A program made the position numbers and the translations under genes. Under the pieces are notes generated by a model. That model did not search any database, had not been told where the DNA came from, and worked only from the letters and a program-made list of their open reading frames with translations. From an uncultured Candidatus Saccharibacteria bacterium (GTDB lineage Bacteria; Patescibacteriota; Doudnabacteria; UBA920): DNA of 64,000 nucleotides. Shown in pieces: positions 1 to 64,000 of the stretch (position 1 is the first letter of the stretch; each line of letters opens with the position of its first letter). The stretch spans positions 26,804 to 90,803 of the forward strand of contig CAZFQP010000002.1 of the NCBI GenBank assembly GCA_964520505.1, read 5' to 3'.

Positions 1-120
1 AACCATTGGTACTAGAGGCATAAAATTTTATCCTTAATCTTTAATCCTTTATCCTTACCAAACTGCGTTTTTACTGTTGTGAAATATAAATGATAAAGGA
101 TAATTATTGTTAAATTCTGA

Positions 121-1302
121 TTATTCCTCTTTTGCTTCGGCGGCTGCGGCGTCTAAACTTTCTTGTTCAACTGTTCCTTCCGGAGCCACTTCCACTTCTC
201 CAGGCTGTGGTTCTTCCGATTCTCCGACTCTCTGATTCTCTGATTCTCCGCTAAGCTTCTCGCCATTAATATCTATTTTCCATCCAGTCAGGCGGGCGGC
301 TAAGCGGACATTTTGTCCGGCTTTGCCAATGGCCAAAGACAACTGGTCTTCCAGCACGCCGACTTTGGCTTCTTTGACTTCTTCATTTAACTGAACATTC
401 AAAATTTTTGCCGGGGACAGGGAGTTGGCAATCAGTTTTACCGGATCTTCGCTGTATTCAATAATATCTATTTTTTCCCCGCCAAGTTCGGCCATAACAG
501 TTTGCACTCTGGCGCCGCGCTGACCTACACAGGAACCGATTGGGTCTATGCCATCCTGGTTGGAAAACACCGCTATTTTACTGCGACTGCCGGCTTCGCG
601 AGCCACGGCTTTTATTTCCACACTGCCGTTAAAAATTTCCGGCACTTCCAATTCAAATAATTTACGCACCATATCCGGATGGCTGCGGGACAGGGTAATT
701 TTAGGACCCTTGGTTGCCGGCTCAACGTGCAAAATTAAAACTTTCAAACGCTGGCCGATCGAATATTTTTCTCCGCGAATCTGCTCCGAAGGAAACAGCA
801 CGCCGGTGGCTTTGCCCATATCTACCAAAATGGTATCCCCTTCAATTCTTTGGATGACGCCGTTTTGCAAAGTTCTTTCCTTAGCCTTAAAGTCGGAAAA
901 TTGCACATTGCGTTCCGCTTCGCGCAACTTTTGGATAATTACCTGCTTGGCGGTTTGCGCGGCAATGCGGCCGTAAGACGTTCCGGTTTTCGGAGTAATT
1001 TCCGTGCGGATTTCATCACCAACCTTGGCCGACTTTTTTAATTTTTTCGCTTCGTCTATATCTATTAATTTTTGCGGATCTTCTTCAGCTTCGCTGGCGG
1101 TTTCCACTACGGTTTTTACGTCAAAAACTTTGGTGGCCATATTTTCCGGATTAAATTCCACCACGATATTCTGATTTTTTTCGCCGTAATCTTTTCTAAA
1201 AGCCGCGGCTAAAGACACCTCGATCATACTAATCAAGTCGGCTCTGCTTATGCCTTTTTCTTCGGCAATCTGGTCTAACGCTTGTTCTAATTGTTCATTC
1301 AT
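121..1302 (-). CDS. nusA: transcription termination/antitermination factor NusA
   Basis: 393-aa ORF; NusA N-terminal domain, S1 and tandem KH (GxxG) motifs recognisable in the translation; acidic C-terminal tail. Confidence 0.9.
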   Translation of the reverse strand: MNEQLEQALDQIAEEKGISRADLISMIEVSLAAAFRKDYGEKNQNIVVEFNPENMATKVFDVKTVVETASEAEEDPQKLIDIDEAKKLKKSAKVGDEIRTEITPKTGTSYGRIAAQTAKQVIIQKLREAERNVQFSDFKAKERTLQNGVIQRIEGDTILVDMGKATGVLFPSEQIRGEKYSIGQRLKVLILHVEPATKGPKITLSRSHPDMVRKLFELEVPEIFNGSVEIKAVAREAGSRSKIAVFSNQDGIDPIGSCVGQRGARVQTVMAELGGEKIDIIEYSEDPVKLIANSLSPAKILNVQLNEEVKEAKVGVLEDQLSLAIGKAGQNVRLAARLTGWKIDINGEKLSGESENQRVGESEEPQPGEVEVAPEGTVEQESLDAAAAEAKEE

Positions 1303-1308
1303 ATTTGT

Positions 1309-1384
1309 CCACTAATGCACTAATAGCACGAATGACACGAATTCAGTTTTAGTGATATTGGTGTGATTCGTGAATTAGTGGATA
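1309..1384. repeat. second intergenic repeat family (CACTAATGCACTAAT...ATTCGTSAATTAGTGG), copy 1, directly upstream of nusA
   Basis: inverted termini CACTAAT/ATTAGTG; second copy at 2971-3045 directly upstream of the methyltransferase gene. Confidence 0.55.
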
Positions 1385-1440
1385 TATTTAATTGTTATTT
1401 AATTGTAGTGTGAAGACAAAAAAAGATGAGACCGGCTCAT

Positions 1441-1869
1441 CTAGAAAGAATCTTCAACAACATTCATTAATATTTTAGCACACTTAAACGATTTGTCAAC
1501 CTCACTGTATTCCGCCACATAAACGTCTATTTGTGGCCTTAGGCCGGCCAGTTTCGGATTTCTCAACAAAAACAGCTTGGCCGCACTCAATAGTTTGGCT
1601 TGTTTCGACCAATTAACCGCTTCTTGTCCGCTACCAAATTTATTAAACCCCGGCTTTCTGGTTTTAACTTCCACAAAAGCCAAATGGTCTTTACCTTGGG
1701 CAATAAAATCTATCTCCCCTCTCCTCAGGCCCTTTTTATTAAATTCATTTTTGGCGATGATTTTATATCCTAACTTTTCATACTCTCTTTGTGCAAATTC
1801 CTCGCCCAGCTGGCCAAGAGATTTTGGTTTTGCCGGGATAGCCGGTTTGGGTTTAAAAAAATTGAACAT
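1441..1869 (-). CDS. YraN-family (UPF0102) endonuclease-like protein
   Basis: 142 aa; 'GEIDFIA...VEVKTRK' core typical of the YraN/UPF0102 family; N-terminal basic extension. Confidence 0.5.
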   Translation of the reverse strand: MFNFFKPKPAIPAKPKSLGQLGEEFAQREYEKLGYKIIAKNEFNKKGLRRGEIDFIAQGKDHLAFVEVKTRKPGFNKFGSGQEAVNWSKQAKLLSAAKLFLLRNPKLAGLRPQIDVYVAEYSEVDKSFKCAKILMNVVEDSF

Positions 1870-1877
1870 AAAAATTT

Positions 1878-1948
1878 CTACTAAATACTAAAAAACTAAA
1901 TTACTAAACCAGCTATTTTCGTACTTTCGTTATTTTAGTATTTAGTAG
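1878..1948. repeat. AT-rich intergenic element with 16-bp terminal inverted repeats (CTACTAAATACTAAAA...TTTTAGTATTTAGTAG), copy 1
   Basis: perfect 16-bp TIRs; copies at 2357-2428 and 11131-11229. Confidence 0.7.
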
Positions 1949-1951
1949 AGG

Positions 1952-2344
1952 CTACTTCGGTAAGTATTTTAATTTTTGTTGCTCCTTTACCCAAACAGTT
2001 TTTTCTTCACCGTAGTGTTTTATGGTTTTTACCGCCAGCCAGACCAGCCAGACCAACCCGACTAAAATAATTAACCAGTTGGCAAAATAACTGCCAAATA
2101 AAGTAATATTTTGCGCCCTAAACTCATACCACACCATTTCCAAAATACCAATGGTCAACAATGCGACATAAAATTTCCCGCGATATTTTTTGTCAGCCGG
2201 AGTTGGCGCCATAACGCTGGAAATTTTTAGCACAATGGCAATTAACACCAGCACTCCCCCGGCCATTAACGCCAGCTTGTCTTTGGCAACAACAGGATTA
2301 ATTTGAAACAAATATTGAGATGTTAATAAATTTTTTATTGTCAT
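1952..2344 (-). CDS. hypothetical membrane protein (3-4 TM)
   Basis: 130 aa, hydrophobic helices; no recognisable motif. Confidence 0.4.
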   Translation of the reverse strand: MTIKNLLTSQYLFQINPVVAKDKLALMAGGVLVLIAIVLKISSVMAPTPADKKYRGKFYVALLTIGILEMVWYEFRAQNITLFGSYFANWLIILVGLVWLVWLAVKTIKHYGEEKTVWVKEQQKLKYLPK

Positions 2345-2356
2345 AATAAATTATTA

Positions 2357-2428
2357 CTACTAAATACTAAAAAAACTAAACTACTAAACCTGCTTTTTTC
2401 GTACTTTCGTTATTTTAGTATTTAGTAG
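2357..2428. repeat. AT-rich TIR element, copy 2
   Basis: ~90% identical to copy 1. Confidence 0.7.
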
Positions 2429-2433
2429 AAGTT

Positions 2434-2973
2434 TTATTTCTCAAATAAAACAGCATAATGATACCCGTCGGTGTCCAAGTCTTTTATTTTACGCAAACCG
2501 GTCTGCATAAGCATTACCTCCACTTTCTGCTGGTCTATGCGCTTGTCTATTGCGGGACCAAACGGAGATGCGGTTTTTTTCCATTCCACAATTACCACAC
2601 GACCGGGAACTTTTAATATTCGATAAATATTTTTAACCAGCTGTTCTTTGTTGGAAATTTCGTGCATAATGTTTCCGACAATTACCATATCGCATGAGTT
2701 GGGAGCAATATCCAGAATGGGTTTAGCTAAATCTGCCTGCACCACTCGCACATTTTTATAACCAAACTGTCCGGCAATGGAAACCGTAGCGGCCAACTTT
2801 TCTTCCATTACATCTACCGCCAACACTTCTCCGGTGGAACCAACCATTTGCGCCGCCGGCAAAACGTAAAACCCGTTGCCGCAGCCCAAATCGGCCACCA
2901 CTTCGCCTTGCATCAAGCCGGTTTGCGCCACTATTTCACTTGGATTTAAAAATTTTGACATTTTGTTTTTCAC
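2434..2973 (-). CDS. class I SAM-dependent methyltransferase
   Basis: 179 aa; 'VADLGCGNG' glycine-rich SAM-binding motif I followed by an acidic motif II ('VLAVD'); the ORF-track start (GTG) is probably replaced by the ATG at M5. Confidence 0.6.
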   Translation of the reverse strand: MKNKMSKFLNPSEIVAQTGLMQGEVVADLGCGNGFYVLPAAQMVGSTGEVLAVDVMEEKLAATVSIAGQFGYKNVRVVQADLAKPILDIAPNSCDMVIVGNIMHEISNKEQLVKNIYRILKVPGRVVIVEWKKTASPFGPAIDKRIDQQKVEVMLMQTGLRKIKDLDTDGYHYAVLFEK

Positions 2974-3045
2974 TAATGCACTAATTTTACGAATTACACT
3001 AATGCTAGTATTGGTAATATTAGTAGAGATTCGTCAATTAGTGGA
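2971..3045. repeat. second intergenic repeat family, copy 2
   Basis: see copy 1. Confidence 0.55.
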
Positions 3046-3055
3046 TAATTAAATT

Positions 3056-3307
3056 TTAGGCTTCCAACTTTACGTTAACTTTCTCTGCCAACTTCTTAAA
3101 CCATTGGTCATGCCTGTCCAGTCTCGCCCTAACCATAACCATTTCTGTGTTCCAATCTTTGGTCTGCTTAACCACTTGATCTAAAGCGTTAGTTTGAGAA
3201 GCCAACACCTCTTTAATAGCAGCCGTTTCAGATTTAATTTCTTCAATATCCGCCCGTGTTGCTAAATTATTTATAGCCTTATCAAAATGTTCTTGTGTTA
3301 AGTCCAT
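3056..3307 (-). CDS. hypothetical coiled-coil protein
   Basis: 83 aa, helical/charged; no motif. Confidence 0.35.
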   Translation of the reverse strand: MDLTQEHFDKAINNLATRADIEEIKSETAAIKEVLASQTNALDQVVKQTKDWNTEMVMVRARLDRHDQWFKKLAEKVNVKLEA

Positions 3308-3370
3308 AAAATTGTCTTTAATGATACCTAAAAAATGTTTTGAATTATCTATCTAAACTCTTTATATAGA

Positions 3371-3721
3371 TTAACCAGCCCAATAGTTTGGCCCCGAACT
3401 CCAGACGTTGAATAAAAATACAAATAAAACGATACCTGCTAAATAAAATCCCCAATAATATATAAGCTTTAAAGTTCTTTCGCCATCATTTGAATTTAAA
3501 CCTAAGCGCCACTGGTAGAAAAGCCCGAAGGCAATAGATATAATCAATCCTGAAACTAAAAACCCAAACACTTTAAAATTTAATAATTCAGCCAAAGGAC
3601 TACTAATAGAAGAGAGAAACACTGCCAATATCATAGCAAATAAAATAGAGGCAACTCCGCCAAATAATCCAACAAAAAACCCATTTACGCTGGCACTGAT
3701 TTTAGAAACGCTTCCAGACAT
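3371..3721 (-). CDS. hypothetical membrane protein
   Basis: 116 aa, 3 predicted TM helices. Confidence 0.4.
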   Translation of the reverse strand: MSGSVSKISASVNGFFVGLFGGVASILFAMILAVFLSSISSPLAELLNFKVFGFLVSGLIISIAFGLFYQWRLGLNSNDGERTLKLIYYWGFYLAGIVLFVFLFNVWSSGPNYWAG

Positions 3722-3745
3722 ACTTTAAAAATTAAAATAATTAGG

Positions 3746-4549
3746 TCAATTAGAAATTTCTTGGTAGAGTTTTGTTATTGCCGTGGCTTTGCCACCGGTT
3801 GATGTTTCTACAAGTGTGCCGTTGATTTGCAAAACCCCTTCTTCTTCCAATTCATTTACAAACTTGCCTTGTTCCAAAAACTTTTTTAAAACATTTTCCG
3901 GTTTAACGCCGATTACTCCGTTTAAAGCGCCGGTCATACCCGTGTCGGTAATATAGGCAGTGGCCTTAGCTAAAATTCTGGCATCGGCTGTTGGGACATG
4001 GGTGTGAGTGCCGGTTAAAAAACTCACTCGGCCGTCCAAATAATAACCCATGGCAACTTTTTCGCTGGTCGCTTCCGCGTGGAAGTCCACAATTATTATA
4101 TCACCTTTTTGCGCTTCCTGCGCTAACAGTTTATCAATAGCCAAAAACGGGTTAGCAATTTCACCGTCAAACTGATTTTCCATAAAAACCTGGCCGTTGA
4201 GGTTAACAACCAAGAATTGATTACCCTGTTTGGCAAAACGATAGTAGCCAAACCCGGGAAATTGGCCAACAAAATTGGCCGGACGGATTAGTTTAGGATA
4301 TTTTTCAAAACATTCCGCTGAAAGATGATGTTTGTTGAATATATGATTGCCGGAAGTAAAACAGTCTATGCCTAAATTATCAATATCCGCCAAAGTAGAC
4401 GGCGTCACTCCTTTTCCGTGGGCTAAATTTTCCACATTCACGATTACCGCATCTGGCTGATACTCACTTTGCCATTGCGGCAAGACCTCACGCAATATTT
4501 TGCGCCCCGGTTTCCCTACTACATCGCCGATGAAAAGTATTTTTGCCAA
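3746..4549 (-). CDS. ymdB: YmdB-family metallophosphoesterase (2',3'-cyclic-nucleotide 2'-phosphodiesterase)
   Basis: 267 aa; N-terminal 'ILFIGDVVGKPGR...NVEN..HG' calcineurin-like motifs of the TIGR00282/YmdB family; TTG start; lies immediately downstream of rny as in Bacillus. Confidence 0.8.
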   Translation of the reverse strand: MAKILFIGDVVGKPGRKILREVLPQWQSEYQPDAVIVNVENLAHGKGVTPSTLADIDNLGIDCFTSGNHIFNKHHLSAECFEKYPKLIRPANFVGQFPGFGYYRFAKQGNQFLVVNLNGQVFMENQFDGEIANPFLAIDKLLAQEAQKGDIIIVDFHAEATSEKVAMGYYLDGRVSFLTGTHTHVPTADARILAKATAYITDTGMTGALNGVIGVKPENVLKKFLEQGKFVNELEEEGVLQINGTLVETSTGGKATAITKLYQEISN

Positions 4550-4643
4550 TTTATAATCCTAATGTTCCGAATTAATATCCTAATGTTCCGAATGGGCCCA
4601 TTTGGGGCATTTGGATTGCAGTTTTGGATTATTCGGATTATGT

Positions 4644-6182
4644 TTATCTCGCGTACTCGATTACCCTGGTTTCCCTAATGACATGCACTTTAATTTCACC
4701 CGGGAACTTTAATTCCGCTTCCAATTTGTTGGCAATATCCCTGGCTAACTTTTGACAGCCCAGGTCATCCAATTTGGAAGGGGTGACAAACACGCGAATT
4801 TCACGGCCGCCCTGAATGGCATAAGTTTTTTCCACGCCTTCAAAACCATTGGCCATATTTTCCAAATCGGTCAGGCGTTTAATATAATTTTCCAAAGTGT
4901 CCTTGCGGGCTCCCGGACGGGCGCCGGAAATGTTGTCGCAGGCGTCGACAATAATCGCTTCCACGCTCTGCGCGGCCACAGCTTTACCGGAGACGTCGGT
5001 ATCGGCGTGATGGCTGGCAATGGCTTCTACTACTCTTGGATCCAGGCCAAATTTTTCCGCTACTTTTTTACCCAATTCCACGTGACTGCCTTCCAAATCC
5101 TGGTCTAGCGCTTTGCCAATATCATGAAGCAGGGCGCCTTGTTTGGTAATTAAGACATCGGCACCTAATTCTTCAGCCATTAACGCGCCAAGCTTCGCCA
5201 TTTCTACCGAGTGGCGTAAAATATTCTGGCCATAAGAAGTTCTAAACATCATTCTGCCGATTAAATGCACCAATTTCGGCGGGAAATTGGTAATGCCCAA
5301 ATCGTAAACCGCCTGTTGGCCGGCTTCTTTAATTTGTTCATTAATTTCCGCTTTGCTCTTTTCGTAAGCTTCTTCAATTCTGGCCGGATGAATGCGTCCG
5401 TCCGCCAATAATTTTTCCAAAGTCATTTTGGCAATATGGCGGCGAATGGAATTAAACCCGGAAATCACCACGGTGTCCGGACTGTCGTCTATTAAAATTT
5501 CCACACCCATCATCTGCTCAAAAGCGCGAATGTTGCGGCCTTCTTTACCGATAATACGGCCTTTCATTTCTTCGCTGGGAATTTGCACGGTGGTGGTGGT
5601 AACTTCCGCGGTCACTTCCGAAGCCACGCGTTCAATGGCCTGAGCCACAATGTTTCGGGCGTCGCGCTCGGCGTCTTCGTGAGCCTGATTAAGTAATTTT
5701 TTATGCAAAGAGACCATTTCTTCTTTGACGGTCTTTTCTGCGTTATCTAATAACACCTTAGCAGCTTCTTCGCGGGTCATACCGGCAATTTTTTGCAAAT
5801 TGTCCAACTGCTTTTGGCGCAATTCCTTAATTTCTTCCTGAATTTGCTTAATTTGTTCGCCTTTAGTTTCCAAGTCGGCTTTCTGCTTTTCCACCACATT
5901 GGTTTTTTGATCCAATTCTTTTTCGCGGCGGTCAATGCGTTCTTCAAAACGCACAATTTGGGAACGGAACTCCTGTTCCTGCTTTTTGGCTTGGTCAATA
6001 ATTTCCAAAGACCTCGACTTGGCGTCGAGTAATAAATCTTTTTCCTTGCGATGAGCTTCTTCTAAAATCTTTTCAGCTCGCGCTTCTGCGCTGCCGATTT
6101 TCTTGCCGGCCATGGACTGGCGCACCAAAAAACCAACAGCCGCTCCTCCGACTGCTCCTAACAAAATATATAATACAATCAT
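4644..6182 (-). CDS. rny: ribonuclease Y
   Basis: 512 aa; N-terminal TM helix, long coiled coil, KH domain ('IIGKEGRNIR') and HD domain ('LLHDIGKA'). Confidence 0.9.
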   Translation of the reverse strand: MIVLYILLGAVGGAAVGFLVRQSMAGKKIGSAEARAEKILEEAHRKEKDLLLDAKSRSLEIIDQAKKQEQEFRSQIVRFEERIDRREKELDQKTNVVEKQKADLETKGEQIKQIQEEIKELRQKQLDNLQKIAGMTREEAAKVLLDNAEKTVKEEMVSLHKKLLNQAHEDAERDARNIVAQAIERVASEVTAEVTTTTVQIPSEEMKGRIIGKEGRNIRAFEQMMGVEILIDDSPDTVVISGFNSIRRHIAKMTLEKLLADGRIHPARIEEAYEKSKAEINEQIKEAGQQAVYDLGITNFPPKLVHLIGRMMFRTSYGQNILRHSVEMAKLGALMAEELGADVLITKQGALLHDIGKALDQDLEGSHVELGKKVAEKFGLDPRVVEAIASHHADTDVSGKAVAAQSVEAIIVDACDNISGARPGARKDTLENYIKRLTDLENMANGFEGVEKTYAIQGGREIRVFVTPSKLDDLGCQKLARDIANKLEAELKFPGEIKVHVIRETRVIEYAR

Positions 6183-6400
6183 AAAGACCTTACATTTCCG
6201 TTATTGTAAGGCGCACATAGGTATGCAACAAAACGGCTAACAATTAGCCGATAATCTTTTTTAGAGATTTGCTTCTAACGAAATTAAACACGTTTAGAAA
6301 AATCAGTAATAAAAAGACACTTTTGCTGGAATTACCCCTGTGCGACTTTTAGCGGAAGATTAAAAATTCAACTTAATTAACACCTATAGCCTACCACAAT

Positions 6401-6429
6401 TTGCGATTCCCGTCAATCACGTCTATAAT
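6401..6429 (+). promoter_or_regulatory. sigma70-like promoter TTGCGA-N17-TATAAT upstream of sodA
   Basis: hexamers read directly in the sequence; ~75 nt upstream of the sodA ATG. Confidence 0.5.
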
Positions 6430-6502
6430 CTAATAAATTACCATTTATAATTTAATAAGACGATCTTGATTAAACTTTCGGGTCGGATGGGAGAGTAAAA
6501 TT

Positions 6503-7084
6503 ATGATTTATCAACTGCCAAAATTATCTTATGACTATGGCGCTCTGGAACCATATATAGACGCCAAGACTATGGAAATCCACCACACCAAACACCATCA
6601 GGCTTATATAGATAAGCTTAATGGCGTATTGGAAAAATACCCGGAACTGGCGGAGCAGCCTTTAGAACAACTGCTGCAAAATATTAAAACCTTGCCGGTT
6701 GACGAGAAAGACCGGCTAATGATTCAAAACCACGGCGGCGGGCACTGGAACCATTCCTTCTTTTGGGAAATAATGGCTCCACAAAAAGCCGTTGACCAAA
6801 AGCTGGTTAATGATATTACCGAAGCGTTTGGCAGCGTGGAAGAATTTAAGAAAAAATTTAGTGATGCCGCTTCGTCCCGATTCGGATCGGGATGGGCCTG
6901 GCTGGTTCGTAAAGCCGACGGCAAGCTGGATGTTTACTCCACCGGCAACCAAGACTGTCCCCTAATGCAAAATGACACGCCATTAATCGGTCTGGATGTT
7001 TGGGAACACGCCTACTACTTAAAATATCAAAACAAGCGTCCCGATTACATTGCCGCCTGGTGGCAAGTGCTTAAGCTTATATAA
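6503..7084 (+). CDS. sodA: Fe/Mn superoxide dismutase
   Basis: 193 aa; '[14 protein letters not shown]' and 'DVWEHAYYL' signature motifs. Confidence 0.9.
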
Positions 7085-7217
7085 TCTAAAAAGGGCTGCC
7101 CTTGCCAAAAAGGCAGTCCTTTTTAACAATACTTTCTACACTTGTCTAATTTTTTCTGTAATTACATATAAATTTAGACAAGTGGATAAAGGGCTTAAAG
7201 TTAATATAAAAAGAGTT

Positions 7218-7249
7218 AGGCCGCCGTGATGTGAAAATCACGGCGGCCT
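7218..7249 (-). terminator. GC-rich hairpin (13-bp stem) terminator downstream of the 7270-7605 CDS
   Basis: AGGCCGCCGTGAT/ATCACGGCGGCCT stem followed by a T-rich tract on the minus strand. Confidence 0.55.
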
Positions 7250-7269
7250 TGTTGTTGATGGCGGCAAAT

Positions 7270-7605
7270 CTAGGCAAACTGGGAAGCCAAGTTGTTCCGT
7301 ATGGGCGCATTGCCACAAACATTGTCTTCCAGCTTGGAAATATCTGCCTTAACCTGATGCAGGCGACCCAAAATCGGGCCAAGAGAAGTGGGCGCAGCAG
7401 GCGCCGGCTGACCGACACAGACAGGTTCAGCACTTTTCACTTCGCCAATCAGCGTTTCCAACTCCTTGGCCGATCGCCAAAAAGTTTCTCTCAGGTCACT
7501 ATCAGATTTTCCGCCCTTTAGAGCGTCCTTGTAATTTTGCGCCGCCTGATTAAACGTTCTTAGCGGCGCAGATACCTTTGCCATTACAGCATCAAACTCT
7601 GACAT
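7270..7605 (-). CDS. hypothetical protein (GC-rich cassette A)
   Basis: 111 aa; AAGGAGG 4 nt upstream of the ATG; local GC well above the genome background; own terminator. Confidence 0.55.
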   Translation of the reverse strand: MSEFDAVMAKVSAPLRTFNQAAQNYKDALKGGKSDSDLRETFWRSAKELETLIGEVKSAEPVCVGQPAPAAPTSLGPILGRLHQVKADISKLEDNVCGNAPIRNNLASQFA

Positions 7606-7892
7606 ACTGCCTCCTTAAAACTATGTACTCACATTTTTGGCTATAAAACTTTACAGACAAAAATCTGCTTACAAAAAAACCTCCCAAATAGGAGGTTTAG
7701 AAAACGGAAAAATTAAAAAACAAGTTATTGGGAATGGATTGGCGGTGTTTGAATAGGGCTTTTTGGTTCATTGAAATTAATTAACTTTCTTGGTTATTTT
7801 ACTCCCGGGAAAAAACTTCGTCAAACGCGGTTGTCCACAAAAGAAAGCCGCCCCGAATCCGAAATCGGGGCGGCAAATGTTGAGCGTGGTTG

Positions 7893-8840
7893 TCAGCCTT
7901 TTATGACCCATTCTAAGAGCGCCATACGGACAAAGAGCCCGTTTTCCGCTTGGCGAAAATAAGCCGCGCGCGGGTCGTCGTCCACCTCAGTCTTGATTTC
8001 GCCAACCCGGGGGAACGGATGCATTAGAATGGCCCACTTGGGCAGCCATATCATTTGCTCGAGGCCTATGATGTATTGTGCCGCGACATCAGCCGGAACC
8101 GATTCCTCGCCCTCCACCTTCCGTTCATTTTGAACGCGTGTCCAATAAACGACATGTGCTCGCCGAAATGACCCTTCCACATCACCACTTTCCTCAAAGG
8201 TCGTACCCTTCTCACGCAAGTGTTCTTTGATGTCCTCACCCACGCGAAGCTGGGGAGGAGACAGAAAAATGATGTGGTTGCCGGGATACTTACTGAGCAA
8301 GTAAGCCAGCGACCGGACGGTTCGACCACGCTTAAGGTCACCGCCAATGACCACAGTAAGGCCATGCAGTTGGCCAAGTTCCATCTTGATAGTGTAAGTA
8401 TCCAGCACGGCTTGGGTTGGATGCTGGCCACGACCGTCGCCGCCGTTGATAATAGGAACGAGGCTAACCAAAGACGCCCGTTCAGCAGCGCCGTCCAACT
8501 TATGCCTCATCACAATTACGTCCGGAGCGTAGGAAGAAATGATGCGAATAGTGTCTTCCAGAGTTTCACCTTTGATGGTGGAAGAAAATTCGCCGGCATT
8601 TTCACTGCCCTCGACAGCCATTCCTAAAACCTGAGCGGCTTGTACAAAGGATATGCGGGTCCTGGTTGAAGGCTCCCAGAACATATAGATCATTCTGAGA
8701 CCCTTAAGAACATCCAGGAGATCAAGCCTGTTGCCGTTTTTGACAATTCCCCGAAACTCTTCGGCTCGCTTAAAAATGGTTGCGAGGAGATCCGGAGTGA
8801 ACATTTGAGACTTTACCACGTGTCTCATAAAATCCTCCAT
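7893..8840 (-). CDS. pyrB: aspartate carbamoyltransferase catalytic subunit
   Basis: 'STRTR', 'HPTQ' and C-terminal 'HPFPRVGEI..EVD' (the ATCase HPLPRVDEI motif); probable true start is the Met at ~8828 preceded by GGAGGA; GC-rich; own hairpin terminator at 7848-7875. Confidence 0.75.
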   Translation of the reverse strand: MEDFMRHVVKSQMFTPDLLATIFKRAEEFRGIVKNGNRLDLLDVLKGLRMIYMFWEPSTRTRISFVQAAQVLGMAVEGSENAGEFSSTIKGETLEDTIRIISSYAPDVIVMRHKLDGAAERASLVSLVPIINGGDGRGQHPTQAVLDTYTIKMELGQLHGLTVVIGGDLKRGRTVRSLAYLLSKYPGNHIIFLSPPQLRVGEDIKEHLREKGTTFEESGDVEGSFRRAHVVYWTRVQNERKVEGEESVPADVAAQYIIGLEQMIWLPKWAILMHPFPRVGEIKTEVDDDPRAAYFRQAENGLFVRMALLEWVIKG

Positions 8841-8943
8841 TAGGATTTAAGATGTGCGAATCTGCGGGCTACGGTAGCCGGCAGATATATACATCTCTTA
8901 CAAAAAACCCCTTGGCTTTTGGCCAAAGGGTTCAATGATAAAA

Positions 8944-9294
8944 TTATTTTTTTGCCTTGCTCTTTCTGAAACGGGGCTGGCTGTCTAAACGTTCTCTAAC
9001 GTAATAAAGCTTGGCTCGGCTAACGGCGCCGGGTTTGGTGACTTCCAATTTTACAATATTCGGAGAATGTAAGGGATAAATTCTTTCCACGCCCACGCCG
9101 TAAGAAATTTTGCGAACCATAAAAGTGGCGTTCGCACCCTTGCCGCCTTTGCGGGCAATGACCAAACCTTCAAAAATCTGAACGCGCTCTTTAGCGCCTT
9201 CTTTTATGCGCTGGTGGACTTTTACGGTATCGCCAACACGAAATTCCGGCAAAGTTTTTAATTGGGTGGCTGTAATATTTTTAACTAATTGCAT
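8944..9294 (-). CDS. rplS: 50S ribosomal protein L19
   Basis: 116 aa; full-length similarity to L19 ('[22 protein letters not shown]'). Confidence 0.9.
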
Positions 9295-9345
9295 ATTAAT
9301 TAACCTAATTGTTCTAATTGATCTAATTAGAAATTTTTAATAATT

Positions 9346-10380
9346 TTATAAGGCAGTTACGGCCTTACTTCCTAATTTTACTAACACCTCCCGCAAATCA
9401 GTTGCCAATTCGCTTTCCGCTTCTATCCAGGTTTTATCCGGCAGGCGGACTTCGATTTTTTTGGCGTGAAGGAATTGCCTGGTTAGGCCGGTTAACTTAA
9501 CCGTTTTGCCTCCGTAGAGCTCATCACCCATTAACGGGTGGCCTATGGAAGCCATATGAACGCGAATCTGGTGCGTTCTACCTGTGTGCAATTTTACCAG
9601 AATTAGGCTATATTTGTCAAGGCTAGAAGCATCGGCGTGTTGGGTTATCGGAGTGTCTGACTGACTAATTTCCGACTTCCGACCTCTGACCTCTGACTCT
9701 CCCCCGCCCAAATATTCCAAGACCCTGTATTCTGTAACAGCCTCTTTTGCTTCAACCGGATTAACCGTGGTTTGTTTGCGAAAATCAGTTTTACTTTTGC
9801 CGATTGGAGTTTCTATAAAACCTTGGGATTTTTCCATTCTGCCCCGCACTAAAGCAATATATTCTTTTTTTATCTTACGTTCGGCAAAGGCATCTTTTAA
9901 AAATTCATACATCTCTTGTGTCTTTGCCACCAAAATAATACCGCTGGTGTCTTTGTCCAGCCGGTGAACAATCCCCGGCCTGTGCTCCTCACCAACCACG
10001 GCAATATCGGAAAAATTATACAACAAAGCCGAGGCCAATGTTTCTCCTTTAAATCCTGCTCCTGGATGAACCACCATACCGGCCGGTTTGTCGATGATAA
10101 GCAAACCATGATTATTATACAAAACTTTTAACGGCGTGTTTGTCGCCTGAATTGCATTTCCTTGATTCTTAATTTCTGATTCTTGATAATGAATCACATC
10201 ACCCAGCCGGACAACAGACTTAGACTCTAAAACTTTTTTACCATTAACCAAAACCTTACCCGCTTCTATGTCGCGCTGAATCTGGCTGCGGGAAATATCT
10301 TTTAGCTCCTGCGCCAAATATTTATCTAAGCGTGTTTTTAATTCTGTTACTTTAAACTGCTTCTCCATAATTTTGGTCAA
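9346..10380 (-). CDS. RluA-family 23S rRNA pseudouridine synthase (RluD-like) with S4 domain
   Basis: 344 aa; 'HRLDKDTSGIILVAK' catalytic motif and 'GRTHQIRVH'; contains a ~28-aa in-frame insert built from heptamer repeats (TTCCGAC x2, CTCTGAC x2). Confidence 0.8.
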   Translation of the reverse strand: MTKIMEKQFKVTELKTRLDKYLAQELKDISRSQIQRDIEAGKVLVNGKKVLESKSVVRLGDVIHYQESEIKNQGNAIQATNTPLKVLYNNHGLLIIDKPAGMVVHPGAGFKGETLASALLYNFSDIAVVGEEHRPGIVHRLDKDTSGIILVAKTQEMYEFLKDAFAERKIKKEYIALVRGRMEKSQGFIETPIGKSKTDFRKQTTVNPVEAKEAVTEYRVLEYLGGGESEVRGRKSEISQSDTPITQHADASSLDKYSLILVKLHTGRTHQIRVHMASIGHPLMGDELYGGKTVKLTGLTRQFLHAKKIEVRLPDKTWIEAESELATDLREVLVKLGSKAVTAL

Positions 10381-10396
10381 TTCTGATCAATTTTAT

Positions 10397-11122
10397 TTAA
10401 TTCTGGTCAATTAGCAAATCCGGTCTTCTCTTCTTTGTCCGTTTAACAGCTTCTTCTTTTCTCCATTCTTCAATATTTTTATGGTGTCCGGTTAATAAAA
10501 CCTTTGGCACTTTGTATTTTTTGTTTCCCAATTTCTTATTTCTAATTTCTAATGTTTCTGGTTTAGTATACTGCGGGTACTCCAGCATTGCTTCTGAAAA
10601 AGATTCTTTGTCTACCGATTCATCTTTTCCCAAAATACCCGGCCTCAGCCGTATTACCGCCTCAGCTATCACCAAAGCCGGCAATTCCCCGCCCATAAGC
10701 ACATAATCGCCAATGCTAATTTCTTCGTCTACAAATTGCCTGACCCGTTCGTCAAAACCTTCATACCTGCCGCAGACAAAAATTAGATTATCATACTTGG
10801 AAAGCCTTTGAGCTTCTTTTTGAGTAAACGGCTTCCCTTGCGGAGTTAACAAGATTATCCTTAATCCTTTATCCTTTATCCTTGAGGAGGCTGTTTTTAT
10901 GGCTTTGCACAAGACGTCGGCTCTCAACACCATTCCCACTCCCCCGCCATAAGGCCGGCCGTCGACAATCTGCCGCTCGGTCAAACCAAAACTTCTTAAA
11001 TTAACAGCTTTAAGATCTAATAGTTTAAGTTTAATCGCACGTTTAACAATACCAAAACTGTCCACAAAATTTTCAATAAATTGCGGAAAGAGAGTGATAA
11101 TTTTTATATTTAACTTTTTCAT
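10397..11122 (-). CDS. trmD: tRNA (guanine37-N1)-methyltransferase
   Basis: 241 aa; SPOUT/TrmD motifs ('GRPYGGGVGMVL'); in-frame heptamer-repeat inserts (ATCCTTT x3; AATTTCT array). Confidence 0.85.
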   Translation of the reverse strand: MKKLNIKIITLFPQFIENFVDSFGIVKRAIKLKLLDLKAVNLRSFGLTERQIVDGRPYGGGVGMVLRADVLCKAIKTASSRIKDKGLRIILLTPQGKPFTQKEAQRLSKYDNLIFVCGRYEGFDERVRQFVDEEISIGDYVLMGGELPALVIAEAVIRLRPGILGKDESVDKESFSEAMLEYPQYTKPETLEIRNKKLGNKKYKVPKVLLTGHHKNIEEWRKEEAVKRTKKRRPDLLIDQN

Positions 11123-11130
11123 ATAATTTT

Positions 11131-11229
11131 CTACTAAATACTAAAAAAACTAAACTACTAAAACTTTCAATTCACGCTTTCGTACTTTCGCCTGCCTGCC
11201 GGTAGGCAAGTTCTTTTCGTATTTAGTAG
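11131..11229. repeat. AT-rich TIR element, copy 3, carrying an internal GC-rich palindromic insert (GCCTGCCGGTAGGC)
   Basis: same TIRs (one mismatch); ~28-bp extra GC-rich segment also seen inverted at 51379-51396. Confidence 0.65.
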
Positions 11230-11322
11230 AGACATTAGTATTCTAACAAAATAACCCCGAATCAGCCATCAGGTGACAGCGAACTTCGGGGTTATTTATC
11301 TAATTTCGCGTTTTCGCGCTAA

Positions 11323-11685
11323 TTAGAGTTTAAATTCGTCAATAGAAGAATCGTCTACGGACTGGCTTGGGGCCATGCCCATACCGCCCTGGTGACCCAT
11401 GCCGCCTTCGTGGCGGGGGGACGGACGGTGAGAACCTTCCGGTTCATAGATCTTCAAATTTACACGGGCTTTGCGCTTGGCACCAACAACTCTAAGCAGA
11501 GTGCGGATGGCCTTAGCGGTCTGACCCATACGGCCGATTACCTGACCCATGTCTTCGGGGTTCAAATGCAGAGTAATTAAAACTCCCATTTCGTCCACGA
11601 CGCGCTCGGTCTTTACATCTTCAGGATGGTCAACCAACGCTTTGACAATGTATTCTACGAATGACTGGTCTTGCTCCATTTCCAT
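11323..11685 (-). CDS. KH-domain RNA-binding protein (YlqC/UPF0109 family)
   Basis: 120 aa; KH GxxG ('IGRMGQTAKAIR'); Gly/Met-rich C-terminal tail; sits in the conserved rpsP-KH-trmD-rplS neighbourhood. Confidence 0.7.
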   Translation of the reverse strand: MEMEQDQSFVEYIVKALVDHPEDVKTERVVDEMGVLITLHLNPEDMGQVIGRMGQTAKAIRTLLRVVGAKRKARVNLKIYEPEGSHRPSPRHEGGMGHQGGMGMAPSQSVDDSSIDEFKL

Positions 11686-11965
11686 AATAATAGGATTTCC
11701 GGATAGCTACTGTTTAGCTTCGACCTTTTGTCTTTAATTAGCTGGCTATCTTGCCAATATTATACTTGAGGATAAGCGATAATGTCAATTAAAATTTGTT
11801 CGCGATGTAGGGGCCGGCCTTGGCCGCCCGTTGATACTGATGGCCAACGATTGCCCCTACAAAGCCCCTACACAAATATCCATCTATTAGCTACCCAAGG
11901 GATCCCTCGGTTGTCATAAAGATCTTTACGACACTCGGGATGATTGACAAAAAACTTAAGACAAC

Positions 11966-12002
11966 AAAAATCCCCAAACGTTTTTAGCGTTTGGGGATTT
12001 TT
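11966..12002. terminator. bidirectional rho-independent terminator downstream of rpsP
   Basis: CCCCAAACG/CGTTTGGGG stem flanked by an A-run and a T-run. Confidence 0.7.
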
Positions 12003-12018
12003 AAATTTATAAACGATA

Positions 12019-12411
12019 CTAAGCGGCCAGGGTCGCTTCCGGAGCGGCAGCGGCTTCGGGAGCAGGAGTTTCTGCCGGAGCTTCTACAGCGGCTGGGGTT
12101 TCAGCGGCGGCTGGAGCAGAAGCCGGAGCGGCTTCAACCGGTTTTTTCGGAATGGTAAAAGCTTTTACTTTTTTACCTTCCACCAAGCCTTTGGTCACAA
12201 ACAAATTGTGCACGGTTTCGCTAAGCTCAACTCTTTGGCCGAGCCAATACTTCACCCGCTCTTCTTTAACCTGAAAATTCTTTTTGCGCGGGTTGTAGCT
12301 GCCCAAAACTTCAGTAAACTTTTTTTGTACCGGAGCTTCTTTTTCGGCTAAGACAATGCGAAAATCAGCCTGATTTTTTTTGCCGGTTCTTTGTAAACGA
12401 ATAGTTAACAT
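12019..12411 (-). CDS. rpsP: 30S ribosomal protein S16 with Ala/Pro-rich C-terminal extension
   Basis: 130 aa; 'LTIRLQRTGKKNQADFRIVLAEK' canonical S16 N-terminus. Confidence 0.9.
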   Translation of the reverse strand: MLTIRLQRTGKKNQADFRIVLAEKEAPVQKKFTEVLGSYNPRKKNFQVKEERVKYWLGQRVELSETVHNLFVTKGLVEGKKVKAFTIPKKPVEAAPASAPAAAETPAAVEAPAETPAPEAAAAPEATLAA

Positions 12412-12690
12412 AGGAGATATTAGATTTAAAATATAAAATTTACGACTTTATAACTGCACTTACAAAATTTCATAGCAGCAAACTCTGAAATTTTGACAAT
12501 GCATATTTACTGAGCGTGGAAATATTCTAACATTTTTCGCGGATTTGGTCAATATGACCGTATGGCCACGGATACGCCGATAAAAACAGATGTCACGGAT
12601 AAAAAACCTAAGATGGTGCCCATCTAAATAAAATTAAATGCGCCGCCCTGTCTAAAAGACTGGGCGGCGCACGAGGCCGGCGATGGCCAG

Positions 12691-13077
12691 CTATTGCTTG
12701 AACACCACCGAGCGCTTGGGCTCGGCGCCAAACTGGTAGACCGCAACTTTGCCCGCGCAAGGAGTCTCCTTGCCGGCGGCAAGTGCCGCCAACCGATCAA
12801 GAACAACCGCGCCCTTCTTGCAACATTCCTCTGATGAATAACAGCATTTGTCCGGCTCATTCGAGCAGCCAGACGCGCAGCAGCATTCCCATGGCACCGG
12901 CCATGGGCGAGGCGGCATGGCCATCAGTTGCAGAGTCGGCGCAGTCGCCGGGACGGTCGCGGTCGCAGTGGCATTGGCCGGCGCAGACGCGGTCGCCGAG
13001 CCGGGGTCAGCAGCGAAAGCCGCAGCAGTGATCAAAAAAGCAAACATCAACGTCATCAAAAAAATCTTTTTCGTCAT
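12691..13077 (-). CDS. secreted Cys-rich small protein (GC-rich cassette B)
   Basis: The ~129-aa reading starts at the ATG at 13077 (GAGGAAAG RBS). It has a signal peptide (MTKKIFLMTLMFAFLITAAAFA) followed by an Ala/Thr/Pro-rich stretch. The C-terminal part is Cys-rich (CCCASGCSNEPDKCCYSSEECC). A 9-bp GC hairpin terminator lies at 12641-12671. The ORF-track start at 13158 is probably an upstream over-extension. Confidence 0.5.
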   Translation of the reverse strand: MTKKIFLMTLMFAFLITAAAFAADPGSATASAPANATATATVPATAPTLQLMAMPPRPWPVPWECCCASGCSNEPDKCCYSSEECCKKGAVVLDRLAALAAGKETPCAGKVAVYQFGAEPKRSVVFKQ

Positions 13078-13238
13078 TCTTTCCTCACTTCTGAAAATTT
13101 TGATTTGTTCTTGTTGATATTTCAAGCAGCATAAACATCCTCCTGCTCGATTGTCCAAACCTACGTTTAGGCTTAGAAAAAAGACTAACTTTAATTAAAA
13201 GGTTAGTCTTTTTCATAAACCTAAATAAAACTTAAAAA

Positions 13239-16100
13239 TTATTTTAGCACAGATTTCAAATATTGTCCAGTGTAGCTGGCTTTTACTTTAATTACATCTT
13301 CAGGCGTGCCCGCTACTACCAACTGTCCGCCCTTGTCCCCGCCTTCGGGACCTAAGTCTATAATCCAATCTGAGGTTTTAATCATATCCAAGTTGTGTTC
13401 TATTACCACTACTGTATTGCCTTTGTCGACCAGCTTGTTTAACACTTCAATTAGCCTCTTTACATCCGCGAAATGCAAACCCGTGGTCGGTTCGTCCAAC
13501 AAATATAAAGTCCTGCCCGTGGACGCGCGCGACAATTCGGTAGCCAGTTTGATGCGCTGGGCTTCCCCACCGGACAGCGTGGTGGCGTTTTGCCCGAGGC
13601 GCATATAGCCCAAACCCACCTGGCTTAAAGTTTCCAGTTTTTTGTAAATTTGCGGTAGGCTGGCAAAAAAAGTTTTGGCTTCGTCTACGGTCATTTCCAA
13701 AACGTCGGAAATAGTTTTGTCTTTAAAATGAATTTCCAATGCCTGAGCATTATAACGTTTGCCGCCGCACTCTTCGCAGGTAATATAAACGTCAGGCAAA
13801 AAATTCATTTCCACTTTTATAACGCCGTCGCCCGCGCACTTTTCACAGCGTCCGCCTTTAACGTTAAAACTAAACCTTCCGGCTTTATAACCGCGCATTT
13901 TGGCTTCCTTGGTTTCGGCAAAAATATCGCGGATCGGCGTAAACAAACCCGTGTAAGTGGCGGGGTTGCTGCGTGGGGTGCGGCCTATTGGGCTTTGGTC
14001 GATGTTAATAATTTTGTCGATGTGTTCGGTCCCTAAAATTTTCTTGTGCTTACCCGGTTCTTCCTTGCTGTTATAAAAATATTTGGAAAGAGCCCTGGCC
14101 AAAATATCGTGAAAGAGGGTAGATTTGCCGCTACCGGACACGCCGGTAACACAGACAAATTTGCCCAAAGGAATTTCCACGTCTATATTTTTTAAATTAA
14201 ATTCAGCCGCGCCCAAAATGGAAATTTTGCGGCCGTTGCCGGGACGGCGCTTTTTCGGCAGTTGAATAAATTCTTTACCCGCCAAATATTGCCCGGTAAT
14301 GCTCTTGGGGTTTTTTTGAATGTCTTTCGGCGTGCCTTCGGCCACTAATTCTCCGCCGTGCTTGCCGGCTCCGGGACCAATATCAACAACCCAATCCGCC
14401 TCACGAATGGTTTCTTCGTCGTGCTCCACTACAATTACCGTATTGCCCAGGTCCCGCAAATCTTTTAAGGTCTGAAGCAAACGGCTATTGTCGCGCTGGT
14501 GCAGCCCAATAGAAGGCTCGTCTAATATATAGAGCACACCGGTTAGGCCGCTTCCAATTTGCGTGGCCAAGCGAATGCGCTGGGCTTCCCCGCCGGACAA
14601 GGTGTCGGCTGCGCGGTCCAAAGACAAATAGACCAAACCGACATTTAACAAAAATGACAGTCGGGCGTTAATTTCTTTAAGCACCTGTTTGGCAATAGTT
14701 AGATCTTTTTGGTTTAAACCTTTATTCAAATTCTTAAAGAATTCGGATGCGGCTTCTATATTGGTTCCGGCTATATCAACTATCCCCTTGCCGCCCACGG
14801 TCACACCCAAAACTTCCGGGCGCAAACGTTTGCCGCCGCAAGAAGGACACTGGCGCACGCGCATATAGTTTTCTATTTCCCCGCGCATATATTCGGAATC
14901 GGTTTCCTTGTAGCGGCGTTCCAAATTCGGAATCACGCCTTCAAATACCGTCATCATTTCAAATTCGCCTTCACGGCTGGCAAACTCGCCGGAGACTTTA
15001 ACTTTTTTGTCGCCCGTGCCGTATAAAATCACGTCTAAATATTTTTTGGGTAAATCTTTTATTGGCGTGTTGGTGGAAAAACCGTATTCCTTGGCTACGG
15101 CCTGCAAAATGCGGCCATACCAAGACAAGCGCGAAGTTGTTTTACTCCACGGGCGAACCGCGCCTTCGGCCAGAGTTAAACGATGGTTCGGGATAACCAA
15201 ATCCGGCTCCACGGTAAGCTTATGACCCAAACCTTTACACTCCGGGCAAGCGCCGTGCGGACTGTTAAAAGAAAAATCCCGCGGGTCTAATTGTGAAAGC
15301 TGAATATGGCCGTCCGGACAGGCAAACTTTTGCGATAAAATTACGTCCGGACCACCGGCCAGGGTTTTGCCGTCGACTGACATTTTCGCGGCCATTGCCA
15401 AACCGTCTCCTAAGTCCAAAGCTTTTTCCAAACTTTCGGACAGGCGGCCTTTGTCCTCTGGTGAAATATTTAAGCGATCAACCACAACGTCAATGGTATG
15501 CTTTTTTTGTTTGTCCAGGTTCAGTCCTTGCGCTTCGTTTAAATCCATTACTGTGCCGTCCACGCGCACGCGGGCAAAACCGGCTTTTTTAATCTGTTCA
15601 AAAATTACCCGGTGTTCGCCTTTTTGGTCTTTAATAAATGGCGCGAGCAAAATTATTCTGGTGCCGGTTTTCAGCCCCAAAAGTTGCTCGACCATGGCGG
15701 CAATAGTTTGTCCTTGAATTTTTTTGCCGCAAACCGGGCAGTGCGGTACGCCAATGCGCGCCCAAAGCAAACGCATATAGTCGTAAATTTCCGTCACCGT
15801 GCCCACAGTGGAACGAGGATTATGCGAAGCGGATTTTTGGTCAATGGAAATAGCCGGTGACAGGCCTTCTATTTTGTCTACATCCGGCTTGTCCATAAGT
15901 CCGATAAATTGCCGGGCATAAGCGGACAAGCTTTCCACATAACGGCGCTGGCCCTCGGCGTATATGGTATCGAACGCCAAAGAAGATTTGCCGCTGCCGG
16001 ACAAACCGGTTAAAACCACCAGCTTATTGCGGGGCAAATCTACGTCTATATTTTTTAGGTTATGCATTCGCGCGCCGCGAATGGAAATTTTGTCAGTCAT
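13239..16100 (-). CDS. uvrA: excinuclease ABC subunit A
   Basis: 953 aa; two ABC ATPase modules (Walker A 'GLSGSGKSS' and 'GVSGSGKST'), zinc-finger Cys clusters, LSGGE signatures. Confidence 0.95.
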
Positions 16101-16357
16101 AATGTAATAAATTGGTTTGTATATACTTGTGTATATACAAAGGTATATACATCAACGGCTTGTTTAACTATCTATAAATTTGAATTAATACCCCCTGGCG
16201 AAAAAACGCCAAAAGCTAGTAATCAGTCTAGCATATATGTCAAGATTGGGCAATGGACTAAGACCCAAAATACCCCGCTCAAAAAAATAACGACATCAAA
16301 CAATGAAAATTCCGGCAGGCGTGAGGCGCCTGCCGGAATTGCGGTTGTTCATTTGGC

Positions 16358-16594
16358 TTACCCTCTGGCTCTTTCGGCCAAGGGCAGGGCGGGTTCTTCC
16401 ACATCGGGCAAGCCCTCGGCGAACCGGACAACAGCCGGCCAAACAATCACGCCGGCCGACCACCAAAGCGCCACTTTGCCGAACACAAAAGCTACTACTG
16501 TCCAGGCACCGACAAAAGCCAGCAACGCAACAGCCACAACGACCCAGTTAGGCACAACATACTGTTCCGGCCCAACCAAAATGATTATCTCCAT
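16358..16594 (-). CDS. small hydrophobic protein (GC-rich cassette C, gene 2)
   Basis: ~78 aa from the ATG at ~16594; AGGAGGA overlaps the upstream gene's TAG; 2 TM helices; hairpin terminator at 16308-16339. Confidence 0.45.
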   Translation of the reverse strand: MEIIILVGPEQYVVPNWVVVAVALLAFVGAWTVVAFVFGKVALWWSAGVIVWPAVVRFAEGLPDVEEPALPLAERARG

Positions 16595-16602
16595 TCTTCC
16601 TC

Positions 16603-16818
16603 CTACTTCTCTCCGGCCGCAACGGCAGCCGGAACCTCTTGCCCCTCCGGATTGACGCCGGACAGGTTTTGGAGAAACATGACACAAGCAAGAAGAATAA
16701 GCGCGACTAGCGTACAAACTCCGACGCAAACTGCGGTTGATTCTCCCTGCCAAAAACCTCTCGACCCATTATACTTTTCCAAAGTGCCTCCTACTTTGCC
16801 GAAGGGCTTCCCCACCAA
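16603..16818 (-). CDS. small hydrophobic protein (GC-rich cassette C, gene 1)
   Basis: 59-71 aa depending on the TTG start (a TTG at ~16782 has GGAGG 5 nt upstream); one TM helix; translationally coupled to the downstream gene. Confidence 0.4.
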   Translation of the reverse strand: MVGKPFGKVGGTLEKYNGSRGFWQGESTAVCVGVCTLVALILLACVMFLQNLSGVNPEGQEVPAAVAAGEK

Positions 16819-16960
16819 AGAACAAAACCAAGAACCAGCAAAGAAGCCCAGACAAAAACTATCTTTCCGAACAATAACCGGAAATCTTTATGGGAATTCA
16901 TAACCTAAATCCTAAGTAATAATAGACAAGCGGTCAAGGCATAGATATAATTTAACTATT

Positions 16961-18829
16961 ATGAATGCAATCAGTGAACAATTAAAAAATAAGGTTTCAA
17001 GCCTGCCCAAACGGCCGGGCATTTACCAATTCCTCAACGACAAAGGGAAAATTTTGTACGTAGGCAAAGCCAAAAATTTGCAGAGCCGGGTGAGGCAATA
17101 TTTTGGCCATGACGACACCAGAGCGCAAATCCCTTTTTTAATGGCCGAGGCCACGGACATAAATTACACTGTGGTAAATAGCGAATTGGAGAGCGCGTTT
17201 TTAGAAAACACGCTAATTAAACAATACAGTCCCAAATATAATATAGATTTAAAAGACGATAAAAATTACGCCTTTATAAAAATTGATTACTCCACCCAAA
17301 TCCCCCAAATCGGCTATGCAAGAAAAGTAGAGACGCCTACAAGCTACAAACTAAAAGCTAAAAGCTTATTTTTCGGCCCCTACTCCGCCGCTTACAAAAT
17401 CCGCAACACGCTAAACCTGGTACGGAAAATTTTTTCTTTTTGCGCCAACGACAAAGTAAGCAACCGTCCCTGCTTCTACTATTATATGCACCGCTGCCCG
17501 GGAGTATGCATTGGGAAAATCAGCCTGGAAGAATATAACCAACACCTAGAGAAAATAGCCAAATTTTTGCAGGGCGACACAGCAGGCGTCTACAAAGAAA
17601 TTAAAAACGAGATGCAAAAAGCAGCCGCGAAAAAGAGATTCGAAACAGCCGCGCGCCTGCGTGACCAGTTAAAGGCTTTGGAACTGCTCACGGAAAAACA
17701 AAATGTAATTTTAGCTAAAAAAGTTGACTGGGATATTATTTCCCTGGCTGCTGCTGAAAACCACGCCTGCATTAACTTGTTTAAAGTCCGCGGTGGCAAG
17801 CTATTCGACAAGGAAAATTTTATTTACCAGCTCCCTGCCCTCTGGCGGCAGGACGGCCACGAAGCAGCGGCATCGGAAATTATAAATACTTTCTTACAAA
17901 AATATTACTTGGAAACCAGCAGCCTACCCAAAGAAATTTTTCTGCAGTATCCGATTGACCGCGAAGACGATGTTGCCGGAATAATTTTTCAACATACCAA
18001 AAAAAGAATAAAAATTTCCGTCCCGCAAAAAGGCCAAGTAACAAAACTAATAACTCTCGGCACGGCCAATGCAGATGAATATTTAAAAAACTGGATGTCT
18101 GCCCAAGCCGGCCATTTGGACAAAATTAATGCCTCCTTAGCTCAGCTGCAGCAAGTCTTAAAACTAAAAAGCCTGCCCAAACGCATTGAATGCTATGACA
18201 TTTCCAACATTCAGGGCACTAACCCTGTTGGCAGCATGGTAGTTTTTAAAGACGGGCTGCCGGCCAAGTCTGAATACCGAAAATTCAAAATTTACGGCAA
18301 AACCACGCCGGATGATTTTGCCATGATGATTGAAATGCTAACCCGCCGCTTTGCCCGCCTGAAGAAAAAAGATAAAAAATTTCCCAAGCCAGACCTGATT
18401 GTTATAGACGGTGGCAAAGGACAGCTTAATGCCGCTCTGTCTGCCCTACAAGCCACTCCCTACCTGCCTGGCGGACAGGCAGGCAAACTACAACCTATGC
18501 CTATTATTGGTCTGGCAAAGAGGATTGAGGAAATATTTCTACCAAACCAAGATCAACCCATAATTTTGAATCACGACCAGCCGGGACTTCAACTGCTCCA
18601 GCGCCTGCGTGACGAGGCTCACCGTTTTGGCATTACCTTTCACCGTTCCCTGCGCAGTAAGCAAGCAGTCCATTCAGCTTTAGATGATATCCCGGGCATT
18701 GGACCAAAAACAAAAAAATTGCTTAAAACCAAAATTGGAACTGTGGAAGAGATAAAAAAAAGAACCGAAGGTGAGCTAGCTTCGCTGGTTGGAATTAAAT
18801 TAGCTCATTTGATAAAAGAAAGTTTATGA
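16961..18829 (+). CDS. uvrC: excinuclease ABC subunit C
   Basis: 622 aa; GIY-YIG ('GIYQFLNDKGKILYVGKAKNL'), UvrBC-interaction and C-terminal HhH regions. Confidence 0.9.
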   Translation: MNAISEQLKNKVSSLPKRPGIYQFLNDKGKILYVGKAKNLQSRVRQYFGHDDTRAQIPFLMAEATDINYTVVNSELESAFLENTLIKQYSPKYNIDLKDDKNYAFIKIDYSTQIPQIGYARKVETPTSYKLKAKSLFFGPYSAAYKIRNTLNLVRKIFSFCANDKVSNRPCFYYYMHRCPGVCIGKISLEEYNQHLEKIAKFLQGDTAGVYKEIKNEMQKAAAKKRFETAARLRDQLKALELLTEKQNVILAKKVDWDIISLAAAENHACINLFKVRGGKLFDKENFIYQLPALWRQDGHEAAASEIINTFLQKYYLETSSLPKEIFLQYPIDREDDVAGIIFQHTKKRIKISVPQKGQVTKLITLGTANADEYLKNWMSAQAGHLDKINASLAQLQQVLKLKSLPKRIECYDISNIQGTNPVGSMVVFKDGLPAKSEYRKFKIYGKTTPDDFAMMIEMLTRRFARLKKKDKKFPKPDLIVIDGGKGQLNAALSALQATPYLPGGQAGKLQPMPIIGLAKRIEEIFLPNQDQPIILNHDQPGLQLLQRLRDEAHRFGITFHRSLRSKQAVHSALDDIPGIGPKTKKLLKTKIGTVEEIKKRTEGELASLVGIKLAHLIKESL

Positions 18830-18966
18830 ATTTCTAATTATTCTCTGAAAGATCTTTACGATAAATCCTAAACAAGCACCAAAACCTAAATCCTAAATTA
18901 ATCCATTGGAATTTATTTAGAGTAATTAAAATAATTAGGTTAATTAGAAATTTAGCTACCCCCCAA

Positions 18967-18996
18967 TTGACACGACCCGCTATTTTCTTGTATAAT
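18967..18996 (+). promoter_or_regulatory. consensus sigma70 promoter TTGACA-N18-TATAAT upstream of secG
   Basis: perfect -35 and -10 hexamers read directly in the sequence. Confidence 0.6.
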
Positions 18997-19036
18997 GGGC
19001 AAGCAATTTACTTAACCATACAAATTAAAAAATCCT

Positions 19037-19264
19037 ATGTTTTCCAGCGTAATTCTCAAATTCGTCAACATTCTAGTAATGATCTTGCTAATTATTGTTA
19101 TTTCCCTGCAAAATAAGTCTTCCGGCTTATCCAATGTTTTTGGCGGAGCCGGCAACATTGTTCAAACCAGAAGAGGCTTTGAAAAATGGCTATTTTACGC
19201 TACTATCGTTTTAGGAATTCTTTTTGTCGTCATTAACGTCAGTTTCTTGTTTGTTAAATCATAA
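19037..19264 (+). CDS. secG: preprotein translocase subunit SecG
   Basis: 75 aa; two TM helices flanking 'GGAGNIVQTRRGFEK' as in SecG. Confidence 0.65.
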   Translation: MFSSVILKFVNILVMILLIIVISLQNKSSGLSNVFGGAGNIVQTRRGFEKWLFYATIVLGILFVVINVSFLFVKS

Positions 19265-19349
19265 TCCAAATCACGAATTTTATCCGAATGCCCCGAAAAC
19301 TTTTTGGGAACATTCGGATATTGATTTAAAGCATTAGGATTATACTGCA

Positions 19350-21098
19350 ATGAACGGTTTTCCCCAAAATTTAATCTCTTACACCAAAGCCGCGGCCTTG
19401 GGCGTTAAAGAACTCAAGCACATAAGCCTTTCCCGTTTGCGGAAAGTTTTTTCTTTAATGGATAAAAATGAAAAAATCGCCTTGAGCGTTTTATTCTTAG
19501 CGGCGCTTTTAAGCCTGGCTTGGTCCGGCCGAAATTTTTATTTGAGCCACACTACTCCAGCGCCGGCCATCGGTGGCAGCTATACTGAAGGCTTACTTGG
19601 GCAGCCGACTTACATAAATCCCTTACTCTCACGACAGGAACCGGATGTATCTTTAACTAAACTGATTTTTTCCGGGCTCTATAAATATGACAGCGGCGGC
19701 CAACTTACAGCCGATCTAGCCGACGGCTTGCCCATAATTTCAGCTGACCAAAAACAATACACTATAAATTTAAGACGGGATGTCCGCTGGCACAATGACA
19801 AAATATTTAACGCTGATGATGTAATTTTTACCATTGGCATGCTCAAAGATCCGGCCTATAAGAGTCCGCTCAGACCGCTCTGGCAAGCTACTACCGTAGA
19901 AAAAATTTCCGATTATTCGGTCAAGTTCACAACCAAAGACATTTCCGGACCATTTTTGGACAACCTGACCCTGCCGATTATGCCCAAAGCCGTATGGAGC
20001 AAGGTGGAAACTCAAAACTTCTTACTGTCTAAATTCAACCTCGAGGCCATTGGCAGCGGACCGTACGCGATTAAAGAAATAAAAAAACTTCCTAGCGGTA
20101 AAATTGAAGAAATTTTACTTCAAGCCAACCAAAATTATTTTTTAGGTCGTCCGAAAATAGACCAAGTAGGCATAAAATTTTATGACGCCGAACAAGATAT
20201 ATTAAATGCCTTTCACAGCCGAGAAATTAACGGGTTTGGCTTTATTCCCTTAGGTAGCAGCTTGTATTTAGACAAGGATCGTTCGGAAACCCAAGTCATG
20301 AATATCCCCCTGCCCCAATATCAAGTAGTATTTTTTAACCTGACCAATAAGATTTTGGCCGAACAACCGGTACGGCAGGCTTTAGCTCTGGCCACGGACA
20401 AAAAACAAATTATTGAGCAAGTATTTAAAAATAATGCTCTTATCCCCTCTTCCCCGCTACTGTTAACTGCTGCAGCTGAGACCAAATATCCCGAAACCCT
20501 AGACACGGAAAAGGCTAAAGCTTTGTTGGAAAATGCCGGTTGGAAAATTGACCCGCAAACCGGCAACCGAGTAAAGAAAAATGTTACCTTAGAATTTACC
20601 ATTGCCACTAATGATTCACTGGTTAATTCCAAAGCTGCCGAGTTGTTGGCCAACCAATGGCGATCTTTAAACATTAAAGTTAATTTGACCGTTCTGCCCA
20701 GCAAACAATTGTCCGATACCCTTATTAAGCCACGCACATTTGATGTATTGTTGTTCCCGCAAAAATTTGGCGCTGACCCCGACCCGTTCCTGTTTTGGCA
20801 CTCCAGCCAAGCTAAAGATCCGGGATTCAACCTAACCGGTTTCCAAGACGCGGCGGCGGATAAATTAATTACCGAAGCCCGCACTACCACCGACCGGAAA
20901 ACCAGAGAAGAAAAATATCAGCAATTTAACGACATAATTGTCGCCAGGATTCCGGTAATTTTCTTAGATCAGACAATGTTTGTTTATGCACTGGATAAAA
21001 AAATAAAAAATGTCGGGTATGAAAAACTTTACGACCCCTCAATGCGCTTTTACGATATTACCAACTGGTATATTTCGGAAAACCGAGTGTGGCAATGA
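19350..21098 (+). CDS. ABC transporter substrate-binding protein, family 5 (OppA/DppA-like), membrane-anchored
   Basis: 582 aa; N-terminal TM anchor; SBP_bac_5-like architecture. Confidence 0.7.
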   Translation: MNGFPQNLISYTKAAALGVKELKHISLSRLRKVFSLMDKNEKIALSVLFLAALLSLAWSGRNFYLSHTTPAPAIGGSYTEGLLGQPTYINPLLSRQEPDVSLTKLIFSGLYKYDSGGQLTADLADGLPIISADQKQYTINLRRDVRWHNDKIFNADDVIFTIGMLKDPAYKSPLRPLWQATTVEKISDYSVKFTTKDISGPFLDNLTLPIMPKAVWSKVETQNFLLSKFNLEAIGSGPYAIKEIKKLPSGKIEEILLQANQNYFLGRPKIDQVGIKFYDAEQDILNAFHSREINGFGFIPLGSSLYLDKDRSETQVMNIPLPQYQVVFFNLTNKILAEQPVRQALALATDKKQIIEQVFKNNALIPSSPLLLTAAAETKYPETLDTEKAKALLENAGWKIDPQTGNRVKKNVTLEFTIATNDSLVNSKAAELLANQWRSLNIKVNLTVLPSKQLSDTLIKPRTFDVLLFPQKFGADPDPFLFWHSSQAKDPGFNLTGFQDAAADKLITEARTTTDRKTREEKYQQFNDIIVARIPVIFLDQTMFVYALDKKIKNVGYEKLYDPSMRFYDITNWYISENRVWQ

Positions 21099-21155
21099 AA
21101 CTATTGAAGATTTTTGATATAAGATTTAAGATATAAGAACAAATCAACTTTATTT

Positions 21156-21242
21156 GCCCAGGTGGCGGAATTGGTATACGCGCACGTTTCAGGTACGTGT
21201 GGGAGTAATCCCGTGGAGGTTCGAGTCCTCTCCTGGGCACCA
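21156..21242 (+). tRNA. tRNA-Leu (anticodon CAG)
   Basis: cloverleaf read by hand: acceptor GCCCAGG/CCTGGGC, anticodon stem CACGT/ACGTG with loop TTCAGGT, long class-II variable arm, T-arm GGAGG-TTCGAGT-CCTCT, encoded CCA. Confidence 0.85.
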
Positions 21243-21366
21243 GCCTTCGCTAAAGCTACGGCTGGCCTTTGGCCAGAAATAGTTTTATCGACAAAGATAA
21301 TTAGAAAAAATGGATACTAATCGAGGCCGCGCGCCTAAACCAGACGAAGACGGGGATTAAAGATTT

Positions 21367-21395
21367 TTGACAAAAAAACCATTAGATGCTATAAT
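21367..21395 (+). promoter_or_regulatory. consensus sigma70 promoter TTGACA-N17-TATAAT, ~335 nt upstream of rnj
   Basis: perfect hexamers; would give a long structured leader or a separate small RNA ending at the 21660-21705 hairpin plus T-run. Confidence 0.5.
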
Positions 21396-21731
21396 TATAG
21401 AAATTGTTCGATTTCCTTCAGAAATTTACCCGGTTAGAAATAAAAAGGATAAATCTAAAGCCAAAACAAATCACTGCCTTAAAAGACTGGTTTATAAAAA
21501 ATTAGTCAAAATTTCTAACGGGGCAGAAAGCAAAATCAATTAGTAAATAACAGTTAAAAAACTTCTTTTTGTTTGTTATTTGTTAATTGCGTAATATTCG
21601 CAAGGCCCGTGCTAGGTCGGTATAGATTCCACTTACCCGGGAAACAAAATTCTAATAAGTAACATTCAAGCTTTCTTTGCTTGAATGAATTAACATAGTT
21701 TCTCCGATTTTTTCGGTTAAGCTACAAATAC

Positions 21732-23615
21732 ATGATAAAAAGACAAGATCACAGACATCACCGCCCGCCACAACATGGCCGGTCGGCTGGTTTTGGCAAA
21801 CACAATTTGCCAAACCAAAAAAATGACACGAGCAAAACCACCGGCGCCGAAAGCGGCGACCGGCTGGAAGCTTTAATTAACAAGGCCACCGGCTTGGACC
21901 AAAACCGCCGAACAGAACTAAATACCAGTCGCTATACCGCCTCCCGCCAAAACTTACGGATTATTCCGATGGGTGGAGTGGAAGAAGTCGGTGAAAATAT
22001 GACCGTACTGGAATACGGCGACGACCTCATTGTTATAGATATGGGATTAGCCTTCCCCGACGACACCATGCCGGGAATAGATTACATTATTCCCGACACC
22101 AAATGGCTGGAAGAAAACAAGCGCCGCATTCGCGGAGTCATTATTACTCACGGTCACTTGGACCACATTGGTGCCGTGCCTTATATTTTGCCAAAAATTG
22201 GCGATCCGCCGGTTTACACTATGGGTCTGACTGCTGCTTTTATTAAAAAGCGCCTTGAAGAATTTGGCCTGCTTGGCCGTTCGAAGATTAATGTTTTAAC
22301 CAAAGACGACGTTTTGGCTTTAGGCAACTTTAAAATTCGGTTTTTCCGCCTCAACCATAGCATCCCCGACTCCGTCGGTTTGTGTATTACCACTCCGGTT
22401 GGCCAAATAATTTACGCCACAGACTGGAAATTCGATCACACCCCGGCTGACGGTAAACCAACGGAATTTGATAAAATTGCCAAATTCGGTGCCGAAGGCG
22501 TCACTTTGCTGATGTCCGATTCTACCAATGCCACTAAACCGGGATACTGTGCTTCTGAGCGCGAAATTGGCCTGACCATAGACCGTACTTTTGCCGATAT
22601 TAAGGGAAGAATAATTTTTGCCAACTTCTCCACTAACATTTCCCGTATTCAGCAAGTTTTTGATTCCTCGGCCAAATATAACCGCAAAGTTATTGTCACC
22701 GGTCGCAGCTTGGTCAACAACATTGAAATTGCGCTGTCTTTGGGCTACCTAAAAATTCAGCCGAAAATAATTATTAAGTCCGAACAGGCAAAAAAATTCC
22801 CGGACAGCCAAATTTTAATTTTAACCACCGGCGCCCAAGGGGAAGAAGCGGCCGGACTGGCGCGCATTGCCCGTGGTGACCATAAAACCGTAAAAATTAA
22901 AAAGGGCGACACCACAATTGTCTCCGCCTCCCCTATTCCGGGAAATGAACGGGCTATTTCGGCAATGCTCTCCAACTTAACCCGCTTAGGAAGTCATGTA
23001 ATTTACAACAAAACTTTAGACATCCACACTTCCGGACACGCGCACCAGGAAGAATTAAAACTAATGATGGCTTTGGTCAAACCAAAATTCTTTATGCCGA
23101 TTCACGGTGAGCACCATATGATAGTAGCTCACGCGGATTTGGCCAGAACTATGGGCATTCCAGATTCCAATATTTTTGCGCTCGACAACGGACAAATTTT
23201 GGAAATTACTTCCGCCAAGGAAGCTAAAATTACCGAAGACTCCAAAATCTCCAGCGGCTACGTGTTTATAGACGGCCTGGGTATTGGCGATGTCGGTGAA
23301 GTAGTTATCCGCGACCGCCAGGTTATGGCACAAGACGGAATGTTCGTAATTATTATGACTTTAGACCGTCGCAGCGGCAAGCTTATTAGTCAACCCGACA
23401 TTATTTCCCGCGGATTCATTTATATGAAGGGTAATGATGATCTAATTAGAGAAGTAAAACACGAAGTAAGAAAATTAGTTGAAAGCAAAGGCAAAGAAAA
23501 ACTGGAACCTAACTATGCCTATTTGCGCAATGTTGTCCGTGATGAAATCGGCGAATATCTATATCAGAAAACAGAAAGACGCCCGATGGTTTTACCGGTC
23601 GTGATAGAAATCTAA
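21732..23615 (+). CDS. rnj: ribonuclease J (metallo-beta-lactamase/beta-CASP)
   Basis: 627 aa; 'HGHLDHIG' motif, beta-CASP and C-terminal domains; ~75-aa basic N-terminal extension. Confidence 0.9.
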   Translation: MIKRQDHRHHRPPQHGRSAGFGKHNLPNQKNDTSKTTGAESGDRLEALINKATGLDQNRRTELNTSRYTASRQNLRIIPMGGVEEVGENMTVLEYGDDLIVIDMGLAFPDDTMPGIDYIIPDTKWLEENKRRIRGVIITHGHLDHIGAVPYILPKIGDPPVYTMGLTAAFIKKRLEEFGLLGRSKINVLTKDDVLALGNFKIRFFRLNHSIPDSVGLCITTPVGQIIYATDWKFDHTPADGKPTEFDKIAKFGAEGVTLLMSDSTNATKPGYCASEREIGLTIDRTFADIKGRIIFANFSTNISRIQQVFDSSAKYNRKVIVTGRSLVNNIEIALSLGYLKIQPKIIIKSEQAKKFPDSQILILTTGAQGEEAAGLARIARGDHKTVKIKKGDTTIVSASPIPGNERAISAMLSNLTRLGSHVIYNKTLDIHTSGHAHQEELKLMMALVKPKFFMPIHGEHHMIVAHADLARTMGIPDSNIFALDNGQILEITSAKEAKITEDSKISSGYVFIDGLGIGDVGEVVIRDRQVMAQDGMFVIIMTLDRRSGKLISQPDIISRGFIYMKGNDDLIREVKHEVRKLVESKGKEKLEPNYAYLRNVVRDEIGEYLYQKTERRPMVLPVVIEI

Positions 23616-23672
23616 ATATAAAAAATCCCGCCTCCGATTGAATCGGGGCGGGATTTTTGTTATACTCTGAGT

Positions 23673-24785
23673 ATGGAAAAACAAACTATTGTTTCCGGAG
23701 TCAGGGCTTCGGGCAAACTACATATAGGCAATTACTTAGGCGCATTGCAGCAATGGGTAGAACTGCAAAATCAAGGCCATAATTGCTATTTTTTTATAGC
23801 CGACCTACACGGCATTACTACCCCGTTTAAGCCTGAGGAGCTTTCCCAAAACACTTTAGATGTTGCCGCCACTTATTTAGCCGCAGGTATTGACCCGGAA
23901 AAGTCTGTGTTCTTTTTGCAAAATCATATTTTAGAACACGCCACTCTGGCCTGGATTTTTAATTGCATTCTTCCTTTAGGCGAACTGGAACGAATGACTC
24001 AGTTTAAAGACAAGGCTGGAATACCACCTGTCCTGAAAGAGAATTTTGATGAAATTAAAAAAACTTTAGAAAACGCAAAGAAAAACAAAAGTGGTAAAAT
24101 TGATATTAAGGATATAACGCCACTTCTTAACATTTCCGAGGATCTCACTAAAGTTATTGTTGCTAGAGGACAATCAAATGCCGGACTGCTAACTTACCCC
24201 GCATTAATGGCTGCGGATATTTTAATGTATAAGCCGTCTGCTGTGCCGGTTGGCGAAGACCAAACCCAGCACGTGGAATTGTCCCGCGTGGTGGCCAGAA
24301 AATTCAACAACCGCTTTGGCAAAACCTTCCCCGAACCCCACACCTTTCTGCGCAAGCCTCTGAGAATTATGTCACTTTCTGACCCGACAAAGAAAATGAG
24401 CAAAACCGGAGACGAAGCAATTTTAATGGATGACTCCCCCGCGGAAATTTCTCGCAAACTAAAAAAAGCCGTAACCGCGTCCGAAGCCGGACATAAATCT
24501 CCGGGAGTTGAGAATTTATTTTCTTTGCTCGAACACTTTGGCAACAAAGAAGAAGTCGCGTTTTTCCAGGATCAGCAAAAACAAGGCAACTTAAAATTTA
24601 GCGAACTCAAGGAAACCTTAGCTAAGGACATTGCTACTTATTTTGAAAGCTTTAGAGAAAAGAAACAGGAACTGTTAGCCAAACCGGATTATTTGGCAAA
24701 AATTTTAGGACAAGGGGCAGACCGTGCCCGCGCGGTTGCAAGCGCGACCTTAATTGAAGTGAAACAAAAAATAGGACTGCTCTAA
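23673..24785 (+). CDS. trpS: tryptophan--tRNA ligase
   Basis: 370 aa; HIGH ('HIGNYLGA') and KMSKS ('KMSKT'); ~50-aa insertion relative to the Bacillus/E. coli enzyme. Confidence 0.9.
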   Translation: MEKQTIVSGVRASGKLHIGNYLGALQQWVELQNQGHNCYFFIADLHGITTPFKPEELSQNTLDVAATYLAAGIDPEKSVFFLQNHILEHATLAWIFNCILPLGELERMTQFKDKAGIPPVLKENFDEIKKTLENAKKNKSGKIDIKDITPLLNISEDLTKVIVARGQSNAGLLTYPALMAADILMYKPSAVPVGEDQTQHVELSRVVARKFNNRFGKTFPEPHTFLRKPLRIMSLSDPTKKMSKTGDEAILMDDSPAEISRKLKKAVTASEAGHKSPGVENLFSLLEHFGNKEEVAFFQDQQKQGNLKFSELKETLAKDIATYFESFREKKQELLAKPDYLAKILGQGADRARAVASATLIEVKQKIGLL

Positions 24786-24803
24786 ATTAGAGCAGTCTTT
24801 TTT
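24775..24803 (+). terminator. rho-independent terminator of trpS
   Basis: GACTGCTC/GAGCAGTC stem plus T6, overlapping the stop codon. Confidence 0.6.
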
Positions 24804-24892
24804 AATATAAGAAATTTATGATTTTTATTATAGCAATTAAAATAGGCAACTAATTTTTTGGTTGTCTTTTTCAATTTCTATAAGGAGGCATT

Positions 24893-25237
24893 ATGTCGGT
24901 AAACGCGGCAAGTATTCTTTTAGTTGTCTGCTCGCACGAAGCCGAAGCACGCTTCCTAGCCACAACCTGGAGCAAAACCGCATCCTGGTGCGGGATCATG
25001 TTGGCTCACTGGCCTGCGGAAATCCACTTCCAAAGAATGATTCTGGCACTAAGCTACGGCGGGAATATAAAACCTTCGGAAGTACCGGCCTGGGTCGAGG
25101 AAGTATCCTACTTTCCCGGCTGCGCGGATTTTTCAGCGGTGCGCAACAGATTATGGCCAAAAACCTTCCAAAATGGCAACGCCCACCCGGAGGTTAAATT
25201 TACGAATTTGTTTGTGAGAAAGGAGGCTGACAAATGA
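24893..25237 (+). CDS. hypothetical protein (GC-rich cassette D, gene 1)
   Basis: 114 aa; AAGGAGG 5 nt upstream; its stop overlaps the next start (ATGA). Confidence 0.5.
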   Translation: MSVNAASILLVVCSHEAEARFLATTWSKTASWCGIMLAHWPAEIHFQRMILALSYGGNIKPSEVPAWVEEVSYFPGCADFSAVRNRLWPKTFQNGNAHPEVKFTNLFVRKEADK

Positions 25238-25548
25238 CGGCTATACTGGTCTTCTCAAACGCGAAGGACATGTGGCTGGCATACCGCAGCCTGACAGGTC
25301 TTAAGCTCTATCGGATTGAGACAAATCTTCCGCTTTCGGACCGCGACGTCCGTTGGCAACTGCGCGACAAACGCTCCCTAATTTTTATTGGGATAGACGG
25401 CGCAATTCCGTCAATCATCAAACACAATCTTATGGGGGCAAAGGTGATGGTTGTTAACGGAACCGTAACCCAAAGTTTCGTCAAACTGCAAACCCCGCCC
25501 GCCAAACCGACATTGTTTCTGGTTCAAACGGCCGCCAAGGCCGCCTAA
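25234..25548 (+). CDS. hypothetical protein (GC-rich cassette D, gene 2)
   Basis: 104 aa; AAGGAGG upstream; followed by a GGCCGCC hairpin terminator at 25563-25600. Confidence 0.5.
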   Translation: MTAILVFSNAKDMWLAYRSLTGLKLYRIETNLPLSDRDVRWQLRDKRSLIFIGIDGAIPSIIKHNLMGAKVMVVNGTVTQSFVKLQTPPAKPTLFLVQTAAKAA

Positions 25549-25562
25549 GCCGGAAAACAAGC

Positions 25563-25600
25563 AAAAGGCCGCCCGACTCATTGTCCGGCGGCCTTTTCAT
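25563..25600 (+). terminator. rho-independent terminator of cassette D
   Basis: AAAAGGCCGCC...GGCGGCCTTTTC. Confidence 0.65.
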
Positions 25601-25624
25601 TTCACAAAATAGTATAATTTTAAC

Positions 25625-26980
25625 CTATTGTTTAAACCTATTTATTAACTCGGTTAACTCCTGGCTTTTTGCTTCCATTACTTCCTTGCTGGTAGCTTCT
25701 AAATTTAACCGGATAATCGGCTCGGTGTTAGAACCACGAACAGAAAAACGCCAAGTTTCAAATTCTACAGCCACGCCGTCTAGTTCCGAAAGCTTGCCGG
25801 AGGCGTATTGTTTTTTAACTTCCGCCACTACTTCCGGAACACTGGTGACTTTAAAATTAGTTTCTTCAATGGCAAAATATTTGTCAAAATACGGCTGATA
25901 AATTTCACTCAATTTTTTTCCGCTGGTAGAAAGCATTTCCAAAATCAGCAAAAACGGCATTAGCCCGTTGTCTAAATAATAAAAATCTTTAAAGTAATAG
26001 TGCGCGGAAACTTCACCGCCAAACAGCGCGCCTTCTTTAATCATCTTTTCTTTGTAAAAGCTATGTCCGGTTTTCGTGACGTCAAACTCGCCGCCCAAAC
26101 TTTTAACCAGCCCGGCTGTGGCCCAGTTAAGTTTGGAATCAACTAAAATTTTTCCCGGACCGTGTTTTTTTATTAAGTATTCGGCCAAAACCGCGGTGGT
26201 AAAATAGCCGGATAAAAACCGTCCGGTTTCGTCAAAAAAGAAACAACGGTCGGCGTCGGCGTCCCAAGCCACGCCCAAAGCCGCGCCGGAAGATTTAATT
26301 AAAGCAATTGTTTCGTCACGATTAGAAGGGATAAGCGGATCCGGACGGCCTTTAGGAAAGTTGCCGTTCGGCTCTTGGTTTAGCCAAACGACATCTAAAT
26401 TAAATTTTTTAACCGCGGCTTGCACATTTTGGCCAATCGCCCCAAAATTCAAATTTGCCACCACTTTAAGAGGTTTGATTTTAGCCGCGTCTACCACCGA
26501 AAAAACTTTTTCCAAATACGGCTCGCGCACATCCAAACTGGAAACACTCCCCTGCTGTTCCGCCAAAAAGCTAAAACCCGAGGCGGCAATGTCGCGAATT
26601 TCATAAATCCCATTGTCGCCGGAAATCGGGGCTGATTTAGCCCGAACCATTTTCACGCCATTATACTCTTTGGGATTATGCGAAGCAGTAACCATTAATC
26701 CGCCATCTGAGCCGGCATGAACCACGGCAAAATACATCATATCGGTAGTCACAGTGCCAATGTCTATCACATTCACGCCAAAATCCGTAAAGCCTTTTAT
26801 GACTTGCGCGTGCAAAGCCGGCCCCGAAAGCCTGACATCGCGACCAACCACCACGGTTTTAGGCTGGATAAATTTGCAATAAGCCTGGGCAATTTTATAG
26901 GCCAGGTCTTCGTTAATTTGCGTCGGGTAAACCCCGCGAATGTCGTATGCTTTAAAAATTGAGGTGTCGATGTTATTCAT
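25625..26980 (-). CDS. phosphoglucomutase/phosphomannomutase (alpha-D-phosphohexomutase family)
   Basis: 451 aa; active-site 'TASHNP' loop and Mg-binding 'DADADR' motif. Confidence 0.85.
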   Translation of the reverse strand: MNNIDTSIFKAYDIRGVYPTQINEDLAYKIAQAYCKFIQPKTVVVGRDVRLSGPALHAQVIKGFTDFGVNVIDIGTVTTDMMYFAVVHAGSDGGLMVTASHNPKEYNGVKMVRAKSAPISGDNGIYEIRDIAASGFSFLAEQQGSVSSLDVREPYLEKVFSVVDAAKIKPLKVVANLNFGAIGQNVQAAVKKFNLDVVWLNQEPNGNFPKGRPDPLIPSNRDETIALIKSSGAALGVAWDADADRCFFFDETGRFLSGYFTTAVLAEYLIKKHGPGKILVDSKLNWATAGLVKSLGGEFDVTKTGHSFYKEKMIKEGALFGGEVSAHYYFKDFYYLDNGLMPFLLILEMLSTSGKKLSEIYQPYFDKYFAIEETNFKVTSVPEVVAEVKKQYASGKLSELDGVAVEFETWRFSVRGSNTEPIIRLNLEATSKEVMEAKSQELTELINRFKQ

Positions 26981-27095
26981 AGTATTTTTAATTACCTTAC
27001 TAACTCATTTTACTTTTTTCAAACAGCTAAGTCAAAAAGAAGCGCGCCCACTAACCCGAAGGTTTGCGGACGCGCTATGCTCTGGAAAATTCCTC

Positions 27096-27497
27096 TTATT
27101 GGATTTTAGCCAAATCCGACAGTAGGCCATAGTAACCGCAGTACGACTTCTGACCGCTCGCCGTAATAACTTCGAACAAAACAGCCAGAACACCTACCCG
27201 CTCCTTGGGGCGGATGTCCACGAGCTTCCTGCAATCCCAAACACGAATCGTAAGAGAGCGGTGCCGGGAACAATACCGCCGGCCATAACGGCGCCAGTGG
27301 CTTGCCAGTTTGTCATATGGCATCTTTTTCAGCCTAGAACCTGCCGGTCGCAGTGCGCGGGTGGTAGAGTAAAAGTCACTCACCCCAGCATGCTTCAGCA
27401 GGGCGCACAGATACTCAACCTGTGCCGGCTCGTTGCAAGAATCAATGTGTTTTAACCACACCTTCCTGCCGCATGGATCTTTCAGAAATAGGGCCAT
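27096..27497 (-). CDS. hypothetical Cys/His-containing protein (GC-rich cassette E, gene 2)
   Basis: 133 aa; ATG with GGGGGTGG upstream. Confidence 0.45.
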   Translation of the reverse strand: MALFLKDPCGRKVWLKHIDSCNEPAQVEYLCALLKHAGVSDFYSTTRALRPAGSRLKKMPYDKLASHWRRYGRRYCSRHRSLTIRVWDCRKLVDIRPKERVGVLAVLFEVITASGQKSYCGYYGLLSDLAKIQ

Positions 27498-27674
27498 TGG
27501 CCCACCCCCTACTTGGATTTCGCAAAGTCAGCTTGCTGAATCTGCGATTGCCAGAGTATAGCAAAAATAAAAGAAAAAGAAAAGAGGCGGCCGAGCAGGA
27601 TGCTCGGCCGCCATGCACGCCAACAAATGGCGGCGCTTGCGGGAAAAACAAAAACTATCAAAGCAGAACCAGCT

Positions 27675-28004
27675 CTACTGCACGTCATTAAGAGCGTTTG
27701 TCGCAGCCTGCCAGGCTTTGTCCAAAGCAACCTGCTGTCGCCGGACGAAACTCGGAAGGCCGCCAACTGGCTTTGCGGCATAGGCCTGTGCATCGCGGAA
27801 CTGCTTAACAGTCCCACAATAAACAACACCGCGAAGTGCCACTTCGACGTAGCGGAAGGGCTTGGTGCTATCAAAGCCCTGCCGACCTTCCAGGACAGAA
27901 AGCAACTCAACTATCAAGCTCCTGTCCTTAATGGACGTAATCTGCTTGCGGCTTCCGAAAGCCACCATTGACCCTGGGGTCAATTCGCTTCTGATGTTTT
28001 TCAA
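27675..28004 (-). CDS. hypothetical protein (GC-rich cassette E, gene 1)
   Basis: 109 aa; TTG start with AGGAGG 5 nt upstream; 12-bp GC hairpin plus T-run terminator at ~27590-27640 (minus strand). Confidence 0.45.
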   Translation of the reverse strand: MKNIRSELTPGSMVAFGSRKQITSIKDRSLIVELLSVLEGRQGFDSTKPFRYVEVALRGVVYCGTVKQFRDAQAYAAKPVGGLPSFVRRQQVALDKAWQAATNALNDVQ

Positions 28005-28225
28005 AATGACCTCCTACAGGACATCTGCAACCAGAACGAGATTTGGTTGCCGAATTTAATATCTATATTATGCCTATTTAATTCTTTTGTCAAAACCCCT
28101 GCCCCCCTTGGCCAAACTTATGAGATACTGATATACTGATGCGTGCAGATGCTATATAAAATACTGATTGCAAATATCCGTATTATCAGTATCATCTGTA
28201 TTAATCCGTATATTAGTATCATATT

Positions 28226-29311
28226 ATGAGCTTTCAAATCGGCATCGTCGGCCTGCCTAATGTCGGCAAATCAACCCTATTTAATGCCATTACCAAAAGT
28301 AAGGTAGAAGCAGCCAACTACCCTTTTGCCACTATCGATCCTAATGTGGGAGTAGTCGCCGTGCCGGACGAACGCCTGGCCAAACTGGCAAAGTTAGAAA
28401 ATAGCGAAAAAATCGTCCCGACTACCATTGAATTTGTAGATATTGCCGGGTTGGTTAAAGGCGCCTCTACCGGCGAAGGTTTGGGTAATAAATTTTTAAG
28501 CCACATTCGCGAAGTGGACGCGATTTTGGAAGTGGTGCGCGTATTTGAAAATAAAGATATTATTCACGTAAACGGCTCGGTAGACCCGTCGCGCGATATG
28601 GAAACCATTGCCATAGAACTCCAACTGGCCGACCTGCAAAATGTGAATAATCGCCTAACAACCATAAACAAACAGGTAAAAAGCGGCGACCGAGACGCAA
28701 TTGTAAAAAAACAAGTTTTGGAAAAATATAAAGTGGCTTTGGAAAAAGGCGAAATGGCCGGCACTGTGCAGTTGACCGATGAAGAAAAAGAACACAGCAA
28801 AGAAATAATTTTGTTGACCAACAAACCGATGATGTATGTGGTAAACGACGAATTTAATTTGGAACAAAAAAAATTCGCGTCGGAAATTTCAAATTCTAAA
28901 TTTCAAATTTCAAATCCAATACCAATCGACGCAAAAATAGAAAGCGAACTGTCGGAACTGGACGACGCCGAAAGAGCGGATTATCTTAAAGAACTTGGAC
29001 TGCCCGAGTCAGGCTTAGACAAAATTATTAAACAAGCCTACAAAACTTTGGGACTAATTACCTTTATTACCGCCGGACCAAAAGAGTCCAAAGCCTGGAC
29101 CTGCCCGGCTGGTTTTAAGGCGCCTCAGGCCGCAGGAAAAATTCATACAGATTTTGAAAAAGGATTCATTCGCGCCGAAGTTATTCAATGGGATAAACTC
29201 CTGGAAGCCGGTGGTTACGGTGAAGCCAGAAATAAAGGCTGGCTTAGAACCGAAGGGAAAAATTACACCATCCAAGACGGCGACGTCGTCCACTTCCTGT
29301 TCAATGTGTAG
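28226..29311 (+). CDS. ychF: ribosome-binding ATPase YchF (Obg-family GTPase-like)
   Basis: 361 aa; 'GIVGLPNVGKSTLFNA' P-loop, TGS-like C-terminus 'KIHTDFEKGFIRAEV'; contains an in-frame AAATTTC heptamer array (encoding SEISNSKFQISN). Confidence 0.9.
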   Translation: MSFQIGIVGLPNVGKSTLFNAITKSKVEAANYPFATIDPNVGVVAVPDERLAKLAKLENSEKIVPTTIEFVDIAGLVKGASTGEGLGNKFLSHIREVDAILEVVRVFENKDIIHVNGSVDPSRDMETIAIELQLADLQNVNNRLTTINKQVKSGDRDAIVKKQVLEKYKVALEKGEMAGTVQLTDEEKEHSKEIILLTNKPMMYVVNDEFNLEQKKFASEISNSKFQISNPIPIDAKIESELSELDDAERADYLKELGLPESGLDKIIKQAYKTLGLITFITAGPKESKAWTCPAGFKAPQAAGKIHTDFEKGFIRAEVIQWDKLLEAGGYGEARNKGWLRTEGKNYTIQDGDVVHFLFNV

Positions 29312-29315
29312 TTTT

Positions 29316-29354
29316 CCCTCTCCCTGGACGGGAGAGGGATTAAGGGTGAGGGTG
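29316..29354. repeat. GC-rich hairpin repeat (left terminal inverted repeat of the DUF559 cassette; also the ychF terminator hairpin)
   Basis: CCCTCTCCC-TGGAC-GGGAGAGGG then ...GGGTGAGGGTG; reverse complement ~80% identical to 29696-29733. Confidence 0.6.
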
Positions 29355-29356
29355 AT

Positions 29357-29695
29357 ATGCAAAATAAAACACTCATTCCAATCGCTAGAAAACTTCGTAA
29401 ACAAAAAACCCCTGAAGAAGCTAATCTTTGGCAACTTTTGCGTTCCCGACGATTTCTAGGTTATAAATTTAGACGCCAATTTCCAGTTGATAAATATGTA
29501 GCAGATTTTGTCTGCCTCTCAAAAAGATTAATTATTGAATTGGATGGCGGACAACATAATAAAAACCCTAACGATGCAACTCGAGACGAATATCTACAAA
29601 AACAAGGATTTAGAATCCTGCGAATTTGGAATAATGATTTAAATATAAATAAAGAATCTGTCTTAGATAAAATTTTTTATACTTTGAACGAATAG
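29357..29695 (+). CDS. DUF559 (Vsr/MTES-like endonuclease fold) domain protein
   Basis: 112 aa; 'ANLWQLLRSRRFLGYKFRRQFPV..YVADFVC...IIELDGGQH' typical DUF559; AT-rich relative to its flanks. Confidence 0.75.
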   Translation: MQNKTLIPIARKLRKQKTPEEANLWQLLRSRRFLGYKFRRQFPVDKYVADFVCLSKRLIIELDGGQHNKNPNDATRDEYLQKQGFRILRIWNNDLNINKESVLDKIFYTLNE

Positions 29696-29733
29696 CACCC
29701 TCATCCCTGCCCTTCTCCCGTCCAGGGAGAAGG
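29696..29733. repeat. GC-rich hairpin repeat (right terminal inverted repeat of the DUF559 cassette)
   Basis: CACCCTCATCC-CTGC-CCTTCTCCC-GTCCA-GGGAGAAGG; shares the CACCCTCATCC 11-mer with 56720 upstream of tsaD. Confidence 0.6.
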
Positions 29734-29807
29734 ATGGGGCAAAAAACAAAAGACTCTTCCGAACATGGGAAGAGTCTCTTTTGAAAGCGCGCGAAACATT
29801 GCGCGGA

Positions 29808-30182
29808 TTATTGCGGGGTGCAGGGCACTGTTATGAATGTTGATACCACCGCGGGCCGGCCGCCAATTAAAGTTGGCCGATACCTCCAGGTGGTTAGCAC
29901 CAAGCGTTTGGCCTGAACAACCAACTGGCGAAACCGCGACTCGTTGTAGTTAGCATCCAAAGACCGCTGTTTAACTTCTTTAACAGCCACCACCTGGCCG
30001 TCTTCGCCAATATTAGCTCGCAAAATAACGCGAGCATTAGTGTCCGGACAAGCCGGAGAGCGAAGAATTCTCTGGTCTTTGGGAACCAGCAATCTCCCCT
30101 CTTCTTCCGGTCCGGAAACAAAACGCTGGCAAAAAGCCGCCGGCGCAAAAACCAACAGCAACAAAACAAACGCAACCTGCAT
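29808..30182 (-). CDS. secreted TonB C-terminal-domain-like protein (GC-rich cassette F)
   Basis: 124 aa; signal peptide; '..ARVILRANIGEDGQVVAVKEVK..SLD....WRYRPTLIGGRPAVVSTFITVP' resembles the TonB_C fold signature; GGAGG 6 nt upstream of the ATG. Confidence 0.45.
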   Translation of the reverse strand: MQVAFVLLLLVFAPAAFCQRFVSGPEEEGRLLVPKDQRILRSPACPDTNARVILRANIGEDGQVVAVKEVKQRSLDANYNESRFRQLVVQAKRLVLTTWRYRPTLIGGRPAVVSTFITVPCTPQ

Positions 30183-30463
30183 CTAATCCTCCACTCGAAA
30201 TTGGGGTATAAATTATTTTAGCATAAAAAAATGACCCCTCTTTTGAGGGGCATATAAAATTGATATTATTTAGTATATTATAGCACTTTTTAAGCTTTTT
30301 GTCAATCCTAGACAAAACCCCTTATAATTGCTATACTTTAACCACAATTTACACATTCATAGATTAATCAGCTTAATGCCAATCTGCGTTATCTGTGCCG
30401 TCTGTGCATTTGTAAACAATAATAATTCATATTCCCCTACGGGGGATAGAAAGGACACTTTCT

Positions 30464-30976
30464 ATGCCGCAATATGAGCTCATGTATTTGCTTGGCGCGC
30501 ATGTCGCCGACGACGAAGTGCCTAAAATTTCCGCGCAAATTGTAAAATTTGCCGAAGACTTTGGAGCCACTGACGTAAAAGAGACTCAATTAGGTAAGAA
30601 AAAATTAGCCTACCCTATTGGTAAAACCCGCAACGGACACTATGTTGTGGTCAATTTTGCTATGGATGGCAAAAACATTAACGCCTTCGATGCCAAAGTA
30701 CGCACTCAGGACACCAGCATTATTCGCTACCTGATTGTGAATTTGGACGAGCACTTGGCCAGATTGGAAAAGGACAAAGTTGCCCAATCCAAAATTGTGC
30801 GCAAGGGTCCTCCGGCCGAAACTCCAATCGGCAGTTCTCCGGTTGAAGCCGTAATGGAAAAAGCTCCTCGCGCTAAAGCTCCGGCTAAAAAAGCCGCTCC
30901 GGTCTTAACGGAAATCAACCAGGAAGAGCTGGACAAAAAGATCGAAGAAGCCTTGAGTGAAGATTTAACCAAATAA
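30464..30976 (+). CDS. rpsF: 30S ribosomal protein S6 with C-terminal extension
   Basis: 170 aa; 'YELMYLL...KLAYPI.K...GHYVVVNF' S6 core. Confidence 0.85.
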   Translation: MPQYELMYLLGAHVADDEVPKISAQIVKFAEDFGATDVKETQLGKKKLAYPIGKTRNGHYVVVNFAMDGKNINAFDAKVRTQDTSIIRYLIVNLDEHLARLEKDKVAQSKIVRKGPPAETPIGSSPVEAVMEKAPRAKAPAKKAAPVLTEINQEELDKKIEEALSEDLTK

Positions 30977-31094
30977 TTAAATATAATCCGAATACTGCGA
31001 ATACTGGAAATCCGAATTATCCGAAATCTGCAGCACTCTTTCGGGGCATTAGGATAGCTATTCGGGGCATTAGGATTATACAATTAGTAAATAT

Positions 31095-31604
31095 ATGGAC
31101 TTAAATAAAGTTATGATCATCGGGCGGCTGACTCGCGACCCGGAATTGCGCACCACGCCTTCCGGCGTCAATGTCTGCCAAGTAGGAATTGCCACTTCTT
31201 ATGTTTACACCAATCAGCAAACCGGCCAGAAGGTGGAACAAACCGAATTCCATAACGTCGTGCTCTGGAGAAAACTTGGCGAGATTGCCAACCAGTACCT
31301 AAAAAAAGGCACGCAAGTCTTTATTGAAGGCCGTTTACAAACCCGCAGCTGGGACGGTAAAGATGGCGCCAAACGCTATCGCACCGAAATTGTAGCCGAC
31401 AATATGATAATGCTCGGCAGGCCATCCGGCGCCACCGGATCGGCCCAGACAGGCTCTTACTCCCCTGCCTCAAACAACAGCCCCGCTCAAACTTCCCAGG
31501 CTGCCGCTCCGGTGCAGGATTATCCCGCCCCCGGCGCTCCAGCTGAAGAGCTCCCAACTATTGTCCAAGGTGAAGACATTAACGTAGAAGACATACCTTT
31601 TTAA
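31095..31604 (+). CDS. ssb: single-stranded DNA-binding protein
   Basis: 169 aa; OB fold 'NKVMIIGRLTRDPELR', Gln/Pro-rich linker and acidic C-terminal 'DIPF' tip. Confidence 0.9.
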   Translation: MDLNKVMIIGRLTRDPELRTTPSGVNVCQVGIATSYVYTNQQTGQKVEQTEFHNVVLWRKLGEIANQYLKKGTQVFIEGRLQTRSWDGKDGAKRYRTEIVADNMIMLGRPSGATGSAQTGSYSPASNNSPAQTSQAAAPVQDYPAPGAPAEELPTIVQGEDINVEDIPF

Positions 31605-31620
31605 ACCAAGTATAAAAAGG

Positions 31621-31716
31621 AAATTAAAATGCAAAAATCAAAGTGTAAAATTATTGAGTCCGCCTTCGGCGGACACCTACATTTTTAATTTTGATATTTA
31701 AACTTTAAAATATTTT
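31621..31716 (+). repeat. ~95-bp terminator-plus-promoter module, copy 1 (between ssb and rpsR)
   Basis: ~75% identical to 31953-32049; GC hairpin GTCCGCCTTCGGCGGAC plus T-run, then TTGATATTTAAACTTTA directly before the ATG. Confidence 0.6.
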
Positions 31717-31950
31717 ATGAGACCACAAAGAGACAGCCAACCACAAGTTAAGAAGCAGTGTTATTTCTGCTCCAACAAAATTTCCACGGTGGACTATAAA
31801 GACACGGTGACTTTACGCCGCTTTATGTCCCCGCACGCGAAAATTTTAAACCACAACCGCACAGGCACTTGCCCAAAGCACCAAAGATTAGTGACCAAGT
31901 CACTAAAGCAGGCCAGACACATGGCCTTGTTGCCTTTTGTAGCAGCCTAA
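31717..31950 (+). CDS. rpsR: 30S ribosomal protein S18
   Basis: 77 aa; 'DYKD...LRRFMS..AKIL.HNRTG.C.KHQR.L...LK.AR.MALLP'. Confidence 0.9.
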   Translation: MRPQRDSQPQVKKQCYFCSNKISTVDYKDTVTLRRFMSPHAKILNHNRTGTCPKHQRLVTKSLKQARHMALLPFVAA

Positions 31951-31952
31951 CA

Positions 31953-32049
31953 AAATTAAAATTGAAAAATCAAAATGTAAAATTACAGATTCCGCCTCCG
32001 GCGGAAACCTATATTTTGCACTTTGATATTTAAACTTTACAATTTCACT
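31953..32049 (+). repeat. ~95-bp terminator-plus-promoter module, copy 2 (between rpsR and efp)
   Basis: hairpin TTCCGCCTCCGGCGGAA plus T-run, then TTGATATTTAAACTTTA. Confidence 0.6.
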
Positions 32050-32610
32050 ATGGATTTAAACGATCTAAAAGTTGGAACAATTATCCTCTGGGAAAAACAA
32101 CCGGTACAGGTAATTTGGTCCAACCGTATGCGCACCGCGCAAAGAAAACCCGTTATGCAGACCAAACTGCGCAACGTCATTACCGGCAAAGTCTATGAAT
32201 ACTCCTTTAAGTTCGGCGAAAGCATAGACGAAGCCGATGTTGTCCGAGAAAAGGCTAACTTCCTTTACACCGACGATTCCGGCACCCACTTTATGAACCA
32301 GGAAACTTTTGAGACTACAGATATTCCTAAAGAAGTGACGCTAGAGCAGGAAAAGTTTTTGAAGGAAGGGATGGAAATTCAGATTTTAAAATTTAACGGC
32401 AACCCCGTCTCCATCGAACTGCCGATTAAAATTGAACTTAAAGTCACCGAGGCTCCGCCCGACACCAAAGGCAACAGCGGCGGCAACGTTACCAAGCCGG
32501 TCATTTTAGAAACCGGCCTGACGGTTAACGCTCCAATGTTTATAAAAGAAGGCGACATCCTACGCATAGACACCCGCAGCGGCGAATACGTAGAACGCGC
32601 TTCGCAGTAA
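32050..32610 (+). CDS. efp: elongation factor P
   Basis: ~186 aa from the ATG at 32050 (ORF-track start at 32023 is probably too far upstream); KOW/OB domains and conserved Lys loop 'MRTAQRKPVMQTKLRN'. Confidence 0.85.
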   Translation: MDLNDLKVGTIILWEKQPVQVIWSNRMRTAQRKPVMQTKLRNVITGKVYEYSFKFGESIDEADVVREKANFLYTDDSGTHFMNQETFETTDIPKEVTLEQEKFLKEGMEIQILKFNGNPVSIELPIKIELKVTEAPPDTKGNSGGNVTKPVILETGLTVNAPMFIKEGDILRIDTRSGEYVERASQ

Positions 32611-32632
32611 ATTACAGATATCAACCATTTTT

Positions 32633-32664
32633 AAACCCCGTTCCGCGAATTGCGGAACGGGGTT
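32633..32664. terminator. bidirectional terminator between efp and the surface-protein operon
   Basis: AAACCCCGTTCCGC-GAAT-TGCGGAACGGGGTTT. Confidence 0.7.
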
Positions 32665-32679
32665 TAAAAATATAACCAA

Positions 32680-33636
32680 TTACTGGCCTGATTTATTATA
32701 ATTATTTTTTAAAATTGCAAAATCAAAGGAGTTAATTATCCCGTCTTTATTTATATCCGCCTGACTAAAATTTTGATTGTAATGAGAATTTAAAATAGAA
32801 TAATCCAGCGAATTAATTGTATTGTCGTCATTAAAATCGCCGGCTTTAAAGTTTCCCACTGTTAGCGCAGTTCCGCTGTTAACTTGTGTGTCAATATTGG
32901 ACAATTTAGAAGCAAGATACCCAACCGGCTTTATTCTAATATTTACCAATTGAGGATCAGAACTTAAAAAAGATACTACATAATTACCCTGGGCATCTTG
33001 GGTTAGTCCGGTTTGAGTTTCTAAAACACTATTTGCGGTAGATAGGACTGTTGCGGTCATAGCCAACCCTGACGGAACCGCACTCAATCCCTCCACGGAA
33101 GTAATATTTATTTTTCTGGGAAATTTGGATGTTGGCGCCGGAATATTTACAGTAATGCTGGAATTAGCGGTGTTAGTTACAACCGGATATCCGTCCGCAT
33201 CTGAAGATATCGCGGCGGATAATTGAATCGGGATTGACGTATTGGTAACGGAATTACTTACAGTAAAAGTTAAAATTGACAGAACACCGCTGCTAATAAT
33301 ATTGGCGTTTGTTCCGTAAACTAAACAACGGAAGTCTCCGGCTGAAACCATATTACAAGACGTGGTCTTACCGGCCGCGGTGGCAACTGCTCCGTTAGCT
33401 GCAGTGACATTGGTAATATCGCCGCTGTTAAACAACAAGTCCCACTGGACGCCAGCCACATTGGTTGAAACTTGCGAAACGTCTATACTCAAATTCAAAT
33501 TAACCGACCCTCCGGGGTTAGTAGTCGCTGTATTTAAAGACAGCGAAGCGGCATCAGCCGCAAAAACGATGCTGGTGCGCTCGATGTTGACTAAAAAAAT
33601 ACTAACAATTAGCAAAAAGACTTTGATTTTTTTCAT
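32680..33636 (-). CDS. secreted protein: N-terminal cohesin-like domain + C-terminal dockerin
   Basis: 318 aa; signal peptide; N-terminal domain with a cohesin-like pattern (..NLNLSIDVSQ..VAGVQWDLLFNSG...SGVLSILTFTV..TSIPIQLSA..SDADGYPV); C-terminal two-repeat dockerin 'GDFNDDNTINSLDYSIL...ADINKDGIINSFDFAIL'. Confidence 0.6.
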   Translation of the reverse strand: MKKIKVFLLIVSIFLVNIERTSIVFAADAASLSLNTATTNPGGSVNLNLSIDVSQVSTNVAGVQWDLLFNSGDITNVTAANGAVATAAGKTTSCNMVSAGDFRCLVYGTNANIISSGVLSILTFTVSNSVTNTSIPIQLSAAISSDADGYPVVTNTANSSITVNIPAPTSKFPRKINITSVEGLSAVPSGLAMTATVLSTANSVLETQTGLTQDAQGNYVVSFLSSDPQLVNIRIKPVGYLASKLSNIDTQVNSGTALTVGNFKAGDFNDDNTINSLDYSILNSHYNQNFSQADINKDGIINSFDFAILKNNYNKSGQ

Positions 33637-33654
33637 ATTTATTTTAATTTTAAA

Positions 33655-36543
33655 CTAATTATTAAACGGGAACCAGGGCATTGGCGGAATAAAACCGCCT
33701 TTATTCTGGCTTAAAAAGCTAGTTAAATTATTTACCCAGTCACTATTTGGAATTGTTGGTTGAGACGGAAATAACACCGGCGGGTTATTTATTGTGGAAC
33801 CGGTATTGTTTACCGAATAATAATTATAATTGCATGAATAGTTTACGCATGAGTTAACGGTAATATTATTTACCTGTGGATTGTTATATACAGGGGGGAC
33901 CGGATTTGGATTAGGGTTAGGGTTGTTGTTGGATGGAGCCTGGGGGATAATTACTGTATTACTAGTTAATAACATACCACAAGCAAGGTCATACATATAG
34001 AAAGTATGACTGGAGCCGGGAACCAAATTGTCTACCCTAATAGTTCCGCCGGAAGTGCCTGAGCCAACTACACTCGCAGACCCATCTTGGGTGATTTTTA
34101 TTTGATTGCTATTTGTGGAAGTCCAAGATACGGTAACAGAAAAATTTGTACCATTCCAAACAGCGGGTAAAAAATTAATAGCAAAATTTCCGCTAATAAA
34201 ACACTGTCCGCTAGGCGATGAGTTCACCACTACTCCGCACTGGGCGGTTTGACCGTCACCGCTGGTCACCTGAACTGTTTTGTTCCCGGCTGAAGGATAA
34301 TAAGTAACAAATGAACCTCCACTACCTGCGGCAGGGATACCATTGCCATTCCAGGTATAACTTCCTAACCCTCCTGTGGCAGAAAAAACAACCGCCTGAT
34401 TAACATTTACATTGGCAGATGAAGCAGTGCAGGATAAATTTGGATTGGTTTCGGGCATGTTCACCACTACTCCGCACTGGGCGGTTTGACCGTCACCGCT
34501 GGTCACCTGAACTGTTTTGTTCCCGGCTGAAGGATAAACAGTGCTAAAATTATTCCCGTTGCCGCTTGTCGGAAATCCTCCGCCTGTCCAAGAATACGGA
34601 GCACTGCCACCATTCGCGGCAAAACTGACTGTGGTATTAACATTTACATTGGCAGATGAAGCAGTGCAGGATAAATTTGGGTTAGCTTCAGGTATATTAA
34701 CAGACACTGTGCTTAATAATTGGCCGCAGGAAACATCTGACATTTGAAACGTGTAAGAGTGCCCCGGTAATAAATTACCCACCTCTTGGCTACCGGAAGC
34801 GCTGCCGGCAATCACAACCGTGGCAGAAGATCCGCCAGACTGAATTATTTTTATTTGATGTTCCCCTGAGGAAGACCAAGAAAGATTAACAGTATAAAAT
34901 GAACCGTGTTTTACCGGAGCCGATGCTGTTATAGATGAATTAATATTAGGCTCGCAGACAGGAACATTCACCACTACTCCGCACTGGGCGGTTTGACCGT
35001 CACCGCTGGTCACCTGAACTGTTTTGTTCCCGGCTGAAGGATAAACAGTGCTAAAATTATTCCCGTTGCCGCTTGTCGGAAATCCTCCGCCTGTCCAAGA
35101 ATACGGAGCACTGCCACCATTCGCGGCAAAACTGACTGTGGTATTAACATTTACATTGGCAGATGAAGCAGTGCAGGATAAATTTGGATAACTTGGCTGT
35201 TGTACCACCAAACTGCAATTGGCTGTCTTGCCGCCACTTAGCACAGTCGCCGTATAGTTTCCTGGATTAGAAAAAATTGTATTAAATGTTTTTCCGTTAA
35301 AACTAGTAACAGAACCGCCGCTTACAGTCCAAACAAAATTTTGTCCATCGCCTCCACCAGCAGTAAAAACAACCGAACTGTTAATTTGCGCCGGGGAAGG
35401 AGAAACCGAGCAGGATAAATCCTGCGTCTGTGTTACAACTACTATTTGCGGACAAGCAACTGTTTGGCCACCGCTAATTAACTGCACTGCATAACTACCA
35501 GCTGCGCCAAAAGCCGTATAAAAAGAACTGCTCGAACTTTCAGCTTGAGAAGCTGGATTACCTCCTGCAGCTGCCCAGGCATATTGCCCATTTCCACCGC
35601 TGGCGACAAATCTTATTACCTGATTAATGTTAATTGTAGAATCACCGGAATATTGACAAACCGGCTGTGCCACAGCATTATTATTGACATTAAATGAGAT
35701 GGCAACAGAATGACTGATGTTGCCTTGGGAATCTACGGCTTGTGCCATTAAAATGTGAGCCCCGTTGGCAACTGATTTAGAATCCCAAGACAAAGCATAA
35801 GGCGACTCGGTAACGGTTCCTAATAAAATATTGGTATCTAAATAAAATTTAACATTGGAAATACTTCCGGAAGCAGCAGAAGCGGTTGCAGACAAAATTA
35901 CATTGGAACCTGAGGCCGTAACTCCGGCAGCTGGAGAAACAATGGCCACTGTCGGCGGAGTATTATTCACCACAGTTTGCAAAGTAATAGTTCCGTCACT
36001 GGCGCTCATTGGCAAAGCAGAACCATCGGGATCCGAAGCAGACAAACCAGAAAATTTTAAATCAATAACAGGACCGGTAGCGGCATTGCTTAATTTTACA
36101 GTAACTGTGCCTAATGTCCCCTTGGTAATCGTGTTTGTATTTAAACCGAACACCACACAACGAAAAACTCCGGCTGAAAGAGCAGAACAGCTGGCTGACT
36201 TACCTGCATCCTTAATTGCTTGACCATCCCCTTTCCAGGTAATAGAAGAAATTTGCCCGGAATTATAATTAATATCCCACTGTATGGAAGCCGGCTGCTT
36301 GGAAGAGCCGGAAGGATCAATAGACAAATTTAAATCTATGGAATCTCCCGGTTTTGCTGAAGTTGCGGAGTCAATCTTTATTAAAACTGCATTATCAGCT
36401 TGTGCTAAAGAAAAAAGAGCAAAACCGCGGTCAAATAAAAATGCCGCGCTTATCCCTAACAACAAAAAAAATAAAATGTTTCTCTTATTTGGCTCAAAAA
36501 AATATTTTAATACCCGGTTTAAATTCATAAAATTCTTTTTCAA
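33655..36543 (-). CDS. large secreted/anchored protein: cohesin-like domain + multiple PKD-like repeats + Asn/Pro-rich tail
   Basis: 962 aa. An N-terminal TM/signal is followed by a domain homologous to the 32680-33636 N-terminal domain. There are at least 5 PKD-like ~75-aa repeats ('PYSWTGGGFP...TVYPSAGNKTVQVTSGDGQTAQ'), three of them near-identical at the nucleotide level. Confidence 0.6.
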   Translation of the reverse strand: MKKNFMNLNRVLKYFFEPNKRNILFFLLLGISAAFLFDRGFALFSLAQADNAVLIKIDSATSAKPGDSIDLNLSIDPSGSSKQPASIQWDINYNSGQISSITWKGDGQAIKDAGKSASCSALSAGVFRCVVFGLNTNTITKGTLGTVTVKLSNAATGPVIDLKFSGLSASDPDGSALPMSASDGTITLQTVVNNTPPTVAIVSPAAGVTASGSNVILSATASAASGSISNVKFYLDTNILLGTVTESPYALSWDSKSVANGAHILMAQAVDSQGNISHSVAISFNVNNNAVAQPVCQYSGDSTININQVIRFVASGGNGQYAWAAAGGNPASQAESSSSSFYTAFGAAGSYAVQLISGGQTVACPQIVVVTQTQDLSCSVSPSPAQINSSVVFTAGGGDGQNFVWTVSGGSVTSFNGKTFNTIFSNPGNYTATVLSGGKTANCSLVVQQPSYPNLSCTASSANVNVNTTVSFAANGGSAPYSWTGGGFPTSGNGNNFSTVYPSAGNKTVQVTSGDGQTAQCGVVVNVPVCEPNINSSITASAPVKHGSFYTVNLSWSSSGEHQIKIIQSGGSSATVVIAGSASGSQEVGNLLPGHSYTFQMSDVSCGQLLSTVSVNIPEANPNLSCTASSANVNVNTTVSFAANGGSAPYSWTGGGFPTSGNGNNFSTVYPSAGNKTVQVTSGDGQTAQCGVVVNMPETNPNLSCTASSANVNVNQAVVFSATGGLGSYTWNGNGIPAAGSGGSFVTYYPSAGNKTVQVTSGDGQTAQCGVVVNSSPSGQCFISGNFAINFLPAVWNGTNFSVTVSWTSTNSNQIKITQDGSASVVGSGTSGGTIRVDNLVPGSSHTFYMYDLACGMLLTSNTVIIPQAPSNNNPNPNPNPVPPVYNNPQVNNITVNSCVNYSCNYNYYSVNNTGSTINNPPVLFPSQPTIPNSDWVNNLTSFLSQNKGGFIPPMPWFPFNN

Positions 36544-36595
36544 TTATAAAGACTCCTTGGCTTGGGAAGTTATTTGAAGATAATTTCCACTCGCT

Positions 36596-37219
36596 CTACG
36601 CGCAAATAAATTTTGGTGTTAGAATTTTATTTTTTGAATGGCGGGCCGGGGTTTTAGTCCGGCCCTTTTTGAGCTGTTGTTCCTGTGGCGGCTGAGGATC
36701 GGGATTATTTTCCGGAGGAATTGTAACGAGTATCGCCCCGGAAGTTCCTTCAACTAAGACAGGACCTCCATCTTCGTTGACACCGCAAACGTTTTCTACC
36801 CCGATGGCCAAAGCCTGGTTAAAGTCTGCCGGCAAGGCAATCTCTATCCTGGCCACCAGTCCGTCGTCCGGAACCCCGAAATATAGGCAAGTGATTGACG
36901 TCCCTTCCCCTTCAGCCTTGTTGCAAACAAAAGCCGGGGTTCCAATATTCTCAGGGTTTAAAATCAATTTCCACTCTTGCCCTTCGGCAAGCTCGGGAAG
37001 GTTTAACGTCCACTGAAGGCCAAAGACCTCTTCCTGTTCTTGCCCTTGCAATCGCAACTCAATACTGTTTACTTCGCCAGGAGTTCCGATTTTGGACTCA
37101 ACTACCAGTCTAGGCTGAGCGGAGGAAACCGCTGCAACAAAAACAAAAACTATCGAACAGAGTCTCATAAATCCCCCTTTAATTATGCCGGTTTCCCGCT
37201 TGTTTAAGCGGATAACCAC
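36596..37219 (-). CDS. secreted cohesin-like domain protein with basic Pro-rich tail
   Basis: 207 aa by ORF track; probable start at the internal Met (~37168, GGGGGA upstream) giving a signal peptide; '..VFGLQWTLNLP...ITCLYFG...SGAILVTI' pattern homologous to the other two cohesin-like domains. Confidence 0.5.
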   Translation of the reverse strand: MVIRLNKRETGIIKGGFMRLCSIVFVFVAAVSSAQPRLVVESKIGTPGEVNSIELRLQGQEQEEVFGLQWTLNLPELAEGQEWKLILNPENIGTPAFVCNKAEGEGTSITCLYFGVPDDGLVARIEIALPADFNQALAIGVENVCGVNEDGGPVLVEGTSGAILVTIPPENNPDPQPPQEQQLKKGRTKTPARHSKNKILTPKFICA

Positions 37220-37293
37220 GCTTGAACATAACCTATTATATCATAAAAATTGCCGCCGACGCTAGAACGCGCCGACGGCAAAACCGGGAAACT

Positions 37294-37785
37294 TTAAGGG
37301 CTGGGAATGGCAGCCGTGGCTTCGTTGCTGTAAACACTCTCCCCTGCCGGAGAAATTGCGGTTACCACGTAATAATACGTGGCCCCGGAAGTCACATTGC
37401 GGTCAATCCAACTCAAGGCCGGGTTGGTCGTTGAAGACTGGATAAGCGTGTATGGACCGCCTGCGGCTGTTCCCCGATACACCTTGTAGCCGGTCACACC
37501 CGAAGATGAACTCGCCACCCAGCTCAGTGTAACATAGTGATTGCCGGTTATGCAGCCTTTCCCAAGAACCGCATTCACAACCCTTTGGACCACGACAATG
37601 TTGCAAACATTGCCGTAAACCTGGGCGGTGCAAGCAGCTTTTCCCAACGCCATATTGACCGCGAGCTGAATATCAACCGCGTTAACGGTTCCGTCTGAAT
37701 TCAGATCACAGGCGTTTAGTTGCTGGCCACATACGACCGCGGGCAACAAAAAACAGAAAACAGTGATGAGGATTGTTTTTCTCAT
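37294..37785 (-). CDS. secreted dockerin + fibronectin type III domain protein
   Basis: 163 aa; signal peptide; 'CDLNSDGTVNAVDIQLAVNMAL' dockerin-type Ca-binding repeat; FN3-like 'VTLSWVASSSSGVTGYKVYRG...YYYVVTAISPAGESVYS'. Confidence 0.55.
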   Translation of the reverse strand: MRKTILITVFCFLLPAVVCGQQLNACDLNSDGTVNAVDIQLAVNMALGKAACTAQVYGNVCNIVVVQRVVNAVLGKGCITGNHYVTLSWVASSSSGVTGYKVYRGTAAGGPYTLIQSSTTNPALSWIDRNVTSGATYYYVVTAISPAGESVYSNEATAAIPSP

Positions 37786-37843
37786 CCCTTACCTTACCCC
37801 CTTTAACTTTTATTTAAACACAAATCCTAAATCAAAAAATTAT

Positions 37844-40231
37844 TTAGCGCAGCCGGAAATCATTGCTGGTCATTGGCGAGAGGCGCGGCAAGCGCAAGTC
37901 CGAAGAGTTAGCATTCACAATAAAGCTGGCTTGGCCGCCGTTGTTTAAAAAGGTATTCCAATCCGGTACCGGCATTAAACCTTGCTCGTGGACAAAATAC
38001 ACAGTTGAGCCACTCTTAACCCAGCTCCCCCATGGGTGGCTGGAATAAGCATTGGTCATAACATAACCTGAATCTGTTAAACCGGAAGAACCAACTTCCC
38101 AAACATTAGCAAACTTATAACCCAAAGCGGTAAAAACTTTAGCGCTCGCAAAACCGGTTTTGCTATTCTTGTAAACAATGTATACTGTACCGTTTTCGGA
38201 AATTAACTGGCCATTGGCATAAGTACTGGCACCAAGCACGGTGTTACCCGGATATTGCAAGCCGCCGCCATTGTAGCCGTAATAACCGCCTGAACCAACA
38301 GTAACATATAAGGTAGAGCAAAATCCTAAACTTGAATGGCAGATAGAAATGTTGGTGTTGCCATTTTGACTACCATATAAATTTAGCACTGTGCCGGAAA
38401 TACTGGCTGTGGCCACGTTCGGATTGCTGTTGGAAGAAACATAATAGACATTGCTATAACCATAAGCACTGGCCGCATACGCACCACTGTTTATGGAAAC
38501 AGCTAGGCTCTGTCCAACATACAAACTCGGAGACGAAGGGCTAAACCATAAATTTCCACTGCCGCCGCTCGAACCACCGTTAACGGTGACGTATAAAGTG
38601 GCGCAGGCACTAATATTGTTTTGACATACTGTTATTGTAGTAGATCCTCCGGTTATGGCATTTATATATAAACTATTGCCTGAGATGCTGGCCGAGGCTA
38701 CATTAGAATTAGTATTGGAAGATATATAATATGTGCCATAATAACCGCCGTTATTATATATTGTCACCGTGCTATTTTGGCCCGAATTTAAAGCCAAACT
38801 GGAGGGAGAAAAATAAATATTGCCGGTGCTCGAGCCGCCGTTGACAGTCACATAAATAGAAGCACATTGGGTGGAAGAACTAATTGCGCAAACATATACA
38901 GTGCTGCTTCCTTGGGCGCTACCGTATAAGTTGACTTTATTTACATCTAACGAGGGATTTACTACCAAAGGACTGCTGTTGCTGGAAACATAAATTGCCG
39001 GCGCATTGTAAGCAGTGACGGTGAGGGTTTGGCCAATATTTAAGGACACGCTAGTTTGAGACAAACTTAAACTTCCGGAAGAGCCTCCGGAAACAGTAAC
39101 GTAAATATAAGCGCACCCGGAATTATACGCGCAGACGGAAATAGTCGTACTTCCGGATTGGCTGCCATAAATATTAATCGTATTGCCGTTGACGCTCGCT
39201 GTAGCCACAGACGAATTGCTGTTGGAAGAAATGTATAAACCGGAGACGTTATAAGCTGTTACAGCTGCTGTTTGTCCGGAACTTAAAGACACGCTGGTTT
39301 GGGACAAATTTAAGCTGCCGGAAGAACCGCCGGAAACGGTGACATATAAAGTAGCACATCCGCTGCCCCCGCTTTGGCAAACGCTAATATTAGTGGTACC
39401 GGAAGTTAAAGCATAAACATACAAGCTGCTGCCGGACACACTGGCCGAGGCTACACTTGAATTAGAATTGCTGGAAATATAATAATTCCCATAATAGGAT
39501 CCGCCATTGTTATAAATTGTTACAGTCGAGCTTTGTCCGGAGGACAAGCTTAAGCTGGACGGAGAAAAATAAATATTGCCATAAGAAGAACCGCCGCCTA
39601 CTGTAACATACAAACTGACACAGCTGGAAGAAGCTCCGCTTTGGCAGATGGATATTGTGGTGCTGCCGGTTTGATAACCATAAACATTTACTGTGCTGCC
39701 GGAAATACTTGCGGAGGCAACATTGGAATTGCTGTTGGAAGAAATATAATAACCGCCGCTATAAATATAACTGCCCATGGAAACATTAGCGGAAGCACTT
39801 TGTCCAACATTTAAATTTAAGCTGCTCGGGTTTACAGTTAAACCGCCAACATTATTGCAACCATAATAACCACAACCGCTGCCCCCACCCGGATAAATAG
39901 AAATAGTAGATGTCTGTTGGCCGCCAACCGTAGCATACATTTGCACCTGGCTGGAACTGCCATCAGACGGCAAACTTATAACTTGGGTAAAATAACCGGA
40001 CTGGTCAGTCTGCCCAATATTATTAACCGTGGTCCACAAAGTGCTGGACTGACGGTAAGACAAATTGATCTGGCTATAAGTAGCCGCGCCGGATATATTA
40101 ATTTGGACGTTATTGTTTCCGCCTTGATAGTTAGCGGAAAGAGTTGGATAATAGGCGATGGCGCTTGTGGCAAAACCCAGAGAACTGGCCAAAAAGACCC
40201 CTAAAACCAAACTTTTGATAAATTTAGACAT
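37844..40231 (-). CDS. large secreted Ser/Gly-rich protein with ~7 Big_2-like (bacterial Ig-like) repeats and a distinct C-terminal domain
   Basis: 795 aa; signal peptide; ~90-aa repeats '..SLSSGQ..TVTIYNNGG.YY.YISSNSNS.VASASVSGS.L.VY....G.T.ISVCQSG...CA.LYVTV'. Confidence 0.55.
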   Translation of the reverse strand: MSKFIKSLVLGVFLASSLGFATSAIAYYPTLSANYQGGNNNVQINISGAATYSQINLSYRQSSTLWTTVNNIGQTDQSGYFTQVISLPSDGSSSQVQMYATVGGQQTSTISIYPGGGSGCGYYGCNNVGGLTVNPSSLNLNVGQSASANVSMGSYIYSGGYYISSNSNSNVASASISGSTVNVYGYQTGSTTISICQSGASSSCVSLYVTVGGGSSYGNIYFSPSSLSLSSGQSSTVTIYNNGGSYYGNYYISSNSNSSVASASVSGSSLYVYALTSGTTNISVCQSGGSGCATLYVTVSGGSSGSLNLSQTSVSLSSGQTAAVTAYNVSGLYISSNSNSSVATASVNGNTINIYGSQSGSTTISVCAYNSGCAYIYVTVSGGSSGSLSLSQTSVSLNIGQTLTVTAYNAPAIYVSSNSSPLVVNPSLDVNKVNLYGSAQGSSTVYVCAISSSTQCASIYVTVNGGSSTGNIYFSPSSLALNSGQNSTVTIYNNGGYYGTYYISSNTNSNVASASISGNSLYINAITGGSTTITVCQNNISACATLYVTVNGGSSGGSGNLWFSPSSPSLYVGQSLAVSINSGAYAASAYGYSNVYYVSSNSNPNVATASISGTVLNLYGSQNGNTNISICHSSLGFCSTLYVTVGSGGYYGYNGGGLQYPGNTVLGASTYANGQLISENGTVYIVYKNSKTGFASAKVFTALGYKFANVWEVGSSGLTDSGYVMTNAYSSHPWGSWVKSGSTVYFVHEQGLMPVPDWNTFLNNGGQASFIVNANSSDLRLPRLSPMTSNDFRLR

Positions 40232-40259
40232 ATATTTATTTGTTAATTCTTGACTTTAT

Positions 40260-40288
40260 ATTGTACTCTTTTTAGCTACTTTAGTCAA
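40260..40288 (-). promoter_or_regulatory. sigma70-like promoter TTGACT-N17-TACAAT driving the surface-protein operon (minus strand)
   Basis: read on the reverse complement ~25 nt upstream of the 40231 start. Confidence 0.5.
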
Positions 40289-40544
40289 CAATGACAGGCA
40301 AAAAATGAAAAGGGCTCCCGGAAACTTCTGACGAAGTCTGGGAGCCCTGCTAAGCTATTAAGCAGCCAAGAATTTGGCGCTCGGCTTAGTTCCGGATGAA
40401 CCGTTGCCCGGAGCCGGAGATTAGTTTACCACCCCCCTTTCTTTGGAATTATTTCTACTGAAAACCGAAATTCCTGGAGTCATAGTAAACCCTTTCTCTT
40501 CGGACATTGACGCGACCAACCCACGCGGGTCGGGAAAAAACCGA

Positions 40545-40775
40545 TTAAGACCGCATAATTTCATCGATAATGTCACGTGTTGGGACAGAGTACTTCCTGC
40601 CAAACCAGCCTGGTGCCCTGTCATCTTGTGCCGTCCCGTTCATACGGCTGACCAATGATGGCCTAACAGACTTTTTGGCAGGGTTGTGGCGCTCAGTAGA
40701 GACAGCCTGTTCTGGGGGAGGCGGCGACACATGAGTACGTGGCTCCCGCCCATTGTTGTTACGACGTGGTCCCAT
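40545..40775 (-). CDS. small basic Pro-rich hypothetical protein (GC-rich cassette G)
   Basis: 76 aa; AAGGAGG immediately upstream of the ATG; embedded in a ~450-bp GC-rich, hairpin-dense segment. Confidence 0.4.
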   Translation of the reverse strand: MGPRRNNNGREPRTHVSPPPPEQAVSTERHNPAKKSVRPSLVSRMNGTAQDDRAPGWFGRKYSVPTRDIIDEIMRS

Positions 40776-40944
40776 AAACCTCCTTAAGTCTGGGTATTAA
40801 AATACCCCTTATCTCACGCGAGACTTGGGGTATTTGTAAACAAATTAAAGGCAAAGCTCTCCCGATTTTCTACAATGCTTGAAGCGAACAATTCAGTCAT
40901 AAGAAGTCTTTAATACTTTGCGTCCCTATTATAGCACATTCAAA

Positions 40945-41478
40945 TTATTTTAAAAATTTGAGCCAGGCTATGGCATTTTGTGCAGCTTTGGCCCCTTCGC
41001 CCATAGCGGCCAATTGGCTGTCCGGAAAACCGGCAACAACACTGCCGGCCGCGTATAAGCCGCTAATATTTGTAACTGCTGCGGAGTCTGTTTTAATCAA
41101 ACCCTTACTGTCTTTATAAGCTAATAAATCAAATCCAGTATTCCCCTCCCCTGTTTTTTCATCTCGTCCACTGCAAATAATTACGCTTTGGGCATAACAG
41201 ATTTGCCCGCTCTTTAACTCCAAAGAAAAACTCACCACATTTTTTTCCAAAGACAAAACTTCCTGCGACGGCAAAAATTCCAAAAATTTAGCATTACGTT
41301 TTAGTTCCTGCAAAAAAAGTTTTTTTAAACTTTCATAATCAGACAATCCTAAATTATCGCTTTGGCCGGAAGTGGAAAAACCCTTAGCTACCACTAAAGT
41401 TTTGGTTTTGCTTTTTGCTGCGGACAGTCCTGCCGCCAATCCAGCCGCCCCTGCACCGATAATTGCAATATTATACAT
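40945..41478 (-). CDS. TrxB-like FAD-binding oxidoreductase lacking the NADPH/CxxC domain
   Basis: 177 aa; N-terminal 'IAIIGAGAAGLAAG' FAD motif and C-terminal 'GLYAAGSVVAG' segment align with the two halves of the FAD domain of the full trxB at 43430-44383; the central NADPH-binding domain is absent. Confidence 0.5.
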   Translation of the reverse strand: MYNIAIIGAGAAGLAAGLSAAKSKTKTLVVAKGFSTSGQSDNLGLSDYESLKKLFLQELKRNAKFLEFLPSQEVLSLEKNVVSFSLELKSGQICYAQSVIICSGRDEKTGEGNTGFDLLAYKDSKGLIKTDSAAVTNISGLYAAGSVVAGFPDSQLAAMGEGAKAAQNAIAWLKFLK

Positions 41479-41567
41479 TTTTCAGTTGGCAGTTATAAAT
41501 TTAAATATCCCTGTTATTACTGTCTATTTGTCTCCCTGTATCTCTAACTCTCCAGTATGGTATCTCA

Positions 41568-42521
41568 CTAGCTTTCTAATTCTCTAACTCTCTGTATATC
41601 TACTTTAATCTCTTTTGGATTTTGGTTTAATACCAAACCGGTAACGGCCAGTAGCAGCAAGCCCGCGCCTACCAGCTGCCAAAGGCTTAAACTAATGCCT
41701 AAAAATTTCCAGTTAACGGCAGTTAGCGCCAAAGGGTATCCCAACTCCATTAAAGTGGCCACGGAAGCCTTAGTATGCTTTAAACCATAATAATAGAGCA
41801 AGAGGGCGAAAAACCCGGTGAGCAGTGCAATTATTAAAACATTTCGCCAAAATAGAGGAGTCATTAAGCCGAATTGGAAACTACGGCTAGCCGTCACATA
41901 AATTGCTAAAAATAAAGCGCCAAAAATAAACCGCATACCGTTTACAAAATGTAAATTTAAATTTGTCATTAAACTTCTGCCAACCACTGTGCCTCCGGCC
42001 CATAACATGGCAGCCAACACCGCCAGCAGCGGGCCCTTAATGCTCACACTCCCCGCACTTTGCCATAATGCGGCCGGCGCCGTTATGCCAAAAGTGACCA
42101 AATACGCGCCAACCAAAGCGGGCAAAGCAAACACCCAAAACTTTGGGTGCAATTTTTCTTTTAAAAATATTACGGCCAAAGCCACGGCAAAAATCGGCTG
42201 CAATTTTTGTAGTAGCGCGGCTACGGTAAAATTATAATTCATGGCCACCGCACCCTGAACAAACAGCAACGCTCCCAAAGCCGAAGCGCCGGCGCCAATA
42301 TACAGCAAACCCGCCCATTGTTTTTTAGTGACGGTTTTAAACTGAGCGCGATTTTTAATTAACCCGGGTAAAGAAGCAGCCGAGTTAAATAAATGTTCCA
42401 GTAAAGAAATAAACCCCGCGCCTAAACCGCCAACTAAAAGCGGTTTTCTAAACGGACCATCCCCTGCCCAAAGAAGCGAAGCGAGAAAAACAATTAGAGG
42501 AGAGATTTTTTTTTGAGGCAT
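41568..42521 (-). CDS. EamA-like (DMT superfamily) membrane transporter
   Basis: 317 aa, ~10 TM helices in two homologous halves; last 10 codons (DIQRVRELES*) come from a repeat element. Confidence 0.55.
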   Translation of the reverse strand: MPQKKISPLIVFLASLLWAGDGPFRKPLLVGGLGAGFISLLEHLFNSAASLPGLIKNRAQFKTVTKKQWAGLLYIGAGASALGALLFVQGAVAMNYNFTVAALLQKLQPIFAVALAVIFLKEKLHPKFWVFALPALVGAYLVTFGITAPAALWQSAGSVSIKGPLLAVLAAMLWAGGTVVGRSLMTNLNLHFVNGMRFIFGALFLAIYVTASRSFQFGLMTPLFWRNVLIIALLTGFFALLLYYYGLKHTKASVATLMELGYPLALTAVNWKFLGISLSLWQLVGAGLLLLAVTGLVLNQNPKEIKVDIQRVRELES

Positions 42522-42568
42522 AAAGATAATAGAGAGTTAGCGATAAAGAGAATTAGAAAGACTGAGAA

Positions 42569-42937
42569 TTAGTACTTAGTCGGAGAAGTCTTCATTTTAG
42601 AAACTAAACTGGTCAACATTTTTTGAATTTCTGAATTTAAATTTTCCGCTGTTTTGTAATTAATTTTTGGATACTCATTTTTTGCAATTGTTAAATGCGT
42701 CTCCAACTCTGTAGAAGATCCGTAGGAAATATTCAAAAATCTTATAAACTCAACTTTATGATTTCTCCCCCAACCTTCGGCAATATTTGCCGGGATGGAA
42801 ATTGAAGCCCGAATCATTTGTGAAATCAAAATAAACTGTTCAGATTTTGGTAATTGCTTGGCGATTAAATAAATCTCTTTTACCAGCTCAATTGCCTTTT
42901 GCCAAACAACCAATTCTTTATAGGTATTTATCTTCAT
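42569..42937 (-). CDS. four-helix-bundle protein (23S rRNA intervening-sequence protein family, TIGR02436)
   Basis: 122 aa; 'YKELVVWQKAIELVKEIY...LPK.E...L..QM.RASISI.ANIAEG' hallmark of the family. Confidence 0.8.
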   Translation of the reverse strand: MKINTYKELVVWQKAIELVKEIYLIAKQLPKSEQFILISQMIRASISIPANIAEGWGRNHKVEFIRFLNISYGSSTELETHLTIAKNEYPKINYKTAENLNSEIQKMLTSLVSKMKTSPTKY

Positions 42938-42978
42938 ATTTTCGCTATCTACCTCTAATTCTCTAACAGACTATCTCA

Positions 42979-43392
42979 CTAACTTTCTAATTCTCTAACT
43001 CTCTGTATATCAAACTTAATCTGTTTTTTTAACTCTGCCTCATTTTTAAACTTCTTAAATGGCCGAAGGTATTTTATCAAATGCAAAGTAATTTTTTTGC
43101 CGTACAAATTTCCTTTAAAGCCAATTAGGTGTGCTTCTAGTTTTGGCAATCCTTCTTTATCTATAGGCCCTATAATTATCCCCGCGGGATAATTTCTGAT
43201 TTCCAATTTCTGATTTCCAATTTCTGCCATTCCTGCATAAATACCTAATTTTATATTCTGTTTCCTGCGGGAATAGCTTCTCCTGTCCAAATTAGCAGTC
43301 GGAAAACCTAAAAGTCTGCCATACTGCTGGCCTTTAACAACTAGCCCGCTGATGGTTACTGTTTTTCCCTTTTTAGAAGATTTTTGAATCAT
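42979..43392 (-). CDS. riboflavin kinase (monofunctional flavokinase domain)
   Basis: 137 aa; 'TISGLVVKGQQYGRLLGFPTANL' flavokinase motif; contains an in-frame heptamer array (ATTTCTG/ATTTCCA x5); C-terminal 10 aa from the same repeat as the EamA gene. Confidence 0.65.
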   Translation of the reverse strand: MIQKSSKKGKTVTISGLVVKGQQYGRLLGFPTANLDRRSYSRRKQNIKLGIYAGMAEIGNQKLEIRNYPAGIIIGPIDKEGLPKLEAHLIGFKGNLYGKKITLHLIKYLRPFKKFKNEAELKKQIKFDIQRVRELES

Positions 43393-43429
43393 GAATTAAG
43401 AATTATGAATTATGTTTTTCCCTTGATTC

Positions 43430-44383
43430 TTAATTCTTACTTCTTAATTCTGTTTCTTGCTCGGCTATAAACTTTTCCACGTCTAACGCGGCCATACAGC
43501 CCATACCCGCGGCGGAAATCGCCTGGCGGTAGCGAGGATCGTTTACGTCTCCTGCAACAAACACCCCTTCAATGTTTGTTTTTGTACTGTCTTTAACTTT
43601 TACATAACCTTTAGCGTCGGTCTGTATGCCGGCATCGGCAAAAATTTTTGTGGCCGGCGAATGGCCAATGGCCAAAAACATTCCTTGAACCGAAAGCGTA
43701 GATTCAGTGCCGGCAGCGTTATCTTTTATCTTTAATCCTTCCACGGAAGTCTCTCCCAAAACATCCGTCACTGTGACATTGGTAATAAAAGAAATTTTTG
43801 GATTATCCTGGCAGCGCTTTAGCATTATTTTGGAAGCTTTAAATTCGTCGCGGCGATGGACAATGTAAACTTTATTGGCAAACTTGGTTAAAAAGGATGC
43901 TTCTTCCATAGTGCTATCTCCCCCGCCGATTACCGCGACATCTTTGCCTTTAAAGAAAAACCCGTCGCAAGTGGCGCAAGCTGAAACGCCCTTGCCGCGC
44001 AAGCGTTGTTCGTTAGCCAAACCCAGCCAGTTGGCTGTGGCTCCGGTAGCGACAATAACGCTCTTAGCCAAATATTCCCCTTTTTCTGTTTTGACGCTAA
44101 ATGGTTGTTGTTTAAAATTAACTTCGCTGGCGCTTTCGGGTAAAATAACCGTGCCAAACCTTTCGGCCTGCTTGGTCATATTGTCCATAAGTTCCGGGCC
44201 CATAATGCCGTTTATAAATCCCGGGAAATTTTCCACTTCTGTGGTATCCATTAACTGCCCGCCGGGTTTTTGTCCGGCTAATACCAAGGGTTTTAATTCC
44301 GCTCGTGCCGCATAAATGGCCGCGGTTAGCCCGGCCGGACCGGAACCGATGATTATAACATTATATACTTTGGGGTTATTCAT
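43430..44383 (-). CDS. trxB: thioredoxin-disulfide reductase
   Basis: 317 aa; FAD and NADPH Rossmann motifs and redox-active 'CATCDG'. Confidence 0.9.
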   Translation of the reverse strand: MNNPKVYNVIIIGSGPAGLTAAIYAARAELKPLVLAGQKPGGQLMDTTEVENFPGFINGIMGPELMDNMTKQAERFGTVILPESASEVNFKQQPFSVKTEKGEYLAKSVIVATGATANWLGLANEQRLRGKGVSACATCDGFFFKGKDVAVIGGGDSTMEEASFLTKFANKVYIVHRRDEFKASKIMLKRCQDNPKISFITNVTVTDVLGETSVEGLKIKDNAAGTESTLSVQGMFLAIGHSPATKIFADAGIQTDAKGYVKVKDSTKTNIEGVFVAGDVNDPRYRQAISAAGMGCMAALDVEKFIAEQETELRSKN

Positions 44384-44526
44384 AACGCAGATTTTTAATT
44401 CTATTTAAATAAATATATTATCTCTAAATTTTTAATTATTATCACTTCCTCTGAATACCTTCAGGCTTACCGGGACAATTACAAATTCCCCTGCCGGTTT
44501 ATCTATTTTAACACCCATCCTAAGCC

Positions 44527-44555
44527 TTGACAAATTACACAAATAAGCCTATACT
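44527..44555 (+). promoter_or_regulatory. sigma70 promoter TTGACA-N17-TATACT with ~85-nt structured leader
   Basis: hexamers read directly; leader contains an 8-bp stem CCGATTGG/CCAATCGG. Confidence 0.55.
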
Positions 44556-44645
44556 GCCGGGTCCTGCCCGATTGGTCGCCAAGAGCGAAAAAACCAATCG
44601 GCCAGGAAAAGATCTTTAACATATAGGAGGGAAGAAAGGAACCTT

Positions 44646-44915
44646 ATGGATTCCTTGCTGTTCCTAGGCACCACGGTGGTGGTCCTGGTTTTATGGAGCC
44701 TGCAAAGCAGTTCTAAACTGCACCAGGCTTTAGGCAAACATGCCGACAAAACCAAACTGCTGCCTCATGCCTTTAGCATGCTAATAATTAGCGCTCAGAT
44801 TTCCGAGCTGCTAAAAGTCATAGAGCATGCTTCAGTGACCAATGTGGTCGGCGCGTTCTTCTTGCTCGCCATCATTGCGGCCACCAGACCGGGAACACAA
44901 GGAGAACTCCACTAA
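44646..44915 (+). CDS. small membrane protein (2 TM), hypothetical
   Basis: 89 aa; RBS-like AAAGGAA upstream; hairpin terminator at ~44945-44990. Confidence 0.45.
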   Translation: MDSLLFLGTTVVVLVLWSLQSSSKLHQALGKHADKTKLLPHAFSMLIISAQISELLKVIEHASVTNVVGAFFLLAIIAATRPGTQGELH

Positions 44916-44999
44916 AATAGGGTTCCCGGATGCAGTATTCGCAAAGAGCCCGTCCCGACAAAATCGGAACGGGCTCTTTCATTTGTTTTCCTGCTACGG

Positions 45000-46076
45000 C
45001 TACTTTAATTCCCCCAGCACCACCGGCAGATCCAATGTTTCTTTGCCGCGGACAATCTTTAACATAATTTGCGTGCCGGCTTGATATTTTTGAATTTCAG
45101 AATCCACTTCATTATTGGCATTTAAAGTTATGCCGTTAATCTCGACAATTATATCTCCGCCTTTAACTCCTGCTCGGCCAGCCGGAGAGCCGGCGGCCAC
45201 AGATTTAACATAAGCGCCGTTATCTTCCGGCAATTTATCTGTTGCCTGAGTTAGCGGAGTGATGCTCACAAAACTAATTCCCAAAAACGGCCGGGAAATT
45301 TTACCAAAAGTTTTTTGTTGAAACAACGCATCTTTTACAGTATTAATTGGCACCGCAAAACCCAAAGAAGTACCACCTTCGTCAAATAAGGTATTTATTC
45401 CCACTACCTGTCCTGCTAAATTAATTAACGGTCCGCCGCTGTTGCCTAAATTAATAGCCGCGTCGGTTTGAATTAAATTATTCAACCTTACTGCGCTGCC
45501 GTCCGGCTCGTCTATCATCCTTCCCAAGCCGGAGACTACGCCGCGACTGACGCTATTTTGATAGCGACCCAAAGAGTTGCCAATGGCCATAACAGTCTGG
45601 CCGGTTTCTAACGCATCGGAGTTGCCCAGTTCGGCGGCCGGCAAATTAGCGGCTTCTATTTTTAAAAAGGCAATGTCGCTAAATTTGTCTGTGCCAAAAA
45701 TCTTTGCCGGATATTTGCTGCCGTCTGGTAAAATTACCGTGTAATCTAAATTAGTCCCAGCCACAACATGATTGTTGGTGACAATTAAACCGTCTGCCTC
45801 AAGGATTAAACCTGTGCCAAGCACGGCCTGGGAGCCTGCAGTTAAAGACATTCCGGAGCTACTGGCAATTTTAGGCAAACCCAAAACATTAACCGTAGAT
45901 GCTTTAATTTTCCTAACCGCTAAAATCGCCTGTTGTTCGTCTGTAAGCGGTGCTGTGCTTTTAGCCGTCGGCTTAATTAAATTAAATTTAATATTTTCAC
46001 TCCCGGCTTGTTGAGTGAAAAAAATAATTCCTAAAACCCCAAATCCTGTTATTAAAAATTTATATAATTTGTTCAT
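45000..46076 (-). CDS. htrA: HtrA/DegP-family serine protease with PDZ domain
   Basis: 358 aa; N-terminal TM; catalytic His, Asp and 'GNSGGPLIN' Ser; C-terminal PDZ. Confidence 0.9.
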   Translation of the reverse strand: MNKLYKFLITGFGVLGIIFFTQQAGSENIKFNLIKPTAKSTAPLTDEQQAILAVRKIKASTVNVLGLPKIASSSGMSLTAGSQAVLGTGLILEADGLIVTNNHVVAGTNLDYTVILPDGSKYPAKIFGTDKFSDIAFLKIEAANLPAAELGNSDALETGQTVMAIGNSLGRYQNSVSRGVVSGLGRMIDEPDGSAVRLNNLIQTDAAINLGNSGGPLINLAGQVVGINTLFDEGGTSLGFAVPINTVKDALFQQKTFGKISRPFLGISFVSITPLTQATDKLPEDNGAYVKSVAAGSPAGRAGVKGGDIIVEINGITLNANNEVDSEIQKYQAGTQIMLKIVRGKETLDLPVVLGELK

Positions 46077-46166
46077 TTATGTCTTCTACTTAATGCTAAA
46101 TTTTGTTCCCTTGCCCCCTAATTTTGCTCAATTTTACTTAATCTTGGTCAATTTTGTTCAATTACA

Positions 46167-47132
46167 CTACTCAATCCCCTGTTCCTGCAGCTCCTCCAAT
46201 ATCTGTCTGGTGGCCGCCAGCCAGTTTGGATTTTTTGGTTGGACATAAACTCCGTTCATTTGTTCCAGTGACCAATTTTTATACCGTCGCTCCAAGAGCC
46301 GGTTAAAATCTATTACCCAGTCATTTAAAGTTTTGTACTTGCGCCAGTAGTCGTGGCCGGGCTTTACGCCGATATTGCTGCAATTATTGTCCACGCAATT
46401 TTTTCCAAAGGTGCTTTCGGCAAAAGAGATGGCTAAAATTAATTTCCAGTGCGGTTGCTCGGCTATGGTATCGGCCACGGAAGCAAACGGAGTTTTTTTG
46501 CCCTGTAAATACGCGCGTAGTTTTTCTTTACGCGTGGCCATGCGTTCGGCAGCCTTGGCCTGCCGCCCCTCTTCGGCCACGTTATTTAAATAATTTTCCA
46601 GCTGGCCAATAGTCATATTATAGAGGACTTCATTGGGCACGTTGTTTATTGGCCCCAAATTGCCCGTGGAGGGAATTGTTACACTAGCGGCCGGCGGTGG
46701 CATAATATCTTCTGCCGCGGTTTTCGTGGTTGTTAGGGCGGCCCAAGCTCCCCCGCCAAACGCCAGCATTACACCAAACACTGCAGCCAATACAGGCACC
46801 CTTTGCCGATTATAAACCTCCACAAATCTCCGCCACTCCCCTTGGGCTAATTCGTGCGAATTGGCCCATAAGGATTCTAGGGTGTTTTTGTTCAAATTTT
46901 TCGCCCAATTATTAAAACTGCCGGTTAACTTTTGCCAAAAACTTATTGGCGCAGGAATAATTGCCTGCGGCGGGACTGAAAAGTTTGTAAGAAAAACTTC
47001 CCGCTCGACAAAATTAGTTTTAACTTTAGACGCAGAAATACCATCCACCGGCAAAATATGTTTAATAGATAGCCGAGGCGCTAAAATTTTCTTTGGTATT
47101 TTTGTCTGTTTAATGCCGTCTAAATTTTTCAT
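46167..47132 (-). CDS. membrane-anchored protein with C-terminal glucosaminidase-like (FlgJ/Glucosaminidase) domain
   Basis: 321 aa; one TM; C-terminal 'ILAISFAESTFGKNC..NNCSNIGVKPG' resembles the PF01832 core. Confidence 0.4.
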   Translation of the reverse strand: MKNLDGIKQTKIPKKILAPRLSIKHILPVDGISASKVKTNFVEREVFLTNFSVPPQAIIPAPISFWQKLTGSFNNWAKNLNKNTLESLWANSHELAQGEWRRFVEVYNRQRVPVLAAVFGVMLAFGGGAWAALTTTKTAAEDIMPPPAASVTIPSTGNLGPINNVPNEVLYNMTIGQLENYLNNVAEEGRQAKAAERMATRKEKLRAYLQGKKTPFASVADTIAEQPHWKLILAISFAESTFGKNCVDNNCSNIGVKPGHDYWRKYKTLNDWVIDFNRLLERRYKNWSLEQMNGVYVQPKNPNWLAATRQILEELQEQGIE

Positions 47133-47159
47133 TTATATTTTAAAAACTTAATTGCTCAG

Positions 47160-47900
47160 CTACCGGGAACGGATGTCCGAATGTTTTTTATGAAAAGGGT
47201 GGCCAAAAAAGACCGTCCAAATATAATTTATACCATAACGCAAAGGCGTGAGCAAAAACCCTTCGGCTTTTACCCGGCGGCCGGAAGCGCCTATTGGCAA
47301 GCGCAGTGTAAAAACTACTTGCCCGACTTTATTTAAACGCTTAGCAATATTGGCATCTTCGCCATAAAAATTAAAGTCGGTATCAAACCCGCCAATGCCG
47401 GCTAAGGCCGAACGCTTAAGCACAAAATTTCCGCCCTGAACCATAGAACCCACGCGCAAAACAAACCGGTTAAATAAATACAGCGCGTAAACAATATAAT
47501 AATATCCCTTAACGCCCCAGTTAAACCACACCGGCATATCATAAAAAACGTGCGGGCCACTAAGGCACACTAAGTTTGGTGTGGTTTGATAATATTTTAT
47601 TACTTTATCCAGCCAGCCTTGGGGCATTATTGTATCTGCATCCACGTTGGCCACGAGTTCTCCGCTACTGGCAGCAAAGCCGGCCTGGCGGGCAAAGCTC
47701 AAACCCTTACGCGGCTCATCCACCACTTTAACTTGCGAATAAGTTTGGGCGATATTTTTGGTTTGATCTGTACTGGCATTATTTACCACAATAATTTCCC
47801 AAGCCAAAGATTTGCCGGAGAGCTCTTGGAAAATTGAATCCAAACAAGCTTTTAAATGATTCTCTTCGTTATAGGCGGGAATGACAAAACTTATTTTCAT
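47160..47900 (-). CDS. family 2 glycosyltransferase
   Basis: 246 aa; 'ISFVIPAYNEE', 'VVNNASTDQT', 'DADT' GT2 motifs. Confidence 0.8.
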   Translation of the reverse strand: MKISFVIPAYNEENHLKACLDSIFQELSGKSLAWEIIVVNNASTDQTKNIAQTYSQVKVVDEPRKGLSFARQAGFAASSGELVANVDADTIMPQGWLDKVIKYYQTTPNLVCLSGPHVFYDMPVWFNWGVKGYYYIVYALYLFNRFVLRVGSMVQGGNFVLKRSALAGIGGFDTDFNFYGEDANIAKRLNKVGQVVFTLRLPIGASGRRVKAEGFLLTPLRYGINYIWTVFFGHPFHKKHSDIRSR

Positions 47901-48075
47901 TGTATTTTTAGTAAACTTAATTCTTAATCATTATACCCTGCCTAGCCTCACCTTTACAACTGCAAACAGTCTGTTATGATTCCTAAACAACAATTAAAAT
48001 TTACCCCGTTAGAAGTTAAACTTATCTTAGAGATTGCTTCAAATAACGCGGTAATAATGAAAAGGACACAATAAT

Positions 48076-48522
48076 ATGGAAACTTCCAACGGGGTGAACA
48101 AAGGGCTAGTAGCAAAAATTGAAATAACCATTAAGAATACGCCTGAAAAAGTTTGGGAGGCTTTAACTAAGCCCGAAATAGTTAAGGAATATTTATTTGG
48201 CACCAATTTGGTGACAGACTGGACAGTGGGCGGGCCAATAGTTTACAAAGGCGAGTGGGAAGGAAAACCGTACGAAGACAAGGGCACGGTTTTGGAATTT
48301 ACTCCGACCACAAAAATAGTTTCCACTTATTGGTCTGCTATGAGCGGCCTGCCGGACGTACCGGAAAATTATAATACCATTACCTATGAACTGGAGGCCG
48401 TAGACGGAGGCACTAAACTCACCCTGCTCCAGGACAATAACGCCACGGAAGAAAAGCGCGACCACAGCCAAAAAAACTGGACAATGGTCTTAGAAAAAAT
48501 GAAAGAAATTCTGGAAAAATAG
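48076..48522 (+). CDS. SRPBCC-superfamily protein (AHSA1/polyketide-cyclase-like)
   Basis: 148 aa; sequence pattern similar to Activator-of-Hsp90-ATPase-homolog-like bacterial proteins. Confidence 0.5.
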   Translation: METSNGVNKGLVAKIEITIKNTPEKVWEALTKPEIVKEYLFGTNLVTDWTVGGPIVYKGEWEGKPYEDKGTVLEFTPTTKIVSTYWSAMSGLPDVPENYNTITYELEAVDGGTKLTLLQDNNATEEKRDHSQKNWTMVLEKMKEILEK

Positions 48523-48585
48523 TTTATTAAAATAGGCGGCTCTCCAAAAGGATGAGCCGCCTATGCCTTGCCTGGGTTGAACAGC

Positions 48586-48855
48586 CTACTGGGGTGACAG
48601 TTGTCTTTCCCAAAAATTAACAGTCGTAGAAAGCAATTCCACTGCTAACGGATCACCGCTATCCAGAATCCTCTCAACTCTTTTAACGAGCTGTGAGATT
48701 TCTTTCTTTGTAAGAGGCTCCAGTGCTTTTTCCCCAACCGACGCCACAGCCTCGCTAATTGCCTGGCCTGCAAAATCTTTTATCGACACACCTTGCTCTG
48801 CGCAGTGGGTCTTGAGTTTACGATGCAAGCCTTCACCCAACACTACTGATTTCAT
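48586..48855 (-). CDS. small hypothetical protein, possible DNA-binding
   Basis: ~89 aa from the internal Met preceded by AAGGAGAAAGAGG (the ORF-track start at 48876 lacks an SD); helical. Confidence 0.4.
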   Translation of the reverse strand: MKSVVLGEGLHRKLKTHCAEQGVSIKDFAGQAISEAVASVGEKALEPLTKKEISQLVKRVERILDSGDPLAVELLSTTVNFWERQLSPQ

Positions 48856-48962
48856 CCTCTTTCTCCTTAGCGACATAATACCCTAATCAAATAATTATTA
48901 CAAATAGAGCAAAAAATGACGCTGTCATTTTTTGCTCTATTTATTATCGAGGTGGTGTAAAA

Positions 48963-49274
48963 CTATTTAAAAATTATCAGGCACGAGAACACAACAAGAG
49001 TGGTTAGGAAAAATATTCCCAAAGTATAGCCCAAAAGCTGCAGCGATTCTTTTTTCTTTCCGTCCAAATACCAAAACACAGGCTGGCCAAACATTAACGA
49101 GGAAGTGAGGGCCGCAGATAAAACGAAAAGCATCAGCATAAATATTGGGGCTAAGACCGTGTCGTGCTCCCCGAAATTAATTTTTTCTATATTCCTAAAA
49201 AATATCCCAATTAAAACTATGTAAGCGAAGGTTGATAAGGAATTAATTAAAGCTCTTTTTATAATTGTTTTCAT
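48963..49274 (-). CDS. small membrane protein (3 TM)
   Basis: 103 aa hydrophobic. Confidence 0.4.
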   Translation of the reverse strand: MKTIIKRALINSLSTFAYIVLIGIFFRNIEKINFGEHDTVLAPIFMLMLFVLSAALTSSLMFGQPVFWYLDGKKKESLQLLGYTLGIFFLTTLVVFSCLIIFK

Positions 49275-49440
49275 AAATTTCGTTTAATTTTAAACCTTTA
49301 TGTAATTATAACACTTTATTAAAAATCTCTGTCTTTAATTTCAAAAGCACCCTCAACGGGTGCTTTTGAAATTTCTTTGTTGCATTATACAGGGTTTACA
49401 AGGAACCATAAAGGATAATCTATTCATCTACAATTCGCAA

Positions 49441-50028
49441 TTAGCTAAACTTCAATCCTAATTTAGGATTAATAGTTCCATTGTCGAGTCTTCTTATAAC
49501 TTCTTCGCAAGCTAGCTTAAAATCGTTAAAAAAATCCTCAGCCACCATAATTAGGTGACCATTTGAACCGATGGTTAAGTGTTTTGTGTTATGCAAGATT
49601 TCTGACAGAGCTACTCTTTGCGTAGGAAAAGTGGTGTGATTCACACCACATCTTAATTCGTTATATAAATCATAAGTTGCTGAGTCCTTGGTTAGTTTTC
49701 TACAATTGAATTGCATGTATTTTTTTGGGAACAATTCCTTAATCGCAAGTCGAAATCGCTCCTCGCTTACCCCACGACGAGTAGTAAACGGCGGTTCGCT
49801 ATCTAAACATATACCAAGGAATTCTATGCCTGCTGTTATCAAACCGAATGACAGCCATTTGTAGCCAGCTTTAAGTATCCCTCCTATTTCGTTGATTAAT
49901 ACTTGATTTATGTACTCTTTTTCTTCCAAAGTGTAAGCAACATTTATTTCACCGACACAAATAACTGCTGAACCAGTTACAGACACTGCCGACCCTGATA
50001 CAGCCTTAAATGTATATGACTCGCTCAT
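49441..50028 (-). CDS. hypothetical protein with a possible HEPN-like R-x4-H motif
   Basis: 195 aa; 'ELRCGVNHT' fits the Rx4-6H pattern in a helical context; adjacent to tRNA-Glu. Confidence 0.3.
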   Translation of the reverse strand: MSESYTFKAVSGSAVSVTGSAVICVGEINVAYTLEEKEYINQVLINEIGGILKAGYKWLSFGLITAGIEFLGICLDSEPPFTTRRGVSEERFRLAIKELFPKKYMQFNCRKLTKDSATYDLYNELRCGVNHTTFPTQRVALSEILHNTKHLTIGSNGHLIMVAEDFFNDFKLACEEVIRRLDNGTINPKLGLKFS

Positions 50029-50169
50029 AAAACTTAAATTTAATAATTAAACTTAACTAAAGTATAATCCTGGTAAGACAATATTAAAAGCCCTAACAGG
50101 ACTTTAGTTTACTCTAACTATGGATTGCGAGATAAAATAGAAAAATAATATGGAAATTAATCATTATTC

Positions 50170-50204
50170 ACATACAAAAAACTCATCCTTTTGGATGAGT
50201 TTTT
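50170..50204 (-). terminator. rho-independent terminator downstream of tRNA-Glu
   Basis: AAAAAACTCATCC-AAAA-GGATGAGTTTTTT read on the minus strand. Confidence 0.65.
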
Positions 50205-50206
50205 TG

Positions 50207-50281
50207 TGGTAGCGCTACGGAGAATCGAACTCCGATTTAGTGGATGAAAACCACTTGTCCTAACCATTAGACGATAGCGCC
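50207..50281 (-). tRNA. tRNA-Glu (anticodon UUC)
   Basis: hand-folded: acceptor GGCGCTA/TAGCGCT, anticodon stem AGTGG/CCACT with loop TTTTCAT (TTC), T-arm CGGAG-TTCGATT-CTCCG, encoded ACCA. Confidence 0.8.
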
Positions 50282-50491
50282 AAATAATTTGATGATTTAA
50301 AGATTGTAGATTTTAAAATTTAAAATACAACAAAATTGAATCAACTTTTGATATTTTACCATAAATGGTTGGTTTTATCAAGGGCGCGATTTAGCAGAAA
50401 CAATGGATTATAATAGATTATTTTTTACAAAAAAGATGGGGCCTAAGGCGCCCCATCTAAATGGCCATTTCGGCCAAGCCGGATTTTGTGC

Positions 50492-51154
50492 TCACAGGTT
50501 TTTCCTCCGCTCGCGAACCTTTTGCAAGTGTTCGGGCGGAAGTATGTCCTGCAACTCCTTCTGGAAGGTCTCAAGATCACTGTGACTGTCGACAAATGCT
50601 TTTTCCAACGCCATCCACCGCTGCCATTCTAAGGTGTTAGTGTGCTCGGCGTTTAACCAGCTTGGGTAAACGAGCGTTGTTTGCCCATTTATTGTAACTG
50701 GATTTTTACAATAGCACTTTTCAGGATATAATATCCCGGAAAGACTGAGGATTCGATCTGACTCCAGATACTCACCGTCCCGTAAAGATTGCAGGGTTTG
50801 GGGCATGCCAAAACCTAACCACTCGCGGCCAAACTCATCAATCACGCCTAATCGGTAGCCAGAAAGGGAGAAAGTTCTTGCAAGTCCTTCCGCCACTAAA
50901 TGTCGTATTGATTCGGGAGAATTTGGCACCATCATCAACCAGTGGGTGTCGAGCTTGGACAAAAGCGCGAGACGGGCATTTTCTTGAGACCTCAAGCGGT
51001 CTCTCTCCTTTTTAGCAGCGAGCTCGCGTCTCGATTTCGCACTATCACGCCTGAACATCTTGTACAAACCAAGGCATATTCCGATTACTACGATTCCGAA
51101 ATAGCCACAAAGTACAAAGAACACCGTTTTAAGACCGTCCAAAAACTGTTCCAT
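50492..51154 (-). CDS. membrane-anchored hypothetical protein (GC-rich cassette I)
   Basis: 220 aa; N-terminal TM then a basic coiled stretch; GGGGGA upstream of the ATG; GC-rich. Confidence 0.45.
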   Translation of the reverse strand: MEQFLDGLKTVFFVLCGYFGIVVIGICLGLYKMFRRDSAKSRRELAAKKERDRLRSQENARLALLSKLDTHWLMMVPNSPESIRHLVAEGLARTFSLSGYRLGVIDEFGREWLGFGMPQTLQSLRDGEYLESDRILSLSGILYPEKCYCKNPVTINGQTTLVYPSWLNAEHTNTLEWQRWMALEKAFVDSHSDLETFQKELQDILPPEHLQKVRERRKNL

Positions 51155-51424
51155 ATATCCCCCAAATTCGCGTTCTTTAAATATTCAAAGAACGGCCATG
51201 CTATCAGCTTGAGAGTTTAAGGCATTATTGCCGCTGAATAGCATAACGCTTATATATACCATGAAATTTGAGTAATGTCAACCTCGTCTCAAAACTAAAT
51301 ATCAATAGAAGACAAATAGTGAGATAAATTTCATTTATCAACTTCGCATAAGGCTTCGTCGGACAAGAATATGTTTTCTCTGCCTACCGGCAGGCAGGCA
51401 CCCGTACAGAGCGAGCCTTCCATT

Positions 51425-51458
51425 TAAAAATGCTCAACCGTTTGGTTGAGCATTTTTT
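51425..51458. terminator. bidirectional terminator
   Basis: AAAAATGCTCAACC-GTTT-GGTTGAGCATTTTTT. Confidence 0.65.
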
Positions 51459-51468
51459 ATTTAGTCTC

Positions 51469-51684
51469 TTACATTTCCGGGGCGGCGTCGAAGGTGTTTT
51501 TAAATTCGGCCATCCACTTTTCATTTTCTTCCGGGGTATTGCTTTGGATCTTTTGTCCCATTTCAGGGTGCGCTTGCATTACGTGGTCAAAACCGTTCTT
51601 AACCATTTCTTCGGCAGTGTTGCCGGAAACCGTAAAACTACAGTCCACTGGCCCACCCATTTGGGCGCAAGTCATTTGCTTCAT
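51469..51684 (-). CDS. DUF1059-like small metal-binding protein
   Basis: 71 aa; 'MK.M.C.QMGG.VDC.F.V.G.T.EE...........H..H' resembles DUF1059. Confidence 0.45.
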   Translation of the reverse strand: MKQMTCAQMGGPVDCSFTVSGNTAEEMVKNGFDHVMQAHPEMGQKIQSNTPEENEKWMAEFKNTFDAAPEM

Positions 51685-51761
51685 AAATTATTAGTCCTTT
51701 CACAGGATAATTATTAGTTTATATATTTTAGCACACCGCATAATATTTCTGCTAAAATCCA

Positions 51762-53522
51762 TTAGCTCTTTCTGTTTTGATGCAGCAGCATTTCTACCGC
51801 ATGATCTTTGGAACCTGCTTCTACCACTTGTCCGGCGTTTACGAAAAATATGTCATCCGCGTTTTCAATGGTGTTTAACCGGTGGGCAATAATTACCTTA
51901 GTGGTTTTGGCCGGAAGATTTTTTAAAATATCTTCCAAGAGTTGTTCGGTAACAGTGTCAATGTTGGCCGTGGCTTCGTCTAAAATCAACAAGTCGGGAT
52001 TTCTAAGCACCGCGCGCATAAAAGCAATTAATTGTTTCTGCCCCAAACTCACGGCTTCTCCGGTGGCGGTGAGCTTGGTTTCCAAACCGCTGTCAAACCG
52101 CTCTAAAATGGTTTGCAGGCCGGCCTGTTTAATTACCTCTTCCAGCTGCTGGTTATTATGCCCGGCATATTCTTCATTGCTATATAAAATGTTTTCCCTA
52201 ACCGTGCCGGTAAACAACACCGGCTCTTGCAAGATAAAACCAATTATTTTTGCGCGTTCTTTCGGGCTGTATGAACGCATGTCTTTGCCGTTTAATAAAA
52301 TAGTGCCTTTGGTCGGATCATAAAGTCTGGCCATTAACGAAGCTGTGGTCGTTTTGCCGCCGCCGGTTGGTCCGACAAGCGCGTAAGTTTTTCCGGCTTC
52401 CAAATTTAAATTAATTTTATGCAGAACTTCGGCGCCGTCGGGATAGCAAAAGCTCACGTCTTTAAAGACAAGCACCGCTTTATTGCCGTCCGCAGCTGCG
52501 CCGTCCGTTATTACAGGCAAATCATTCTTTAAAATTAATATTTCATAAACCCGGTCCCAGCTAGCTAAAGCCGCCTGCAAGTTCGCCCACAAGGCCGCTA
52601 ATTGCCTTAAGGGGTTATAAAAATTGTTGGCATAAGACAAAAAGCTAAGTAAAAGCCCAATGGTAAATTCCCCGTGGGTGATTAAAAATATACCATAAAG
52701 CAAAACTATTAACTGGCCCAAGTTGGCAGCCAGCCCGTAAATTGGAATAAAGGTGTTGTTGGCAATACCCGCCCCCACCGCCGCATTATAGTTTTCGTCA
52801 TTAACTTCCTGAAAACGTTTTTTAAAATAGTCGCGCCGATTAAAAGCAATAATCACTTTAAAATTATTCAAACTCTCCTGAATTTCCGAACTCATACTGC
52901 CTAAAGATTGGGAGCTGCTCAAATTCTTTTTCTTGACCCAGGGAGAAAGCAGCCTGGTGACTAAAAACAACAGCAATGCCGGCGAAAGCGATGCCAGACC
53001 CAAATGGAAATTAATGCTCAGCAAAAAAACCGCCGCCCCGGCCATTAAAAACAAGCTGCCAATAAACTGCACCAGAGCCTGCGAAAAAAATTGGTTAATT
53101 TTATCGGTGTCGTTGTTAATGCGGGAAATTAGATCCCCGGCTTTGTTTTGGTTAAAAAATGCTATAGGCAATTCCTGCAGCTTGTTAAAAATTTGCTTGC
53201 GCAAGCGGTACAACACGCGCTGACCAACCCCGCCCATTAAGCGCACCTGAGTGTAGCTGGTTAGCAAACCAAATAAATACATAACAAAAATTAATCCGGC
53301 AAAAACTAAAACGCCGTGATAATTTTTTTGCAAAATATATGTATCCACCGCGTGGGCAATTAATACCGGCACAAACAAATTCAACGCGGAATTAACAATC
53401 ACGGCAAACAAAGCCACCAGGACTATCTTTTTTTCTTCCACGATTAAAGGCCAGAGCTTTTTTATAGCCTGCCAGGTGGAGGTATTTTGCGTACCGGTTG
53501 AATTGTTTAGGGTGTAGTTCAT
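51762..53522 (-). CDS. ABC transporter permease/ATP-binding protein (type I exporter half)
   Basis: 586 aa; 6 TM then NBD with Walker A 'GPTGGGKTT', signature 'VSLGQKQ', Walker B 'LLILDEA'. Confidence 0.85.
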   Translation of the reverse strand: MNYTLNNSTGTQNTSTWQAIKKLWPLIVEEKKIVLVALFAVIVNSALNLFVPVLIAHAVDTYILQKNYHGVLVFAGLIFVMYLFGLLTSYTQVRLMGGVGQRVLYRLRKQIFNKLQELPIAFFNQNKAGDLISRINNDTDKINQFFSQALVQFIGSLFLMAGAAVFLLSINFHLGLASLSPALLLFLVTRLLSPWVKKKNLSSSQSLGSMSSEIQESLNNFKVIIAFNRRDYFKKRFQEVNDENYNAAVGAGIANNTFIPIYGLAANLGQLIVLLYGIFLITHGEFTIGLLLSFLSYANNFYNPLRQLAALWANLQAALASWDRVYEILILKNDLPVITDGAAADGNKAVLVFKDVSFCYPDGAEVLHKINLNLEAGKTYALVGPTGGGKTTTASLMARLYDPTKGTILLNGKDMRSYSPKERAKIIGFILQEPVLFTGTVRENILYSNEEYAGHNNQQLEEVIKQAGLQTILERFDSGLETKLTATGEAVSLGQKQLIAFMRAVLRNPDLLILDEATANIDTVTEQLLEDILKNLPAKTTKVIIAHRLNTIENADDIFFVNAGQVVEAGSKDHAVEMLLHQNRKS

Positions 53523-53638
53523 TTTAGGTTGTAGGTTGTAGGTTGTAGGTTTTTAGCAATCAATCATTAATGCCAAAATTGAACAAAAATATTTTTAAAA
53601 AATCATATCAATCATGTTCAATTTTTTAAATTTTGTCA

Positions 53639-55393
53639 TTACTCGTAATGGCTGGTGCTTTGTTGGGATTCAAAAATTTGCACATATTCCGGCGAACTGT
53701 TAAGCAATTCTTCGTGCTTGCCCGTGGCAATTACTTCGCCTTCCATTAAGACAATAATCTGGTCGTACATTTCCACGGAGGAAATTTTTTGCGTTACCGA
53801 AACCAATGTGAGGCCGGGATAATTTTTAGCCACGTTGTCCAAAATTTTCTTTTCCGTAACCGCGTCTACCCGAGCGGTAAAATCATCCAGCAGTAAAATT
53901 TTAGGGTTAATAGCCAAAGCGCGAGCCAGCATAATCCGTTGTTTTTGCCCGCCGGACAAACTGGTGCCGCGCTCGGACACTACCGTTTCCAGACCTTCAG
54001 GCAAGCTGCTAATAAAGTCGGACAACTCGGCGGTGGTAATGGCTTTTTGCAGGGACTCGGCAGTCACAGCCGTATTAAAAGCAATATTTTCCCGCAGGGA
54101 AATGTTAAAAATAATGCTGTCTTGGAAAACCAACCCCACCTGGCTGTAAAGCTTCTCTTTTTGGTACTCGTTAATATTCCGCCCGTCATATTTAATTTCT
54201 CCGCCGGTTGGCTGGATAAGGCCGATTATTAAATTGAGCAGCTGAGTTTTGCCGGCCGCGGTCGGACCAATTATAGCCACTCTGCTGCCCGAGGCAATTT
54301 GCGCGGACACATTCTTTAAGGCGTACTTGTCGCCATAAGCCAAGCTGATATTTTCAAGCTGGATGCTGCCCCCAAGCGGCTCCGCCACCCGGCCTTCGGC
54401 TTTGGCGTCCGGCAAATTTAATACCGCGTCTATCCGGTCATATGAAGCCTGGGCCTGGGCAATAATGCTGCTCATAAAACCAATTATGAGAATTGGGAAA
54501 ATTAAAATAACCAGATAACTGGTAAAAGCGGCAAAGTCCCCCAGCGACATCGTGCCGGAAATTATAAACTTTCCGCCAATTACTAAAATTGCCAACACGG
54601 CCATATTGGCGGCAAAATTAATAATCGGGATCATTGTGGAAAATAATTTGAGAATTTTTAAGCCCACATTGCGCGCGTTGCTGTTGGCATCTTCAAATTT
54701 TTTGTGCTCCAAATGCGTTGAATCCAGCACCCGGATTAAAGCCGCGCCAAGAATACTTTCGTTAATTACTTTATTAAGCCAGTCAATTATTTCGCGGGTT
54801 TTTAAAAACAGCACGCGAACCCGGGAAATAATTATAAAAAAAGTCCCGCCAATAATCGGCACAATACTCACCACCGCCAAGCCCAATTTCCAATTTATAG
54901 AAATTAACAAGAAGCTGGCGCCAACAATTATAAAGGCGGAAGAAATAATGTTTACGATGGCCTGGGCCACAAAATTTTTAACCGAGTCTATGTCGGAAGT
55001 TAAATTGGTGAGCAATTTGGCCGGGGTAATCTGCTGAACTTCGGCATAAGTATGGTTGGAAATTTTTTCCGTTAAATCTTTGCGCAAATCCCTGGCAACT
55101 TTTTCCGAAGCATAGGTCTGAATTATACTCTGGGCGTAAGTTAAAATAAAAATTAAAGCGGTGGCAATTCCGAACTCCCACAAAATTGTTGTCAGTCCCG
55201 CTCCTTTTAAATAACCGTCTATGCCCTTGGAGGTTAATTTTGGCAGCCACAAAGTGAGAGCATTACCAAACAAGGCAAAAATAATCAGCAAGCTGATTTG
55301 CCCAATATACGGCTTAAGCAAACCTAATAGATTCGCCTGTTTAGGTTTAATAGTTGTGTTATCCATAAAGGGAAAGTTAATATATCTTAACAT
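53639..55393 (-). CDS. ABC transporter permease/ATP-binding protein (type I exporter half; probable heterodimer partner)
   Basis: 584 aa; 6 TM then NBD 'GPTAAGKTQ', 'LSGGQKQR', 'LLLDD'. Confidence 0.85.
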   Translation of the reverse strand: MLRYINFPFMDNTTIKPKQANLLGLLKPYIGQISLLIIFALFGNALTLWLPKLTSKGIDGYLKGAGLTTILWEFGIATALIFILTYAQSIIQTYASEKVARDLRKDLTEKISNHTYAEVQQITPAKLLTNLTSDIDSVKNFVAQAIVNIISSAFIIVGASFLLISINWKLGLAVVSIVPIIGGTFFIIISRVRVLFLKTREIIDWLNKVINESILGAALIRVLDSTHLEHKKFEDANSNARNVGLKILKLFSTMIPIINFAANMAVLAILVIGGKFIISGTMSLGDFAAFTSYLVILIFPILIIGFMSSIIAQAQASYDRIDAVLNLPDAKAEGRVAEPLGGSIQLENISLAYGDKYALKNVSAQIASGSRVAIIGPTAAGKTQLLNLIIGLIQPTGGEIKYDGRNINEYQKEKLYSQVGLVFQDSIIFNISLRENIAFNTAVTAESLQKAITTAELSDFISSLPEGLETVVSERGTSLSGGQKQRIMLARALAINPKILLLDDFTARVDAVTEKKILDNVAKNYPGLTLVSVTQKISSVEMYDQIIVLMEGEVIATGKHEELLNSSPEYVQIFESQQSTSHYE

Positions 55394-55474
55394 TTTCCGG
55401 ACAAAATTGCGACCCCCTAAAGCTGCTTTGCGCCTTGTTTAGGCATAATTCCACAATTCTGGTATGCTTAAGTT

Positions 55475-56059
55475 ATGAATATAACTTCCGCAAAATTTAT
55501 TAAAGGTATTATTGGGCCGGATGATGCTTTATACGATGGTGTCCCCCAAATCGCTTTTATTGGACGCTCCAATGTGGGAAAATCCAGCGTGATTAACACT
55601 TTGGCCAATAAAAAAGACCTTGCGCGCACCAGCTCTCTGCCCGGTCGCACGCAGGAAATAAACTTATTTTTAATGTCAGCCGCCGGCGTGAAAAATTCTT
55701 TTTACCTGGTGGATTTACCCGGCTATGGCTTTGCCAAAGCCTCCAAAGACCTGCAGGAAAAAATCCAACAATTAATTTATTGGTATTTTTTTAACTCGGA
55801 AGTCCAGCAGAAAAAAGTAGTGCTAATTATAGACGCCAACATTGGCGCCACAAATACAGACATGGAAATGTTGTTTAGCTTAAAAGACCATCACAAAGAC
55901 GTAATTATAGTGGCCAATAAAATCGACAAACTAAAAAGCAACGCCTTAGCCAAGCAATTAAACGATATTCAAAACTCGGTTGGCGACTATAAAATTATCC
56001 CCTACTCCGCGGAAAAACGAATTGGCGTTACAGAATTGGCTAATGAGATGATGAAATAA
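55475..56059 (+). CDS. engB: ribosome biogenesis GTP-binding protein EngB/YsxC
   Basis: 194 aa; 'GRSNVGKSS' G1 and 'DLPGYG' G3 motifs. Confidence 0.85.
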   Translation: MNITSAKFIKGIIGPDDALYDGVPQIAFIGRSNVGKSSVINTLANKKDLARTSSLPGRTQEINLFLMSAAGVKNSFYLVDLPGYGFAKASKDLQEKIQQLIYWYFFNSEVQQKKVVLIIDANIGATNTDMEMLFSLKDHHKDVIIVANKIDKLKSNALAKQLNDIQNSVGDYKIIPYSAEKRIGVTELANEMMK

Positions 56060-56122
56060 TTTCTTGCTTCTAGGAAGAGGGTCGTCCTCTTTCCAGATAT
56101 TAAATTTGATTGTATAAAAACT

Positions 56123-56638
56123 ATGGGGAAGACAATTCGCCTTTCATTTTTTGTTATTTTTGCCGCATATTTTATTTCCTGCGCCGCCTCGCCGGCCGAA
56201 TGGCATTTTATAGACGGGGTTAATTTAATTTTTCACGAAGCCGGCCATTGGCTGTTTTGGCCTATGGGAGAATTTTTACATATTCTTGGAGGCAGTTTAA
56301 ATCAAGTTTTAATTCCCCTGCTTATTTCGTTTTACTTTTTTTGGAAAAAACAGCCTGTCTCCGCTTTCGCGGTTTTGCTCTGGGCAGGCCAAAGCCTAAT
56401 AAATATTTCTGTTTATGCAGCCGATGCCACAAAAATGCAATTACCTCTGTTAGGCGGCGATAGTTCCACTCACGACTGGAACTGGTTGTTAATTTACTTG
56501 GGGCAATTAAGGCATACCCCACAAATAGCACAAGTAATAACTGTCTGCGGCTGGCTGGTTCTATTGGCTGGACTTTTTGGGGGCATATATTTTATACTTA
56601 TTGAATCTAAAAAAGTAGACTATGGACAAACTAATTAA
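56123..56638 (+). CDS. membrane protein with HExxH motif (putative zincin-like membrane peptidase, DUF3267-like)
   Basis: 171 aa; 4-5 TM; 'IFHEAGHWLFWP' HExxH within the first TM region. Confidence 0.4.
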   Translation: MGKTIRLSFFVIFAAYFISCAASPAEWHFIDGVNLIFHEAGHWLFWPMGEFLHILGGSLNQVLIPLLISFYFFWKKQPVSAFAVLLWAGQSLINISVYAADATKMQLPLLGGDSSTHDWNWLLIYLGQLRHTPQIAQVITVCGWLVLLAGLFGGIYFILIESKKVDYGQTN

Positions 56639-56765
56639 TCATAAAAAAAATAAAGTAATTCTCGCCAAGCCCTCTCTTCCCCTCGCTCCTGCTCGGGGCA
56701 CTCTCTCCCGCAAAACACCCTCATCCGGCCTACGGCCACCTTCCCCCAAAGGGGGGAAGGAAAAA

Positions 56766-57923
56766 ATGAATGGTCTTTTGGGAGAGAGGAAAAAAGTGAT
56801 TCTCGCTATTGAGACTTCCTGCGACGAGACCGCGGCGGCGGTTTTGGAAATAATCCCTCACCCTACTCTCTCCCGCAAGGGGCGAGGAGGGAATGCGCAG
56901 TGGCCGGAAATTGCCACCTTGTCTTCTGTTGTCAGATCGCAAATTAAACTGCATAGCAAAATGGGCGGCGTAGTGCCGGAAGTTGCCGCCAGGGCGCACG
57001 TAAAAAATATCCGCCCCGTGGTGGAAGCCGCTCTCAAAGCTAGCAGCTATAAACTAGAAGCTATAAGCTATATCGCCGTTACCGCCGGCCCCGGACTAAT
57101 TCCGTCTTTAATTGTTGGCGTTGAATTTGCCAAAGCACTTTCTCTGGCCACCGGTATTCCGCTCTTACCCACTAACCATATGCTAGGACACCTATACTCG
57201 CCTTTTGGGCGAGTAAAATCCAAAATCCAAATTTCCAATGACGAATCACACCCAGAAGGCTGCCTTCTGGGGCAGCCCCAGAAGGCAGCCTTCTTTCCAA
57301 TGATTGCTTTAATCGTTAGTGGCGGACACACGATGATTGTGTTAATGGAAAACGAAAAAAACTATCGGGTGCTTGGACAAACCGTAGACGACGCGGCAGG
57401 TGAAGCATTTGATAAAGTTGCCAAGCTCCTTGGCCTCCCCTACCCCGGCGGGCCGGAAGTTTCAAGGCTGGCTTTGTCCGGCAACCCGGAAGCCATAAAA
57501 TTTCCCCGTCCAATGCTAAATAATAAAAATTATAACTTTTCCTTCTCCGGCCTAAAAACCGCCGTACTGTACTATGTAAAAGATAAGGGATTAGGGATAA
57601 AGGATAAAAATATTGTCAACGATATTTGCGCCTCTTTCCAAGCCGCTGCAGTAGACGTGCTGGTGCAAAAAACTATGCGCGCTGCCAAAGAATTTAAAGC
57701 TAAATCTGTTTCCCTGTCCGGCGGCGTTTCCGCCAATCGCCTCCTGAGAAGTGAACTAGAAGCTATGAGCTATAAACTAAAAGCTAATTTTTTCGTTCCC
57801 CCATTTAACCTTTGTACCGACAACGCGGAAATGATAGGCATAGCCGCGGCCTTTGCCCTGCATAACGGCAAAAAACCAGTGCCTTATAAAAAGGTTAAGG
57901 CGGACAGCAATATGGAATTGTAA
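56766..57923 (+). CDS. tsaD: tRNA N6-adenosine threonylcarbamoyltransferase TsaD (Kae1/Gcp family)
   Basis: ~385 aa from the ATG at 56766 preceded by GGGGGGAAGG. It has 'ILAIETSCDETAAAV', metal-binding 'HMLGH' and 'AGGV' motifs. There are two insertions relative to E. coli TsaD, one of which is a 41-nt perfect palindrome. The ORF-track start at 56622 overlaps the upstream gene and reads through GC-rich repeats, so it is probably not real. Confidence 0.85.
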   Translation: MNGLLGERKKVILAIETSCDETAAAVLEIIPHPTLSRKGRGGNAQWPEIATLSSVVRSQIKLHSKMGGVVPEVAARAHVKNIRPVVEAALKASSYKLEAISYIAVTAGPGLIPSLIVGVEFAKALSLATGIPLLPTNHMLGHLYSPFGRVKSKIQISNDESHPEGCLLGQPQKAAFFPMIALIVSGGHTMIVLMENEKNYRVLGQTVDDAAGEAFDKVAKLLGLPYPGGPEVSRLALSGNPEAIKFPRPMLNNKNYNFSFSGLKTAVLYYVKDKGLGIKDKNIVNDICASFQAAAVDVLVQKTMRAAKEFKAKSVSLSGGVSANRLLRSELEAMSYKLKANFFVPPFNLCTDNAEMIGIAAAFALHNGKKPVPYKKVKADSNMEL

Positions 57924-58276
57924 AATTTGCTAAAAAAATTGTTAGTGCTATAATTTAATTATGCCCAGTAGAGCTACTTTGAAAAATAATTTCAAGATAC
58001 CTCGAACAGTGGCATTAGCAATATTGTTAATATCTTTCTTAGATAATAATTCAAAGTGATTCTACTGGGTATGATTAAATCGGGCTTACAATTTATGATT
58101 TCTTTCTCCTCCTCTTCCTCCTCTAGCCGCAAGGCAGAGTGGGAATTTTAGGTTTATCTAAATTTCTCCCCCGCTCTGCATTTAGAGCGGGTTTTTTGTT
58201 TTCTGATATCTGCCGTAAATATTAAGGTAGGTATGAGGAAAGAAAAATCCTCAAATTCAGGCTTTAAGGAGGCCTT

Positions 58277-58570
58277 ATGACTGTATTGCGTTTTAATAGT
58301 TTGGCGCATGCTGATGCCTTCGCCACTAGATATCTGGTCGGCCATGATTGGATGACTTTCTATGGCGAAAGCCAGGTATGTATTGTCTGCGAAGATACAG
58401 ACATCGATCACGAACGCCACACCATTGCCGGCCTACTCGAGGAAACCCGAGTTCCGTGGACCAGAGAAAGAATCAGCCATGATCTGACCAATGACAGCTG
58501 GGACAACTTTTTTGCCCGAGCCATTGTGAACTCGGCCATGGGCGAGGTTGTCTTCTCGCATATCAGCTAG
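58277..58570 (+). CDS. hypothetical protein (GC-rich cassette J, gene 1)
   Basis: 97 aa; AAGGAGG 5 nt upstream of the ATG; N-terminus loosely resembles cassette D gene 2. Confidence 0.45.
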   Translation: MTVLRFNSLAHADAFATRYLVGHDWMTFYGESQVCIVCEDTDIDHERHTIAGLLEETRVPWTRERISHDLTNDSWDNFFARAIVNSAMGEVVFSHIS

Positions 58571-58579
58571 GGGCAACCC

Positions 58580-58864
58580 ATGGAAAGTTTTAACACTCTG
58601 GCTTTTATATTCGGCAGCTCGCCCCTACCGGCCACACCGGACGGGGCGACCTGCCTGGTCATTGGCAATGTTATTCTGGTTTGCGGATGGGACGAAGAGG
58701 TTGTCCCTCCTAGCTGGCCAGACCCTGTAAGAACCAAGCTCTGTCTGTCCGCCGTTGCCAACTTTCTCATACGCTTCGGCACAGATAAATGCTGGGACTG
58801 CATCGTGGACAATTACGGCAGCGATGCCGTGGTCTTACCGACCGCCCAGGCCGGGTGCTCCTAA
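58580..58864 (+). CDS. hypothetical Cys-containing protein (GC-rich cassette J, gene 2)
   Basis: 94 aa; AGGGG 7 nt upstream; 9 nt after gene 1. Confidence 0.45.
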   Translation: MESFNTLAFIFGSSPLPATPDGATCLVIGNVILVCGWDEEVVPPSWPDPVRTKLCLSAVANFLIRFGTDKCWDCIVDNYGSDAVVLPTAQAGCS

Positions 58865-59121
58865 CGGAGCCCCGGCCTTTCTTTATACTTGCTACTTGCT
58901 ACTTGCTGCTATATAATAAACCTAAGCTTATGTTTCGGCTGTCACCGAAGCGGCGCCAAAAGAACGTCAAATTATTGACTAAGTAGACTTGGCCGGAAGT
59001 TATCCGTAAATAACACAATTAAGTAAATTTGAGATGGCACCGCCCGCGAGGGTTCTCACACCGTATTTAACGGTGTTTTATTTTGCTTAATTCTTAATTC
59101 ATTATTCTTAATTCTAGTATT

Positions 59122-61353
59122 ATGGACTTACCAAAAGCCTACGACCACTCCCAAGTGGAAGATAATATTTACCAAACCTGGTTGGATAGCGGTTATTTTA
59201 ATCCGGACAAATTGCCGGAAAGCGAAAGCCGCGAACCTTTTACCATTTCCCTACCGCCTCCTAATGTAACCGGGGTGCTGCATCTTGGCCACGCATTTGA
59301 AGACACCATTCAAGACACTGTTATTAGATATCAAAGAATGAATGGCAAACGCGCGCTTTGGGTTCCGGGGACTGACCACGCGGCCATTGCGACTCAGGCT
59401 AAATTTGAAAAAGAACACTATAAAAAAGAGGGTAAATCTAGGCACGAATACTCCCGCGAAGATTTTTTCAAGATGATTCAAACTTTTGCCTTAGAAAACC
59501 AAAAAAATATTTTGTCGCAACTGCGCAAGCTTGGACTGTCTATGGACTGGAGCCGCCTGGCTTTTACCTTAGACCAAAACCGGGAACTGGCCGTGAGAAC
59601 GGCATTTAAAGAAATGTTTGACTCCGGGCTTATTTATAGAGGAGACCGGGTGGTTAATTGGGATCCAAAAGGCCAAACCACAGTTTCAGACGACGAAATT
59701 GAATATGAGGAAAATAAAACTAAGCTATACACTTTTCGCTATGCTAAAAATTTCCCCATAGCAATTTCCACAACCAGGCCGGAAACCAAAGTCGGCGACA
59801 CCGCCGTGGCAGTTCACCCCGAAGATGAAAGGTACAAAAAATTTATAGGACAAGAGTTTGACTTGGAATTTTGCGGCACCCCCTTGCATATAATAATCGT
59901 TGCAGACAAAGAAGTAGACCCGGCGTTTGGCACCGGCGCGCTTGGCGTCACCCCGGCCCATAGCGCGGTTGACTATGAAATCGCCCAAAGACATAATTTA
60001 CCGCTAAAAACAGTTATAAACGAATTCGCCAAAATGACTGTAAAAAGCGAGCTGTTGCAGGGCAAAAAAACCTCCGAGGCCAGGCTGATTGTGGCTGACT
60101 GGCTAAGACAACAAGGCTTGATGGAAAAAGAAGAAGACACCACACAAAACCTTTCCAAAGCACAACGCACAGGTGGAGTTATTGAGCCCCTGCCAAAACT
60201 GCAGTGGTTTATTAACGTAAATAAAAAATTTAAAGCCAAAGGAAATAAACTTACAGGCATAAAAGACGGCGAAGAAATAACCCTAAAAGAGTTGATGGTT
60301 CGCGTAGTCAAAAACAAACAGATAGAAATCATGCCGGAAAGGTTTGAAAAAATATACTACCACTGGATTGATAACCTGCGCGATTGGTGTATTTCCAGAC
60401 AAATAATTTATGGGCATCAAATTCCGGTTTGGTATCGCCCTGCCCCTTCCTCCCCTTCTGAGGGGAGGACACAGGAGAGGTCGAACGAAATTTATTGCAA
60501 TATTACTCCCCCAAAAGAAGAGGGGTGGACTCAAGACACCGACACACTGGATACCTGGTTTTCCAGTGGACTGTGGACTTTTTCTACTTTGGGCTGGCCA
60601 AACCAAACCGAAGATTTTAAAATGTTCCACCCGACTTCCGTTATGATGCCGGGCTATGAAATTTTATTTTTCTGGGTCGCGCGTATGATTCTAATGAGCG
60701 GCTTTTTGCTTGGCGATATACCTTTTCATAAAGTTTATTTGCATGGCATTGTTCGCGACAAACAAGGCAGAAAATTCAGCAAGTCCTTAAATAACGGCGT
60801 TGACCCTTTGGAAATGATATCCAAATACGGCACGGACGCGCTAAGGTTCGCATTAGTTTTTGGGGCAGCCCCGGGCAATGACGTTATGTTTGATGAACAA
60901 AAAATCAAAGGTATGAAGCATTTTGCCAACAAGCTTTGGAATATATCGCGTTATATTCTTATGAACATAACAATTTCAAATTCCCAATTTCAAATTTCAA
61001 ATTTGGAGCCACAAACTCAGGCAGATACGGAAATTTTGGCAAAGTTGGAAGCTACCATAAAATCTGTCACCAAAAATTTGGACAGCTATAATTTACACGA
61101 GGCAGCGCAGGAAATTTACCAATTCACCTGGCGCGAGTTTGCGGATATTTATTTGGAAGCTTCTAAAGCGCAGCTTAACAACGAAGAACAAAAAGCTAAC
61201 ACTCAGACCATCTTAACCCATTCGCTGATTCAAATTCTAAAATTGCTCCACCCCTTTATGCCGTTTATTACCGAACATATTTGGGGTCTAATGCAAGAGC
61301 AAGGGCTATTAGATAAAAATGATCTGCTAATAATTTCTAACTGGCCTAAATAA
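59122..61353 (+). CDS. valS: valine--tRNA ligase (short form lacking the long C-terminal coiled coil)
   Basis: 743 aa; 'PPPNVTGVLHLGHAF' HIGH and 'KFSKSLNN' KMSKS; ValRS-type editing-domain and anticodon-binding regions; contains an AAATTTC heptamer array and a GC hairpin in-frame. Confidence 0.85.
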   Translation: MDLPKAYDHSQVEDNIYQTWLDSGYFNPDKLPESESREPFTISLPPPNVTGVLHLGHAFEDTIQDTVIRYQRMNGKRALWVPGTDHAAIATQAKFEKEHYKKEGKSRHEYSREDFFKMIQTFALENQKNILSQLRKLGLSMDWSRLAFTLDQNRELAVRTAFKEMFDSGLIYRGDRVVNWDPKGQTTVSDDEIEYEENKTKLYTFRYAKNFPIAISTTRPETKVGDTAVAVHPEDERYKKFIGQEFDLEFCGTPLHIIIVADKEVDPAFGTGALGVTPAHSAVDYEIAQRHNLPLKTVINEFAKMTVKSELLQGKKTSEARLIVADWLRQQGLMEKEEDTTQNLSKAQRTGGVIEPLPKLQWFINVNKKFKAKGNKLTGIKDGEEITLKELMVRVVKNKQIEIMPERFEKIYYHWIDNLRDWCISRQIIYGHQIPVWYRPAPSSPSEGRTQERSNEIYCNITPPKEEGWTQDTDTLDTWFSSGLWTFSTLGWPNQTEDFKMFHPTSVMMPGYEILFFWVARMILMSGFLLGDIPFHKVYLHGIVRDKQGRKFSKSLNNGVDPLEMISKYGTDALRFALVFGAAPGNDVMFDEQKIKGMKHFANKLWNISRYILMNITISNSQFQISNLEPQTQADTEILAKLEATIKSVTKNLDSYNLHEAAQEIYQFTWREFADIYLEASKAQLNNEEQKANTQTILTHSLIQILKLLHPFMPFITEHIWGLMQEQGLLDKNDLLIISNWPK

Positions 61354-61420
61354 AATTATTTAGATTTATAAAAAGCAGCTTCTAAGGAAGGTGCTTTTTA
61401 GTTGAACTTATTATCTAAGC

Positions 61421-63463
61421 CTATTTAACTCTTATTTCTTGGCTTGTATCGCTATAGTTGCCCGCATTATCAAATGCACGAACAGTAATGGTATGTTTAC
61501 CGGATTCTATAAACGGCATAAACAAAGAAGATCCGGTAGGTAAAAAATAATTATTATCTACCGTCACATAATAATTTTTTTGCAGGCCGCTTAATTCATC
61601 ACGGGAAAAAAATTCCATTCTCAAAATTTCACCTTTGGTTAAATTGATATTACTGAGTTTCATAGTTGGCGCCTCGGGCGGCGTAGTGTCTACTTTAACC
61701 TTAACATAACTAGCGGGGTAAACCGGTTTTCCTGCTTTCCATAATAACGTATGAAAATAATAAATCCCGTCCTTTTCCACTTGCAGCTTAATAAATTTTT
61801 TATCCGATAACCAGCCTTGGTAATTTTTATCCGGCACGGATTCTTTGTCTTGGTCAAAAGAGTAGGAAATTTTTTGTCCAACTGGATTGTTCCAGTAAAA
61901 CATAATATTTTTATCCGCATACCACCTCTCACTGTCCGGATGGCTGGGAGAAATTACTAACGGATACGTTTGTAACTCATCTATCCCTTCGGTGATATTA
62001 TAACTGGCATTATCGGCGTGCCTTAAAACATCTGTACCCAAACCGTCATTAGCCAAAACCTGAGTATACGGACTAAAAGTAAATGAAACCGCTCCTTCTT
62101 TTAAGGGTTTAACAATTAACTCCGCCACTACCCCTTCGTCTCCGTTAAAACCAGGAGTAGGAACACCACAAACAATAGTCACCTCGCCTTTTTTATTGTC
62201 GATAGATTTTTCCACGAATAAGTCATCTTGGCAGAAAGAATGAGTGGTATTTATATCTCTCACTTCAACCATTGCTGGATCGTAATTTATTACAATATTT
62301 GCTGCATTAATATTCTCTCCCCCACTAATTAATTTAACAGCCAATTGTTGTTGATATTTTTTTTCAAAGACTCCAAATTCCGGTTCAAACCGTAATACTG
62401 AGTTATAAATCCGCGCTGTTGGCTGAGCCAATTTAATGGGTTTTTGTTTTTGAGGACGATTATTCCAAATGGTAAAGCTTAAACCTATTACCAAGCTCCC
62501 TGTAAGCATCCAAATAAAAACTTTTGTATACTTTCCTCGAAAATATTTATGGCGACGGTTAATACAAAAGGCAATAACCAACAAAATAAAGGTCCAAATA
62601 ACCAGCAAAATTCCTAATTCCGGCCAGTAACTAACGGGGATAAAAACCAAAACCCCACCCTCACTTTTTTCCGTGCCATTTAATACTATATTCTCAACAT
62701 ACAACTCATGGCCGTCAATAACTACCAAATCCCCACCCCTACCCTTTTTTATCCAATCAGACCCGGCGTTGAATAAATTATTCAATTTTGACGCAATATC
62801 CGGATTAGAAAAACTTTGCCCCACAATCCCTCTAGATTTTAAATAAAACGCCGTATCAGCCTGGAACTCGCTATGAATACCTTTTAGCCTTTCGGCTGTT
62901 TTATTATTTAACGAATACCCGCCAAACACCGTGCCAACCATTTTTCCATTGTCTAAAATCGGACTGCTGGCAATAAGGATAAAATCATTTTCATCAATGG
63001 AGCTTTTTTCAAAAGAAACAAGACTTTTGCCTTCAGCAGCAGCCCGGCCCAGCGGGCTGTTGTAAAACATATTATCCCCTCTTTTGGATACTGTTCTGGT
63101 TCTGGTTAAGGTCACCCCTTCCTGGTTGACGACCGAGGCAAAATCCAACCCGCGCTTTTCGCTTTCTTGGGATAAAATTGATAAACAACCTAAGACATCC
63201 TCACTCATTACGTATTTTTTTAAAATTTCCGACTTGGCAATTTCCGCTGCGTATATTTTCAACTGGGAGGTCTCTTTCTGTAAAATTTCCTTGGCTATAG
63301 AAGTTTTTAAACTAATTTCTTTTTTTTGTAATACGTCCTGAAAATAATTAGCCACAGGGAACATAGCCAGGAATATAAACATCCCCAACAAGATGCAGGC
63401 TATAACTACTTTGACTAAATTATAGAAATTGGCCAGCAGTTTTTTTATTTTTTCTTGAACCAT
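61421..63463 (-). CDS. large membrane-anchored extracellular protein, unknown function
   Basis: 680 aa; N-terminal TM, a second TM in the middle (~res 275-300), C-terminal Ig-like beta-rich region. Confidence 0.45.
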   Translation of the reverse strand: MVQEKIKKLLANFYNLVKVVIACILLGMFIFLAMFPVANYFQDVLQKKEISLKTSIAKEILQKETSQLKIYAAEIAKSEILKKYVMSEDVLGCLSILSQESEKRGLDFASVVNQEGVTLTRTRTVSKRGDNMFYNSPLGRAAAEGKSLVSFEKSSIDENDFILIASSPILDNGKMVGTVFGGYSLNNKTAERLKGIHSEFQADTAFYLKSRGIVGQSFSNPDIASKLNNLFNAGSDWIKKGRGGDLVVIDGHELYVENIVLNGTEKSEGGVLVFIPVSYWPELGILLVIWTFILLVIAFCINRRHKYFRGKYTKVFIWMLTGSLVIGLSFTIWNNRPQKQKPIKLAQPTARIYNSVLRFEPEFGVFEKKYQQQLAVKLISGGENINAANIVINYDPAMVEVRDINTTHSFCQDDLFVEKSIDNKKGEVTIVCGVPTPGFNGDEGVVAELIVKPLKEGAVSFTFSPYTQVLANDGLGTDVLRHADNASYNITEGIDELQTYPLVISPSHPDSERWYADKNIMFYWNNPVGQKISYSFDQDKESVPDKNYQGWLSDKKFIKLQVEKDGIYYFHTLLWKAGKPVYPASYVKVKVDTTPPEAPTMKLSNINLTKGEILRMEFFSRDELSGLQKNYYVTVDNNYFLPTGSSLFMPFIESGKHTITVRAFDNAGNYSDTSQEIRVK

Positions 63464-64000
63464 TTATTTTGACTGTTTTTCTATGTCGCTAATCTCTTCA
63501 ATCAAAAATTGTTCCATCCCTTTAAGATTCTTTTTCATTTCTTTAATCAGCAATTTTTCCTCAGCAGTCAAGTCACGTAACTGTTTTGCTCTTTCTAGCA
63601 AGGCCAACTGTTTGGACAAATTACCGCCTAATATCTGGAAAGCCTGATGCAGTGTAGCTTCGGTAATTTTTGCTTCTTTATGAATTTTACGCTTAAGTCT
63701 TTTAAATTTATGCCAAGAATACCATAGTAGTAATAGCATTAAAATAATCAACCCTGCTGCTGGTATTGCTATGGTCATCAGACTAATTATCCCACTACCT
63801 GCCTGAGTAAGTACCGATTTTTTCACCACTATCTTTACTTCATCTGAAGGACCGCTCTCAGCACCCCTACCATCGACGACAGTTGCCCATACAGCATAGA
63901 CCCCTTCTTTCAAACCTTTATCAACTACCAAAGTAAAATTACCGTCTTCGCCGCTCTTAGTTTCAAGCCTTTGTGGTTCGTCGTCAGTTTTACGGAAGTA
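63464..64000 (-). CDS. membrane protein with extracellular Ig-like segment, TM and cytoplasmic coiled coil (5' end beyond the window)
   Basis: ORF continues in frame to the window edge; its stop abuts the downstream start (TAAATG). Confidence 0.4.
   Translation of the reverse strand, partial: YFRKTDDEPQRLETKSGEDGNFTLVVDKGLKEGVYAVWATVVDGRGAESGPSDEVKIVVKKSVLTQAGSGIISLMTIAIPAAGLIILMLLLLWYSWHKFKRLKRKIHKEAKITEATLHQAFQILGGNLSKQLALLERAKQLRDLTAEEKLLIKEMKKNLKGMEQFLIEEISDIEKQSK

Follow-up and report, generated by a model that had tools for sequence, protein, structure and literature searches.

The window, the whole 64-kb stretch of DNA analyzed here, carries a tsaD gene containing a 41-nt palindrome in frame, accompanied by other repeats in tsaD and valS (Table 1). 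The TsaD protein gave TsaD matches in the PDB from 5e-74 and was 100% identical over its 385 aa to a database record, and its AlphaFold2 model matched E. coli YgjD (4ydu) with TM scores of 0.69/0.78. Alternative starts are a GTG at 56796, comparable to orthologues that begin with MILAIETS, and an ATG at 56622, which would give 433 aa and run through the 5' GC-rich block. An intein, an intron or translational bypass was rejected because of the open frame and the 3n length change, and a pseudogene reading of tsaD was considered and rejected.

Table 1. Coordinates of tsaD and of the repeats in tsaD and valS (window numbering).
Feature	Position	Strand	Remarks
tsaD coding sequence, 385 aa from ATG 56766	56766–57923	+	Pfam PF00814, 1.8e-89
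5' GC-rich composite block (56666–56792) with bracketing repeats	56652–56806	+	From the sequence; fold z = -3.2
Site-1 GC-rich insertion (IPHPTLSRKGRGGNAQ)	56853–56900	+	Second ACTCTCTCCCGCAA copy; imperfect CT-rich/GA-rich hairpin
Heptamer array AAGCTAT x5	57037–57072	+	Encodes SSYKLEAISY; TRF
9-bp hairpin TACTCGCC-TTTT-GGGCGAGTA	57195–57215	+	In YSPFGRV codons (conserved motif), directly 5' of the next array
Heptanucleotide array AAAATCC AAAATCC AAATTTCC AAT..	57215–57240 (57215–57237 without AAT..)	+	Encodes KSKIQISN; TRF period 7
41-nt palindrome (probable REPIN-like doublet)	57254–57294		Unit 1 CCCAGAAGGCTGCCTTCTGGG, 57251–57271; unit 2 CCCAGAAGGCAGCCTTCT, 57277–57294
Heptamer array GGATAAG/AAGGATA	57577–57608	+	Encodes KDKGLGIKDK; alternative module RSLPTTNYSLQT in orthologues
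Heptamer array AAGCTAT/AAACTAA	57760–57786	+	Encodes EAMSYKLKA; other heptamer-coded modules in orthologues
GC-rich hairpin TCCTCCCC-TTCT-GAGGGGAGGA in valS (PAPSSPSEGRTQERS)	60429–60485	+	In frame

The palindrome and other repeats of tsaD

The palindrome, AGAAGGCTGCCTTCTGGGGCAGCCCCAGAAGGCAGCCTTCT, was its own reverse complement except at the central base (base 21), as the preliminary description had stated, with arms of 20 nt that the repeat search of the window scored as 100% complementary and 1 nt apart. By our own arithmetic, the chance expectation of such a palindrome in 64 kb is ∼64000 x 4^-20, or roughly 6e-8, and its RNA fold had an energy of -41 kcal/mol (z = -9.1). Smaller palindromes compose the 41-mer, namely unit 1 (CCCAGAAGGC-T-GCCTTCTGGG), the center (GGGGC-A-GCCCC) and unit 2 (CCCAGAAGGC-A-GCCTTCT), the last being truncated at its outer end and followed by the tail TTTCCAATG. 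The two units are inverted, with a spacer of 5 nt, and form one hairpin, which is the architecture of a REPIN. None of the six frames contained a stop codon, and the frame in use codes for P163-F176, PEGCLLGQPQKAAF (numbered from ATG 56766). The identical 41-mer was found in five other contigs (L057–L061), two of them from JGI samples and three from Logan (SRA-run) samples, and this recurrence excludes an assembly artefact. Within the 64-kb window the palindrome was unique, with no second copy of the hairpin. The terminator scan made no call at the palindrome for a GC-rich hairpin with a T-run, Rfam returned no credible family on it (best E = 0.76, a miRNA hairpin), and viral contigs scanned for the 21-nt unit gave 0 matches. 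A protein database search with the concatenated three-frame palindrome peptides was uninformative (8 word-sharing candidates, 0 scored).

The palindrome lies in a 29-residue loop (residues 148–176) with pLDDT < 50 in the AlphaFold2 model, and the loop is therefore predicted to be disordered, in agreement with the loop location proposed earlier. From HMLGHLYSPF to FPMIALIVSGGH, the protein was ∼20 residues longer than T. maritima TsaD (6n9a), which bears out the length of the ∼20-aa insertion first described; the insertion is not a clean one, however, as the heptanucleotide array had already expanded the loop. This array, previously noted and here confirmed, was identical over ∼28 nt in the related contig L001 and nearly so in L003, and it evidently predates the palindrome. 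A period-7 signal was enriched in the window. The hairpin in the YSPFGRV codons reads TATTCTCCC-TTT-GGGAGAATA in L001/L003, with two pairs altered on both sides in the alignment.

The second, site-1 insertion was missing in L001, and L003 has a different hairpin in its place (CCCTCTCCT-CAAA-AGGAGAGGG). Residues 34–43 within it had pLDDT < 50, strain L058 had three substitutions in it, and its fold energy was no better than that of shuffles (z = 0.06). This insertion had been attributed to a repeat just upstream of the gene. One exact 14-mer, ACTCTCTCCCGCAA, is indeed shared, with two exact copies at 56700 and 56865 (shuffle expectation 0.21 with ≤2 mismatches; 3/100 shuffles gave ≥2 matches). 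The upstream copy, however, lies inside a GC-rich block bracketed by a repeat of tsaD codons. The proposed derivation depends on this one 14-mer, in which a strain whose DNA is 95% identical already has two substitutions, and the link is weaker than that of the palindrome. The bracketing 14-nt direct repeat AAAGTRATTCTCGC (56652–56665 and 56793–56806, 141 nt apart and in frame) corresponds to the first codons of tsaD. Besides the first ACTCTCTCCCGCAA copy, the block contains the hairpin CCTTCCCCC-AAA-GGGGGGAAGG, and it has CACCCTCATCC and a hairpin in common with a repeat flanking a DUF559 gene. Modules of the form 'K(V/I)ILA ... GE.K' numbered one to three in some orthologues and zero in others.

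The valS hairpin is a further instance of an in-frame hairpin, in a second essential gene. It was missing in the ValRS of L001, present in L003, L004, and L058, and matched a CT/GA hairpin family (nhmmer). A wider family link through CT/GA hairpins is moderately supported for the second GC-rich insertion.

Distribution and conservation of the palindrome

The nearest TsaD orthologues (P0002, P0003, P0004, and P0009) lacked the palindrome, as expected from the lineage-specific insertion first proposed. At the palindrome site, close relatives have 42 nt of heptanucleotide array and the window 51 nt instead, a net gain of 9 nt. The palindrome peptide was limited to the species of the window and to L063, a contig from Hainich groundwater, and the loop sequence differed in nearly every orthologue. 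In a tree built from conserved columns, the window paired with P0002, and L063 with P0003/4/9. The absence from the nearest orthologues and the tree placement of the two carriers indicate that the palindrome in tsaD is derived, not ancestral. Its insertion is deduced rather than observed, since relatives have other sequence at the site and none has an empty one. An ancestral TsaD segment conserved in the clade, or an artefact of assembly, is scarcely credible: most members of the clade do have an enlarged loop, but the restricted peptide and variable sequence of that loop, and the recovery of the same palindrome from the JGI and Logan samples, contradict both possibilities.

Over ∼90 nt 3' of the palindrome, the window and L063 were 83–89% identical, compared with 70.7% for the whole of tsaD, which hints at transfer. 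The palindrome is conserved within the species: it was kept at 100% in the strain that is 95% identical in DNA, as measured over the shared region. This strain had 51 differences in tsaD (3.9% divergence), with 0 in the 143 nt from 57195 to 57337.

Hairpins around Y1 transposase genes

The 19–21-nt hairpins were searched in 596 Gb of genomes and in JGI metagenomes, collections that did not return the window's own locus. Most matches were high-GC chance matches. The remainder came from one Hainich groundwater MAG (CAYIHW01) labelled 'Candidatus Saccharibacteria' (0.40–0.52 GC), apart from one unit in another MAG of this kind (L042). In the first MAG (L010/L063), a doublet, CCCAGAAGGCAGCCTTCTGGGGAAACCCCAGAAGGCTGCCTTCT, occupied the same position in tsaD and had the same truncated right end (...CCTTCT, then TTCC). 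The hairpin unit CCCAGAAGGCWGCCTTCTGGG recurred in this genome both at tsaD and around a Y1 gene. The latter, on a second contig (L067), encodes 222 aa with a Pfam Y1_Tnp match (5.7e-11), and its sole NCBIfam match was the REP-associated tyrosine transposase model NF047646 (2.9e-11), at 43 bits against a curated cut-off of 80. A doublet of 45 nt precedes the transposase ATG by 14 nt, one unit is in frame within the gene, and another is 8 nt 3' of the stop; the intergenic hairpin copy has a TTTTATT tail on one strand. The analysis covered <14 kb of the Hainich genome, and its two contigs are connected only through their binning and their comparable coverage and GC.

Three transposase homologues with 62–69% identity (P0130, P0134, and P0138) each had a perfect, matching palindrome on either side, just beyond the 5' and 3' ends of the gene, and in P0130 (49 nt) and P0138 (46 nt) a perfect palindrome of the window's CCCWGAAG type also lay in frame within the gene. 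The Y1 genes of L068, L069, and L070 were flanked by palindromes of other sequence. The HxH and Y-x-H-x-N-P motifs, the latter with the catalytic Tyr, were invariant, and several database sources, including JGI, label members of this family of 371 proteins 'REP element-mobilizing transposase RayT'. The unit of the palindrome probably belongs to a family tied to a RAYT-like Y1 (HUH) tyrosine transposase clade in related Patescibacteria, judged from these sequence matches. The 64-kb window itself contained no Y1 transposase gene. In L003, the hairpin type inserted in its own tsaD was ruled out as a flank of the Y1 transposase, the flanks being AAACGGGGACATGACCCGTTT-type repeats. A GTAG/CGTC tag marks most REPs; it was not seen beside the hairpins here.

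These flanking hairpins could also be the two ends, left and right, of an autonomous insertion sequence of ∼0.8 kb, of which the tsaD copy would be a solo or doubled end. The palindrome would then be a relic of an IS200/IS605-type element (PATE-like miniature element) and not the REPIN of a domesticated RAYT. Hairpins lying 8–14 nt from both ends of the transposase gene, as in IS200-like elements, fit this proposal, as do the sub-threshold NCBIfam score and the lack of dispersed palindromes beyond the gene itself in 5–20 kb around four transposase loci (19–20 kb in L069 and L070). Two family members (P0141 and P0244) may moreover share one contig, 78,048 nt being the longest for both. An insertion sequence is nevertheless unlikely, given that the RAYT model was the sole NCBIfam match, that JGI names family members RayT, and that the inverted doublet in tsaD folds into one long hairpin, as REPINs do (PMC3116915).

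The stems of five long palindromes were compared. Both sides had changed in 8/22 stem pairs and one side in 0, and 93.6% of stem cells were paired, an outcome that 0/500 shuffles reached in this small sample. No G-U intermediates occurred among the five, and the double changes were all Watson-Crick, which indicates that the arm-to-arm perfection is maintained at the DNA level. The lack of G-U intermediates also argues against selection on RNA, and hence against a selected cis-acting RNA or DNA hairpin of tsaD (a binding, RNase III/translation-pausing or recombination site) whose likeness to the transposase hairpins would be co-option. Such an element would explain why perfect stems were kept, through a compensatory change of T-A to A-T, in two species so divergent in tsaD, why the 143 nt were free of differences within the species, and why there is another compensated hairpin 40 nt upstream. 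It is improbable all the same, because the nearest relatives of both carriers lack the palindrome, the same hairpin occurs in unrelated contexts, and neither the terminator scan nor Rfam recognized it.

A hairpin and its reverse-complementary copy, exact and separated by a small central palindrome, are also what fold-back synthesis predicts. The palindrome could thus have been made in place, by replication template switching on a short hairpin in a low-complexity loop and without a mobile element. Its uniqueness in the window agrees with such an origin, and L001/L003 have a double hairpin that is built in the same way, though unrelated, 60 nt downstream (CCGCCAGAGGCGG-GT-CCGCCTCTGGCGG). The 21-nt unit and matching flanks were found, however, at four places around one Y1 gene and at the same tsaD site of a related genome, and independent identical 21-mers are expected at ∼5e-7 per Mb (own arithmetic). 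As the sole origin, template switching is largely refuted and very improbable; it may be the process that keeps the arms perfect.

Interpretation and comparison with known systems

The favored reading, with a probability of about two in three, assigns the palindrome in tsaD to a REP/RAYT-like system, as a REPIN-like doublet that the gene carries as a passenger and that is translated with it. This doublet would represent two inverted copies of the ∼21-nt hairpin unit. RAYT-like transposases would cut and rejoin single-stranded DNA hairpins, and a copy would have been put into tsaD either directly or through homologous recombination with an allele already bearing the palindrome. The landing site would have been the hypervariable loop that links the metal-binding HxxxH helix to the VSGGH strand and that already held the heptanucleotide array. 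The palindrome would persist and simply be translated because the gain is a multiple of three, all six frames are open and the disordered loop is tolerant, and the PEGCLLGQPQKAAF peptide would be neutral. A IQISNDESHPEGCLLGQPQK-type peptide, if detected, would be proof of translation at this site.

A broader proposal is tentative and rather doubtful, namely that Patescibacteria possess an undescribed REPIN/RAYT-like system with short 'coding-compatible' palindromes (those of the window type being stop-free in six frames), which would colonize disordered loops rather than intergenic DNA and, with the strongly enriched heptanucleotide arrays, form loop cassettes exchanged between related lineages by recombination. 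If true, palindromes would reside in essential genes (tsaD and perhaps also valS and ligA) and in the transposase gene itself, in gene-dense, streamlined genomes.

The palindrome also has a bearing on the annotation and phylogenomics of the candidate phyla radiation. In conserved marker proteins, differences in length are concentrated in a few repeat-filled loops, which conflict with the gene tree and should be masked. Hairpins of 20 perfect base pairs further bring up the matter of how RNase III and ribosomes tolerate them in the essential mRNAs of ultra-small cells.

REPINs are REP doublets that form hairpins and are associated with RAYT transposases (Bertels and Rainey, 2011, PMC3116915; Bertels et al., 2017, PMC5581495). 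The tsaD palindrome resembles them in that a short palindromic unit, present twice in inverted orientation, makes one long hairpin, that compensatory changes preserve this hairpin (here in five copies), that the unit directly flanks a Y1/HUH gene with a RAYT model as best curated match (here in a relative, and below the cut-off of the model), and that the family occurs in many related genomes with a palindrome sequence of its own in each. It differs in size, the doublet being 41–49 nt with 26 nt between unit starts, compared with 71–110 nt in Pseudomonas (PMC3116915, PMC5581495), and in being translated within coding sequence, even in the transposase gene, rather than extragenic. REP 16-mers are highly over-represented genome-wide (tens to hundreds of copies). 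The 64 kb of the window contained one locus, and the <14 kb of the Hainich genome two. The literature searched contained no mention of RAYT or REPIN together with Patescibacteria. With IS200/IS605 elements, the family shares a Y1 gene bracketed by subterminal hairpins and the existence of solo hairpin-bearing derivatives, but the tsaD element is a symmetric doublet and not a pair of left and right ends, and no target-site or guide-sequence signature was recognized.

The preliminary description had drawn an analogy with Rickettsia palindromic elements (RPEs), which is fair functionally, since both are members of a repeated family lying in frame in an essential gene, although REP/RAYT is closer. 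As with RPEs, the palindromic repeat does not disrupt its gene, the tsaD reading frame being intact and the TsaD fold kept around a disordered insert. RPEs, as Ogata and colleagues reportedly found in 2000, are ∼100–150 bp long, numerous per genome and confined to Rickettsia; they are three- to four-fold longer than the tsaD palindrome, and they are tolerated by adding a surface segment compatible with the fold. The element studied here differs from them in its 41 nt, its patescibacterial host and its link to a transposase in relatives. RPEs are not known to have a transposase or to share sequence similarity with the tsaD palindrome.

GC-rich double-hairpin elements are found in fungal mitochondria. 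In the mitochondria of Nematomorpha, coding palindromes of up to 284 bp occur in organelle genes (PMC6649704). Organelle palindromes and the tsaD palindrome are alike as long, perfect inverted repeats that lie in frame in essential genes, with both arms translated and their perfection kept; the former differ in being organellar, far larger and without a link to a transposase. REPs and REPINs are by definition extragenic, and the in-frame palindromic passengers known in essential genes are essentially those of Rickettsia and of some organelles, where a mobilizing enzyme is not known. The tsaD palindrome, in contrast, is linked by sequence to hairpins bracketing a Y1 transposase gene, and through this link the origin of such insertions can be tested directly.

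The palindrome and its place in tsaD

The open reading frame around the palindrome was identified as tsaD (Pfam PF00814, 1.8e-89) and matched solved TsaD structures, from 5e-74. The 41-nt palindrome claimed for this gene in the preliminary description proved to be real: it was identical to its own reverse complement save for the central base, lay in frame and encoded P163-F176 (residues numbered from ATG 56766). A repeat search of the window revealed two 20-nt, 100% complementary inverted repeats, the palindrome and another resembling an ordinary intergenic hairpin. The RNA fold of the 41-mer was -41 kcal/mol (z = -9.1 vs. shuffles). Its structure was modular, with a 21-nt hairpin, CCCAGAAGGC-T-GCCTTCTGGG, then GCAG, then an inverted hairpin that was the reverse complement of the first, CCCAGAAGGC-A-GCCTTCT, whose outer end was incomplete. 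An assembly artefact was ruled out, because the identical 41-mer was found in five further contigs from other samples (2 JGI and 3 Logan).

The AlphaFold2 model of the window TsaD, with 27 orthologues as input, aligned to E. coli YgjD with TM scores of 0.69/0.78. Structural mapping, as had been proposed for the insertion, placed the palindrome segment within residues 148-176, predicted with pLDDT below 50 and without secondary structure; the same was predicted for residues 34-43, the second insertion of the preliminary description. With a net length change of +9 nt, six of six reading frames free of stops, a predicted disordered loop, no terminator-like site called by a terminator scan and no matching family in an Rfam search, the palindrome is probably tolerated by its host gene.

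Close TsaD relatives (65-79% identity) were 343 to 468 residues long, with length differences gathered at ~5 positions, each filled with differing low-complexity peptides among orthologues. The DNA encoding these peptides was of two kinds, GC-rich hairpins (...SPSPS...GRGRG...) and heptanucleotide tandem arrays (KSKIQISN, KDKGLKIKD, QATSYKLQAK, NLKSKILNLK and others). The first heptamer array of the window, AAAATCCAAAATCCAAATTTCCAATGAC, was common to the relatives L001 and L003; after it these loci had 42 nt more heptamers, where the window had 51 nt including the palindrome, which is therefore a derived replacement within a loop already expanded. Thus, the "~20-aa insertion" described earlier held as extra length, the loop from the HxxxH helix to the VSGGH strand being ~20 residues longer than in T. 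maritima TsaD, but not as a clean insertion. Orthologue alignment also indicated that the palindrome was lineage-specific, as it was absent from the nearest proteins (P0002, P0003, P0004 and P0009). Strain L058, whose DNA is 95% identical to the window where the two overlap, kept it unchanged; 51 differences from the window were found in tsaD, none of them within a 143-nt block of hairpin, array and palindrome. Differences piled up on both sides of this block, and such clustering is suggestive of recombination breakpoints.

Hairpin units and Y1 transposase genes in relatives

The 19-nt core was scanned against 596 Gb of species-representative genomes and the 21-nt unit against JGI metagenomes. 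The majority of matches were due to chance, in high-GC coding DNA; the remainder came from two MAGs, a low-GC one from Hainich groundwater under the label 'Candidatus Saccharibacteria', with matches on two contigs, and a second 'Saccharibacteria'-labelled one (L042), with a single unit. Of the two Hainich contigs, the first contained tsaD with the doublet CCCAGAAGGCAGCCTTCTGGGGAAACCCCAGAAGGCTGCCTTCT, positioned as in the window and with the same truncated right junction (...CCTTCT joined to TTCC). Its TsaD read HLFSPLR-PEGSLLGKPQKAAF-FPMIALIVSGGH at this site, and the heptamer array was absent. The second contained a 222-aa gene with a Y1_Tnp domain (Pfam, 5.7e-11), whose sole NCBIfam match was the REP-associated tyrosine transposase model (2.9e-11; 43 bits vs. 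a cut-off of 80), with four hairpin copies around it.

The Y1_Tnp domain was found in all 371 homologues of this transposase (E <= 1e-10), which their sources call either 'REP element-mobilizing transposase RayT' or a transposase of Patescibacteria, and the HxH and Y-x-H-x-N-P motifs were invariant. Each of three further transposase loci had a matching perfect palindrome both 5' and 3', differing in sequence by genome, and two of the three genes contained an in-frame perfect palindrome of the CCCWGAAG type seen in the window, 49 nt long in one and 46 nt in the other. That the gene-flanking palindromes are the hairpin ends of an IS200-like insertion sequence is a live alternative. The relative L003 had a second, distinct Y1 transposase gene, with a Pfam match at 7.4e-14 and 76.7 bits to the NCBIfam RAYT model; it stood between inverted AAACGGGGACATGACCCGTTT hairpins, and GTTAAAAAACGGGGACAT was repeated three times on its 5' side.

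Five long palindromes were aligned: those of tsaD in the window and in the Hainich MAG, one from a 5' flank and two from within transposase genes. In this small sample, both partners had changed in 8 of 22 stem pairs and a single partner in none, and paired cells reached 93.6%, a level attained by 0 of 500 shuffles. Since no G-U intermediate was seen, these five copies argue that complementarity is maintained in the DNA and not through selection on RNA.

Other repeats in and around tsaD

The sequence ACTCTCTCCCGCAA occurred exactly twice in the window, first in a GC-rich block at the 5' end of tsaD. On both sides of this block the opening codons recurred as a direct repeat of 14 nt, AAAGTRATTCTCGC, in frame and at a distance of 141 nt; 0, 1, 2 or 3 such 'K(V/I)ILA...GE.K' modules were present in orthologues. 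Translation from ATG 56622 would include the block, whereas starts at 56766 or 56796 would bypass it. The second insertion had been described as derived from a GC-rich repeat also present upstream of the gene. The two exact copies stood, but derivation from the upstream copy is rated unproven because the fold was no better than shuffles (z = 0.06), three substitutions occurred in L058, and other relatives had nothing or a different hairpin at this site. Both this insertion and an in-frame valS hairpin, missing from ValRS of L001, matched the CT/GA hairpin profile more weakly, and membership of the insertion in a loose CT/GA hairpin family is plausible. The 5' block had CACCCTCATCC and a CT-rich/GA-rich hairpin in common with repeats flanking a 112-aa DUF559 endonuclease-like ORF (Pfam 5.6e-39). 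These ~38-nt inverted repeats formed hairpins with complementary loops, TCCCTCTCCC-TGGAC-GGGAGAGGGA and CCTTCTCCC-GTCCA-GGGAGAAGG, and together with the ORF look like a small mobile cassette.

Heptanucleotide arrays were strongly and selectively enriched in the whole window: period 7 gave 18 arrays against an expectation of 0.17 and period 14 gave 12 against 0.23, with 0-2 arrays at each remaining period from 3 to 15. Ten lay inside long ORFs, tsaD and valS among them, and the families AAGCTAT, AAATTTC, AAGGATA and CTTAATT were found at several loci. Heptamer-coded peptides at one loop position differed among orthologues, and their distribution ran counter to the gene tree. Cyanobacterial heptamer repeats (STRR) are among the nearest parallels. 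So are the TAACTGA repeats of Beggiatoaceae (PMC4679880).

Just 3' of tsaD lay a 106-nt miniature element with ~20-nt terminal inverted repeats (CCCAGTAGAGCTACTTTGAA / TTCAAAGTGATTCTACTGGG) between duplicated TATG; L058 and the relative L004 lacked it and had a single TATG. The adjoining conserved non-coding stretch, kept in L058, L003 and L004 and closed by a strong terminator-like hairpin, may be a small RNA; its Rfam match was sub-threshold (anti-hemB, 29.7 bits vs. 49.5). About 60 nt 3' of the palindrome site, tsaD of L001 and L003 had an in-frame double hairpin, CCCGCCAGAGGCGGG-TCCGCCTCTGGCGGA (PARGGSASGG), of palindrome-like architecture and absent from the window, and similar CCGCC-NNN-GGCGG hairpins tipped two 91-nt intergenic repeats of the window. 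The Hainich NAD-dependent DNA ligase had a long in-frame insertion between zinc-finger cysteines, built from segments that resemble hairpins (SSPGKGRVGRGR) and heptamers (IESNQKLLINYNS), which suggests that repeat-filled in-frame insertions affect many essential genes of the clade.

Positions of the palindrome, related hairpins and other repeats in the window and in relatives
Feature	Locus	Position	Sequence or detail
41-nt palindrome	window	57254-57294	AGAAGGCTGCCTTCTGGGGCAGCCCCAGAAGGCAGCCTTCT
First hairpin unit	window	57251-57271	
Block identical in L058	window	57195-57337	
Flanks of identical block	window	57155-57194; 57338-57377	9/40 nt; 15/40 nt differing
GC-rich 5' block	window	56666-56792	first ACTCTCTCCCGCAA at 56700
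Second insertion	window	56853-56900	
valS hairpin	window	60429-60485	
DUF559-like ORF	window	29357-29692	with repeats, 29310-29745
Miniature element	window	57964-58069	TATG 57960-63, 58070-73
Non-coding stretch	window	58074-58200	terminator-like hairpin 58170-58191 + T-run
91-nt repeats	window	31621-31711; 31953-32043	
Heptamer arrays (examples)	window	30-56; 10857-10883; 17337-17366; 28884-28915; 43385-43451; 53525-53551; 57047-57072; 57582-57608; 58886-58907; 59086-59115; 60972-61004	
Perfect doublet, 45 nt	Hainich contig 2	14 nt 5' of Y1 ATG	two units
Single unit	Hainich contig 2	within Y1 gene	in frame, PEGSLLG
Single unit	Hainich contig 2	8 nt 3' of Y1 stop	
Gene-bracketing palindrome	L068		CCCCTTGATGGCAGCCATCAAGGGG
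Gene-bracketing palindrome	L069		CCCCAGAGGTCGGCCCTCTGGGG
Gene-bracketing palindrome	L070		CCCCAGATGACGGTCATCTGGGG
Second Y1 transposase	L003	880-2060	
Double hairpin	L001	~10605-10640	
DNA ligase	L067 (Hainich)	1764-3956 (minus)	

History at the tsaD site and comparison with known systems

A neighbour-joining tree of 316 gap-free TsaD columns grouped the window with P0002 and the Hainich protein with P0003/P0004/P0009. At this site the sister groups of both carriers had the heptamer array and no palindrome, and inheritance by descent alone would thus require two or more losses. Over the ~90 nt just 3' of the palindrome, identity between window and Hainich was 83-89%, compared to 70.7% for the gene overall and 67-70% between the window and its closer relatives. 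This raised identity and the common truncated right end point to a single origin. Other loop modules likewise conflicted with the tree in their distribution, and the window's KDKGLGIKD module was 78% identical to L001, 44% to L004 and 39% to L003. The most economical reading is that the palindrome likely inserted once into tsaD and then spread to the other lineage by homologous recombination.

In the library searched, no paper paired RAYT or REPIN with Patescibacteria. The analogy with Rickettsia palindromic elements drawn in the preliminary description holds for function, but not for their size and taxon criteria. REPINs, as described by Bertels and Rainey (PMC3116915; PMC5581495), are inverted doublets forming one hairpin, with compensatory upkeep and a unit beside a RAYT gene. 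Unlike the extragenic REPINs, the tsaD palindrome is coding, much shorter and present as a single copy in the window, and the Hainich transposase falls short of the curated RAYT score cut-off. Nevertheless, the palindrome is likewise an inverted doublet forming one hairpin, with compensatory changes and a unit flanking a RAYT-like gene in relatives. From sequence comparison, the best explanation is a palindromic doublet of transposase-associated type, linked to the transposase through these relatives, that rides along as a translated passenger within a predicted disordered loop of TsaD.
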